Origin: Geosiphon pyriformis uo1
Taxonomy: Eukaryota > Fungi > Glomeromycota
DNA: 64,000 nucleotides
Assembly: GCA_016748015.1 (NCBI GenBank)
Contig: JAAOMT010000302.1
Location: 186,001 to 250,000, forward strand
Direction: 5' to 3'
Shown here in pieces: positions 1-64,000 of the stretch (its first letter is position 1; every line of letters begins with the position of its first letter). The translations under genes and the position numbers were made by a program. The notes beneath the pieces were generated by a model that saw only the letters and a list, made by a program, of their open reading frames with translations, ran no database searches and was not told where the DNA came from.

Positions 1-66
1 TCAGTTTAAATGGCACATATAATCGTTTTAATTTGAATTTAGTGGTGATAAAAAAACTCTACATAC

Positions 67-402
67 CTCAACAGCCAATTGTTCATCATCCACCAGCCTA
101 TTCCTAGCATTCAGCCCCACTTTGTCGACTAAATTACCAATCTATGCATCTGTTCTGTATTAGTGCTGAGGCGTATTAGAAGCATAAACATCTATTTGTG
201 AACAGTGGCATGTGAATTAAAGGAGTACTCTAAGAAGAATACGAGGAATATTATCCCTGTTGTTTCTAGGATAAAGTTTCGGAGTTTTATTGAAAGGGTT
301 GATAGTTGATAGTGTGCATCTTATAACTGGAAAAGTTGCCTGGTGGTTCAGGATAGAAGGGGCAAAGTATTGAATGATAAGAGAGTAAGAGCAATAATGT
401 AC
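67..402 (-). pseudogene. Probable exons of a second degraded intron-containing gene of unknown family
   Basis: Minus strand shows ctaatacag|...exon (QMHRLVI*STKWG*MLGIGWWMMNNWLL)...|gtatgt at ~154-67, and an open frame after a tag acceptor at ~402-230 (VHYCSYSLIIQYFAPSILNHQATFPVIR...). The stops are compatible with TGG>TAG and CGA>TGA. Family not recognised. Confidence 0.4.
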
Positions 403-809
403 CTAGAATGTGTGTATACAGTTTTAATAGTAACCCATGGAATAATAACATTTTCTTTGGTAAAGTTTTGATGGCTTGATCTAATCACACTTTTTACAGA
501 TAGTGAAACATCATGATCATTGTATTGATTTTGGATGCCTGTTTCGGAAACAATGGAATGTATGTAAACTGCAAAGACCTTTGCCTTTAAATGATTTGAT
601 GAATTGTCACATTAGGGAATATATAGCATAATAACAGATGTCTTGGTAACCTTTTTATATTCATGTGTCATTCGTAGTTAGCTGAGCATTAAGAGAAGAT
701 CAGGCGCTTATCACAGGGTTTCACTCATTAATAATTTAATTGAATGTTAAACATAAAATAAATATTCAATATTATAAAAACTATAATATCCTTGATCCCT
801 TCCTACTTT

Positions 810-2830
810 TTATTCATTATTTGATATGGACAAAACTATGCAGTTCCAATTTGCATCCCAAAGTGCCTGCTGAAATTCTTTTATATGAGTTCGCATTATT
901 TCCAGTTTAGAAGAGTTTATAAGATAATCAGTGAATAGGTTTTTTAGGTATAAAAGTTGTTATTAGTAGAAGAGGTTATATATAATCTTAATTAAGAGAA
1001 GCACATACTATCAATTATTTTGATAGTTCATCAGCATTATTAAATATTAATCCGTTTTTTCCATGTTGAATTAGCTCATCAAGACTGAATAATAGATTAG
1101 GAAGAATAATAAAATAGTTTTTAATGAATTCCAACTCTTAATTAAATATAAATTCATATTTACCACTTAAAGTTGATTGCACAGACAGGCAAATCACATC
1201 CAAACATATTTACTACCTTCATAGAAAGATTCATTCCTAAAGATGATTTATGAAGAGAAATCCCAAGATTCGCTGATTCTGTGGAATGGTATTATTATGC
1301 CTATCAACATTATAATCAACAAAGAATTAACTTACCTAATATCAAAGGATAGTCTTCAACAGTTAACCATGTTGTCACAACCCTTACATTGGTCAATAAA
1401 AGTCTACTAATATTCCATGTATATATATCTTTCAATGGGGCGTTTTCCATTATCATAAATAATAATTTTGGGAAAGGTTTGGCACCTCCCTTTACCAAGT
1501 TACTTTTAGCAAATTTGTCGCATATCTTGGCTGCTTTCCAATAATATTGAAAAATCTTCATTTGCTGTCCAACTTATACTGCTAATAATGTGTATTGGAC
1601 AATCGGAACAATATTTGGCAGGTTCTTTTGGCAATGGTTTAATTGTTATTAAAGTTGGGTTGCTGGCATTACAAGCAATCCAATAGATTGTAAAGAGATA
1701 ATATCTTCTGATCTGATCCCTTAGTTCTTTCTTAGAAACAAATTAGAAGTTAATATTGAGTCTATTGAAATGAAGTAGGAAAGAAATTATCTTGTGTATT
1801 TCTTCGATGTCTAATCTGCGGAAATGGGTTGGTGGACAATTTTATAAAGTCGAAACTTTGCCACTATAACAATATTAAGATTTTTTTAAAAAGAAATGTT
1901 TCATAATATGAAGAAGACTTATTCGACATCTCAGTTATAAAGAAGCTCTTAATGCAGGACTGCAGTCATGGTGAAGTGGGCTACTGCTCTATGTCCCCAT
2001 ACTCTTTTGCGTCTATAATGAAACAAATTAAAGATCATATCACTTATAAACATAAGACAATATCTTTAAAGCTTTATTAAACAAGCTATTTCACAAATTT
2101 AACTATTCTGCTGTTAGGGCCCAATCGAAGCCCTAGAATAGTATAGCCAAAGTTATGCCAATCAATAATCAGATTTGTTTGCCATTGCCAGCATATGAAT
2201 TGAACAATGAAAAGAGTAGGAATAAAAGGTGGATTCTATATCTGAGATGAAAAGATTGCCACAGTGAATCATGAAATATATTTTTTTGCACAATTAAGTT
2301 CTTGCGCACAAACTATAAATCCTTATAGATTTATCTGGACTATTACGAAATCTGGTGAACTAATCCACCATAAAAGGGTCCAATACAGCAGCAAAATCTG
2401 GGAATGTGTGTAAATCAAAAAAAAACACGTTCGGAAAGAATTCAGACAGGCATCATGAATATGATATATAATGAATTTTTATCTTTGGATTGTCGAATAT
2501 AGAATTAAGAGGTCTTATGCCTGTGTAAAGAATATTAAAGATCTATTGAAAAGATCAAAGGTCCTTATATAATATGGTTATAATATTCTTACCATCATAT
2601 CTCACAAAATAAACAGACTATCCATTTTGTGCAAAACTTAATGCATGATATTGCATTCGAGGAGAGCATCCTATATTTCCTAGTTACATTCTTACCAAAC
2701 TTTCTTTTAAATCGATTTACATTGGACTTACTCTTTTTGATCTTGTTTGTTCTCATGTACAGCCACTTAGCCCCTATTGTATTCCAATTTATGCTTGTTA
2801 AAACCAAATCTAATATTATTGTTATAGGCA
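810..2830 (-). pseudogene. ALG1: ALG1 (chitobiosyldiphosphodolichol beta-1,4-mannosyltransferase, GT33) pseudogene, about 9 exons, introns retained
   Basis: Manual spliced translation of the minus strand gives ALG1 motifs in order: LGNIGCSPRMQYHALS (canonical LGDIGRSPRMQYHALS; exon ends 2593), PDFVIVQ|NPPFIPTL...IIDWHNFGYTILGL (2520-2335, 2235-~2087), TL*NCPP (1864-1791), SSISWTANEDFSILL, WLTVEDYPLIL|[39 protein letters not shown]|LDELIQHGKNGLIF (exons ending 1336, 1278-1164, 1084-1009), then WDANW and a stop at 810-812. Clean GT-AG introns at 2592-2521, 1335-1279 and 1163-1085. Several in-frame stops, frameshifts and GT>AT donors. 5' end approximate. Confidence 0.93.
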
Positions 2831-2859
2831 CATTTTCTAATAGACTTGCTAAATTATCA

Positions 2860-4362
2860 CAATATTAAAACCTTTATTCAAAAAACAAAGTTAATAATGC
2901 TCTTCATAAAGAAATTTGTCAATATTCCAAAAATCACTATGGCACGAAACATGATAATATTGTAGCTTACTTCAATCATAAATATCCAGAACTTCATATT
3001 TTTCATCCAACTGTCTCCAAGATAATTAAAGAGCATACAAAGTAGTTGAATATTGAAATTGATAAAATCTCAGAAAGATGTATTCGACACAAAAGCATTA
3101 AATTTCCATTATTAGACCAAGCTTTAAGTTATTGGGTAGAACAAATAATTGCAGCCATTATTGAATTCAATGATCAACTAATTAAAAAAAAAGGAAAAGA
3201 ATTTGCCAAACTTCTTAGTATACATGAAAATGAAATGCAATTCTCAAATAGATGGGTTCAAAAATTCAAAAAACGAAACCAGTTACGTATTTACCGACTT
3301 CATAGTAAGACAGAAAGTGTATCAACAGAAATTTTACCAGAAAAATGAAGAAAATTAAAAACCATTATATCCGAATTTGATCCTGCTGACATATATAATG
3401 CTAATAAAACAGGATTATTTTTTCGTATGGGACCAAATCAAACACTTGCAAAATGTCAAAATATAGGAAAAAAATTGGTATATTATATTTACCAATTATT
3501 ATCATTATATATTATTGTTATATTAAATTAATTGGGTTTTTTATAGAATAAATCTCAGATTACAATTTTTCTTGGTACAAATTCAACTGGATCTTACAAA
3601 TTACAACCTTTAGTAATTGTACATGCAAAAAATCCAAGATGCTTTAAAGAAATTAATACTTCCAACCTATCTGTGATTTACAAATTCAATTCCAAAGCAT
3701 GGATCCACTCAAATATATGGAAAGCATGGCTTAAATATATAAATGAAGGCTTTCGATCTGTTATAATTCAAAGCTATTGGCAAAAAACGGATATTCTTTT
3801 CTATAATCAAGAATTAGAAATTCAAGAATCCGAAACATCAATTGCTATGGATATATTCAACAATTTACCATCAAATGCACAACAATTGGTCAAAAATTTC
3901 GAAGATTATACTGTAGCAGTTGATGAATTATTGGCAACTAAAAATATTCTTGATGATAATGAAATTGTAGATATGGTTTTAGCCGATGCTCAAATGGAAA
4001 CCAATACAATTAATGATTCGAAAGAAGGATTAGAAGAATCTCCACCTGCTATAATTACAATTACAGAAGCATATGAAGCATTAAAAAAAGTAATTAGATT
4101 TGAAGAGCAATTAGCAGAAGAAAATTTTAATATAGAAAACCAAAATTTACTTAGAAAAAAATTATATGAATATGAAAAAATGAAGGAAAATTCTAAAAAA
4201 CAGGTAACAATTAATCAATATTTTAATAATAATAATAATTTATTGATTTAATAAATAAATATAGTTTATTTAATAATAATTATAAAACTCTATAATAGAA
4301 CACCTCTATAATAGAACATAATTTACATGTTCCAACTGTGTTCTTTTATAGAGGTCTACAAT
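2860..4362 (+). mobile_element. Degenerate pogo/Tigger (Tc1-mariner superfamily) DNA transposon, CENP-B HTH plus DDE_1 transposase
   Basis: HTH region (FPLLDQALSYW...FSNRWVQKFKKRNQL), IYNANKTGLFF (canonical IYNADETGLF), then after an intron at 3478-3546 KSQITIFLGTNSTGSYKLQPLVI...NPRCF...NSKAW. Stops at 3043-3045 and 3346-3348. The middle of the DDE domain is deleted. Acidic tail ends KQVTINQYF. Right-end repeats at 4288-4360; no left TIR found. Confidence 0.88.
4288..4360. repeat. Right terminal/subterminal repeats of the pogo element
   Basis: CTCTATAATAGAACA at 4288-4302 and 4304-4318, with an inverted copy TGTTCTTTTATAGAG at 4339-4353 (14/15) followed by GTCTACAATA. Confidence 0.7.
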
Positions 4363-7110
4363 ATTCCAAATTATATAATATTTAAGAATTTATTAAAATA
4401 TTTAAAAAGTTGTCAAAATATTTAAAAGTTTACCAAAATATTTAATTGTTTATTAAAATAACTTGTAATTTGCTAAAATATATCTTTAGTTTGTCAAAAT
4501 ATTAGTGAAAAAAAGTGCTAAATTTTAGAATAGTATTACAACAAATTGTATAAGAAAAAGCTTTTTTCTTTAAGAGAATGCAAACTTTTTTAATAATTAA
4601 TACTACTATAAAATTCACTAATATTCTGAAATTGATTAGCTACCAATTTTAATAAACATTTAGTCAATTCCAGTTTTGGACAAAAAATATTTCTTTTTTT
4701 ATTTCTTTTATTTTAAATTCTTTTTATTTTTTTATTTTTTATATTATTACATAACTTATAATTAAGTATTTTTGTAAAAATATTAATTTTTACTACAAAA
4801 TAATTACACAAAGTAATTGATATAAAATTGGCCATTTTATTATAAGCTCAATAGTATAAACAATTCAAAGTATAAAAAGATATTTTAAAAATAGATTAGT
4901 TTATTAGAGATTTAATAGTTTTTATTAACGACAGAATTAAACAACAATTTAGTATTAATAACATCAAAAAAAAATGAGAAAATATTTTGGTAAAAATGAC
5001 TTTTTAAAAATTAAAAACAATAAATTACAAAAATAAAAATATTTAATATGTTAATATTTTATATAATACAAATATAAAATTATTATATAAACATAAAATT
5101 TAAAAAACATTTTTTTGCTGTATTTCAAGATTTAATAGATGAGTAAGCCAAGTATTTTTTATTATAATAATAATATTTAACTTTGTTCTTGCTAATTTAA
5201 TCTTGTTATATTGTTGTTAAGAGTTTTTTTAATAATTAAAACCCTTTTAAAAAAAATTATAAAGGTTTTTTTTGAAATTTTATTTCTTTGTTAAAACAAA
5301 ATACAGTTATCTTATCACTTGAATCTTTGAAATATCGAAAAAAAGCTAATTTACTAAGTATTTATAAACATAAACTTATAAATATTTTCTATATTAGAAT
5401 TATTAAAAAGTGAATTTATTGTTTGATTAAATATTGAACATTTTTTAAAATAGAAATTGAATAGATTTAATGATCATATTTTGTTAATAAAACATAAATT
5501 AAGAAAATAAAAATAAATGTTAGTTTAAAAAAAATTTATTAAGCAATAGTTTTTTTATTAGCTTTAATATTAATGGCTTTTATGTTTTTATTAAGCTTTA
5601 ACATACATAAAATATTAATGCTATTAATTATTAAAAACTCTTTTAGATTAATTAAAAAGTAGTAAGAAATTAATATATAATTCTTTAAAAATAATATATA
5701 AAGATATTAAAAAAAGTAATAATTAATTACAATAAGACATTTTAAAAATAATATACTAATAAATCACAAAGCTATTTAATAATTACACAAAAATAAATTA
5801 ATATAAGCTTCTATTGTTTGGCTAATATTAAGTTAACATAAAAACAATTATATTTATATTTATAATTTTTATTTTTTAAAATTTTTATGTTTCTTGTTTT
5901 TTTATCCTTATAAATTCATTTAAGTTTTTATTTTGCTTATGTTTTACAGAAATAGTATGACTTTTGTTAATAGTTTCTTTAGTTAAACTTTCTATTATAT
6001 CTTGAGTTTTGTATTTTATTGTTGTTTTGCACTTTAGCTTAAAAATATGTGGTTAGCAGAAATTTTAATAGAATTGGTCAATTTATTTATGATTATAAAT
6101 ATCAAATAAATCTTTACCATATTTTCCAAATTTTGTTGTTCAATATTAAACCACAGATTAGTGATTTTATGCATCTTTTTATAGTAATTTTTGGAATTTT
6201 AATATGTTGAACAAAATGAAAAGTCCAATTAGCCAACCACATTATAAGATCCAGAAAAAAAACAGCAAAATGTGCTGGCTACAACAAAACAATGTTTGTT
6301 GATCAGGTAGCACGAAGTTGTCTTTATTTTTTATGTAGACCATCGATAGCTGCTTAAGATTTTGCTTACTACAACAAGCATGAAGTTCAAAGAAGAGTTC
6401 GCATAAAGTTGATCTTGACTCAACTAAGCAAAAAACCCACATTGTTTCTGCTAGCCATTAAGAGTACAATAAGAGTATGAACATTAACCTCGAATTGCTC
6501 TTCATTAAATTTTCAAGAATACTTACAGAAAACCCTGTTTTTTTATTGCCCAGTAACATCATGTGATCATCATGTTTGCTTTGTCTGGTTTTGTTGCAGT
6601 GCCCCATATAAAAAATAAACGTTAATATTATGGAAATATTTTTGACTGCTTTAAAAAAAAAGTTTTAAATTCAAGAAATATAATTGAGCAGAAAAAAGTT
6701 AATGCCAATTATTTTTATATTTATAAATTCAGACTGAATTTACTAGAGCAGAGAAAAAAGAAGTATAATAAGTATTTTTAATTTATTTATTTTAGCAACA
6801 CTATCATTGCTACCTATATGTACACTTTCTAGAATTTTCATAGCAATGGAAATCATAAATCAACACCCAAAAGGGGTATGGTAGGTAAACGAAATTCAAA
6901 CTGTTCTAATATTTAAGGACATATGTTTGGTAAGTGTTCATTTCCATTGAAAACATTTTTTGGGAATTTCTCATTTTGTGCTTTTTCATAAATGATGTTC
7001 GGAACATCTTATCACTGCCCATACCATCGAGGGCTTTAGTCCATGTGAATGATTAGCACTTGTGTAAGCTATTTACTAGGCTATTAAAACAAAACTATAT
7101 ACAAAGCTAT

Positions 7111-8304
7111 TTAAAATCCTGCTCGCAAATGACTTTTAAGCATTCTATCGGCCAGAATATATCCTCGCTGTGCCGATTTTACATACCATTTAATGGCCTC
7201 GTGCATATCTTTTGGCGTCCCACTTCCATTTTCATAAAAATTACCCAAACAAAATTGTCCCTCAAAATCTCCGGATGCAGCGGATTTCTGGAAACAATAG
7301 TGAGCACGATGATCATTTTGTTTGGATCCGATCGCCTCACGATAAAACTTTCCGAGTACACACCATGCTTCATCTTTTCCAATATCAGCAGCTTGTTGAT
7401 ACCAATGTAAAGCTAATGAAGCATCTTTTTTGGTTCCAATTCCTTGTTCAAAACATTTTGCTACAGTTAATTGACCTCGCCCATCCCCACCCTTGGCAGA
7501 TTCTAAATACCAATAAAATGCGTTGCAATTTTGATGCTTCCAGGTACCCAGTCCATACCGATGACATTCTCCAACTAAAAATTGTGCACTGATATTGCCA
7601 CCAATCGCCGATTGCCGATACCAATAAAATCCTCGCTTTGCATCTCGTTCGACTCCTGAGCCATGATATAGACAGGAACCAAGGTTCATCATACCAATGG
7701 TATCTCCACCATCGGCTGATTTTCGATACAAGTTGTAGGCTATAGATAAATTTTGTTTGATACCTATCCCCTCACCGTAGCAATATGCAAGTAAACAATG
7801 ACCTCGAGAACTCCCAGCATCTGACGCTCTTTTATACCAGTAAAAAGCGTTTTTTTTATCTTTTTTACAACCAATCCCAGCGAGATAACAACCTGCCAGC
7901 GAAACTTGACCCAAAGCGTCATCTTTTCCAGCGGCCATCTTATATAATGCAAATGCTTTCTCTTTATCAGTCTGAGTTCCAATTCCCAATTCATAAAATA
8001 ATCCAAGCAGACGAGTACAGTGGGGAATACACTGATTTTCGTGCAATAAATCCAAGACCGTTTGTAGATGTTGGTTATTTTTAACGAGAAAGTCTGTTAT
8101 GGTTGTGTGAAGCCTTTTCTCAATTTCCCCACGACCAGCAGCTTTGTTATGTAAGCCATCCAAGAGATCAAGTATTTCATTCTCTTTTGGCAATTCCATA
8201 TTGCTGTACTGATCTTCTATCTCGTCGATAGTGCATTTTTGGTAAAAAATTTTTATAAACTTTCCTAAAATCAAATAAACGTAATCAAAACTGAGTGTTT
8301 CCAT
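7111..8304 (-). CDS. Sel1-like repeat (HCP-like) protein, 397 aa, about 8 repeats, intronless, intact
   Basis: Repeated LG.xY..G.G...D...A..WY..AA..G units (e.g. LGLFYELGIGTQTDKEKAFALYKMAA, LGNFYENGSGTPKDMHEAIKWYVKSA). Uninterrupted ORF with many CpG retained. Confidence 0.93.
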   Translation of the reverse strand: METLSFDYVYLILGKFIKIFYQKCTIDEIEDQYSNMELPKENEILDLLDGLHNKAAGRGEIEKRLHTTITDFLVKNNQHLQTVLDLLHENQCIPHCTRLLGLFYELGIGTQTDKEKAFALYKMAAGKDDALGQVSLAGCYLAGIGCKKDKKNAFYWYKRASDAGSSRGHCLLAYCYGEGIGIKQNLSIAYNLYRKSADGGDTIGMMNLGSCLYHGSGVERDAKRGFYWYRQSAIGGNISAQFLVGECHRYGLGTWKHQNCNAFYWYLESAKGGDGRGQLTVAKCFEQGIGTKKDASLALHWYQQAADIGKDEAWCVLGKFYREAIGSKQNDHRAHYCFQKSAASGDFEGQFCLGNFYENGSGTPKDMHEAIKWYVKSAQRGYILADRMLKSHLRAGF

Positions 8305-11300
8305 AAATAATTGATGGTTTTCTAAATCTTAAGAATAAGTAACTTGAAGGAAATTCCAAGTTATTATATAAAAACTATAACAATCATCAAATCTGGCAGG
8401 CTTGTTTAATGGTGTGTGCTACAATCCTTACAGTTGTTTAAACAATGAGATTGTTATGCGATTTTTGATGCTCAAGGAAATTTTTCATACTCACGCATAC
8501 TTCGAATGAACAAAGTTCGGATAATTATCCATTATCCAGACCATAGATAAACAAGGAATATTATGTTGACTTAATAAGTTTTTGGCTGGTTAAGTTAAGG
8601 AGTACTTTGTGTGTAGAACAATATGATATCCAATATGGATATAATGTTTCTGTTGGGATTTATCTCATGCACTTCGAATGATTGAATGATACGGATTCCA
8701 AATATTCAAAGCGTGATTTAACTTGTAAAGAGATAGTCATTCTATAAAACAACCATAAGAAAAGCATGTTAATCTTTTTGAGCCCTCTCTTTGAAATAAC
8801 ATTAAGGAAGTCAAAAAACAGGACTTTGCTTATGTTACACAGTTGACACCTGGATAAGCAGGGGTTGTCAATTTCATTGTTTAACCTTCTCCCCTTTAAT
8901 TGACGGGAAAATGTACCGTATGTTGTAAGCTCTGCATACATCACGAATTTAACCAGTTCATAATAAAGATGCAGGTCAATAAATATCATGCAATTCATGA
9001 TAATGCTATCTTACTGAAATATAACTTGAGTTGGTGCTTTTATCAATATGCTTCAACGGGTAGTGTGCTTATCAATCAGCCAAAGCCTACAATTGCTTTA
9101 TGATTCTCCGAATGATGACCACAACCTTTTGTTAATATGATGCCAATAGACAAATATCCATGGTGTCGGGATAGCTAGATGCATGGAAAGACGTTAAAAT
9201 CGCAACAAAGACAATGCTCAGACTTATACAATCTATTCAATTGAATCTTTAAAAGTAGTAACCAATGATTTGATCAAACCAGATTTCAAGAAAAGATGTT
9301 ATAATTTTTGTTGTAGTGTCTAAACTGATGATTTATTGAGTGCAATCAAGTTTTCAGGGTATCATTTTTTCTTAAAAGTGAGGAGAAATAATGTCGGGTG
9401 TTTTATACAAGAATATCGCATTATGACTGGCAACATGCAAGTATGGAAAATGAGATTTAAAAAAATTTCATATTATGTACATTCTAAAAATACAATTTTA
9501 AAATTTATGGAAATAATATTTGTTGCTGTATAGTTTGCACAATTATTATCAACCTTTGATTTATAAAAAAATTTTACAAAGGTTTTTTTAAACATAAAAA
9601 TTGAAAAAATACATAAATTTTAAAAAAGTTTTAATAAATTGTTTTAATTATTTTAACATATAATTATTAATTTAAACAATTTTTTTTAGTTTAATATAAT
9701 TTTATTATTTATAATTATAATATTTCCTCAACAGACAATTTAATGGGTCAAATATATTAAAAGTTTAGTTCAATTAAAAAATATTTTGTAAAACACAATT
9801 TTTATATATTAATTATGAATTATTCTAAAAACAACACATAATTAATCACTAAAACCAATTAAAACTATTTTATATTAAGCAAAAAAACATATTCTGTGTA
9901 TTTATCTTGTTAATACAACAATCTAAACAATTAATGTTCTTAATAAACTTATTCAGTTATAGATAAGTTATTTTTTTACTAATTTTAATAAAAAAAATCT
10001 AAAAGTAATAAAGTATTATCAACTTATTATATATGTTTTTACTTATAAAAAAAGTTATTTAGATCAACCAATATTAAAATTACTTTTATATTTTTTTATA
10101 AAACTATAAAATCTTTGTATATATATTACTAAGCCAATAATATTACCAATTTGCTTTATTAAAGAATTAACTTGGGTTTTTATTACAAAATAAGTTTTAT
10201 TATTATTGATAAAAATATAATTAAATTAATTAATATATTAATAAGTTAAACAATAAATTTAATCAATTAAAACAGCTTAAATACTTAAAATTTTAAAGAT
10301 AACATTTTTAGAACTATTATATTATTAGATATTAGCAAATATTAAACCAAAAAAAATTAATAATAAAAATATAACAGCTTTAACATAAAATATTTTGTTT
10401 TTAAAAAAAAAACCAATACTTTGAAACCAATAAATTACTTAAATAAAGATCTTAAAAAACCAAAAATTTTAAACTTTAACATTTATAACAAAATTAATAT
10501 TTAAGAGTTTTTTTATCAAATATAACTTTTATAAAAAAAATAATGTTTTTTAATTTATAAAAAAAAATTAAAATTTATTTATAATTATTAAAATTAATTA
10601 ATAAGCAAAACCAGCTTTAACAGCTTTATAAAACTTAAAATACACAATACATATTGTTATAAATTAGCAAATTTTAGCTTAATATTAAACATTTTACCAA
10701 AAACACCAAAAACATTTTTGATTTTATTAAAAAATATACTTAAAAACATATTATATAAAGTTATAATAACAAAAATAGAAGCAAAAGCAAATACAACAAA
10801 AATATTTATAATCTTAAACATAATAATAATAAAATTAGCAAGCTTAATTTTGGTAACAATATTTAAAAAACTTAAAATATAAACTTTATAAAAACAGTTT
10901 TAATAATTTATTTTAAATTAATAAAACTATGTAAAATTAAACATAGTTTAATATAATCTGATTTAATTTTAACTATTATATAAAATATTAAAGCAAAAAT
11001 TACTTATTTAAAAAATTTTCAATAAACTGTAATTATTTTTTAAATACTATTAAAATAAACAGTGTTTTTAAAAAGCAAAGAAAAAATACTGTAGTTTTTT
11101 TTAAAATTAATAATTTATTAAGTTAATTAGTTAAAATTAAATATAAAATTATAATTTATTTTGACAAATATATTGTTATTGTTATTTTTTATAATAAAAA
11201 AAGTTATTATTTACAGTTAAATTGAAAATAAACACCATAATTAATACAATTACAAAAGAAAAAAAATTTTTTTTTTGTTGTCTTGGTTTTTTTAACTATC

Positions 11301-11647
11301 TAAATAGCAAAAAAGAACTTAATGATAAAAAATATAGCTTTATTACTAGTTTTCTGTTAAATATTTTAGAACGATAACAATTAAAAACTGTTTTATATAT
11401 TTATTATTAAAAAAAACATTTTAAAAAATCTTATCTAGTGTTTTTATTTTAAAAGACGTTTTGATCATAGTTATAAAAGATAAAAAACTTCTTTTTCTCT
11501 TCCATCCCAAATTTCTGAAATAGCACATTTTCTGAAAAAAGTTTTTTGGTTTTTTATCTGTCTTATCTTTTATTTTGCTTGGTTTTCACAATTTCTCAAT
11601 TCACTAATCCTTTCATTGTCTCTTTGGCATCTGATGCTGTCAATGCT

Positions 11648-13477
11648 ATGTCCATAAAAAAATCAGCCAGAGATGCCACTGTGAACTCTGTGAGTGGAAG
11701 TCTGAGGCAAAAACCTAAGGTTTCACTTGACAAAATCAAACACTCGAATGACGAAGCTAATTTAACTTACAAACTGCTTGCAAGTGCTTCCAGTTAATAC
11801 GAAAATATGAATATCTCTTATGATGAAAAGTTGAAGTGTGAAATAGGCAAAGACATGAGTTATGGTGCTGGCAGTAAGAGTAATGAGCAGTTAGACTCTT
11901 GTACCAACACTCCAAAAGCAAAATGTTTTGACTCTGGTATAATGAATACTTCATCTTTGGGCCTCTGTGATTTTGGCTCAGCCGTTAACAACTTTGATAT
12001 GAGCTTATCTCCCCTTGTTTTTTTGAAATTCTCTTATTGTTCTGTTGTTTCTGTCAAGGAAAAATTCTGTTTTGAACCTACTAAATCCTTCACACTCGAC
12101 ATTAATCTGTTGGCTGTTCCTGGAAGTACTCTATGTGACAAACTCAAGAGTATCAGGTTATTATTCTACAAAATTGACAGTTTTGGAAGTGCATCGACTC
12201 CTTCAAAATTTCTAGGCATTGTTTAGGCATCTTTTACATCTGATTTCAGTCTCACTATGGCTAAACAATTGGCTGTGTCTAAGAATCTTGTTGTCAATGC
12301 TGATCTCAAGAAAATCAGCATACGTTCAGATTAAGAAATTGTTATCAAGAAGATTCTAGTTGATCTGCCCAAATTGGTGATTGAATCTGCTTTGGTTAAA
12401 TATGGGAAAATTTTTTCAATCAAAGTACAGCTTATTGGCCTTTGGCAAAAAGTGCTAGTAGAGTTTGAGAGTTCTCAGGTCACTGACCTAGTTGTGTCCA
12501 AATGGTCAATCTTGCTAGGTAAGGATTTAGTGTGTGTTGCCAAAGCCAACACCGACAAACAAACGTGGGATTTAAAGGACAGCTATTGCACTCTTCTATA
12601 CACTCTGCCGATAGGCATAACTGCTCATGATCTCTCAGACTTGGTCCAGTCATATGGTGGGAAAACTTGCTACATTTCTAGGAATTCGGTATCTTATGCA
12701 TAGGCCCACTGTGCTGTTGTATGTTTTGATTCTAACAATGCCAGAGAAGCTGTCATTTACTCTATGCTGGTGTTTAGGGGTATTAACTTCATTTGGACTG
12801 GTTTGTCTTCTCCTAAGTGTGTTGCATGTGAGAATTTTGGTTATGTTTTGTCTGGCTGTAAAAGTGGTGAGAAAAACAGTGGACAGAGTTCCAGAAAAAA
12901 AAGATTTTTCTGTTCTAATTTGGATAAGAGGTGCTTTGCATTTATTTATGCCAAAAAACAGGCACCCGTATCTTATCCAGTATCTTTCAGTGGTGCGACT
13001 TGGTCTTCTGTGATAAGTGGCTTCCCTAAAAATTCATATTCTACATTACTCGTTGAGAACAATTTGAGCATAGGTTCAGTTGACAGTTTGATGCCTGTGG
13101 TTACAATTCTGGCTTTACACATTAGTGTCCTTGAGCATTCGCATGAAAATATGTCAGATCAGGTAACAGATATTTCATATAAACTGGACAGATTGTTGGC
13201 TGTTTCATCAGTGAATTTTGCTGTTCCACTCTCTCCTGAACATAATCCTATGCTGGACATGGTTGTTGATGCTCCATTGTTCGTTCCTTCTGTGCCTAGT
13301 GTGGTCACTACTGTCTCCCAAGAAATTTTTCTAAGTGGTGCTCATGTTTTAACTGCAAAAGTGGGTGGTCTGAAGGCTAATCTGACAGTTCTGAAGAATT
13401 TGGTTAAGGCAATATTGAATAAATTGGACTCTTTTTGTTCTGGCAGTAGTATGATAACTCCTTTCTTTCCCCAATGA
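11648..13477 (+). pseudogene. LINE A ORF1 (RRM-like segments, degenerate zinc knuckle, C-terminal coiled coil)
   Basis: Fragments MSIKKSARD..., IESALVKYGKIFSIKVQLIGLWQKVLVEF, LLYTLPIGITAHDL, CVACENFGYVLSGC (copy B: CVTYSNFGHISSGC), ending TPFFPQ*. Interrupted by stops. Start position approximate. Confidence 0.8.
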
Positions 13478-16400
13478 ATAGTTTAGCTTAGAAAATTGCT
13501 ACTTGTAATGTTAGAGGTATGAATGTTTCTACCAAGCAGGATGATATTATTAAATAGTACATAGTTTTGAATAATGACATTTTAATAGTTACTGAAACTA
13601 AGCTTCATTCTAGCATCAAGCCTTAAATTATGAATAAATTTCCTGGTGTGAGGGTGTTTACTTCAGGTCTAGATGCTGGGTTTTTGGGTGCAAGCGTAGC
13701 TTTAATCATGAATAAGAAGTTAACCAAACATGTTTCAAAAATCTTTGAAATTCCAGGCAGACTTTTGATTATCCATTTGTTATTTAAAAACAAACAATCT
13801 GTTTCTGTATTGGGTTTATATGCAGAGATTTCTCTGGATAAGTGTATGATTCAGGCTGGTCTCATCAATTCTTTTATAGCCAGAGCTTGTAATGAAAGTA
13901 CTTTTGTTATTTTGGGTGGTAATTTCAATAAGAATAAGAACAAATATAGCTCTAGCTTTAGTAAGTGTGCAGATTTTGGTCTAGTCAATACATTGGTTAA
14001 CAGTTCTTACATATAGGCTTCTACTTAGAGGAATTCTAGGGGTGTTGAGAGGACCATCGATTACATTTTTGTTTTGCAAAGTTTAAGTAATGCTTTAATT
14101 AATGAGTGTGTTGTGGATGTGGATGAGTTCTTTAGCATTGATCATAGTTCTGTTCAAATCACAATTGGTCTTGGTAGAATTTTGGATCCTGTTTTAAGGG
14201 CTATTCATGTTCAAGCCAATAAAAACAAGTAGAGGTTTAATGTTAAAAATGCTAATGAGATTAAATAGGAGTGGTATAGGATTGCATCTTGTGATAATTT
14301 TGCCATGTTTTCTGATAAGTTTACAGACTCTTATAGTTCATCTAATCTGAACAGCATGTGGAGTGTTATTTGCAAAGCCATTTGTTTTTCAGTGAATGAA
14401 GTTTTCTCAAAAACCTGGTTTAAAGATTTTGATAGTGGTTTTACTAAGAGCTCTTCCCACTATCATAGATTGGAACTTTTGGTTTCTAAGTTGGTGAAAG
14501 CTTCACATTCTATGTCATTAATTGAATTTGTCTCCTTGTTAGATGTTTGGATATTTTTGAACTCTGTTAATGCTTCTATTATCAAATCTCTTTTTCTTTC
14601 AGGATTTTATTTTGATGCTATTAGATCAGCTTTGGCAAAGGTTAGAAAGTCTTATTGTTCCCTCAATATAATGAAATTAAAACGTGTTAGGGACTCTCAA
14701 ATCAGGCTAGCAATTAACAAAAGAATGGAAAACTTTGAGTTAAATAAAAGCCAAACTATTAGAAGTGTACTTAAACAGCCATTTTGCAAAGTCATATTGG
14801 ATTACTTGGTTGTGGATAAAGATCTCATTTTGAAGCCTGGTTTGGTTAAAAGTTATGTCAATAGAATTATGGAGAGCTGGACTAGAAAGCATATAGTGGC
14901 TGATGACATTTTGGATGAATGGCATCGCCAATTTCAACCCTTGGAATATGTTTTTGACAATGTCTTTTTGAATGTCATGCATCCAATTGTAGTAAAAGAT
15001 TTTCTTGATGTGGTTTCAGGTTTGCTTGATAATAAAGCTGCTGGCCTTTCTAGTATTACAAATGAACTATAGAAATATTGTGACAGGTTTGTTCTAAATT
15101 CACTTTTGGTGTTTTTGAACTCTTGTTTAATTTGTAGATCTGTTCTGGGTCCTTGAAAGGAGGTCTAGGTGTCTATGATTCCTAAACTCTATGACTGGGA
15201 AGGGATTCTTACAAACACCTGACCCATAGCACTAATTGAAACTGCCCATAAGATTTTTTTTAAGATCCTCTCTGATAAAATCTTCATGGCATATAGTAAG
15301 TATAACATTCTTCATGGTAACAACTTTTCAGTTCTTAAGGATACAACAATACAGTCTCCTATTTTTGCTATTGGTTTGGTGGTTAAAGATGCTTTGGAAA
15401 AGAATTGTGAACTTTGGTTAGTTTTGCAAGACATGAGAAAAGTGTATGACTTGATTGGTTGGGAATATTTGAGAAGAAGTTTGGTCAGAATTAAAATGTA
15501 CAATAGATTCATAAGATTTTTTGAGAGTATTCACAATGACCACATGAACAGAGTGATGACCAATTTTGGGCTAACTGATGAGTATAGTGTTCATAATAGC
15601 TTAGATCAGAGGGAAGTGTTTTTGTTTCTCTTTTGGCATATTTTTTACAACACTTTGCTGTATAAGATAAAAAGACAAGAAGCAGTGTGTAGTTATAGGC
15701 TAAATTTGTATTATGTTGTCAAGTCTGGTCATGTTGATCCTCAAGATAGTTTGACCTCTTTTCTTGCTGTGAGTGCATTCATTAATGATACTATATGGGT
15801 TGGTTCTAATCAGGCGGCTACACAACATATTCTCAACATTGCCAGTGAATTTTTCAGGATGAATGATATTTCGATCAACAATAACAAAACTGTAGCAATC
15901 CCAATTAATTGCAGAGTGATGGCTCCTTTTTTATCTGTTTGTAGTGTTCCTATTTCCATTGCCAAAAAAGGAACATCTCATTGATATCTGAGAATTTTTT
16001 TTTCTTCTAATGGGTTATCTAAGCCTAGCCTGGCTAAAGCACATTCAGATGTACAGTTTTTTACCAATCTTGTTCTAAAGAAAGCTATTTCAGACAAACA
16101 GTTCTCTTATTTGGTTTTGGCTGTTCTTTATTCTATCATTGATTATAGGACCCAGTTTAGCTTTATTTCTGCTAGTATGTGCCAAAAGTGGGATGTTTTA
16201 ATTTGGAAGAACCTGAAATTGAAATCAGATCTGCCCCTGGACTTTCTTAATGATGTTTTGCACCATTCCTTATTTTATGGCTTAAAGACTTTTGAGCAGA
16301 TCCAAGCCAAAGGCAAGGTTGCTGCTGTGGTGTGTTTCACCAACTCTGTTGGGGTTTTGGGCCAATTGTTCAAACATAGGTTGCATGACTTACAGGTTGT

Positions 16401-18162
16401 GAGTTGGTGTTCAGTGCATCTCTTGTGCTCTCCTGTTCACATTAGTGTTAATCCTTTGAACAACTTCCTGGTGGGTGTGGTTTGGATCTTTCTCAGTTCT
16501 GGTTTATCTTTGGGCAATCTTAAGTGTAATGTTTTTCACTTCCAGTATGGAACTTTTTTATCTGGTGTCCTTGATAAGTCTATGTATTTCAAGTGCCTTT
16601 CTTCTCTTTGTCATTATGGAATTGCTTTTGTTGAGCAGCTTCAGTGCCATGATAGAACTGTTTTTGACTGGAAGACTTTTAAGCAGTGAAAGAGACTTGA
16701 CTCACGTGGTTCTGTTCCTGTCTGGTTTGGTGCTGCCATTCGACATCTCCATAATTTTGGTTCTCTTGATGTTTGCTCTTCTCTTCTGGATGGTGCTGTT
16801 GTAAAGAACATTCTTGAATTTCATAAGTTTAGAACAGTCCATGATTGATTGTCTAGCGTTGATGTCTCTGGCTTTTTTGTGTACATGGATGATTCTCTTT
16901 GTGGCCTAGAGAGTATTAATATAAAAGCTGGCACTGCTGTGTTCTTCAAGGACATTGACTTAGGTTTTGGGATAGAAGTAACTGGTATGATGTCTTCTAC
17001 ATTGGCAGAGCTTCAAGCCATAGCATTGGTCCTTGAGTGTATGCCTAATTCAAGTTTGGTTCATTTATTTTCTGACAGCCAAGCTGCCTTAGATGTGTAT
17101 AGAGCTGAATTATTATTGTTGGTTCTGGATTTTCAGTACAAATGTTGGGTCAAACGTTGACACATTGCTGGCATCATATGTAAAAAGAATTTGAATGTTG
17201 GCTGGTATAAGGTTAAAAAACACTTAAATATTATGGGTAATATGCAGACTGATTTGCTTGCTGGTGTCTCTTCTCATTCAGGTCAGCTTCTCCCTTCTTG
17301 GCTCAAGAAATGTTTTGTTTTGGCTAGTGGCAGTGTTGTTTCTGAAAACTTTAGACACTTTGTTTGTGATGTTTTTCAGTCTATCTATTGTGCATGTTGA
17401 GAACTAGGCTCTGGTGCCAAAATTGTGAACAGTTGTCTGTATACAGATATTGATTGGTTTTAATCATCTTTTGTTTGGCATCCTGACTCTCACATGGCTG
17501 CTGGCTTTACGAGTCATCACTCTGCTGGCTCCCATTTCTATTTTATAAAAACTTTACACCATAGACTGCCTGTTGCTGTTCACAAATGTCTCTATAATAA
17601 ACATTACCCCAGTGTAGTGTGCCTATATTGTAACAATGTTGAAGTGTCAGACCATGTGTTCTCTTGTGTGTTTGATGCAGCTGCTCAGCTCCAATTGTTT
17701 GTTAATTCTGCTTCTGCTTGGAGAGTTGTTTCTGGTTTATTCCATGCCTCATCTCTTGTGTCACAAATGTTATTTGATTGTTTGACTAATTTAGGTCTGG
17801 TTGCTTTTCTGTGCAAAGATTTTGTGCTTGTGAATTTGTACTAGAAGGCTGCTTCTTGCTTTAATGACTTTAAAATTGCATCTGATAAGATGGTTGAATT
17901 TGTTTGCAGTTTGTGCTTGTCTTTTAGAAATGATATTTGGCTGGTCCACTCTAAATATTGAGCTTTTATGGAGAAACATGGTTTGATTCCTTGTGATAGT
18001 TTGATTCTTGTCTCAATGTCTGGTGGCGTGTCAATGCTTTTGGCCCATATGATTAGACTGCTTGGTATTGACAATGTGTTTAGTGTTAGTTTTGGGTTGC
18101 ATAGTTTCTGTCAGTTTTTTATGAATATAGGTGATTTGGTTTCTGTGTCTGTGAGTGTATAG
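13474..18162 (+). pseudogene. LINE A ORF2: AP endonuclease, reverse transcriptase, RNase H, CCHC finger
   Basis: APE motifs KIATCNVRG, VTETKL, ILGGNFN, TIDYIF. RT motifs T*PIALIET, QDMRKVYD, AFINDTIW. RNase H motifs YMDDS, AELQAIAL, FSDSQAAL. CCHC finger CLYCNNVEVSDHVFSC. Many stops. Confidence 0.9.
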
Positions 18163-21100
18163 TGTAGTCCTGGTTGGCTTGAATGGCTAGTTACATATAG
18201 TAAAAACATGATTTACACCTAGTATAAATCATTATTTTGATGTATTGTCACTAGGCAGTGTTTAGACTTCACTTATTAAACTAATAAAAAAAAATAAAAA
18301 TAAAAATAAAAGATAAAATTTTTCTTATTTATTATCTGTTTTATATTTATAACAAATAATATATTATTTTTTGATATAAATTTGTTTTTATTGTTTAAAA
18401 CAATAATAAAAGTAAAAAAATATTTGTTAAAAATTAGCATAAAAATTATTTTTTTATATTTTAATATTATTTATTTATTTATTATTTAAATTGTTTATAA
18501 TTATTATTTTATTAATAATTTAATTTGTATAATTTATAAGTATAATTAAATATTATAATTAAATTATATAATATTTTCAATTAATTAATTTAAAATATGT
18601 TGAAACTTAAAATAATACTATTTAAAAATATATAATTATTAGCTTAAAAATTATTTTAACAAAAGTTAAACTTTTTTGAAAATTTATTTTTTTGTGATTT
18701 AAAACTAATAATTTTAAAGTTAATTTTAAAAAAGGCATTTATTTTAAGCTTAAAGAAAATTTTTTTAATAGATTTTTAAAACAATAGTATTACTATTATA
18801 CAAATACAATTAAAATAATAATTTCAAAATTTTTAATTGTTATTATTATGAAAAAATTGAATACTTAATAAAAATTTGTGAAATAAATTAAAAAAATTAA
18901 ATTTTTTTATATACAATATTTATTTTAATATAGACTTTAGTTTAAACTATATTCAATTATTTTATTATTAATACAATGATAATAATAAATATAATAATAT
19001 TAATAATTAGCTTAATATTAATTATTAAATAAAAACTAATATAACAATACCAATTTGATTTTAAATTATTTTAATAATTATTAAAAATTTTATAAATAAT
19101 TAATTAAGTTTTTAAAATAAAAAAAATAGAAATCAAATAAATACAATGCTTTATTTAATTATATTAACAAAAAAATTCTTATTAATTATATTTTTAAAAG
19201 TAAAACTAGAAAATAATGATACAATTCTATTTGTTAAAATTGTAAAATAAAAGTTTTTTTAATATTTTCTTTTAAATTAAAAAATTAAAAACTATTTTTA
19301 CTTAACAATACAGTAATTTTTAAACAGAAATTAATAATAACAATATTTATTAAAAAAATACCAATAAAAATCAAAGTTCTTTTTAGAAAATTATATATTT
19401 TTTTATTATTTATTAATTTAACAAGCAAAGTCCAAACACTGTTTAGTAATAATACATCAAAATAATAATCTATACTAGGTGTGAATTATACTTTTTTTAC
19501 ATGTGACTAATTATTTAAATCAGCCAGAACTACACTATATATCCATGTACATAGAAATCAAATTATCTATACCTGAGAAAAACTGACAGGAACTACACAA
19601 CCCAAAACTAATACCAAATGCATTGTTAATACCAAGCAATCTAATCACATGAGCTGAAAGTGTCGACATGCCACCAAACACTGAGACAAGATTTGAATCA
19701 TTACAAGAGATCAGACTGTGTTTCTCCATAAAAGCACAATGTTTGGAGTAGACCAGCCAAATACTATTTCTAAAAGACAGACACAAACCATAAACAAACT
19801 CAACCACTTTATTAGATGTAGTTTTAGAGTTATCAAAGCAGGAAGTGGCCTTTTGGTACCAATCCACGAGCACAAAATCTTTGCACAGCAAAACAACCAG
19901 TTCCAAATCAATCAAACAATTGGATAACATCTGTAATACATAAGAGAAGGCATAGGATAGACCAAAAACAGCTCTCCAAGCAGAAACAGAATTAATAAAC
20001 AATTAAAGCCGAGCAGTTGCATCAAATGGACAAGAAAAAACATAGTCTGACACTTCGACATTGTCACAATACAGACACATTACACTGGGGTAATGTTTAT
20101 TATAGAGACATTTGCGAACAGCAACAGGCAGTCTATGGTGTAAAGCTTTTATAAAATAGAAATAGGAGCCAGCAGAATAACAACTCGTAAAGCCAGCAGC
20201 CATATAAGAGTTAGGATGCTAAACAAGAAATAATTAAAGCCAATCAATATCTGTATACAGACAACTGTCCACAATTTTGGCACCAGAGTCTAGTTCTCAG
20301 CATGCATGATAGATAAACTGAAAAACATCATGAACAAAGTGTTTAGAGTTTCCAGAAACAACACTGCCACTAGCCAAAACAAAATATTCCTTGAGCCAGA
20401 AAGGAAGAAGCTGGTCTGAATAAGAAGAGACACCAACAAGCAAGTTAGCCTGATCATTGTTCAAAACACCTAAGTGTCTTTTAATCTTATATCAGCCAAC
20501 ATTCAAATTTCTTTTATGTATAATGCCAGCAATATGTCAATATTTAACCCAATATTTGTCCTGAAAATCTGGAGCTGACAACAATAATTCAGCTTTACAC
20601 ACATTCAAAGCAGCTTGGCTGTCAGAAAATAGACAGACTGAACTCAAACTAGGCACACATTCAAGGACTAATGCAATGGCCTGAAGTTCCATCAATGTAG
20701 AAAATACCATGTCAGTCACTTCTATTCCAAGACCTAAGTTAATGTTCTCAAAGAATGCAGCAGCACCAGCTTTCATATTAACACTCCCCAAGTTATAAAG
20801 AGAACTATCCATGTACACAAAAAAGCCAAAGGCATCAATGCCAAACAATCGATTATGCACTGACCTAAATTCATAAGATTCAAGAATGTTCTTTGCAGCA
20901 ACATCATCCAAAGGGAAGGAGCAGACATCAAAAGAACCAGAATCATGGAAATACTGAATGACAGTAACAAACCAGACAGGAACAGGACCACATGGGTCAA
21001 GTCTCTTCCACTACTTAAAAGTCTTCCAGTTGAAGATAGCACCATTCCGGCACAAAAGCTGCTCAACAAAAGCAATTCTATAATGACAAAGAGAGAGAAG

Positions 21101-24100
21101 ACACCTAAAATACATTGACTTACCAAGGATACCAGATAAAAAAGTTTCATACTGGAAGCAAAAAACATTACACATAAGATTGCCAAAAGATAAACTGGAA
21201 CCAAGAAAAACCCGAACCACACCTGCCAAGAAGTTGTTTAAAAGATTAACATTAATGCAAACTGGAGAACACAAGGAATACACAGGATACCAACTCAAGA
21301 CCTGTAAGTTGTGCGACTTATGCATAAACAATTGGCCCAAAATCCCAACAGAATTAACAAAACATACCACAGCAGCAACCTTGCTTTTGGCTTAGATCTG
21401 CTCAAAAGTTTTTAAGCCATAAAATAAGGAGTGGTACAAGACATTGTTAAGAAAGTCTAGAAACAGACCCAATTTCAATTTCAGGCCTTTCCAAATCAAA
21501 ACATCTTACTTTTGGTACACACTAGCAAAAACAAAGCTAAACTGGATCCTGTAACCAACAATAAGATGAAAAACTGCCAAAACCAAGTAAAAGAACTGTT
21601 TGTCCAAAATTGTTTTTTTCAGAACAAAATTGGCAAAAAACCGAACATCCGAATGCACTTTAGCCAAGCTAGACTTAGATAACCCATCGGAAGAAAGAAA
21701 AATACCCAGATATCAGTGAGATACCCCCTTTTTGGCAATAAAAATAGGAACACCACTGACAGATAAAAAAGGAGCCACTACTCTGCAATTAATTGGAATT
21801 ACTACAGTTTTGTTATTGTTGATTAAGATATCATTTATTCTGAAAAATTCACTGGCAACATTGAGAATGTGTTGTATAGCTGTCTGACTAGAACCAACTT
21901 ATATAGGATCATCAACAAATGCACCTGCAGCAAAAAAAGAGATCAAACTATCTTGGGGATCTATGTGACCAGTCTTGGCAACATAATGTGAATTCAGCTT
22001 ATAACCACACACTGTTTCTTGTCTTTTTATCTCACACAGCAAAGTGTTGTAAAAAATATGCCAAAGGAAAGGTGAAAACACTTCCCTCTGATCTAAGCCA
22101 TTATGAATACTATAACCATCAGTCAACCCAAACTTGGTCATCACTCTGTTCATGTGGTCATTGTGAATACTCCCAAAAAATCTTATGAATCTACTGCATA
22201 TTTTGATTCTGACCAAACTCCTCCTCAGATGTTCCCAACCAACCAAGTCATACACTTTCCTCATGTCTTGTAAAACTAACCAAAGTTTACAATTCTTTTT
22301 TAAAGCATCTTCTATCACTAAACCAATAGCAAAAATAGAAGACTGTATTGTTGTACTTTTAAGAACTAAGAAGTTGTCACCATAAAGAACGTCATACTTA
22401 CTATATGCTACAGAGATTCTATCAGAGAGGATTTTAAAAAAAATTTTATGGGCAGTTTCAATTAGTGCTATGGGTCAGGTATTTATAAGAACTTCCTTCC
22501 AGTCATAGGATTTAGGAATCATAGACACCCAAGTCTCCTTCCAAGAACCCAGAACAGATTCACAAATCAAACAAAAGTTTAAAAGCATTAAAAGTGAATC
22601 CAGAACAAACCTGTTATAATGTTTCTATAGCTCATTTGTAATACCAGAAAGACTGGCAGCTTTATTATTAGGCAAACTCAAAACCACACCAAAAAATTCT
22701 TCTACCTTAATTGAATGTATAACATTCGAAAAAGCATCATTAAAGACATATTCTAAGAGTTGAAATTGGTGATACCATTCATTTGAAATATCATCTACTA
22801 CCACATACTTTCTGGTCCAGCCCTTTATAATTCTATTGACATAAAATTTAATCAGATTAGGCTCCAAAATAAGGTCCTCATTCACAACCAGGTGATTTAA
22901 TGTGACTTTGTAAAATGGCTGCTCAAGTACACTTTTAATAGTTTGGTCCTTATTCAATTCAAAGTTTTCCATTTTTTTGTCAATTGCTAGCCTGATTTGA
23001 AAGTCTCTAGCATATTTCGATTCCATTATCTTGAGAAAACAATAAGACTTTTTAATTTTTGCTAAAGCCAATCTGATAGCATCAAAATAAGATCCCAAAA
23101 AAAAAGATTTGATAGTAGAAGCATTAATGGAGTTCAAAGACACCCAAACATCCAACAAGAAAACAAACTCATTAGATGACACAGAACATGAAGTCTTTAC
23201 TAGCTTAGAAACCAAAAGTTCTAATCTATGATAGTGAGAAAAACACTTAATAAAACCATCATCAAAATCTTTAGACTAGGTCTTCATTTGCTAAAAACAA
23301 ATGGCTTTGTGAACAACACTCCACATACTGTCCAGATCAGATGAACAATGAGAACCAGTAAACTCATTAGAAAACATAGCAAAATTATCACGAAATGCAG
23401 TTCTATATCACTCCTATTTAATCCCATCAGCATTTTTGACATTAAATTTCTACCTGTCTTTATTGGCTTGAACATGAATAGCTCTTAAAACAGGATCCAA
23501 AATTTCACCAAGACCAATTGTAATTTGAACAGAACTATAATCAATGCTAAAGAACTCATCCACATCCACAACACATCCATTAACTAAAACATTACTTAAA
23601 CTTTGTAAAACAAAAATGTAATCAATGGTCCTCTCAACACTCCTGGAATTTTTCCAAGTAGAAGTCTTAATGTAAGAACTATTAACCAAAGTATTGACTA
23701 GACCTAGATCCACACACTTACTAAAACTAGAGCTACATTTGTTCTTATCTTCATTGAAATTACCACTTAAAATAACAAAAGTACTCTTATTACAAGCTCT
23801 GACTATAAAGAAATTAACAAGACCAGCCTGAATTATATGCTTATTCAGAGAAGTCTTTACATATAAACACAATACAGAAACAGATTGTTTGTTTTTGAAT
23901 AGCAAATGAACCATCAAAAGTCTATCCAGAATCTCAGAGATTTTTGAAACATGTTTGGCTAAATTTTCATTCATGATTAAAGCAACGCCCATACTTAAAA
24001 ACCCAGCATCCAGACCTGAAGTAAACACTCTTATACCAGGAAACTTATTCACAATCCAAGACTTAATGCTGGAGCGAAGCTTAGTTTCAGTAACTATTGA

Positions 24101-25890
24101 AATATCATTATTCAAAACCATGTGCTATCTAATAATGTCATCTTACTTGGCAGGAACATTTATACCTTTAACATTACAAGTAGCAATTTTCCAAGCTAAA
24201 CTATTCATTGGGGAAAGAAAGGAGTTATCATACTACTGCCAGAACAAAAAGAGTCCAATTTATTCAATATTATCTTAACAGAATTCTCTAAAACCGCCAA
24301 GTTAGTCTCTAAACCACCTATTTTTGCAGTTAAAACATGAGAACCACTTGGAGAAATGTCCTGGGAGATGGTAGTGATTACACTAAGCATAAAAAAAACA
24401 AACAATAGAGCATTAACAGCCATGTCCAGCTTTGGGTTATGTTTGGAAATGGATGGAACAGTAAAACTTGCTGATGAAACAACCAGCAATCTGTCCAGTT
24501 TATGTGAAATATCAGCTATTTGGTTAGACATATTCTTAAGTGAATGCTTGAAGACACTAATATGCAAAGCCAGAATCATAACCACAGGCATCAAACTATC
24601 AACTGAACCTATGCTCGAATTGTTTTCAACAAGTGGTGTAGAATACAAATTTTTAGGAGAGCCACTTACCACAAAAGCCCAAGTTGCACCACTAAAAGAG
24701 ATTAGATAAGACACAAAAGCTTGTATTTTGGCATAAATGAGCACAAGATGCCTCTTATCCGAATCTGAACAAAAAAATCTCTTATTTTTGAAACCTGGCC
24801 CAAAGTTTTTCTTACCACTGCCACATCCAGAAGAAATGTGACCAAAATTACTATATGTGACACACTTAGAAGAAAACAGACCAGCCCAGATGAAGTTGAC
24901 ACCCTTAAACACCAGTGTAGAGTGGATGGCAGCCTTTCTGGCAACTTCAGTATCAAAACATACAACAGCACAGCAGGCTCATGCATAAAATACTGAGTTC
25001 CTAGAAATATAGCAAGTCTTCTCACCATATGACTGGACCAGATCTGAGAGATTGTGAGCAGTTGTGTTCATCGGCAAAGTATATAGAAGAGCATAATAGC
25101 TGTTCCTTAAATCCCACATTTGTTTATTGGCATTGACTTTGGCAATGCATGCCAAGTTCTTACCCAGTAAAATTGATCATTTGGATGCCATCAAATCAGC
25201 GACCTAAGAACTCTCAAACTTTACCAATGCTTTCTGCCAGAGGCCAATCAGCTGCATTTTAATTGAAAAAATTTTTCTATACTTAACCAAAACTAACTCA
25301 ATTGCCAATTTGGGCAGATCAACTGGAATCTTTTTAATAACAATTTCTCGATTCAATCATATGCTGATTTTCTTTAGATCAGCATTAACAACAAGATTCT
25401 CAGACACAGCCAATTGTTTAGCCAAAGCAAAACTGGATTCAGACATGAAAGACACCCTAATGATGCCTGGAAATTTCAATGGAGTTAACACACCCCCAAA
25501 ACCATTAATTTTGTAGAATAGCTTCCTGACACCCTTGAGTTTGTCACATAGAGTACTTCCAGAAATGGCCAACAGATCAATGTCAAGTGCAAAGAATTTG
25601 GTTGGTTTAAAGCAAAGTCTCTTCTTAACAGAAGCAACTGGATGAAGAGAGAATTTCAAAGGAACAGAAAGAAGTAAGTCCATGTCAATGTCATTAACAG
25701 CAGAGTCAAAATCACAGGGACCTAAAGATGAAGCCTTCACTGTACCAGAGTTGAAGTGTTTAGTCTTTGGAGTGTTAGTACAAGAGTTCAGCAGCCTATC
25801 ACTCTTACTACCAGCACTGTAGTCCAAATCTTTGCCCATTTTGTGCCCTAACTTTTTGTCAGAAAAGATTCATGTTTTCATACCAGCTGG

Positions 25891-26827
25891 TGTTACAGGT
25901 GATTATTTCTTTTGTGAAATTGAATAACAAACCTGTAACTTGGTGCTCAAAAGCTACTTTCATGGATAATGTGCAGAAGGTATGGTATCTGAAGGTTTTG
26001 GTTGATCTGAAGGTTTTGTTGTGGAGTTCTTTGTATAATGAACAGAGATTCAATAAGGTTGAGAGTGGTTGTATTCTCAAGTGGTTTTCCCAATTTTTTT
26101 CTCAGCGTGATGGCCGGATTTAGTCTGGCAGTCGTGCCCTTCTGGTAAGCTATCTGATAATATATATAAAATTCTACCCTTATTTCTGGGTTTTTTATCA
26201 GGCTATCCTTGACATCAATAACTCAGCGCTTAATCTTTTAATCAATTAGTATACAACAACAAATCAAAATAAAATAAAGAAAGAAAAATAAAAGAAAAAT
26301 AAAGAAAGAAAAATAAAAGAAAAATAAAGAAAGAAAAAAAATAAGCCAAGGCAATTTGCAGATTAGTATCCTGTCAATAGCCATGATCAAAAGCTATTGT
26401 TCTAGCGTGGTTAAGTATCAATTACTATCAACATAAAGGGTTGATAGTGGGGAAGTGGATGGAGATATGAAATAATTATTTATTTAATGAATGCGTTTCT
26501 AGACTAAGGATTCTGTGGTCTTGATTCTGTTTTTTCTGTTTCTAATATTACTGCTATATATACCTAATTGAGATTCCTCAATTCCTTGATTTTTCATGAC
26601 AGAAATCCTAGAATTTCTGGAATCCTGCAATTCCTTTGAGAGGAATTCTGTGATTTTTTTGAGAGGAATCCTGGAATTCTGGAATTCTGTAATTCCTTGT
26701 TGAGAATCCTGAAATTTCTGGAATTCTGCAATTCCTGAGAGGAATCCTGGAATTCCATATTTACTATGCTTACTTCTAATTGGCTAATAATTATGCTAAT
26801 ATATTTCCTATATTTCTATAAGTAACA
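25891..26827. mobile_element. Solo LTR (937 bp) inserted in the 5' part of LINE B ORF1
   Basis: Ends are TGTTAC...GTAACA, flanked by a 4-bp duplication CTGG (25887-25890 and 26828-26831). Removing it restores colinearity with copy A (…CCAG|TTAATACGAAAATATGAAT at ~11794). Internal tandem repeats, no coding domain. Confidence 0.88.
26565..26757 (+). repeat. Degenerate tandem array inside the solo LTR (GAGAGGAATCCTGGAATTCTG/CAATTCC units)
   Basis: Recurrent GGAATTCTG/GGAATCCTG motifs. A second array of AAATAAAGAAAGAAAAATAAAAG units lies at ~26270-26340. Confidence 0.8.
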
Positions 26828-29800
26828 CTGGGATTGCTTAAAAGTACTTTGAAAGACAAATCAGCTTTATCACCCAAGTGTTTAACTTTTCCAAGTGAAA
26901 TCTTTAATTTCTGCCTCAGACTACTATTCACAGAGCTTGTAGCAGCATCTCTGGCTGATTTTTTTGTGAATATAGTGTCGACAGCATCAAATGCCAAAGG
27001 GACAATAAAAGAATTAGTGAGAAATTGTGAAAACCAAGCAAAAATAAAAGATAAGAACAAATATAAAAAAAAACAAAAAACTTCTTCAAAAAATGTGCTA
27101 TTTTAGGAATTTGGGACATAGGGAAGAAAGAAGTTTTTTTATATTTTTTGTTATAAAAATTTTTTAATATTAATAAAAATTTGGCCAATTTTTTTGGTTA
27201 TAAACTAACTTAATTTAAGTAAAATAAACATTTGTTATTTATTATTATTTAAATGGTTTTTAACAACTAAAAATTTTAAATATAATAACCCAAATATTTT
27301 AAAAACATTTAGTTTATTTAAAATTTAATTCAAGGTTTTAATTTATTGTAAATTTTAAGTGTTTTTTAAATTAATATTAATTTTGATAGCATTATGTTTA
27401 CATTCTAAAAACTCAAAGTTAAATTTATAAATAAATTACAATACTTAATTATTTTAAATTCAATGTATTTGAAGTTAATAGTAAAATAATTGTGAAATTA
27501 TAAATCCTAAACAAAAAATGTTTTAATGAATTGTATATTAAAACTATTATTTTGTTGTAAAATTCATTTTTTTTAGAAAAAATAAACTTTTTTTATACAA
27601 TATTTAATTAATATTATTCTGCATTTTAATACTTTTGGTTTTACAAAAATTCTGGTAAGTTTTTTTAAAATAAATGTAAATTTTAGTAAATATAATAATT
27701 GTATAATAATAAAATTTAAATATTTTTTAACAAAAAGAGCAAATTAAATAAATAAATAATTCAATTAATATAATCAGTTTTAGAAAATTAGTTATTAATT
27801 TTTTCAAGATTACAAAATAGGTTAAAAATGTTAAAAAAAATGATATAATTGCTATAATTTTATTTTTAACAATAAACAAATTAGAAAAAAAATTATAATT
27901 TTTTATTCCAAAATTTTTAAATCAAAAAAAGTTGATTGTAAAAATAAAAAAAGTAAATTATTAATACTTAAATAATCAAATTTTCTTCTACAATTTTACT
28001 CATGGATTTATCAAAAAAATAAATAATCAAGTTAATTAATAATCAGATAATAATTGAGTCAATAATTAAGTCAACAACTTATTTTAAAAATAAAATGACT
28101 ATAATATATAATATCAGTAACTAATACTTAATTAAAAAATTAAAAAAAATTACTATTAAAAAAAAACTATTGTTAATATTATTTGTTTTATTTAGAAAAC
28201 CATTTAAAAAACGTATTTCCAATTACTGCAAAGTCTATAACAGGGAAATATTCGATTAAAAAAAACATTTAAAAATTAAATTAAATATTTTGTTTAACAT
28301 GTAGAAATGTTTATTAAACAAATATAATTAAATTAATATGATAAACAAAACAATATGCAATCAAAAATACCAGTATTTTTTTTAAAAATATTTTATAATA
28401 GTTATAACAAATTTTTTAATTAATTATATTATTACTTTTACAATTCTATAAATAGGCCATAATTCTAATTAAGAATAAAATCTAAATACATTGTTTTTTT
28501 ACAAAATAACCAACTAAAATTTTTCGAATAAAGCCAAATTTATTACAAAATGATACGTTATTATTATTTATTCAAAATCAAGCAACTTTAATAATTAAAG
28601 CAAATAAAAATTCAATTTTTTCAGAAACGCATTATTTTTACAATTAATAATGCTTAAAATATATGCTCTCCATATATTAATAAAATAAATATAAAATCAA
28701 ATTTAAAGAGCTAAAACAAAAAAATGTTGTAACAACTATATTAATTTATTTTATTAAAGAATATTTTACAGTACAGCTCAAATGTTTTCCAGCAGTAACC
28801 AAAAAAATAAGCCAAAAAAAGCTTAAAATATCAATTTTAAATATAATTATAAATATTTTAAAGTATGATTATTAATCTTATTACCAAAAGCATTAAACAA
28901 AATTAATTTTATTTAAATTAGTTTTAAATTATTATTAATTAATAAAAAAAGCAATGGTAAAAAAATTTTAGATATTAAATATATTATAAAAAATTAAGCA
29001 TTAATAAAAAATTCAAGATTTAGTTTTATAAATTAATTTATAATTTGAGTTAACATAGTTTTTAACTCTTAAAAATTACGACTATACTTTTTAGAATATA
29101 TTAAAAAACTTATATTAATATTAAATTTCATAAAATATCAAATACAATTTTTATTGTTTTTATTTTCAAAGATTTAAAAAATTTAGAATAGTTTTTTATA
29201 ATTTAACAGTTATTTAATTATTTTATTTTATAAATAAAGTAATTTTTAAAATTATAAATAACAATATTTTTTAAAAAATGTTTATTTTAAATTTAATAAA
29301 AATTATTAAACAATTATTTTTATTGAAATTTTTTGAAATTAACATAAAAAAACTAAATTATATTAAAAAAATGTGGGTTTAAATATTAATGCTAAAATTT
29401 ATGTTTATATTGGTTGAACATGAAAATAAATTTCGAAAATTATAAAAAACAATTTGTACCAAAAAAAAACAAATAAAACACACAACTTTTTAATTTAAAT
29501 TAAAACTGCAATAGTTATTTAAATACTCAAATATATCTAATACTTTTTTTTAAAAGTTGATATCATTACTAATAATTTTAGTTTTAAATAGTTTTATTAA
29601 CATTATTAAACTTAGTTAAATATTTCAAATAAAATGAATTTTTTGTGTATTATAATTATTTTATTTATTACAAACTAATTGTTTTTAAAAAATTTGGTTT
29701 TATATACAAAAATATTAAATAATATTTTAATTTTTGTAATATTATTAAAGAACAAATTAAAATTAATTTAATTAAACTCTTATTTTTTTATTAATTAATA

Positions 29801-30956
29801 TAGCAAAGCCTAATTATTATCTAATACAATATGACAAAATATGTTCTAAATTAGTCATTATTATAATAAAAAAACAAAAATATTATTTTATTAATATTAG
29901 TAACTTATAAAACATTAAAAAACATATTATAAAATTTATACTGTTTAATTTAATAAAAAAATAACAGTATTATCAATTAATTTTTTGGTAAAAACATACT
30001 TAATTTAGTTTATAACTGAAAAAAACTTTAAAATAAATAATAAATTGTTATTATTTATATTATACAAAAAGTTAAATCAAGATTTTTTATAAAACAATAG
30101 AATAAAAAAACCATTTTATATATATTAATATGTAAATAATAAAATATACAAAGAAAAATTATTATATTATTTAATTATTAAATAATCAAAAAAAAACAAT
30201 AAATTTAATAAAAATTATATATTCAATATAAAATTGTTTAAAATAATTTGAAATATTCCAAAAAATTAATATTAAAATATTAAAAATAGATTAACAATAT
30301 TAACATATTTTAAATACATATATAATTTTATAATAATTTTATATTAAATTATATAATTAATTAATAGTAATAATAATTAACAATTTAAATTTTTAAATAA
30401 ATAAAATAAAAAATAAAAATTAATTTATGATTTAAAAAAATAGAATTATAAAAACAGTTTTTTAATATTAGTTTTTTTGTTTTGTATTATGATTTTTATT
30501 TTATTAATTTATTAATATATTGTATAATTTTAGAAAAAATTAAATAAATCAATCAACTTTAAAAATTTATTATACAATTTTATATATTGTTTTAAAAATT
30601 TTATTTAATATTTATTCATGATACTTTATATAATTCATATTATTATTATTATTTTATTTTAATAAATATTGTTTAATTATTATATAATATAATATAAAAT
30701 TGTTAAGATATAACACGTCTGAGAAAATACCAAATCAAAGAAAAAAACTCTTTTTTTTAACTCAGTTTTAAGCTTGAAATTAGACAATTAACTGTTTTTT
30801 CTAATTTTTAAATAACTTTGATATTGTAGTTTTTATGTTACTAAAAATTAATAAAACTTTAAACATAAAACTTTTATATATTTTTATATATAAATTATTA
30901 TGTTAATATATATTATCAAATTATAAAACATTAAAAATATATTTATATTTATACTA

Positions 30957-31717
30957 CAATGTGTACGACCAAAAATTTTTAAGTGGCCAAATTTGAGATG
31001 TCGATCTGCTATCACGGGACACAGCAAATTCGGGTTCCCGGATCACATGTTCACGTGATTCCACAACCGTGACCTGCATGCCTCACTGTAACACGATAAT
31101 AATTAATGTTTGGATTAGGGAGAATCGACTGATCAGGATATGTTTAAAAATATTTAATTTTCTTTTAATTGCGCGTGTAATATATATATAAAGATAGCAG
31201 CGATAGAACTAACAAAAAGGCAATCAGATACTGAATACCACAAAATGAATGAAAGCCATTATTTATGTACAAAAAAAAGAACAATTACATATTAATAATT
31301 ATAATCGTTTCTATTATAATAATCATTTGAATATTGTAATGATCGTAAAAATCGTGGTCAATAAGGACCAAATTTAAATAAAATAAAAAGAACGCGTTAA
31401 AAGATATAGAACTGATGATTAGGGGAAGTTTAATTAATATACTATTCTTAAATTAGCCAATTAGCAACAAATATGATTATATATGTTGATCATGTGTAGG
31501 TGGCCAAATTATTAGTTTAATAGTAAAATTGCTCAACTTTAAATTACTACTGTTTTATTAAAAATTATTTTACAGAAAATTTGAAAACATAACATTGTTT
31601 AATTTGAATAGCTTTATCATTCTATGATTAAATTTGGTGTCTATCTTTTTTTTTGAGCAAGAAGTAGTGATTTGAATTTTATCTAGTTTAGTAGTCGGAA
31701 CTAAGTTGTACACACTA
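30957..31717. mobile_element. Probable non-autonomous TA-flanked DNA transposon (MITE, Tc1/mariner-like), about 760 bp
   Basis: TA|CAATGTGTACGAC ... GTTGTACACACTA|TA is a 13-bp imperfect inverted repeat whose mismatches are all transitions (implied consensus CAGTGTGTACGAC). The interior is much richer in GC and CpG than the flanks. Confidence 0.6.
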
Positions 31718-34700
31718 TAGTTATAAATTATTAGAATAAAAACTATTTACTCAATAAATTTGTTAAGCAGATAATTCATATTATATACAAATTGTAATCT
31801 GAAATTTTTATTATATTAAATACTTAAAATACTTAAATAAACTTTATTATAAAATTATTTTTTAATTATAATAAACAATTTTTTATGTAATATTTTTATT
31901 ATATATGTACACAAATTAATTATAGTATTGTTTATAAATTTAAATTTATATAAAAATATTATATTATATTAAAATAATATAATATTAATTAATATTGTGT
32001 ATCAAAAAAAATTAACAATTTTGATATTAAATATAGCTTTCTATTAAACATATTTAATTAAATTCTGTATAAATTTAATAAAATAATAAGTATTATTAAA
32101 TATTATTCTATTAAAAATTATTAAAATCTATTTTAATATTAACTATAAATAACAATTTTAAAAATATTGTCTTATTTCTTAATATATTAACATATTTTTA
32201 TTTAAAATACTGTAATACTTTTTTATTAAATACAATATTGTTTATATATTAATATTTTATTTAATAAAAATTATAAAAATTATGTATAATTAAATATAAT
32301 TTAGTTTAACAAATATTCAAAAACTACTTAACTACAAAAATTGATAACTATTTTTTTAAGAAATAAAATATATTCAAGTATTAAAACAATAATCTATAAT
32401 TTAATCAATATAAACAACAATAAACTATGAATTTTAATGTCTATATTTAAATTTAAATTTAAAAAATATGTTAAAATACTATTTATAGTATTAAATAAAT
32501 CAATATTTTTTTATGTATGTTTTTTTTTAAATTAAATAAATAATATTAAGGCATTATATTCTATTTAGAGAAAATATTAATCATAAATATTTTTTAATAA
32601 GATTACTTTTAAAATAAAATTATATATATATATAAATTAAACAAAAACCAAATTTTTAAAATTTAAGCATTTTCAATAATAAAAGTTTAATTATATAAAA
32701 CAAATTTTAAAACTATTTAAAAACTAGTTAATAAAAGCAATTTTAATATATTTAAAAAATTATTTTAAAAATACTCAAAATATTATTTAAAATCAAAATA
32801 CATTATATATTTTTTGGTTAAGATAATAATATTACAGTTCAAAAAAATAATTTAAAAAAATAATTTTCAATTTAAAAAAAGTTATAACAGATTTTAAAAC
32901 ATTTATCTTAAAATTTTAAAATTTAATAATTTATATCTAAAGAATTTATCAAAAACTTTCTTAATATTTAAAAAAATTAACATTAATATTACCTATTTTT
33001 AGCTTAAATTTATTCAAAAAACTTTAAACTATATAATAAAAAATAATAAATTGTTTTACTTAAAAATATTTGCTTAGATTTCAGCTTTTTTTTAATAAAA
33101 TAATCTTATATTTTTAAGTATAAAATTGAATTAAATCTTTTAATTAATAATAAATTGTAATATTACTAATACTAAATATAATTTTTTTTAATAAAAGTTT
33201 TAATAGAATTAATTAATAAAAAATATTTAAATAACAATAAATTTCACTAATTTTTTTAATTAAAATAAAAAACCTACTTATATTTAAAACAGTATTCTTG
33301 ATTTTAAGATTGATTAAAATGATTATTATTTTTTTATATTAATAAAAATATTAGAAATCTTAAAAAAATTATTAATAATATTTAAAATATTTTGTATTAT
33401 TGTAATTATTTTTAATTTATTTATAAATATATTTATAGCCAAATAAAAAATTATATTTACTTAATAATTCAAAATTTATTATAACTTTATTAATACAATT
33501 ATTATGTATATAACCAAAATATTTAACAAATTTTTTATATATTTTAATTTTATTTTAATTATTTTTTAAGTATAACTATTTTATAAAATTATATATCTTA
33601 TATATTTTTTAAAATATTTGCCATATTTTTTTAATATATTTTAAATCATAAAACCAATAACAAAAATAAACAATTATGTAAAAATAGTTTTAAAACAAAA
33701 AAGTTGTTATTTTACAAAATATTTAACTTATTATAAGCATTAAAAATACAATTCAACAGAATTTTAAAAAGATTTCTTTGTAATTTTAATTAAATAATAA
33801 GCTAAATATTTATTAAAATATTTTTTATTTAAATAATTTGTAAATTATTAATACTTAACCTTTTTTTTAAGTATTAATAACAATAAAACTTAAACATAAT
33901 AAAACTTAATTTAAAAAAACTATATTATTAGTATAAAATATTTTTTATTTTTTTATTTTTAATTAATATATGTTTTTTTATATTTCGATTTAATTATTAC
34001 TATTTAAATAATTATCTATTAATTTATATATATAAAATAGTATTAATATATATAATACAAACTAAAAATAGTTTATAAACAAAAAATATTTGTAAAAAAT
34101 CAAATTTATACACAATATTTATATAAATTAAAAATAAAATTGGTTATTTTACAAATGTAACAATTAAAAAATAGACAATATTTTTTATAAAACAGTATTT
34201 TAAAATAATCTTAATATTTATTTGTGTATTTTAAATTACAAAATATAAACAGTAGCTTTTTTAATTATTAAAAATAAAAAATAAATACTTTTAATAAATA
34301 TTAAATAACAATAACAATAATAACAACAATAATATATATTAAATATAAAAAAACTCTTTTTTTTGTATTTTTATAACTATAATTGAAGCAAAGAGCAATT
34401 TTTTATTTTTCGAAACAATTAATAGTATTTTTATTAGTAAAGCTTTTATAACTATTAAAACTGTTTAATAATATTTTGTAAAAATACTTTTTTTAAGTAA
34501 ATTAAAAATTATTTTTTTGGTAATTTTAAAGCACTATTTTTATTTTTGAATAAAAATTTTTTTTTCTAAAGTTCTTTCAAAAAAATTTATTTAAGATAAT
34601 CTTAATATAATTTCTATATTGTTTAAAAGTTCCAAAATATTTGATAAAAAGCCAATAATTAAATTACTTTTTTTTTGCTATTTAAATAATTAAAAATTCA

Positions 34701-35599
34701 AGTCAATTAAGAAACAATCTTTGAAGTGTTAAAAAAAAATTTTTAATGTTTTTAGTATTAATTTTAATATTTTAAAACCAGTTTCTTCTTTTATAAACAA
34801 TAAAGCTTTGGTTTTTTTGTTTTTTTGCAGTATTAATACTAATTAAAGTATTTAATTTTATTAGAAATTTAAATAATAATTACCAACTTATATACAAAAC
34901 AGATTATTTTTGTATATATTTTTACTTAATTAATTTATTGAATTATTAATCTTAAAGATTAAATTAATTAAATAAAAACTAAAAATCTTTTTTTTCTCTG
35001 TTTTTATTAATGTTTAAAAAACAATTATTAATTATTTAAGATTTTTAAATAAATAAGTTTTACTTTGGTTTTTAGTGTTTTTTTAATTTATATTAATATT
35101 GTTTTTTAATTTATTAATTTAAAGTTAAATTTTAAAAATAATATTAAATTGTTTTACAATAAATTTGCATTTTAATTTATTTAAATGCTGTTATTATGTT
35201 TAAATTTGCAAATTTATTTATTTTTTTACTCTTAAAATAATTAAATTTTTAATGGTTTTAAATTTATTTCTTTTTTAATTGTTGTTATTTGTAAAATATT
35301 TTTAAAAATAGTTTGAATAATAATATTTAAAATGTTTTTAATGTTTTTAATAAAGTTTCTTAAGTTATATTAAAACCAATTAGTATTTTTTTTTGTTTAA
35401 TAAAAAAAACATAATACTTTTAAACTTAATTAATCAATTTTTTTTTAAATATATAGTTTTTAAAGAAATAATTAAATTTGTTTTATTTTTTATATTGTTA
35501 AATTAAAATAATATATAATTTTTAAGCTAATTTATATGTTAATATTATAATTAAAACGTTTACTTTTTAGTATTATTTATTTTATATATATTAGTTATA

Positions 35600-35945
35600 T
35601 ATATTAGTATTAATATAATTAATTAGTTATTTTATTTTTAAAAATAGTTATTAATATGATTATTAACTTAATTATTAACTTGATTATTAACTTGATTATT
35701 AATTAATTATTAATATAATTATTAACTTATTTATTTATTTATTTTTAAAAATATGTTAATAAAGAACATAGAATTATATTAGTGTATTATTTTTTATTAA
35801 TAATATAAATTATTTCTTTACTTTCAGATTCTCTTGTTATTTTTAGAAAAAATAGCAACTAAAATATTTATAAAACTAATCTTATATATTGAATATTAAT
35901 TCAATTTGCTTAATAAAATGAATTACTTTTTTGATTATTTTATAG
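35600..35945. repeat. Dispersed repeat, homologous to 41430-41865 (direct) and ~27900-28130 (inverted)
   Basis: Shared ~12-bp array (TTATTAACTTGA-like) followed by AATTATATTAGTGT...GAAAAAATA(G/A)CAA(C/T)TAAAATATTTATAAAACT(A/G)AT...TGAATTA(C/T)TTTTT. Confidence 0.65.
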
Positions 35946-37599
35946 TTATATAATTTTGTTCTTCTTTACTATCTGTTAAAATATTATATTTAATTATGAT
36001 ATAAAAATAGTGCTGTTTATAAGATTATTTAATCTTAAAATTATTTATTATTATATAAATATTTTTTTTAATACAAGAAATCTGAGATTATTTTATAATA
36101 CATAATTAAAATCATTTAATCTATATTAAACTTAATTTTTTTCTATTTTGTTTTATTTGTTTTTCAATTAAAAAACAGTCTAGATGATAGTTTTAAAATT
36201 TTTGAAATTGGTTTTTAATTAAATATTTAACCAAAACTTATTCAGCATATACTGTTTATTCTTTTGATTAAATCTATTTTAAAAAAAATTTGAAATCAAA
36301 AATAATTATATTAATTAATTAATATTTTCAGTTATTTTTAATTAATTTTTTTTTAAATTTTAAATTTTAAATCAACAAATTCACAATTGAATAATTGGTT
36401 ATCAACAAATTAAAATCTATTTAAAAACCAAAAACAAAAAAAATTACCAAACAGTTTCTGTTTTTAGTTTTTTTTATTGTTTAAAATAAAACAAATATTT
36501 TATTAGTTTTTTAAAACATTTAAACTGTTTTAAGTTATCAAAACATAAGTTTTTATTTTTGTTTAAATAAGATTCTTAAAATCTAATAAATAGTTTAAAG
36601 ACTTTAAAAAAGCTATTATAACAAATTAGTATAATAATTACAAATTCCAAATAATTGAAAAATATTTTTAAGAATTTTTTATTGTATAATTTACTCAAAA
36701 GACTGCTAAAAAAACTGCTTAACAAATTATTTAATGGTTTTTGAAAATATTAGTCAAAATACAACTTTTTTTTTCATTAATTTAAAAAAAAATTTATATT
36801 ATAATACTAATATTTAAGTAAAAAATAAAATTAGAAAAAAAAGTACAAAATACAGAAAAAGTAGTTATCAAATATGCCAAAGCAATTTGAAAATTAATAA
36901 AATATATAAACTTAAGAAAAAATTAAATAAAAGAACAAAAGATTTATTTTTTTATTAAAGATTTAAAAATAAATTTATTTAAGCTTTATCGGTTTTTTAG
37001 TATCAAAAATAATTTTATTTTGAATACAACTTAAATAAACAATTAATAAATAGATTAAAAACAAATTTTGTCAAAATTTTAAAACTATTAACCAAAACAG
37101 TATCAAAAATCTTTAAGATTTTAATATTAATCTTATTAAAATCAATTTTAACAGTCTTAATATAATTTTAGATTTAAAAATTAAAGTTTTTTATTCTGTT
37201 ATCAATGTAAAAACACTGATTATATAACACAAAATTATAACAATCTTTTAATGCTTTTTTTAAATTTAAGAAACAATAATAATTAAATTTTTAATTTAAA
37301 TACTAATCAGACTTATATAAACTTCTTTAAAAAGAATTCTCTAGTCAAAACAACAAAATATTAGACTTTAAACTAGTAAATATATCTTTTAAAAGTATGA
37401 ATACAAGCCAAAAAAAAATATCTTGTTTAATTTTAATTTAACTAATAATAATATAAAATTATAAGAACAAAATATTAAATTATTAAAAAAACTTAATTCA
37501 AGAAACAAAAAATAAATTTTAACATGAATTTTGATACAACAGTTTTAATATTTAACAACAAAAATATAACATTAAAATTAAAATTATTCAAAAATTTAT

Positions 37600-40500
37600 T
37601 AAAGTTAAAATTATCAAAAATTATTTAGAAATCAGATCTTTATTCAATAGTCAAAAATTTAATAAAAACATCTGTTTATATTATTTTTGGTTAGCTTATA
37701 ACTTATTTACAATTTCGAAAATTTATTAATATCTAAGAAAAAATAATATCCAAATAGTTAAATAATGGCTCTTCAATTAAAATTTTAGTTTAATATTTTT
37801 AGATATAATTGGAAAAAAAATTAACAAACTATCAATCAGAATTATAACTAATTTACATAGAAATAAGAAAGCTATTTTTATTTGAGTTAATAATATATGT
37901 ATTAAAAATAATATAAAAGTATTAAAAACAAAAAACTATATCATAATTATTAAAAACAAATAATTAAAAAAAGTTAATATTCTTCTTAATTATAAGTTTT
38001 ATAAATTTATAATAGTTAAATATTGATATTAAACAATATTTTTACGGTAGCTTAGTAACAACAATAATATCAATAACAAAAAAGCAATAACAATAATAAT
38101 TCTGATAATTTTGATAATTTTTTTAAAAAAAAACTGATTTAATTTTCACTATTTTTAATAATAATAGAAAACTTTTAAATAATATACAAGCAAACAGCAA
38201 AAAATTAGTAATTAATAAAAAAATGCTTAAAAAAATATTTAAGCAATAAATAAAAGAAAAGCAAAATAAGATTAATGATAACATAATCTTTATGTTCAAT
38301 ACTGGTACAATTATTTTTTCTATTTTCTAAGTAATAAATACAAATTATATTTGACTTTTTTTAAAGATTGAAAACTAATTAGTTTGATTTCTAATAAAAA
38401 AATCAAAACAATACAAAAAACATTTGAAGAAAAAATGCCAAAAATCTGATTAACAATTGAACAAAAGAAATTCAATCAAAAAACCGAAAAATTAATATTA
38501 AAAATCTGTTAATACAAAATAAATTAGTAAAATAAAAAAACATTTTAGTCAAACAAATATTATCTAATATATAATTTAAATTAAAAATATTTAATTTATC
38601 TATTTAAAGTTTTATTAATTAAATTATCAAAATAATAAATTTATTAAAAAAGAAATAAAAAACTTGAATTTATATAAAAAACCAAAAATAAATAAATATT
38701 TTCTATTATAATAATATCAAAAAAAAATTTATAATTTTATATTGATTATTATTAGTTAAATACAATTATTAAACAAGATATATATATTTTTTTTAAGAGT
38801 TAACAATACTTTTAATTAATCTAAAAGCTAAGTTTATTTTATAACAATTAATTTAATTGCTGAATTTTGGCAAATAAAATAATTTTATTAGCAAAAAAAC
38901 TATATTACAAAATATAAAATTTATAAGTTATTATAATATCTTTTAGATTAACAAATATAATACTTATTTTTCAAAGATTAATAGATAAAGTTTTTGAATC
39001 AAAGCATTAATAATTTGTTTTTATATATTTAAAAACTCAGAATAAACATTTGAACCAGCTTTAAAATTTTTTTGATTTATTAAAAATGCTAAACTTAATA
39101 TTAATTCAGTAAAATCATTCTTTAAATAACAATATATCTAGTTTTTAGGTTATTTTGTAATAAAAAATAGAATTTTTTAAATTTAATCAAAATAGAAAAA
39201 ATACAAAAGCTTAGACAATCAAAAAATATTTTTAAATTATAATTTTTATTTGAATTAACTTCTTATTACCAAAAGTTTATCGAAAATTTCTTCAAAATTA
39301 CACATTTACTTAATTAGTTTTTATAAAAAAATGTCAATTATTATTAGAATATCTTTTAGCAAAAAGCATTTAAAACTCTTAAAAAAATACTGTTTAATAG
39401 ACTCATTTTAAAATAATCTAACTTTGATAAGCTTTTTATTTTTATACTAATGTTTTTGATATTTTATTTGGTGCTGTTTTGTTTCAAAAAGAAAAAAATA
39501 TATATTATAGTCTATAATAACAAAACTCTTCATCAAACTAATAAAAATTACACAATTATTAAAAAAGAATATTTAACAGTAATATAATCTACTGCTTATT
39601 AAAACTAATATTTTATTAAAAAATAATTCAATATTTATACGGATTATTAAGCTTTAATTTAATTAAAAAATAAAAAAAAACTGAATTACAAAATTTTTTT
39701 GCTGAATAATATATCTAAACAAATATGATTATAATATTAAATATTACAAAACAATAAACAATTAAAACACAGATGCTTTATTTCAATTGGTCATTCAATA
39801 AAAAAACAGATTGGCAAAAACATCAATTAAAATTAATTATATTGAAAAAATTATAATATATAATATGTACACTAATTTTTTAGCAAAACATTTTAGAAAA
39901 ACAATAACAAATCAAAAAACATTAGCAAAATATTATTGGTTAATTTTAGAAAAAAATATAACAGAATATATTATAACTTATAATATTTATTAATAAAAAA
40001 ATAAATTTAATTGAAAAAAAAACATTTATCTGATTTTTGTTAGTCGATTTTTTAACAAAATTGGAATTAATATTTTTAGATTTTTAATAATAATTTTTAA
40101 TAAAAATAGATATATTATAACAACAACATATTACTTAACAAAATAAGTAAAAACAAGAATAATATTAGATTAAATTACTATTTTAATTGCTAATTTCATT
40201 TACAAAGAAATTATATATAAACATAAATGCTCTTAAAAACTACTTTTAAATAAAAAAAAAGCTTTTTTAATTTATTAGTAGAAAAACTTTTAAAAAAACT
40301 TGGAATATATTATAAGTTTTTATTATTATTATCTACAAACTAATAAATTAATAAACTATTTTAATCAAATACTTTACAAAAACCAATAAAAACAAATCTT
40401 TAAAACAAAGTTTTGTCTTTAGTATTTTTTACTTATTAAATAATAAGTCATAATATAATTGATTATAAATCTTTTTTTTTATTCTATAAATATATGACAA

Positions 40501-40900
40501 TATTATCTATTAAAACAAATATTAAAACTGTATATAATTGAATTCAATTATAAAACTATTTTACAACAAAAACTTAGAACAATTTTAAATTTTTTAATAG
40601 AAACATAAATAATTGTTTAAAAAAAAAATATTTTAAGAAAAACTTAAGAAAAAAAAATGTATAAAATACTTTTTTTAAGTATTAATAACTTAATTTTAAA
40701 TATCAATCATATTAAAACAATGTTTTTGATAACAAATTTTTAAATCAATGAAAAAAACTATTCTTAATTAACAAAATATTTTTTCAATCAAAAATTTAAA
40801 ATACTTTTTTTATAATTTATAAATATTAAACAAAAAACTATTCTAATATTTTGCTTACTATTAGAAAACAAATAACAATTAAAGATAGAATTGGAATATA
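37600..40900 (+). mobile_element. Highly decayed Ty3/Gypsy pol (PR-RT-RNase H-integrase order)
   Basis: Allowing A>G/T>C reversal, motifs appear in Gypsy order: protease-like ~37640-37890; RT (D.Y.LPRVDD..L, IDL.AGFWQI ~38770-38880; FGLTN..TFQRLMDKV ~38940-38995; FLGH ~39145; GLASYYRKFIENFSKIA ~39250-39300); RNase H (FDKPFI.YTD...GAVL ~39420-39485, YTDH ~39640, N.DAL ~39770); integrase (H.G, YYW ~39890-39940; IGID.LG...YL.KW ~40060-40150; Y.PQTNG ~40325). A gag may lie upstream. Confidence 0.8.
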
Positions 40901-41429
40901 TTTTGTTATTAATTTATAAAAAACTCTTACAAAAAAACAGAAAATTGGCAGCAAATTAAAGAAATATATGCTTAAATACATAATTGCCAAAATATATATA
41001 TTTTTTAATATACTTAAAAGAATGATAAATTTTTTTTTGCCTATAAACAGAAAATTGTAATATAAAAGATAACTTAAATATTATAGAATACTTTGTAAAA
41101 TTATTAAAAATATGAAGTTTTTGAAAAAAAAAATTTTAAAAATTCAGATAGAAATCTTAAGCATTGTATATTTAAATATTTAAAAAGTTTTAACTATTGC
41201 AAAAAAAGCCAAAATATTTATACAAAAATTTGGCTTCTTAAATTCAAAATTAATATTATCATAACTTTATACTTTGTTAGTTAAAAATTTTACCAAATTA
41301 GTTAAGTTTGAAATAAAAACTTCAAAACTTTTTCTAGAAAAATTAATTTTACCAAAGCTTAATTTTTTTGGAAAGAAAACTTTTACTTTTTAATTTTATT
41401 TGTTTACTTAGTCATTAAAATTATTAGTT

Positions 41430-41865
41430 AACTATTTATTTTTAAAAGTAGTTGTTAATTTAATTATTGATTTAGTTATTAACTTAATTATTAACTTAAA
41501 TATTAATTTAATTATTAACTGAATTATTAATGTAATTACTAATCTATTATTAATTCTTTTTTTAAGAATATATAAATAAAACTTCTTAAAGTTGTAAAAA
41601 TTTATTCAAAACAAAGATTAATACAATAATATCAACTTTTTTTGTTTTTTTTTACTTTTTTTTCTTGATTTGTATAATTATTTACTAAGAATTATAATTA
41701 TGTCTAATATTAAATTTAAAAATGCTAATATAAGATATAAATTATATTAGTGTGCTATCTTTTGGAAAAAATAACAATTAAAATATTTATAAAACTGATT
41801 TTACACATTGAATTCTTATTAAATTAATTCATTCAATAAAATTGAATTATTTTTTTAATTATTTT
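41430..41865. repeat. Second copy of the dispersed repeat seen at 35600-35945
   Basis: Direct similarity of 41740-41863 to 35771-35940, plus the 12-bp array at 41450-41550. Confidence 0.65.
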
Positions 41866-44457
41866 TATTCTAAGATTTTTTTAAATCTGCTATTAATGTT
41901 AAAATTTTTCAATTTTATTTTATTAATGCAAATTTTTATGTTAAGAATGTTGTTTTTTTGGTCTTTTTAGTTTTTATTAACTTTATTAATTCTACAATTG
42001 GCTTAAAGTTGGCTTTTTTAAAATCTGATCTAATTAAATTGGTTTTGCTAATTAAATCTATTATTAAACCTATTAGTATTTTAGTTTTTTGGTTATAAAG
42101 TTGTTTGATGCTTTTTTTTAGATGTTAAAATAAAAAAAATTTGTAATTATAAAATAAAATGTATTCTAAATGGTTTATTAGATAATAATATTTTTAATGG
42201 AAATCTAAATTTTTTTTTAGTAAAAAAAATTAAATTTAATGGAAATAAAATTGCTGCATAGTTAATTAATTTAATTTCTGATAGTAATAGTTTGGTTGCA
42301 ATTATAGCATTTTTGAATAAATTTTCTTTTATAAATTCAATATAATTTAGTTTTAATTAAACTTATGTATGGTTATGTATATAAAAAGCACATAAATTAT
42401 GATTAATTTTAAAACACAGTATTGTTGTATTGTATTAAATAGTAATAAAATTACATATATTATTATTAATTTTAATAATAATTAAAAATTAAAAATTAAT
42501 TTTAGTAATTAACCCAAGTTTTTAACATTAATAAGACAAGATATTCTTATAAATTAAAATTTTTTTAAAACAGAAAATAAAAAATTGTTTAATATGTAAT
42601 TAATATTTTTATAGTTTTTTAATCAAAGATTTAACAATCAAGTCAAATATTAATTTAATAACTTTGATCAATAATAAAGATAAAAATCTTTGATTAATTC
42701 TTAAGAAAATTCAAGTGCATATTGACTTTTGAATTTCTACAAATGCAAATGCAAATGCAAATCTTTATTGATTTAAAATTTGTAATAATTATTTTTTGTC
42801 ATCTTTCTTTCATTCGATTGAATATTTAATAAAGATCTCATCGATTTTATTTTTATAAGGCAAAATACAAAATACAAAATACAAAAGAGAAAGAATCGAT
42901 CTTGAGGATAGTTTAGTCTTTGTCAAAGAGAAAAATTTTTTTTTATGAACAAATTAAAAGTAGTATGGTTGAGATCATATTTACAATATATATTAAGGAA
43001 TTTGCTTAAACTCATAAAGATATATTTTATGATCAATTGCATTAGAAAATCCTTGTATAATAATTTATTTTCTTTAGAGAAATTGGGGGGGGGGGTGGGG
43101 TTTAGCTGGATCGATTTGATCATAATTTTTTATTTTCTAAACAAAACCAACTTTAATACTTTTTCTTCAAGGGAGAAATAATAATAATGTTTTTTGCGTG
43201 AATCAAATCATAAATTTAAGATTTATTATGTTCAAGAGTTTTTAAAATGGTGCTAAATCTTTTGGATGATTTTTCATTCGTTTTGTAGAAACTGTATTTT
43301 ATGAAAAAAGAAATTTTTAGAATAGATTTTGTTGAAACTACACTTTCTTTGGTCTAATTTCTGATCTGAAAGAATCGATGAGATTGTTATTTCAAAGATC
43401 TCTGCACGTTTTAATTTTTAATTATTTTTTAGAATCTTCTTTTTCTCAATTTATAATAATAATCTTTAAAGAAAAATAATCATAGATTTGAACATTTTTC
43501 GATTTAATAATAAAATTCAAAACATATATTCATTAAATATATTTGTACTATAATTTTTCAAGTATATTTATTTTCTTAAAAGCTTTTATATTGATTTATA
43601 TTACTTTTTAATTGAATATTTTCAAGTTTATCAAATCTTAATTTAAATTTATATTAGAACCGATCAATATCATTAAAATTTCTTTAGATGAATAAAATAT
43701 AGAAACTTTTAAATTTGTCATTTTTTAGAATTTTCCAAATGAAGTTTCAGTTTTTTGAAAGAAATTCCGTATCGTTTTATCCTCTCTTAGAAAAATGGAA
43801 TATATTCTTTTTTGAAATCACTTGAATAAAAAACCGGAAATTTCGAATTTTTCGAGACACTTCTTTGAAGAATTTCATTTATCGAGGTGAAATGAAGTCA
43901 TAAGAGGATGTACCTACTCTCAAAAACTTTTAGCCATGACGTTTTTCGAGAATCTTTTTTCTTTTTTTGAGGAGTATTCATTGCAGCTCAATGTAATATC
44001 CTTATTTTTTTTTAGACCATAAGGAAATTTTCTGTCAAATTTTTTTTCGATCTACTACACAAATATTAATAAAATGAAAATGGAAAGATTTTCAGTAAAA
44101 AGAGATTATTATTATTTTTTTTTTGAAAACCTTGATTGATTGGGAAATAGAATAATTTACAAAGATCCAAATACGTTTTAAGTCCTGCATATATATTTTA
44201 AGATTGAAAAAATAAATTTCTGATTATATTCCTAAAAAGTAATGATCATGAAAGGTTTTTGGTATTTCTTGATTTGGAAGGTAAAAAGATAGCCTCTTTT
44301 GAATGTAGATCATTTTATTTTTAAGGTGGTAAATCCTAAATATGAAATCGATGATTCCAAAGGAAAAATTTCATCTAATCTTGTAATTTAGTTCCATAAA
44401 TATTATCCGATTCGTAGATCAAAAATGCAAAAACCTTTTGAAAAGGACACGGTGTAG

Positions 44458-44481
44458 ATAATAATAATAATAATAATAATA

Positions 44482-44540
<59 letters not shown>
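44458..44540. repeat. (AAT)n microsatellite
   Basis: Directly visible. Further (AAT/TTA)n tracts at 45868-45990, 47743-47906 (grading into GAT), 51472-51507, 52726-52833 and 53100-53180. Confidence 0.95.
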
Positions 44541-44543
<3 letters not shown>

Positions 44544-45146
44544 TAAATTCTTTAGATTGTAAAGGATCTTCCGAGATTTCAAGTTATTGATATGAATTAC
44601 ATCATGGTCATTGAAAATGAATGGTCTTTTATTTACATTTTCTATGTATTCAAAAGTTATAACATGTATGAAATGATGAAATGATTAAAAAAGAAAAAGA
44701 AAAAAGAAAACAAACAGAAAAACCTTTGCTTTGATAAAAAAAAAAATTTGATATAATTTTAATAAGATGGGATTTTTTGATTACGAAAAAATTATTTGTT
44801 TTAAAAATAAATGATTATAATTAATTTAAATATTATTTATTAATTGTTTATAATATAAAAATATTTTGTATAATTAAAAATTTTGATTAGAATTACTTTT
44901 ATGATAGAGAAAAATAAATAATAATTTATTTAGATTTTCAAGTATAACATTTAATCGAAAATTATTTTATTTTTAAAAAAAAAAAAAAAATATTATTTTT
45001 AAATATAAATTATTCAAAATATTTTGTTCATTAAAATAATATCAAAAGATTTAATGTAAAGATTTATTTTTAGAATAAAACATATATAGATTATTAATGA
45101 TTTGATGACATAATTGAAAATACATTATTTGATAGATTTAATTTTT

Positions 45147-45208
45147 ATGAATGAATGAATGAATGAATGAATGAATGAATGAATGAATGAATGAATGAAT
45201 GAATGAAT
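45147..45208. repeat. (GAAT)n microsatellite
   Basis: About 15 perfect ATGA/GAAT units. Confidence 0.95.
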
Positions 45209-45867
45209 GGAAGGTATGAATTAGTTAATCAAAATATTTTTTTTTTGTAAAAAAATTTATACATGAATGATAAGGTAAAAATCTTGGTATTCTTAAATAT
45301 CGATGAATTTTATAAAATAAAATTTTCATCTTTAAAAAATTATATATGATAACCATGATAAATATTTTTTAATCATAAATTTAATTGATTATTAAAGATA
45401 TGAAAATGATTTATTTTTTTTTAAAGGATTTAAATAAATAAATATATATATACAAGATATAATCAGTGATTTTAAAATTTGATCAAATCTTTTACGGTTG
45501 TATGCATGATCGACATTTATGAATAAATGCAAAATTTTTAAGATTTACTTGATTCTAAAATTTTTTTTTTTTTTTTTTTTAATAATAATAATAATAATAA
45601 TTTTTTTTCATAATTTCTTACATACATGCAGTTTTGTTGTTTTATAATCCTATTGAAACCTTTCTTCGGGAAAGGATAGGAAATATAATAACGCCATAAA
45701 ATTTAACTTTTTTATGTTGTTAAAATCATTTAGTATTTTATTTTATATTATATTGTAAAATTAAATTGAATCAATTAAAATTGATCTTATTGAACTCGGA
45801 GTTTTTAGTAATTTTCATATTAAAATTTTGACAGGTTTTTATACAGTTTTATTTATAAAATAATAAA

Positions 45868-45940
<73 letters not shown>

Positions 45941-46925
45941 GTAATAGTAATAGTAATAGTAGTAGTAATAATAATAATAATAATAATAATAAAAATACTT
46001 GATAATAATAAAAATACTTGATAAAATCAATTCCTTTTTTGTTACTATTCAGAAAACCAAAAGATTTTCGAATCATAAAATACATTAAAAAAAAGTACTT
46101 TAACCATTTTTAATTTACGAAAACTTTTTTTTAACCTGGGTAATTTAAAGAATGATGTAATTTATATTTTCTAAAAGCTTTTTACTTTTGAAAATTTTTG
46201 GGAATCAGGTTTATTTACTTGAATTTTAATGATGAACTTTAAATTCTACTCTGAACTATCTCGGGACTTTGATGATATAGACCTCAATTTACAGTTAAAA
46301 AGAGTTGCAAATGTTTTTTTTATTATTTTAATTATTTTTATATATTGGGTTAAGGTTGAAATTTTTTTTTAAAAAAAAGACGCAATGAAAAAGACTGCAT
46401 TCCGAATCTCGAAAATTGATAAAAGAAGCCCCCCAAAGGTAAAAAAAACGTGCTCGGTTTCAATGATATAAACATTTTTCCAAATTAATCATATTTTAAA
46501 CAATGTTTAAATTTAGAATCAATGATAAATAAATAAATGATGAATAAATAAATGATAAATAAATAAAGATTTCACGAGGCTTATATAATCTCGAAACACA
46601 GAAAAGTATTTTTTATTTGAATTTTATAATAATTTTTTTTTTTGAAATGCTACATACTTAAAAAGAATTATGTAAATATAAATGAAATAAAGCCTATCCG
46701 TAATTAGAATGATTTTTTTTTTTTTCCAAAAAAAAAAAAAAACTCTCAAAACGAATTTAAGGAGGATATCAAAATAAAAAACAAACAAATCGAAAAAAAA
46801 AAATTAAATTAATGTGTTACATCGAAAGCGCCCTATTAATAAATTTAATTTAACAATCAACCTTCTTCTTTCTTTTGTCAATAATATTTATCCATTTTTT
46901 TTTGTCTACATAGTAAACATTAAAA

Positions 46926-46959
<34 letters not shown>

Positions 46960-47525
46960 CAACAACAACAACAACAACAACAAAAACAGATCAATGTTCC
47001 AAACCTATTCTCTTACGAAGCTTTTGAAAAAAATTTTCTTGTTCCAAATATCTTTTGAAGATAAAGTCATCACATTTAATAATTGATAATTGATAATTGA
47101 TATTTTAAATTTTGATAGGGAAAATGATGATTGAATTTATTAGGGAGATTGTAACAGCAGTGTAATGATACTTTATGACGTATAACGGGGTATCATAAAT
47201 CTCAATTGGTTGTGTGCTCGGTTATTATTTATAAGAAAAGAAAATTCGAGGAACACATACCATTTAGTTTTTAATTGGTAGAAAAAAAATATTCTTTCAT
47301 CAGTGACTATAAAAGATTTCATAATTTAAGAAGGAATTAAAATTCCTTTTCTTATGGTAACATAAGATATTTGTGATCAAATCAAAGCCTTTTTACATTC
47401 AAAGTCAAATTTACGTAGATTAATTCAATATTTTATTGCTCTCCAAGTTAGAGATAAAATGGATTTAAACACTGCGGGTACCAAATCTCTAAAATATTGA
47501 TAATACAATTTGTGGGAGTGGAAGT

Positions 47526-47556
47526 GGGAGGGGGAGGGGGAGGGGTAGGGGGAGGG
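47526..47556 (+). other. Potential G-quadruplex
   Basis: GGG-A-GGGGG-A-GGGGG-A-GGGG-TA-GGGGG-A-GGG: six G-runs with 1-2 nt loops. Confidence 0.6.
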
Positions 47557-47742
47557 AGGAGTTTTTCAAAATCTTGCATGTAAAGTTTCCCTCAAACAAT
47601 GAGATTTCAAAATTTCAAAAAAAAAGGACATTTTGTAGCTTTGTTGAAGTAATGTGTGTTGGGTAATCTATGAAATTAATTTGATGCTTTAGAAAATCTT
47701 TTAATAGCGAGTATCCACACACTAACTTATAAAAATAGTAGC

Positions 47743-47859
<117 letters not shown>

Positions 47860-47866
47860 AATAATA

Positions 47867-47907
<41 letters not shown>

Positions 47908-49192
47908 CGGGCTTTTTTCAAAAACCATTTGAAAATTTTAATTTACCCTTTACTGAAAAAGAATACATCATAGTGATAGGTCACGGAAAAACTGGAAAGT
48001 TCAAAATAACAATAGAGGCAACCTCTTGCATGATTGAGATCGGAAAAATTGAGAATTCCCACAGGTTATCCCAGGTCAAATTTCCGATATTTTCATAATT
48101 TCCCAGTTTCTTTTAACTGGGGAATTATTTTTACTCGGGTTTTAAGATTGGGTAAATAATTTATAAGAAAATCTTGACGCTAGTTAAAGAATTACTGGTA
48201 AAACTCTAAAATTATTTGATTTTTCCGTTTTTTTTTTTGGGGGGGGGGATAGGAGGGATAATTAATATTCAGAATAGCCTTTTTAAATAAACTTGAAATT
48301 TCACCAACTTTATAAACTTGATTTCCTTTTAAATGGGTAACTATCGAGCTGTCAATATAGAAAATTTTTAATGTACTACCTAACGTATCTTACCAAGATT
48401 ACTATTTATTTTTCACAAAACAGGATGCAAAGCGTACAAATTAATTGGAAAAATTATCACGGAAATTTGGTGGAAAATTACTAAACTTTTAATGATGATT
48501 TGATTTGATTTGATTTTAAGTTGTTTTAGTTCAGTTTAGTTCAGTTTAGTTCAGTTCAGAAGATTATGCTTATTTTTTTTCCAATATTAAAAAAAAAATA
48601 AAAAAATAAAAAAAAGGAAAAAACAACGAACCCTAACCTATTAATCGATTCCTATTCTCTTTAAAATATGGAAATTACCTTTTTGTTTTATCTGATCATG
48701 TCTCTACATATTCTAGCTTGATATCAATAAAACTTTGGAATTTCTAGTTGATTTCAAGTTTTTTTTTCATTTATCGATATATATTCAAATATGGACTTTT
48801 TATCGGTCCTCTCAATTGTTATGTATAAATAGTGACACACTTATTAGAATGCATAATTAAATATGTTTAGACTAGAAATTAATCGGATCTAAATTAAATG
48901 ATACTTCTACTTTCCCTTTTTTATCTAACCATTCTAATATTTTAAATGTAAAATATCTAAGTTTTTTTTTTTTCATATCACTTCTTTGTCGCACCCGGTA
49001 ATTCAAACTTATTGAGTTTAAGAGAGATGATAAATAATTTTTTATTTTAAATTCAAATATTAGAGATGCATATAACTAAATCGATATATTCATTTAAAAA
49101 TATATATAAAGTATTTTGGAATAATAAAAAAAGTTTATGGTGAATTGAAAAGGTTAGTATAAAGGTTTAAAAGTTGATCAGGTTAAATATTA

Positions 49193-49236
<44 letters not shown>

Positions 49237-51469
49237 NNNNNNNNNNNNNNNNNNNNTTTTTTAAAAAAAAAACTTGAAAAATTACTACTTCAAAATAATT
49301 ATAATTTATGCATGTGAAAAATTATTAAAATAGTCATCTTTTTTCTCTCGATTTTCAATCCTGTTGAAGATCAAGAAAATCTCGGTTTTGCAATAAATCA
49401 TCCAATATAGGAATTCAAAGAATCAATTATAAGCGCATTGATGTTTTTTTTGAATGGCTATAGGTACAATGGTTCAATGAATTTTAAATAAAAAATAAAA
49501 ATAAAACAAATTCACACACCAATCAATCAATCAATCAATTAATTAATTAATTAATTAATCAATCAATCAAAATTACAGATTTTCAGCATTTTACAAACGT
49601 ATTTGTAAAATAAATAGAAAACGTGTAATAGAAACTTGGTTAGATCCTTAAAACTTGTTACCAATTTTGCCTTTAATTGAAAATCTTTGAATAAACCAAA
49701 TATTTCATTAAAACATTTCATTTTTAACGCGTAAGGTCGATGAAATTTGGGCGTCTTTTTATGAGATGCTTCTTGACTTTTTTATGTTTTTTGTTTTCCT
49801 GTGAATCTTCTTTTCTAGACTTACCATAATTATTCATCATAGCATAGTGAAGTTTTTTTCAACACCACCCCCCTTATTTTTATTTTTTTTCTAACGCTTT
49901 AGCAAATTGGCTGATATTCCCCCAAAAAAATAACAATGTAAAACAGTTTCATTCATTTTTTAAATCGTACATTGTCATTAGCTAACCCTTTACCGGCAAA
50001 AAGAGGTAATTATTCAAGATTTCTCAATTTAACTTATTTGCACTTGACATTATACAATAGAGAAGAAGAACCAACTGTAGACAAAAAGTGAGATATCGTC
50101 ATACCAATCATATATTGGATTTTCATTTTTCGATCAAATTTTTTAACTTTTTTGATTAAAAATAAACAGAAATCTTGGACTTTATTATTTTAAAGTTAAT
50201 TATAAACATCCTCTTTTGTTGCAATATAATGAAAATAAAATAAAATAAAATAAAAATAAAAATAAAAATATTTTTTAACCAATATTATTGATAACCAGAT
50301 CAGGATGGTCTGATTCAATGCGCTGGCCAACTGCAATTTTATGCATGCTGCACTTTTGTTTTCTCTCATGTAGTGGCTACCTAAAAACCAAAATAATTTA
50401 AAGGCCTTAATAAGTTAGGCATGGAGAACCCGCCACCATTGTATCGCCTAATCATCATGGAAAACTGATAGATAAAATCAGTTTATTGAAAATTGGTACA
50501 ACTTTTGATAGTCAAATAATCTAACAGAACAATGAAGCACAGAAATCTTGGTGGTTCGATTTACAAAAAAGTTTATGCTATTTTTCCTGCAGAATCTAAG
50601 ATAAAGGTTTTGGGAACGTTCCGAGAATTGACTAGAAAAAAAAAAAAAAAAAAAAAAAAAGATGCCAAAGCAGTAATGTAACCAACGAATGTAACATTGC
50701 ATAATTCGAGTACAACATTCAAAATGTACAATGTACAATGTACAATGTAACATTGTAACACAATGTAACACTATAACGCTTTAAAACAATATTCAAAGGC
50801 TTTTATTTCATAATTCTAATTTTTAATTCCTCGGAAATTTCGGAAGATCCTCTTCAATAATAATATGCTTTGTACTTAAAATTCACTTTAACAAATAACA
50901 GCTAAATTATCAATTTTATTGGTGCCATTCTTTCAAGTAAAATTGTATCACTCAAGATTGTCATTGAACTTTTTCCGAGCTCCGCCGTGTCTATTGAAGA
51001 GCAAAAGAATTTTGGCCGAGATCTCAATTTATTGGGCTTTTGAATGTGAATGTAAACTCTTATCAACTCTTCCGGCATAACCTTGAAAAAACAGGTATTT
51101 GATTTGACTTTGAGAGAGAGAAATACTTAAAAAAAAAAAAAAAAAAAACGTCAACACACTGTAAATATTTATTCCCAAACGCCAAAAATAACAGGAATTA
51201 TGAATAGAACAAATAGAGTCACAAAATTATTTAAGGATTTCAAGTTTAATCATAGTATAATGAAAAAAAAAATCGGAAATGTATTTCCAAATTAGGTAAT
51301 AAAAGAAAGATAAAAATCAATCATGATCTTTTCTTTTCCAGGTTTAGCTTAATAATCAAATCACAATGTAAATATCTCCGAAATTGAAACCCATTGAATT
51401 CTAAAAAGTCAAAAGTTTTTGGTCTCCTCAATCTTTTTATTATTACTAAAAGGTAAATAAAACTGGTTT

Positions 51470-51508
<39 letters not shown>

Positions 51509-52249
51509 GTTAACAAAAAAATGTTAAGTCCTATCGTTTTTTTTAGAAAAAGTTGAATTAAAATTTTTAAATTGAAAGGTCTTCCTAATTTAAAAAGAAT
51601 AAACTTATTCATCGGCCGAAACTTAATTTATCGTTTTGGAAGTTTTGATTCAAAGGTTTAACATGACCGTTTTGGGAAATAGAACATTAGAAGATGGAAT
51701 AATTTTTATGTAAATTATATACACGTAATTGTACATATAACTTATCACAATTTGAAATCTCTAAATAGCTTTATTCAAAAAGAAATCCTTTTTTTTTTTT
51801 TTTCTTTCCTTTCATCACTAAATTTAATTAGCATCACTTTTTCTTGAATTTGATTTGGCTAAATTTGATGTCTATTGAGGCTGACAGATGTTATTTATTC
51901 TTATTAATTTTTTTTTGACTTCATTCAAGTTAAACTACTGAGAACTAGTTATTTTTTCATTGAACAATTGAATCATTGAAAAGCTTATTATCGAAAAATT
52001 TTACAAATTTATATGTCCTATATACAGATTTGATTGATTGATTGATTGATTGATTTTTATTTAATATAACTCAAATCGATGAATTAAACCCATTCATTAT
52101 CTTCATCTTTTGATTCTTAACTTTTAATTCTCCCGTATTACACCATAATACGGATCCACGAAGCGTAAATTAGATCATCACCAACTTCCTTTGTAAAAAA
52201 AAAATTTTATTGAAAGCGGAATGTAACATACATCAAAAAAAAAAAAAAA

Positions 52250-52324
52250 NNNNNNNNNNNNNNNNNNNNNNNNNNNNNNNNNNNNNNNNNNNNNNNNNNN
52301 NNNNNNNNNNNNNNNNNNNNNNNN
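52250..52324. other. Assembly gap (N run); others at 49237-49256 and 61690-61739
   Basis: N characters, each adjacent to a homopolymer. Confidence 0.99.
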
Positions 52325-52724
52325 NCATCTTTTCATAGGTCTCATCTCTTATTTCCAAAATCAGCTACTTTTTCCCATCGGTCTTCCTATTTGGAAATAA
52401 TTGACAACCAATTATCGCTATTAAATCTTTAAATTCTCATCATTTATCCGAAATTTCAGCCTTTTTCGTTAAGAAAACCATTTAAAAAAAACCGGTTAAC
52501 CATTGTATATATTTTTTGATATTTTGGTAGTACTATTGTGTATGTGGATTTTCTTTTTTGTTTTTTTGTTTTTTTGTTTTTTTTTAATTTGGAAGCAGTT
52601 TTAAAAATTCTATCAGTTTATAATGTCTTTGGATATCTGCTCTTTAGTTATCATCAAAACTTTGTTACAAATCAAAAATAGATTCGTGATTGTGCTACTA
52701 GTATTAGGCATCATTTAAAAATTC

Positions 52725-52836
<112 letters not shown>

Positions 52837-53109
52837 AAGCAATGACTTAATGACATAATCCCATAATTACCTGGGAACTAAAGAATTTATAATTGACCTT
52901 TTTTTTTTTCAAATGTCAAAAAATTTTGTACAACTGCTGTGAACTCGTGAATCATTGATTGGCTTGGGAAAATTGCGTTATTTGTCAATAGAATACCATA
53001 AAGTCTTTGAAATTATGTAAATTTTTAAAATACCTGTAATTTTAACTTAAATTGTGACTTTTAAAGAATTTGAAATGTCCCACTAATTATTTATTATATA
53101 TTATTATTA

Positions 53110-53180
<71 letters not shown>

Positions 53181-54227
53181 TTTATTTATTACAAATATCC
53201 AAAGTCTAGATTCGGTGGTGTTTTATGAATTTTAAATTATGTTACCATGTACGCTGCACAGATCAAATTAATAGAACGACAATAATTTATAAAATTCATC
53301 TTCAATTTATTGCTTTGACAATTAACAACAGCGATCTCTAAATTGGAAGATTCGAACTTACGTTCCAAAAGTTAAAAATTATTCATCCAGAGATTTCTTT
53401 AATCATTGACCTTCATAATTTTCATGGAAAAATTTAACCTTAATTTTCCAAAACACTACTTTAATCAAATTAAAAAATTGTACTTGAGCTTGAATTACTA
53501 TCATTTTTGATCTGCTCGTCAAAAAAGAAGTTTGAAAATCTAAAGTTAATTTGTGAAGGATTTTTCTAACAAAAACTTCGAACAACCGATAAGAAAACAA
53601 TAAAGTTTCAAAAGACCAATCCATCTTTTGAGTAGCTTCTATAAAAAGATTTTCAATATGCTAGTGACCATCTTTTAAGATTCTTCGGTCCGTTTATATT
53701 TGAAAAAAGCAAATTTGGGAAAATCATATATATCTACTTTTTCAGGATGGTTGAAAAGTTTCTGGGTAAGAATTGTAAAAGAGTATTCTGCAAAATATTT
53801 GGGATCATATTAATTTCGCCATCAAAATAGTTTAGAAGAAAAACTTTAAATCTCCTTTTCATTTTGTTTTTAATAGACAATTTATTATTCACACAGTGCA
53901 TCATTAAATGTGAAAAGGTAAAAAAAATTCAGAAAATAAAAATAAATTCTTCTTCTTCTTCTTCTTAGCCATGTTTGGTAGCAGCCTGGATCTCAATAAA
54001 GACTTACTTGATTATTATTAAAATAGATCTTTAATTAATTCATCCAAACTTGTTCTCTTCTCCCTATTTGTGAATGGTAATTCTCTTTTCTAAACAGAGA
54101 TGTTCTCGGCAAATGTTGAGCTTATTTACGAGCTACTGTTTTGCAGAGTTTTGGAAATTTCTAAACTTTTTGATCCAACCCATGAGGTAATTTCATCAGC
54201 ATTAAATTGTGACCATCAACCATCAAC

Positions 54228-54327
54228 CCACCACCACCACCACCACCACCGCCACCACCATCATCATCATCATCATCATTATCATCATTATCATCGTCGT
54301 CGTCTTTCATTATTCTCATCATCATCA

Positions 54328-54394
<67 letters not shown>

Positions 54395-54440
54395 CATTAT
54401 TATTATTATTATCATTATTATTATTATTATCATCATCATT

Positions 54441-54476
<36 letters not shown>
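54228..54476. repeat. Compound trinucleotide microsatellite (CAC)n-(CAT)n-(TAT)n-(CAT)n
   Basis: Directly visible. It explains four spurious homopolymer ORFs. Confidence 0.95.
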
Positions 54477-54479
<3 letters not shown>

Positions 54480-54862
54480 CCTCGAATTTGATCTTTCTTG
54501 CCACAATGAATCATTTTATATATATATTAAATAATTTGACCTTTTACAATAATTATTTTAAGGCAACCACATTCTGTTATTTGACGATTAAAAAAAGGAT
54601 GATTTTTTTTAGGTATCGGCTATACGGCTAAAAGAATTAATTCCATTATTATTATTGGTTTTTGTTGATGATTATCTTTGAGTGTCTTCGCTTTAGAAAC
54701 TTTTCACACATATGGGAGGTTAAAATAAGCTATTGCATCTATTTAAAGACGGTCAAATTTATTAGTCTATCTAATGAGATATTTTAATAGGTTTTCCTTA
54801 TGATATCATATATCATAATTGTAAATTATACATCTTGATCATAATATAATATATTGTCAAAA

Positions 54863-54893
<31 letters not shown>

Positions 54894-56574
54894 ATTATTA
54901 TTATTATGATTATGATTATGGAAGTAATTTGATAATGTGGGGATCAATTAAGGTAATTATTACATGCTTCTCTAGATACGCCGGAAAACTAGAAATAACA
55001 GACAATTTATAAAAGCAGGTACTTTCAGACAATGATCATTTACTTTTAGATAGTAGATCAACATTTCTATACGCTTTTAAAACACCCTATTTCGAAAAAT
55101 GAATATTTAAAAAAATATATATCTATATATTTAAAAAAATTTTATTTACTGTTTGCCGTTGTAAGTACTCTTGTGTGGATTTTTGACGTGCGAAAAAGCA
55201 ATCACAAAATACGAATAACAAGCAGCAGGCTGTCTACATCCTTCCATTTCTGAAACTGTATTTTGAGAAAAAAAACTACGAAAAAGGTTAGCATTGTATT
55301 TCCTTCTACTGCCGTTTGCTGCTTTCTGGTTACCAGCCTGAAACTGCCGCAATATCCGGTTTTTCTTCTAAACGGTATCGACCTCTCCTTATAGATACTC
55401 TATAAAAATATATATATATATATATATATATATTATTTTAACTGTCTTTTTGCAAATTACTTCCCCAATTTCTCACGTCGATTTTACCCAAAAAGAAACA
55501 AGAAACAAGAAAAAACAAAAAAACAAAAAAAAAAGTTTTTTTTTATTCACATTTAAACAAAGTGTAATCGAGCAAACCACGATCTTCTTTTTTACTATAT
55601 CCTTTTGGCTTAAATTTCCTGGTTTAAAAAATATTCAAAAAAGGATCACTACTAATACGGTACAAGTAAGTAAAAAATATATATGTGTATATGTTTATTG
55701 CCTCCTTTAATAAAAATAATTATCGTCCCTTTCTTTTTTAATTTAAGCTGCGTACATACACACATATTATACAGATAAAGCAAAACTATAAAAAAAAAAT
55801 TTTTATTCCCATATTTTATTTCTTCAATATTTTTTTCAACCATATGCAAGTTTCGCTCGTCCGTCCGTCATTCTGTTTTTTGAATGAATTGTTATCATAA
55901 TATTTTGTTAGTTTTTTTCTATATATAGAGCACGGTTTCCCCTACTTGAATTTTTTTCCTCAAGAGGATACGAAAGCATAACAAAGCACTTATATTCTGG
56001 TTGCTTCATCAACTTTTGTTTTTGTTGTTGTTGTTGTTGTTGTTGTCGGCTCTTATTGCTTGTTATCCAATCCTCCTCTTTATTTAAGTCCAAATTATTA
56101 TTTTTTTTGTAAATTGTACTATTCTTGAAAACTTTTTCCTCCTTTAAAAAAAGTTTATCATCAATCGACCGTAGTTCTCCCATTTTTTTTTAGTTACTTG
56201 TCACCTCGTTGCCTATCGAAAAAAGTTACAACTCTTTGATCTTGCTCACGCTTTTTCTCTTTCACCCTGATTTTTTTGGAATTAAAAAGGAAAAAAGCGA
56301 AACACCCAAAACATCGTCGTCGTCGTCATCATCATCATCCACAACAAATTTTGATTCTTCACGCAACTCAAATCATTGTTGTTGTTGTTGTTGTTGTTGT
56401 CGTTGTTTTTCCTTACAAAAAAAGCTTTTTTCGACACACCTCTTCTTTTCTCCTTTCAACACATCTCTCTACTCTTTATTTCTCCCGTGTTGGTCAAAGA
56501 ATTTCTATGAACGGTGAATCGGCGGTAGTTCCACCAACCCACTAATCTTTAAAAAGTGATATGTGTGTATGCAC

Positions 56575-56722
56575 GTAAGTATATTTTAATCTTATTTTAG
56601 TGAAAAAAATCATTTCTAGCTCAAATTTGCATTGCTAAATATACCCGGCAAATTATCATTTCCCTCTGTGGCTAATAATCTACTCCCGCGTTTTTGTTGG
56701 TCAACCCCTCATTCATTTTTAG
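56575..56722 (+). other. Putative 5' UTR intron of the 463-aa gene
   Basis: GTAAGT donor at 56575, GCTAAT branch-like site at 56671, pyrimidine tract and TTTTTAG acceptor ending 56722. No coding frame joins across it. Confidence 0.5.
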
Positions 56723-56995
56723 AAGCGAACTTCATTAAAAAAAGGAATAAAGAACTGGCTCTTTTCGTTTAGGCCTGTTAACGTCACTTCCTCAGAAAAC
56801 TTCACGAAATCTATCCAACACATCTATTTTAACTTTCTCCTTTTGCCTTATATATATATATACACCCAGCTATTTGTTTTTTCACTATAAATACACTTAA
56901 CACATCACCAACTGGCCTCAACTTTTTCTTCAGTTCGTTTCTACCAAAGCCTTCATTTTTCATAATTTTATTATTAAACCCTTTTTTGGGAAAAA

Positions 56996-58387
56996 ATGCC
57001 TTCACCAGATTCTACTTCATTTAGTTTAACTAAATGGGCAAAACAAAAATTCTCAAAACGAAAGTCTGCCGTTAATGTTCTGCCAAAAGAACAAGTCGTC
57101 GTCGTCGTCGACCCGGAAAAAAAATCACAGGAACCACACAAGACAAAATCAGATGGAAAAAAAGTAAAATCAAGAAATTTTCCATGGCAACGATCCAAAA
57201 GTCGGCGGTGCAAAGATAAAGAAAGCAGGAGAGGATTAAAAAATACCGATGATTTGGTAAGCTACGAAGATTACGACAAAATTTACGACCTTTCAAAAGC
57301 ATGTGTAATGCCAGACCTTCGGGGCAAAGGTTCTTTTTACTCTGAAGTTTCTTCAACTTTACACTCTCTCACCGGTAAGAACCTTCCACCATATTCGCCA
57401 AAAAAATCACAGCATCTCCCACCACCATACAACTCTTTAACTAGTGATGAGGATGATGATGATACCGAAAAAGATTTCGAATTTGCTGGTCCAACAATAA
57501 TATACGGTTCTGTACAACATTTTGCCTATCTTCGAACCATGCGTAAACTACGAACAAATGAATCGCGTCCAATGACACAAAAGGTCACCATGAATACGCT
57601 CCTCGATAAACTGCATGAAGGTGCACCATTAACGGAAGAACAAGAACAAGAACTTCGAAATTATAAATCTAGAGTCTTATTTTTAGAAGCTAAAGCAAAA
57701 GAAGAATTTGAACAACAACGTAGATTAGATCGTGCGCTACGAAAAGCTAAACATTTATCAAGATCCTCAACGGCAACTTTTGCAATTGATGCTTCCATGA
57801 TGCCTCGAAGATATTCAAATTCAAGATCTGGTAATAAAAGATTTTCCGGACATTTGGCACGTATTAGACCTGGTTTATCACCAGTAATGTCACAACATCG
57901 ACCTTCATATGCATCGAGAGCTGTGGTGACTACAATTGATGAAGATAATGAAATAGTTGTTCGGGATTTACCGATAGTTCGCAGGCACCGCCGTCAGAGT
58001 GGTCAAAGTACGCTGAGCAATACAAGTAGTACAATATATTCAAGCATGAATAATTTTGAAATGAATCGAAGGCAAATTCGAAGGAGATTATCCTCTGGTG
58101 TTTTGGCAACACAACTAGTCACAGTCACAGCGAGCTCCTTGAGTCAGAGTTTATTACGACAACGGACCATATCACAGGTGAAAAAACAGACTGAATCGAC
58201 TTTGGAGGATGGAACCAAAGAAGAAGATTTATGTGAAAAAATTGAAGCAACTTCACAAGATGAAACGAGTTGTAGAGATGAAGATGATGTTTCGTTGTAC
58301 GCTCTTAAAGAACAATTTCGTTATTCTGGCATGTATTCTTCTGTCGCTGCCGCAAATAGCCTGAACACATATCGATTGTCAGTCTAA
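56996..58387 (+). CDS. Hypothetical protein, 463 aa, basic/Ser-rich, largely disordered with a short helical core
   Basis: Long uninterrupted ORF with elevated GC and an AAAAAATG start context. Lys-rich N-terminus, two PPY motifs, acidic patch, helical segment QHFAYLRTMRKLRTNESRPMTQKVTMNTLLDKL, coiled coil, and several RRxS sites. Confidence 0.85.
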   Translation: MPSPDSTSFSLTKWAKQKFSKRKSAVNVLPKEQVVVVVDPEKKSQEPHKTKSDGKKVKSRNFPWQRSKSRRCKDKESRRGLKNTDDLVSYEDYDKIYDLSKACVMPDLRGKGSFYSEVSSTLHSLTGKNLPPYSPKKSQHLPPPYNSLTSDEDDDDTEKDFEFAGPTIIYGSVQHFAYLRTMRKLRTNESRPMTQKVTMNTLLDKLHEGAPLTEEQEQELRNYKSRVLFLEAKAKEEFEQQRRLDRALRKAKHLSRSSTATFAIDASMMPRRYSNSRSGNKRFSGHLARIRPGLSPVMSQHRPSYASRAVVTTIDEDNEIVVRDLPIVRRHRRQSGQSTLSNTSSTIYSSMNNFEMNRRQIRRRLSSGVLATQLVTVTASSLSQSLLRQRTISQVKKQTESTLEDGTKEEDLCEKIEATSQDETSCRDEDDVSLYALKEQFRYSGMYSSVAAANSLNTYRLSV

Positions 58388-58702
58388 ATTGAAAATCCTC
58401 AAGTTTCATTTGAAGTTAATATATTGTCTGAAGTGGGTTTATTTTTGGCAATGGAACAAAAGTAGAAGTTGAGACTTGCTAGCCAAAACTTAGAAGCTAT
58501 GTTTGCCAAATGACATTTTGTGTAAAAACCCTTTTTAGATGAATGTCAAGTTATTTTCTTTAGGCTTTGATCGCGAAAAAACTTGATATTCACAAAAATT
58601 AGATCAAAAAACACAATTCCTTGCTGTTGGAAAACTTATTGTATACCTACCACGGGATTTGTGCAATTTTTAGATATCTTCAAAAAGCTATTCAAATACT
58701 TT

Positions 58703-58735
<33 letters not shown>

Positions 58736-58850
58736 ATATTATATACCCCAAAATTTTTTTATAATACTGCCTTCTTATTATTTCTTTCCTCTACCTACCT
58801 ACCCCCTTGCTCTTCCATCTTTCTCTGAACAATATTTTCTTTGGTTCATT

Positions 58851-58931
<81 letters not shown>

Positions 58932-61556
58932 GTGAGCATATTTCACCTTAATCTGTATATAATTTTCTCTTTAATTTTCAAAAACCACTACAATTACTGA
59001 AGCCCCAAAAACTGGAACAATATTTTTAAAAAGATCAGTATCTTGAACCAACAATTCTCATCACATACCTTTACACACACTATTTTAACAAACTACAAAA
59101 TAAGTTAAGAAACCACCCCTGTTTAATATATGAGTTGGAGATTTTAGTAGATGTGTCAACATTTCTTTTTGAAGATGAAAAACTTTAAGCTTTAACTTTA
59201 TACATATATATCACCTCGGAAATAACAAAAATTTAACTGCTCGAAAAAAAGCATTAACCCTTTCGGACAGTCTAAATTTTTGAATTAAATACATAACTAT
59301 CCCAATCGCTTTTATCAATTTGATTTATTTTGACCCATTTGACCGCTATTAATCCCCAGCCCTTGAAAAACATCAAACACATCTTTGATCAAAAAACATT
59401 TTTCACGCTAGTTGTTTATCGTTTTAATACTTCTCACATTCTCACATTCACTGTAATTTTGCTTTTTGTATATAGAATTTTTTGTTTTGTCTCATACAAC
59501 AGTCATAATCCACGAGTAGAAGTTTTAAAATTTTTTTGAATTGATTCAAATTATTAAAATATATTTCTAAAACAGATGATAACAGATGAAAATCTCTTTG
59601 TTTACTCTTTGACGTGTTTCTTTTAGTATTTTTTTTATTTTGTCTTAAGGGTTTTTTTTTCGCCCTCTGCCTTTCTACGTGTTTTTTTTGATGAAATTTC
59701 AATTACAGTGATTTCATTTCAAGAGAACATTTCCAATTAAAAATATTTAGGCAGAGGACAAGAAAAAGATGCTGTGAACGCAATTTAAAACGAGATAATA
59801 GACACTGGTTAAAGAGATAATAATAATAATAACAATATATGCACTTCACATTTCGATAATTTAAATTCTAATTATTTTACATGATAAAAAAATTTTCCCC
59901 ATTCAAACTTCGAAATAAGCACATAAAATATTCTAAAGCCGATTTTTATTTAATTCGTTTCGTTTCAACCTTTTTTTCATGATAGAAACCTTTTAATATA
60001 TTGTAATTAATATTCAACACGTGTACTTTTTTTTTGTAAATATAATTGTTTTATTATTAAAAAGTACTTTATCAAAAAATTTCAAAATTTTTAATATAAT
60101 TAATTAATGAACTGAAACTGAAACTGAACTTGAAAAAAATTTATTTTTTACGATGAAAAGATTGGAATTAGACTAGACCAATGATGATATACGCGTGACG
60201 TATTGCTTTGTTTAATTAAATCACACCAATTTTTTTTTTTATATGATTGTTTCTAATCTCAGATGGGTTACATTGTTTCGATGAAAGTTTTTTCAACATC
60301 AACAATGCAGTTACTCAAAGTAATAAAAGATACATAAAAAAATTAAAATCATATTCAAATGTTATACCGTCATATCGCAGTTTTTATTTTTATTTTTTGA
60401 ATTTTAGGTTTATGAGTTGATTTTAGATGATTAATTTTTATTTTAATTTTTATTTTTTTAATAAAAAAAATTAATCATCATCCTAAATTTAAACTCTTTT
60501 TTAAATCTTGTGGTATATAGAAGGTGAATCATTGAAAGAACATATTTCAAAATAAAGGATCTCATTATCTAATAAATTGTGTTGACTTTGGCAGAATAAA
60601 ATGCACTATATTCGTAAATGATTGTGATTTTTTGCTTTGTGACTAACTCGGTTTAAATAAATAAGAAGAAAATGTTAACAAACAATATTATTAGCTGCTG
60701 CTGCTGCAAAAAGAATTTGAAGATTTTTCTTTACGATAAAAAACTTGAAAAGAAAAAAAAGAATTTTGAAAAATTAAGCCAGATAATCTCGAATGTTTGA
60801 TGTGGTAATTCAGTGAATGAATAACTTTAAATGTCTAAGGGGTTATTAAATGTGAGGATAAAAGTCTCGCAACTGCAATTTCCCGTGTACATACATTCAA
60901 TTTTAAACTTTACTACTAATACAAAGCTTTGGTGGGGGTTTTTTTTTATAAAAAAGAGGGGGAATTTTGTATTTACATATGAATGCATAATGACGTCTAA
61001 GGATAGATTGTAAACGCTTGCAGTATCTGACATGCATTAAAATTACTCAATAAGGGACTTCAATAAGAAAAAAATAATAATTTTTTTTTCAAAGGAAAAG
61101 TTTAATTTTGAAGTTAGTTAAAAAAATTTGGTGATAAAAGTGAAATGGAAATATTATCGGCCCAAATTTGTTTTATTTAATTTGGGTTACTGTGTGGAAA
61201 AAAATGGAGCGAAAAATATTTAGAATAACCAAAGGAAGAAATTAGAACATTTCTATTCTATTTTATTCATCTAAAGTTTGAAACGGTGAAAAATTTTAAT
61301 TTCTTTTTTCTTTTTTGAGAGATATTAAAAAAGAAGCAGGTAAAAAACGTATAAAGAAATCCAAATAAAAATGTAAGATGAATAATCTCACATACAAAAT
61401 TTTTGAAATATAAATCACTGTAGATCATTACGAATTAATCATCATTTAATTTATTGAGATGACTGACAATTAATTGTTGAGGAAATGATAACAATTAATT
61501 GTTGAGATGATGACAATTAATTTATTTTAGATGACAATTTTTAATACCGATCTATT

Positions 61557-61595
61557 TGTGTGTGCGTGTGTATGTGTGTATGTGTGTGTGTGTGT

Positions 61596-61636
<41 letters not shown>
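61557..61636. repeat. (TG)n microsatellite
   Basis: Directly visible. Long homopolymers also at 58853-58929 (T), 62037-62108 (A) and 63366-63420 (A). Confidence 0.95.
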
Positions 61637-61637
<1 letters not shown>

Positions 61638-62035
61638 TTGTGTGTTTGAGATTTTATTTGGATGTAAAAAGGGGGGGGGGGGGGGGGGGNNNNNNNNNNN
61701 NNNNNNNNNNNNNNNNNNNNNNNNNNNNNNNNNNNNNNNGGGAGGAGGATGAATATTTTTACATCATGCATTAATTGAAAAACAACAACAACTGAGCAAC
61801 ACCCACTGCTGTTGACAGATATTTTTATATACATTAGGATTTCTTTATTTTTAGAAATTTTTTTTATTTTGAAAATTTTTTACAAAAGAGATTCTTTTGT
61901 TTGACTATTGCAAAAAAAAAAAAATATTTTAATTGAATATCAAAAGGGTGAAAAGATTCTCGATTGATCCCAATATACAAAGGGATGTAATTGAAATGAA
62001 TCAATGGTTTCAAAGAAAAAAAAAATTCCGAATTT

Positions 62036-62112
<77 letters not shown>

Positions 62113-63366
62113 TAAATTATATCCTTATTCATACCAGTTTCGTTCGTCGTTTCTTTCATTGATCATAAATTCATTTTTCATTTACGATCGTATTGATTCC
62201 TTTTGATTTTCGATTTTTTTAATTTGAACAAATTTCTTTCCTATTTCATGTCAATCTCACATTTAGACAACAATCAAACAAATGACGGCTATTTTAAAAT
62301 ACTCGCCATTTAATGAAATGTTTTTGTTTTTTAAAATAAAATAAAACCCATACGTCTAACAATAAAAAATTATTTTTATTTATTTTACCCAAAAATAATC
62401 ATATTGAAAAATATCTTTTTCCAAATTAAAAAAAAAGGAGTTCTGCCCCAAAAAATAACAAACAAATCTTCGAAAAGAACTTTTTGTTTTGTTTTGTTTT
62501 GTTTTGATATTCTTTTAAACTCATGGATATGTCATTGAAGCTGAAAGTGGGAATCATGAAAAATTTAAAACTGGATTAGAAGCCGGTATTTTTTTGAATA
62601 AAGAGAATCATAGTATATTCAAATTTATAATTAATCATTAATAAACATTCATGGAAATGAAGAAAAAACCGCCCCCACCACCAAAAACACCACCACCACC
62701 ACCACTCCCCAGAATAGCAATTAAAAAAATTCCAGTCAGTAAATCATGACACATCATAATCTACTCAATTGATCGATGATGATGATGATGATGATGATGA
62801 TAATGATGATAATGATAATGCACAGACGTGTCAACAGCAATTCTTCCCGAAAAGATTGATTGTGAAAAAGTGTTAGGGGGACAAAGGCAGGATTGTTTGG
62901 TTTTTTGCCAACATCCCATTTCCAAATTCCATTTAACTATTGAAAAATTGTGAGGAAATTTGAAAGAGGGCAGTTCTAGTGTGATTGATATCATTTATGA
63001 GATCTATAAATTACGTTAAATTAATTTTGATATAGTTGAAAAGATGGTGGGAAGTCAAAAAAGTATGTTTTTTTTTGTTTTTTACTTTCGATTCGACCAA
63101 AATGATAAGTCTACCTTTTACAGGTTCCCTGTACTTTTGTGCACCAGAAAAAGTTAAACCATAATTTCTCAATTATTAATCGAAAATAATTAACTTTTTA
63201 CGGGGTAATTGGAAATTACTATCACTCAACAAGACACCTTAAATAAAATATAAAGTTTTTTTTTAAAAAGATAATTTATAAGGTCGATACTGCCCAAAAT
63301 TCTCACGCATCATTAAATTTCTCAATCAATTATTGCGTTATGACACATATATTGATACTATATTTG

Positions 63367-63424
<58 letters not shown>

Positions 63425-64000
63425 CGTCATTTTACCATTATTGCATATAAAATAATTTTGATAGTCTTTCAAAAATAGTTTAGCATCGTTTTTCCGTATC
63501 CAACTAATACATATTTAAGAAACATGTGGAATGAATTACCAAAAACCGATAGAAATCATCTGGGAATGTTTGGTTAATACTAATCAGGTCTAGCCGACCA
63601 TGCTTCCTAAAATATCCGTTGTTGAAAACTGGATTTAAAAAAGTATTTTTAGGACAATGGAAGGTTTAGAAATTCTTTGGGTATCAAAATTTACTCCGAG
63701 TCAATCATCGGTAAGGATGATCTTTTTGTCGGGGAGTTTGTGTGTCACTTGCTGTTGCCGATAAAAGAAAAAAGTTTTTGATGATCTACTTTACGCGTCG
63801 GAGATCTATTACACAAGGAGCTTAGTCAGAATTACGAAGATTAAGAGGGGTTCAATTAAATATCAACCCAAATCAAAAATATACGACGCCCAAATTTTCA
63901 TACCGATTTTTATGGCAATTTGGAGATAATTTTTGGCAGCCGGAAAAAACTAATTTTAATCTAGACGAAATTTCAAATTCAATTCTGAAAAAATAATAAA

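Follow-up and report, generated by a model that had tools for sequence, protein, structure and literature searches.

The window, a 64,000-nucleotide stretch of contig JAAOMT010000302.1 of Geosiphon pyriformis uo1, opens inside a composite structure in which a dead fragment of ALG1 (beta-1,4-mannosyltransferase), here called psi1, lies within a pogo/Tc5-type transposon. The features of the composite and of the repeat adjoining it were as follows.

Window -1148..-898 (L023:8852-9102), before the window: 5' part of the transposon, its first ~215 nt with the 5' inverted repeat
1..809, no strand assigned: cargo downstream of the ALG1 fragment, part of a 3.6-kb insert that starts at ~L023:9103 (window -898)
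810..2674, minus strand: dead ALG1 fragment psi1, aligned to the intact gene on contig C641
2593-2674, 2335-2520 and 2087-2235, minus strand: psi1 equivalents of exons 1-3, by alignment to the C641 gene
1923-2012, 1791-1863 and 1336-1730, minus strand: equivalents of exons 4-6, by the same alignment
1164-1278, 1009-1084 and 810-941, minus strand: equivalents of exons 7-9, by the same alignment
2675..2694, no strand assigned: junction of cargo and transposon, by local alignment to a canonical copy; the element resumes at ~2689-2695, at its position ~212
2695..4357, plus strand: body and 3' end of the pogo/Tc5-type transposon, from element position ~212 to the end
4358..5112, no strand assigned: repeat R (~750 nt, GC ~0.14), adjoining the 3' end of the transposon and common to all three copies of the unit

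The identity of psi1 as ALG1 (GT33) is based on homology, with the exon-by-exon alignment to the C641 gene giving 62% protein identity. All eight introns were kept at positions identical to those of the intact gene, which marks psi1 as an unprocessed copy made at the DNA level. The first ~60 codons were absent from its 5' end, and the reading frame was broken by seven premature stops and four frameshifts, leaving no complete frame that includes the N-terminal membrane segment. Six of the seven stops could be explained by G>A or C>T alone, three splice donors had changed from GT to AT (2333-2334, 1921-1922 and 1789-1790), and all four frameshifts were common to the copy on contig C667. An intron-retaining, DNA-level dead copy of ALG1 had been placed at 810-2830 in the initial annotation; the copy itself was borne out at 810-2674 on the minus strand, while 2675-2830 turned out to be the junction followed by the pogo-type transposon. 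Each lesion listed there as an example, including W>TAG, W>TGA, Q>TAA and the three AT donors, was found. These lesions are not assembly errors, since an independent re-assembly (a Logan contig from the public run X1) showed the same lesions, with no difference from window positions 1-2727 at single-copy depth. No RNA run was found to contain the region. Purine/pyrimidine-coded local alignment beyond the transposon gave no signal of the missing 5' end or exon 1 of ALG1 (95 versus a shuffle mean of 101).

The assembly searched (128.3 Mb, 792 contigs) contained one intact ALG1-like copy (C641), three dead copies (psi1 on C687, which holds the window; psi2 on C667; psi3 on C718) and one partial copy (C656). 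The loci lie at C687:184.8-191.1 kb (psi1), C667:722.9-737.2 kb (psi2), C718:853.6-856.9 kb (psi3), C656:1174.4-1182 kb (the domain with the partial copy) and C641:81.6-90.2 kb (the resident ALG1 with its transposon). The intact ALG1 for which the initial annotation had proposed a search was thus present, with nine exons, 498 codons and a complete open reading frame. A word search with exon 6 of this resident gene returned 28 matches, several of them named beta-1,4-mannosyltransferase and the best from Gigaspora margarita (60%), and its atlas lead was chitobiosyldiphosphodolichol beta-mannosyltransferase. Searches took one exon at a time, and codons were joined solely to compute dN/dS and build the tree; neither Pfam, queried with individual exons of both the intact and the dead gene, nor a PDB sequence search with exon 6 gave a match.

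Three canonical copies of the transposon, 2.27 kb in length, have the ends CAGTCAGACC.../...GGTCTGACTG, which form inverted repeats flanked by TA. Together with a transposase bearing HTH_Tnp_Tc5 (PF03221, at 3046-3348 in the window) and DDE_1 (PF03184, in a canonical copy), these are the features of the pogo/Tc5 group of the Tc1-mariner superfamily. The window transposon was ~91% identical to the canonical copies, carried a 365-bp internal deletion at 3756/3758 and had lost the last ~5 nt of its 3' inverted repeat. Homology of more than 35 genome copies stopped sharply at 2695. The homology with C667 and C718 was taken from BLAST with stricter scoring, as permissive scoring gave AT-rich noise. 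On C687, C667 and C718 the order was the same, with element positions 1 to ~215, the 3.6-kb insert, and element position ~212 to the end, so that foreign DNA lay between the element ends and the same cargo was found in all three copies, as in cargo-carrying (Pack-type) elements. The sequence at 1..809 was present only in these three copies and had no coding signal, and tblastx of the 1.7-kb cargo flank against the DNA downstream of the resident ALG1 detected no synteny. The two boundaries of the composite were of different kinds. On the left, the equivalent of window -1148..-898, with the 5' inverted repeat and the first ~215 nt, was present in all three copies, where the inverted repeat followed TA and the flanks were unrelated. 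On the right, all three copies ran on into R as far as ~5112, and the 3' inverted repeat was truncated in psi1; R itself had at least 99 genome matches, many beginning exactly at 4358-4361. Since the right edge lies beyond the 3' inverted repeat, the three-copy unit may have spread by segmental duplication instead of transposition.

Comparison with the resident gene showed that the cargo is old. Synonymous sites were saturated (pS 0.77) while pN was 0.23, so that dN/dS was far below 1, and the introns were 52% identical with a Ts/Tv of 0.65. Over 1313 aligned exon sites, psi1 and C641 differed at 457 (Ts/Tv 1.34), of which 163 were C>T/G>A (36%), 99 were reverse transitions and 195 were transversions. 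Third codon positions were 46% identical with 124 transversions (28%), and positions 1 and 2 had 101 C>T/G>A, 49 reverse transitions and 71 transversions. Exon GC was 0.394 in the intact gene, 0.356 in the inferred psi ancestor and 0.339 in psi1. In the tree, the psi copies were sister to the resident gene (support 97/93) and grouped with no other sampled sequence. On these sequence comparisons psi1 did not arise by recent duplication of the resident ALG1; descent from that gene, as implied in the initial annotation, is contradicted by the pS, the 62% protein identity and the old divergence. Saturated synonymous sites together with a dN/dS far below 1 indicate that the source was a separate ALG1 lineage which had long been functional. 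It was either an old paralogue, now lacking in the assembly, or a gene from some related fungus; an intact gene of this lineage was not found in the 128-Mb assembly, and the longest open stretch of psi1, used as a word-search query, gave no candidate source. The initial annotation had also stated that departures from ALG1 residues were mostly C>T/G>A and that an ordinary Ts/Tv against the intact paralogue would speak against it. The former held for the disabling lesions (six of seven stops and three donors) but not for all exon sites, with only 36%; the latter was what the exons (1.34) and introns (0.65) gave, because most of the divergence is old.

The C>T/G>A load became visible when the copies were compared with each other. 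Differences between psi1 and psi2 comprised 354 C>T/G>A (83%), 27 reverse changes and 47 transversions. Loss of G/C amounted to 11-19% in psi1, in contrast to 65% and 70% in the two sister copies, whose hits were independent (287 shared versus 264 expected). In the sister-copy comparison the loss was even over flank, ALG1 and transposon (47-72%), and the C667 copy had lost 67% of the G/C in its equivalent of 1..809. Within the transposon part, the proportion of family-invariant G/C sites lost was 9% in psi1, 55% in the C667 copy and 2-10% in ordinary members of the family; transversions against family-invariant sites were 0.44% per site in the transposon parts of the composite. Cytosine loss decreased in the order CpG (.54), CpC (.35), CpA (.28) and CpT (.23), and on the 5' side TpC and CpC were above ApC and GpC. 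Losses specific to psi1 were highest at CpG (.42, versus.15-.24 elsewhere), and part of this thin, CpG-weighted layer could be the ordinary decay of methylated CpG. About 15% of the non-CpG cytosines of psi1 were also lost, while transversions since the split were ~1.2% per site and lineage. When the intact gene was taken as outgroup in a three-taxon parsimony analysis, psi1 seemed to have undergone 106 T>C changes. These were homoplasy, as C>T changes of psi2 had converged on old T's of the distant outgroup, and sister-copy comparisons and family-invariant sites were used in place of parsimony. The initial view that the gene had been destroyed by hypermutation was partly upheld, in that most disabling lesions are C>T/G>A, but psi1 carries the lightest load of the family, and the four shared frameshifts and the 5' truncation also disable it.

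The duplication of the resident locus served as a control. A 14.7-kb duplicate of the C641 locus was present on C656, and 70% of the differences between the two were C>T/G>A. With five further members of the family used to polarise the changes in the transposon of the duplication, C>T, T>C and transversions numbered 7, 10 and 11 in the C641 copy but 111, 11 and 36 in the C656 copy. Loss of G/C on C656 was confined to the interval from the left end of the transposon (~C641 81.6-81.7 kb) to the break in ALG1. The part of the duplication containing a lipase gene was 89-99% identical with balanced changes and was unmutated in both copies, so that, within the 500-bp bins used, the boundary of the damage coincided with the transposon edge facing the intact lipase gene. 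The 1.6-kb ALG1 piece on C656 lies between two transposons and breaks off where an element of another family, one with at least 100 matches in the genome, has its terminus; the open frames of this truncating element and of the one upstream of the resident ALG1 had no Pfam match. The resident ALG1 is located 260 bp from the unmutated transposon copy, and neither showed an excess of C>T. An excess of C>T in the intact copy, which the initial annotation had taken as the sign of a homology trigger, was therefore absent, and this argues for a trigger by position rather than by homology.

Several other explanations were weighed against these data. That psi1 arose recently by DNA-level duplication of the essential resident gene and was destroyed by RIP-like, homology-triggered C>T/G>A mutation, would agree with the identical intron positions, the mostly G>A/C>T disabling lesions and the massive C>T mutation of the sister copies. 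It is very improbable in view of the synonymous saturation, the third-position transversions (28%), the exon Ts/Tv of 1.34, the dN/dS far below 1 and an ancestor of GC 0.356 against 0.394 in intact exons; a homology trigger is also at odds with a resident gene and neighbouring transposon that lack a C>T excess even though C656 carries a true young duplicate, and with the part of that duplication left unmutated in both copies. The small fall in exon GC (0.356 to 0.339), the CpG peak of psi1-specific loss (.42 vs.15-.24) and a load equal to that of ordinary family members would all suit an old pseudogene exposed only to AT-biased mutation and spontaneous deamination of methylated CpG, with no special mutator acting on psi1. 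We regard this as unlikely, since non-CpG cytosines were lost at ~15% against transversions of ~1.2% per site and lineage, six of the seven stops arose by transition despite the many transversion routes available in an AT-rich gene, and the same sequence lost 65-70% at two other loci.

Two further explanations concern how the fragment came to lie in the transposon. The composite might have taken up its cargo in another glomeromycete and then entered Geosiphon, in which case the fragment would represent the single ALG1 of the donor. Tc1/mariner-pogo elements are known for horizontal transfer, which favours such an origin, as do the absence of an intact source gene from 128 Mb and the pairing of young transposon parts (0.44% transversions per site) with an anciently diverged cargo. 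The transposon parts are, however, as close to the resident family (~91%) as its members are to each other, so that capture may have occurred in the Geosiphon genome; in addition, the only sampled sequence with which the psi copies group is the resident gene, and the loss of paralogues that are redundant is nothing unusual. Horizontal origin thus appears rather improbable. Slightly more doubtful still is the possibility that an old ALG1 paralogue died in place, received transposon insertions on both sides and was copied by segmental duplication without any capture. A right boundary away from the inverted repeat, and the occurrence of 14.7-kb segmental duplications in this genome, are compatible with a relic of this kind, whereas the transposon was split at a single point (~215 | ~212) into collinear halves, ALG1 fragment and flank are contiguous between them, all three copies begin on the left exactly with the 5' inverted repeat, which follows TA, and have unrelated flanks, and no remainder of ALG1 exon 1 was detected beyond the transposon.

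The observed anatomy, ages, spectra, one-sidedness and domain boundaries are best explained, and we consider it probable, by cargo of a second ALG1 lineage captured in a pogo/Tc5 element and decaying with it under a C>T/G>A process. A 3.6-kb piece of chromosome, comprising the greater part of an ALG1-type gene, introns included, and 1.7 kb of downstream flank, would have been inserted ~215 nt inside the transposon. Its source would have been a gene other than the resident one, on which purifying selection had acted long enough for synonymous sites to become saturated. After capture, it would have decayed as part of the transposon through frameshifts and a one-way C>T/G>A process that acts in all contexts, fastest at CpG and preferably after a 5' pyrimidine, with a light load in psi1 and near saturation in its two sisters. 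We infer from the sequence comparisons that the mutator may be aimed at silenced chromatin domains that contain transposons and not at duplicated sequence as such; its chemistry is probably the deamination of methylated or unmethylated cytosine in such domains, and captured or sandwiched host DNA would be a bystander. Three comparisons, namely the unequal loads of the 6-kb unit, the one-sided 14.7-kb duplicate, and the resident gene near an unmutated transposon, point to targeting that is epigenetic or positional and not based on homology. The conclusion of the initial annotation that the process is not limited to transposable elements does not follow, because a pogo/Tc5 transposon carries the fragment as cargo and the C656 piece is flanked by transposons. 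A weaker statement survives, that the mutator would be indifferent to the origin of a sequence once it lies inside a transposon-bounded domain.

In canonical RIP (Neurospora crassa and other Pezizomycotina), duplication is the trigger, both copies are normally mutated and CpA is the preferred context; RIP is also premeiotic and dependent on methyltransferases of the RID/DIM-2 type. The process in Geosiphon resembles it in being one-way C>T/G>A, in being able to strip most cytosines from repeats and in leaving AT-rich deserts beside intact genes, and C>T/G>A dominated between repeat copies in both comparisons (psi1/psi2 83%, C641/C656 70%). Unlike RIP, it hit the 14.7-kb duplication in one copy only and spared part of it in both, its damage ended at a transposon edge, and it preferred CpG and a 5' pyrimidine, with no preference for CpA. 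The duplication trigger was not seen either, as shown by 7 versus 111 C>T in C641 and C656 and by the unequal loads of the three unit copies. In a survey across the whole kingdom, ascomycetes alone showed enrichment of RIP-like signatures (PMC12543289), and such signatures were reported as undetected in Gigaspora margarita and Mucoromycotina (bioRxiv 10.1101/2021.03.30.436303).

Captured or amplified genes killed by RIP have been described in Pseudocercospora fijiensis, where histone H3 was captured in a hAT element, and in Zymoseptoria tritici, where an amplified DNA methyltransferase gene was inactivated (PMC6710886). The ALG1 case is similar in the DNA-level uptake of a host gene fragment by a cut-and-paste transposon, its presence at several loci, the killing of the copies largely by C>T/G>A and the survival of an intact original gene. 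It is different in that the host belongs to the glomeromycetes rather than the ascomycetes, the unit occurs in only three copies, the cargo did not come from the resident gene, the loads are unequal (11-19% vs 65-70%), the resident ALG1 bears no mutation signature and the context is CpG/YpC instead of CpA. In the AT-isochores of Leptosphaeria maculans, RIP "leaks" into single-copy DNA beside repeats (PMC3105345). Non-transposon DNA was likewise mutated together with transposons here (the ALG1 cargo, its 1.7-kb flank and the 1.6-kb C656 piece), but the spill-over was as strong as in the transposon itself, spanned at least 1.6-3.6 kb and stopped, at the resolution of 500-bp bins, at the transposon end facing the intact lipase gene. 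Like Pack-MULEs, the composite holds an intron-bearing gene fragment between the terminal inverted repeats of a DNA transposon, with the cargo common to all copies; unlike them, it retains its own, now dead, transposase gene, carries one contiguous 3.6-kb cargo at a single insertion point without loss of transposon sequence, and, with its right boundary away from the inverted repeat, may not have moved by transposition.

Taken alone, psi1 is unremarkable, being a broken piece of a gene in a transposon. Of more use are the ALG1 copies as a set, which provide clean internal controls, in the form of three matched natural experiments, on a question that published surveys, finding RIP-like mutation of repeats in ascomycetes only, treat as closed. 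The trigger can be tested with a methylome or chromatin map at a few named loci. Before a pseudogene in the Geosiphon genome is counted among the hits of the transposon mutator, the possibility that it is transposon cargo should be examined. The psi cargo is also a record of a second ALG1 lineage otherwise missing from the assembly, either a lost paralogue or the trace of a horizontal transposon transfer. It is tentatively suggested, at somewhat less than even confidence, that an early-diverging (glomeromycete) fungus may possess a C>T genome defence in which the locus or chromatin domain, and not homology, sets the target. Such a defence would erase all DNA in a transposon-bounded silent domain, host pieces included, would stop at the transposon edge facing an active gene, and could spare an identical transposon copy elsewhere for equally long.

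The gene on contig C641 was used as the intact reference for psi1, the dead ALG1 copy in the window. In a word search, its exon 6 matched proteins named beta-1,4-mannosyltransferase, the top one being from Gigaspora margarita (60% identity), and its atlas lead was chitobiosyldiphosphodolichol beta-mannosyltransferase; these two results identify the resident gene as ALG1. Its intron 8 (L020:5967-6044; C641:89966-90043) showed an apparent GC-AG splice pair with the donor GCAAGT, an open frame being obtainable there from no GT donor, and the dead copies have GT at the equivalent position. The features of the two loci are as follows.

C641, locus L020 4067-6176: intact ALG1 gene, nine exons, 498 codons
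Window 810-2674, minus strand: psi1, dead ALG1 fragment, from exon-by-exon alignment to the intact C641 gene
Window 2695-4357: pogo/Tc5-type body, about 91% identical to a 2.27-kb element with dozens of copies
Window -1148 to -898 (L023 8852-9102), upstream of the window start: the ~215 nt missing from this body, including the 5' inverted repeat, in the same orientation in all three copies of the unit

Alignment confirmed the initial annotation in describing psi1 as an intron-retaining, DNA-level dead copy. It begins only at codon ~61, retains all eight introns at the positions of the C641 gene, and contains seven premature stops (windows 2618-2620, 2453-2455, 2012/2088, 1949-1951, 1931-1933, 1842-1844, and 1015-1017), several frameshifts, and AT in place of three splice donors (2333-2334, 1921-1922, and 1789-1790); all the lesion examples listed earlier, including the AT donors, were present. 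Assembly error was ruled out because a Logan contig independently assembled from the public run X1 matched window 1-2727 with 0 differences at a single-copy depth of 84, although X1 is probably of the same sample as the genome source. No RNA run containing the psi1 region was found.

Substitutions from the intact gene to psi1
Exons, 1313 sites: C>T/G>A 163, reverse transitions 99, transversions 195, Ts/Tv 1.34
Introns, 538 sites: C>T/G>A 43, reverse transitions 58, transversions 156, Ts/Tv 0.65
Codon positions 1+2, 876 sites: C>T/G>A 101, reverse transitions 49, transversions 71
Codon position 3, 437 sites: C>T/G>A 62, reverse transitions 50, transversions 124

The proposal that psi1 is a recent duplicate of the resident gene was contradicted by the divergence between them. 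Third positions were only 46% identical, and Nei-Gojobori counting gave a saturated pS of 0.77 with a pN of 0.23, at a protein identity of 62%. The split is therefore old, and purifying selection acted on the psi lineage through most of the interval since then. A tree covering exons 6-9 placed the psi ancestor, as reconstructed, as the sister of the resident gene (support 97/93) and not of Gigaspora or other sampled sequences. No intact member of this second lineage was found in the assembly, and a word search for its source with one psi piece returned no match.

The earlier observation was right about the dead copy, its lesions, and their C>T kind, but the overall spectrum against the intact gene was ordinary. 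G>A or C>T alone accounts for six of the seven stops (TGG changed to TAG, TGA, or TAA in four, CAA to TAA in two), the remaining one being a TAC to TAA transversion, and the C>T/G>A excess at the constrained positions (101 vs 49) is consistent with these lesions. Where a sister copy (psi2 on C667 or psi3 on C718) still has the C or G, 11-19% of the psi1 G/C has disappeared since the separation of the copies, at the highest rate at CpG (.42, with.15-.24 elsewhere), and transversions between the psi copies amounted to only about 2.4%. Roughly 60-70 late C>T/G>A events lie on top of about 400 old ordinary differences.

Homology among psi1, psi2, and psi3 extends from about window -1150 to 5112. 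The canonical 2.27-kb element, with terminal inverted repeats (CAGTCAGACC...), TA flanks, and a transposase containing HTH_Tnp_Tc5 and DDE_1 domains, is a pogo/Tc5-type DNA transposon, and its copies have about 215 nt more upstream of the point equivalent to window 2695. This stretch was found at window -1148 to -898, preceded in all three composite copies by TA and then unrelated flanks; the transposon thus has one break (position ~215 / ~212), filled by 3.6 kb of contiguous inserted sequence made up of the ALG1 fragment and 1.7 kb of unique, non-coding-looking DNA. No rest of ALG1 exon 1 was found beyond the transposon. Since psi1 is cargo inside a pogo/Tc5 transposon, it does not show a mutator acting outside transposons, as had been claimed; of that interpretation, the DNA-level dead copy with C>T lesions stands, while the recent duplicate and the reach beyond transposons do not. 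On the right side, the transposon 3' end, slightly truncated in psi1, runs into a copy of the abundant repeat R, common to all three units up to about 5112, and the unit may therefore have spread either by transposition or by segmental duplication.

Repeat R (window 4358-5112) is present at very many loci, frequently in arrays whose sub-units measure roughly 190-230 nt, and has a sharp terminus at 4358; it directly abuts the pogo 3' end in psi1 and lies about 440 nt away in psi2, and this end is deleted in psi3. On the minus strand of window 7111-8304, an open frame of 397 aa is intact and encodes six Sel1 repeats (Pfam E 1.7e-56; GC 0.40). Its distance is 2.7 kb from the composite transposon, whose 3' end is at 4357, and 2 kb from repeat R, with AT-rich DNA (GC 0.14-0.18) in between.

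The GC of the ALG1 part was 0.349 in the resident gene (C641), 0.307 in psi1 (C687), 0.109 in psi2 (C667), and 0.098 in psi3 (C718). From psi1 to psi2, there were 354 C>T/G>A changes against 27 reverse transitions and 47 transversions, and the three parts had similar G/C losses: 67-69% in the flank, 65-72% in the ALG1 fragment, and 47-61% in the transposon sequence. At the 582 sites with C or G kept in psi1, 70% were lost in psi2 and 65% in psi3, with 287 lost in both against 264 expected under independence; the two were therefore hit separately, and both are hypermutated near saturation. Judged by positions that do not vary among six other members of the family, 9% of the G/C in the transposon part was lost in psi1 and 55% in psi2, with 2-10% in ordinary members. 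No context was spared, and cytosines with a pyrimidine on their 5' side were preferentially hit (TpC/CpC.71-.78 vs ApC/GpC.51-.57). psi1, which lies 4.3 kb from the intact Sel1-repeat gene and has no nested insertions, was spared the heavy loss; psi2, which has four, and psi3 were not. The C667 composite (L011 + L024; C667:722893-737187) has taken up at least four additional insertions, each 0.4-2.3 kb long and now at GC 0.1-0.2.

A 14.7-kb stretch of C641 (74.7-89.4 kb) has a duplicate on C656. Two transposons occur at these loci.

C641 about 81.6-87.8 kb (L032/L020): transposon of a family with at least 40 copies, ending 260 bp before the ALG1 start codon
L021:1-4414 (C656:1170000-1174413): high-copy element with at least 100 genome matches, truncating the C656 ALG1 inside exon 6

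In the left part of the duplication, which carries a class-3-lipase-like gene, the copies were 89-99% identical and the changes balanced. Starting at about C641 81.74 kb and continuing to the end, each 500 bp of the C656 copy contained 43-130 C>T/G>A and 2-15 reverse changes, with transversions unchanged; the last 5.35 kb contained 599 C>T/G>A, 82 reverse changes, and 179 transversions, the C>T rate being.54 at CpG,.35 at CpC,.28 at CpA, and.23 at CpT. The onset on C656 coincides with the left end of the first transposon family, and the duplicated ALG1 piece, which spans promoter to exon 6, stops exactly where the second has its terminus, so that the C656 ALG1 DNA is sandwiched between two transposons. 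Its 3' part was not found in the 24 kb checked on that side (C656:1150000-1174413). With five further copies of the first family used to polarise the changes, the C641 transposon copy has acquired 7 C>T, 10 T>C, and 11 transversions since duplication, and the C656 copy 111, 11, and 36. Resident ALG1 has at most 7 C>T in its exons and 3 in its introns, with 110 and 20 in the C656 piece; this lack of a C>T excess in the intact copy speaks for a position-dependent rather than a homology-dependent trigger, the two alternatives raised initially.

The transposon at C641:81600-87800 has a GC of 0.34-0.41 with no C>T excess; its open frames had no Pfam hit and the family is unclassified, and those of the L021 element gave no Pfam hits either. 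The lipase-like open frames are in tandem (L032, C641:74900-80100 and C656:1183100-1184600; motif LITFGQPRIGN), and the copy inside the duplication is unmutated; a ~1.1-kb stretch of this region is 98% identical between the loci, which may represent gene conversion or a younger event, and a run of N is located at C641:79057-79238.

The closest described case is histone H3 captured by a hAT transposon in Pseudocercospora fijiensis, in which RIP inactivated every copy except the original (PMC6710886). The ALG1 case of G. pyriformis differs from it in the host group, in the context preference, in the unequal loads among copies, in a resident gene left entirely untouched, and in a cargo not derived from that gene. 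Three of the tested features of canonical RIP were absent from the ALG1 copies: a bias towards CpA, mutation of both copies, and triggering by duplication. In a kingdom-wide screen, RIP-like signatures were enriched solely in ascomycetes (PMC12543289), and for Gigaspora margarita and Mucoromycotina, RIP signatures are reported to have gone undetected (bioRxiv 10.1101/2021.03.30.436303); no literature description of this C>T process in G. pyriformis was found.

From the composite anatomy, the old, constrained divergence of the cargo, the C>T loads, and the one-sided C656 loss bounded at a transposon edge, we infer that the C>T process may be aimed at transposon-containing silent domains, mutating whatever is inside. 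Host-derived DNA would then be hit as transposon cargo or when sandwiched between transposons, and not as a duplicated host gene; the most parsimonious candidate mechanism is deamination of cytosine, methylated or not, in silenced chromatin. The psi1 locus is ordinary transposon cargo; what makes it useful is the set of matched comparisons that it offers on the targeting of the C>T process.
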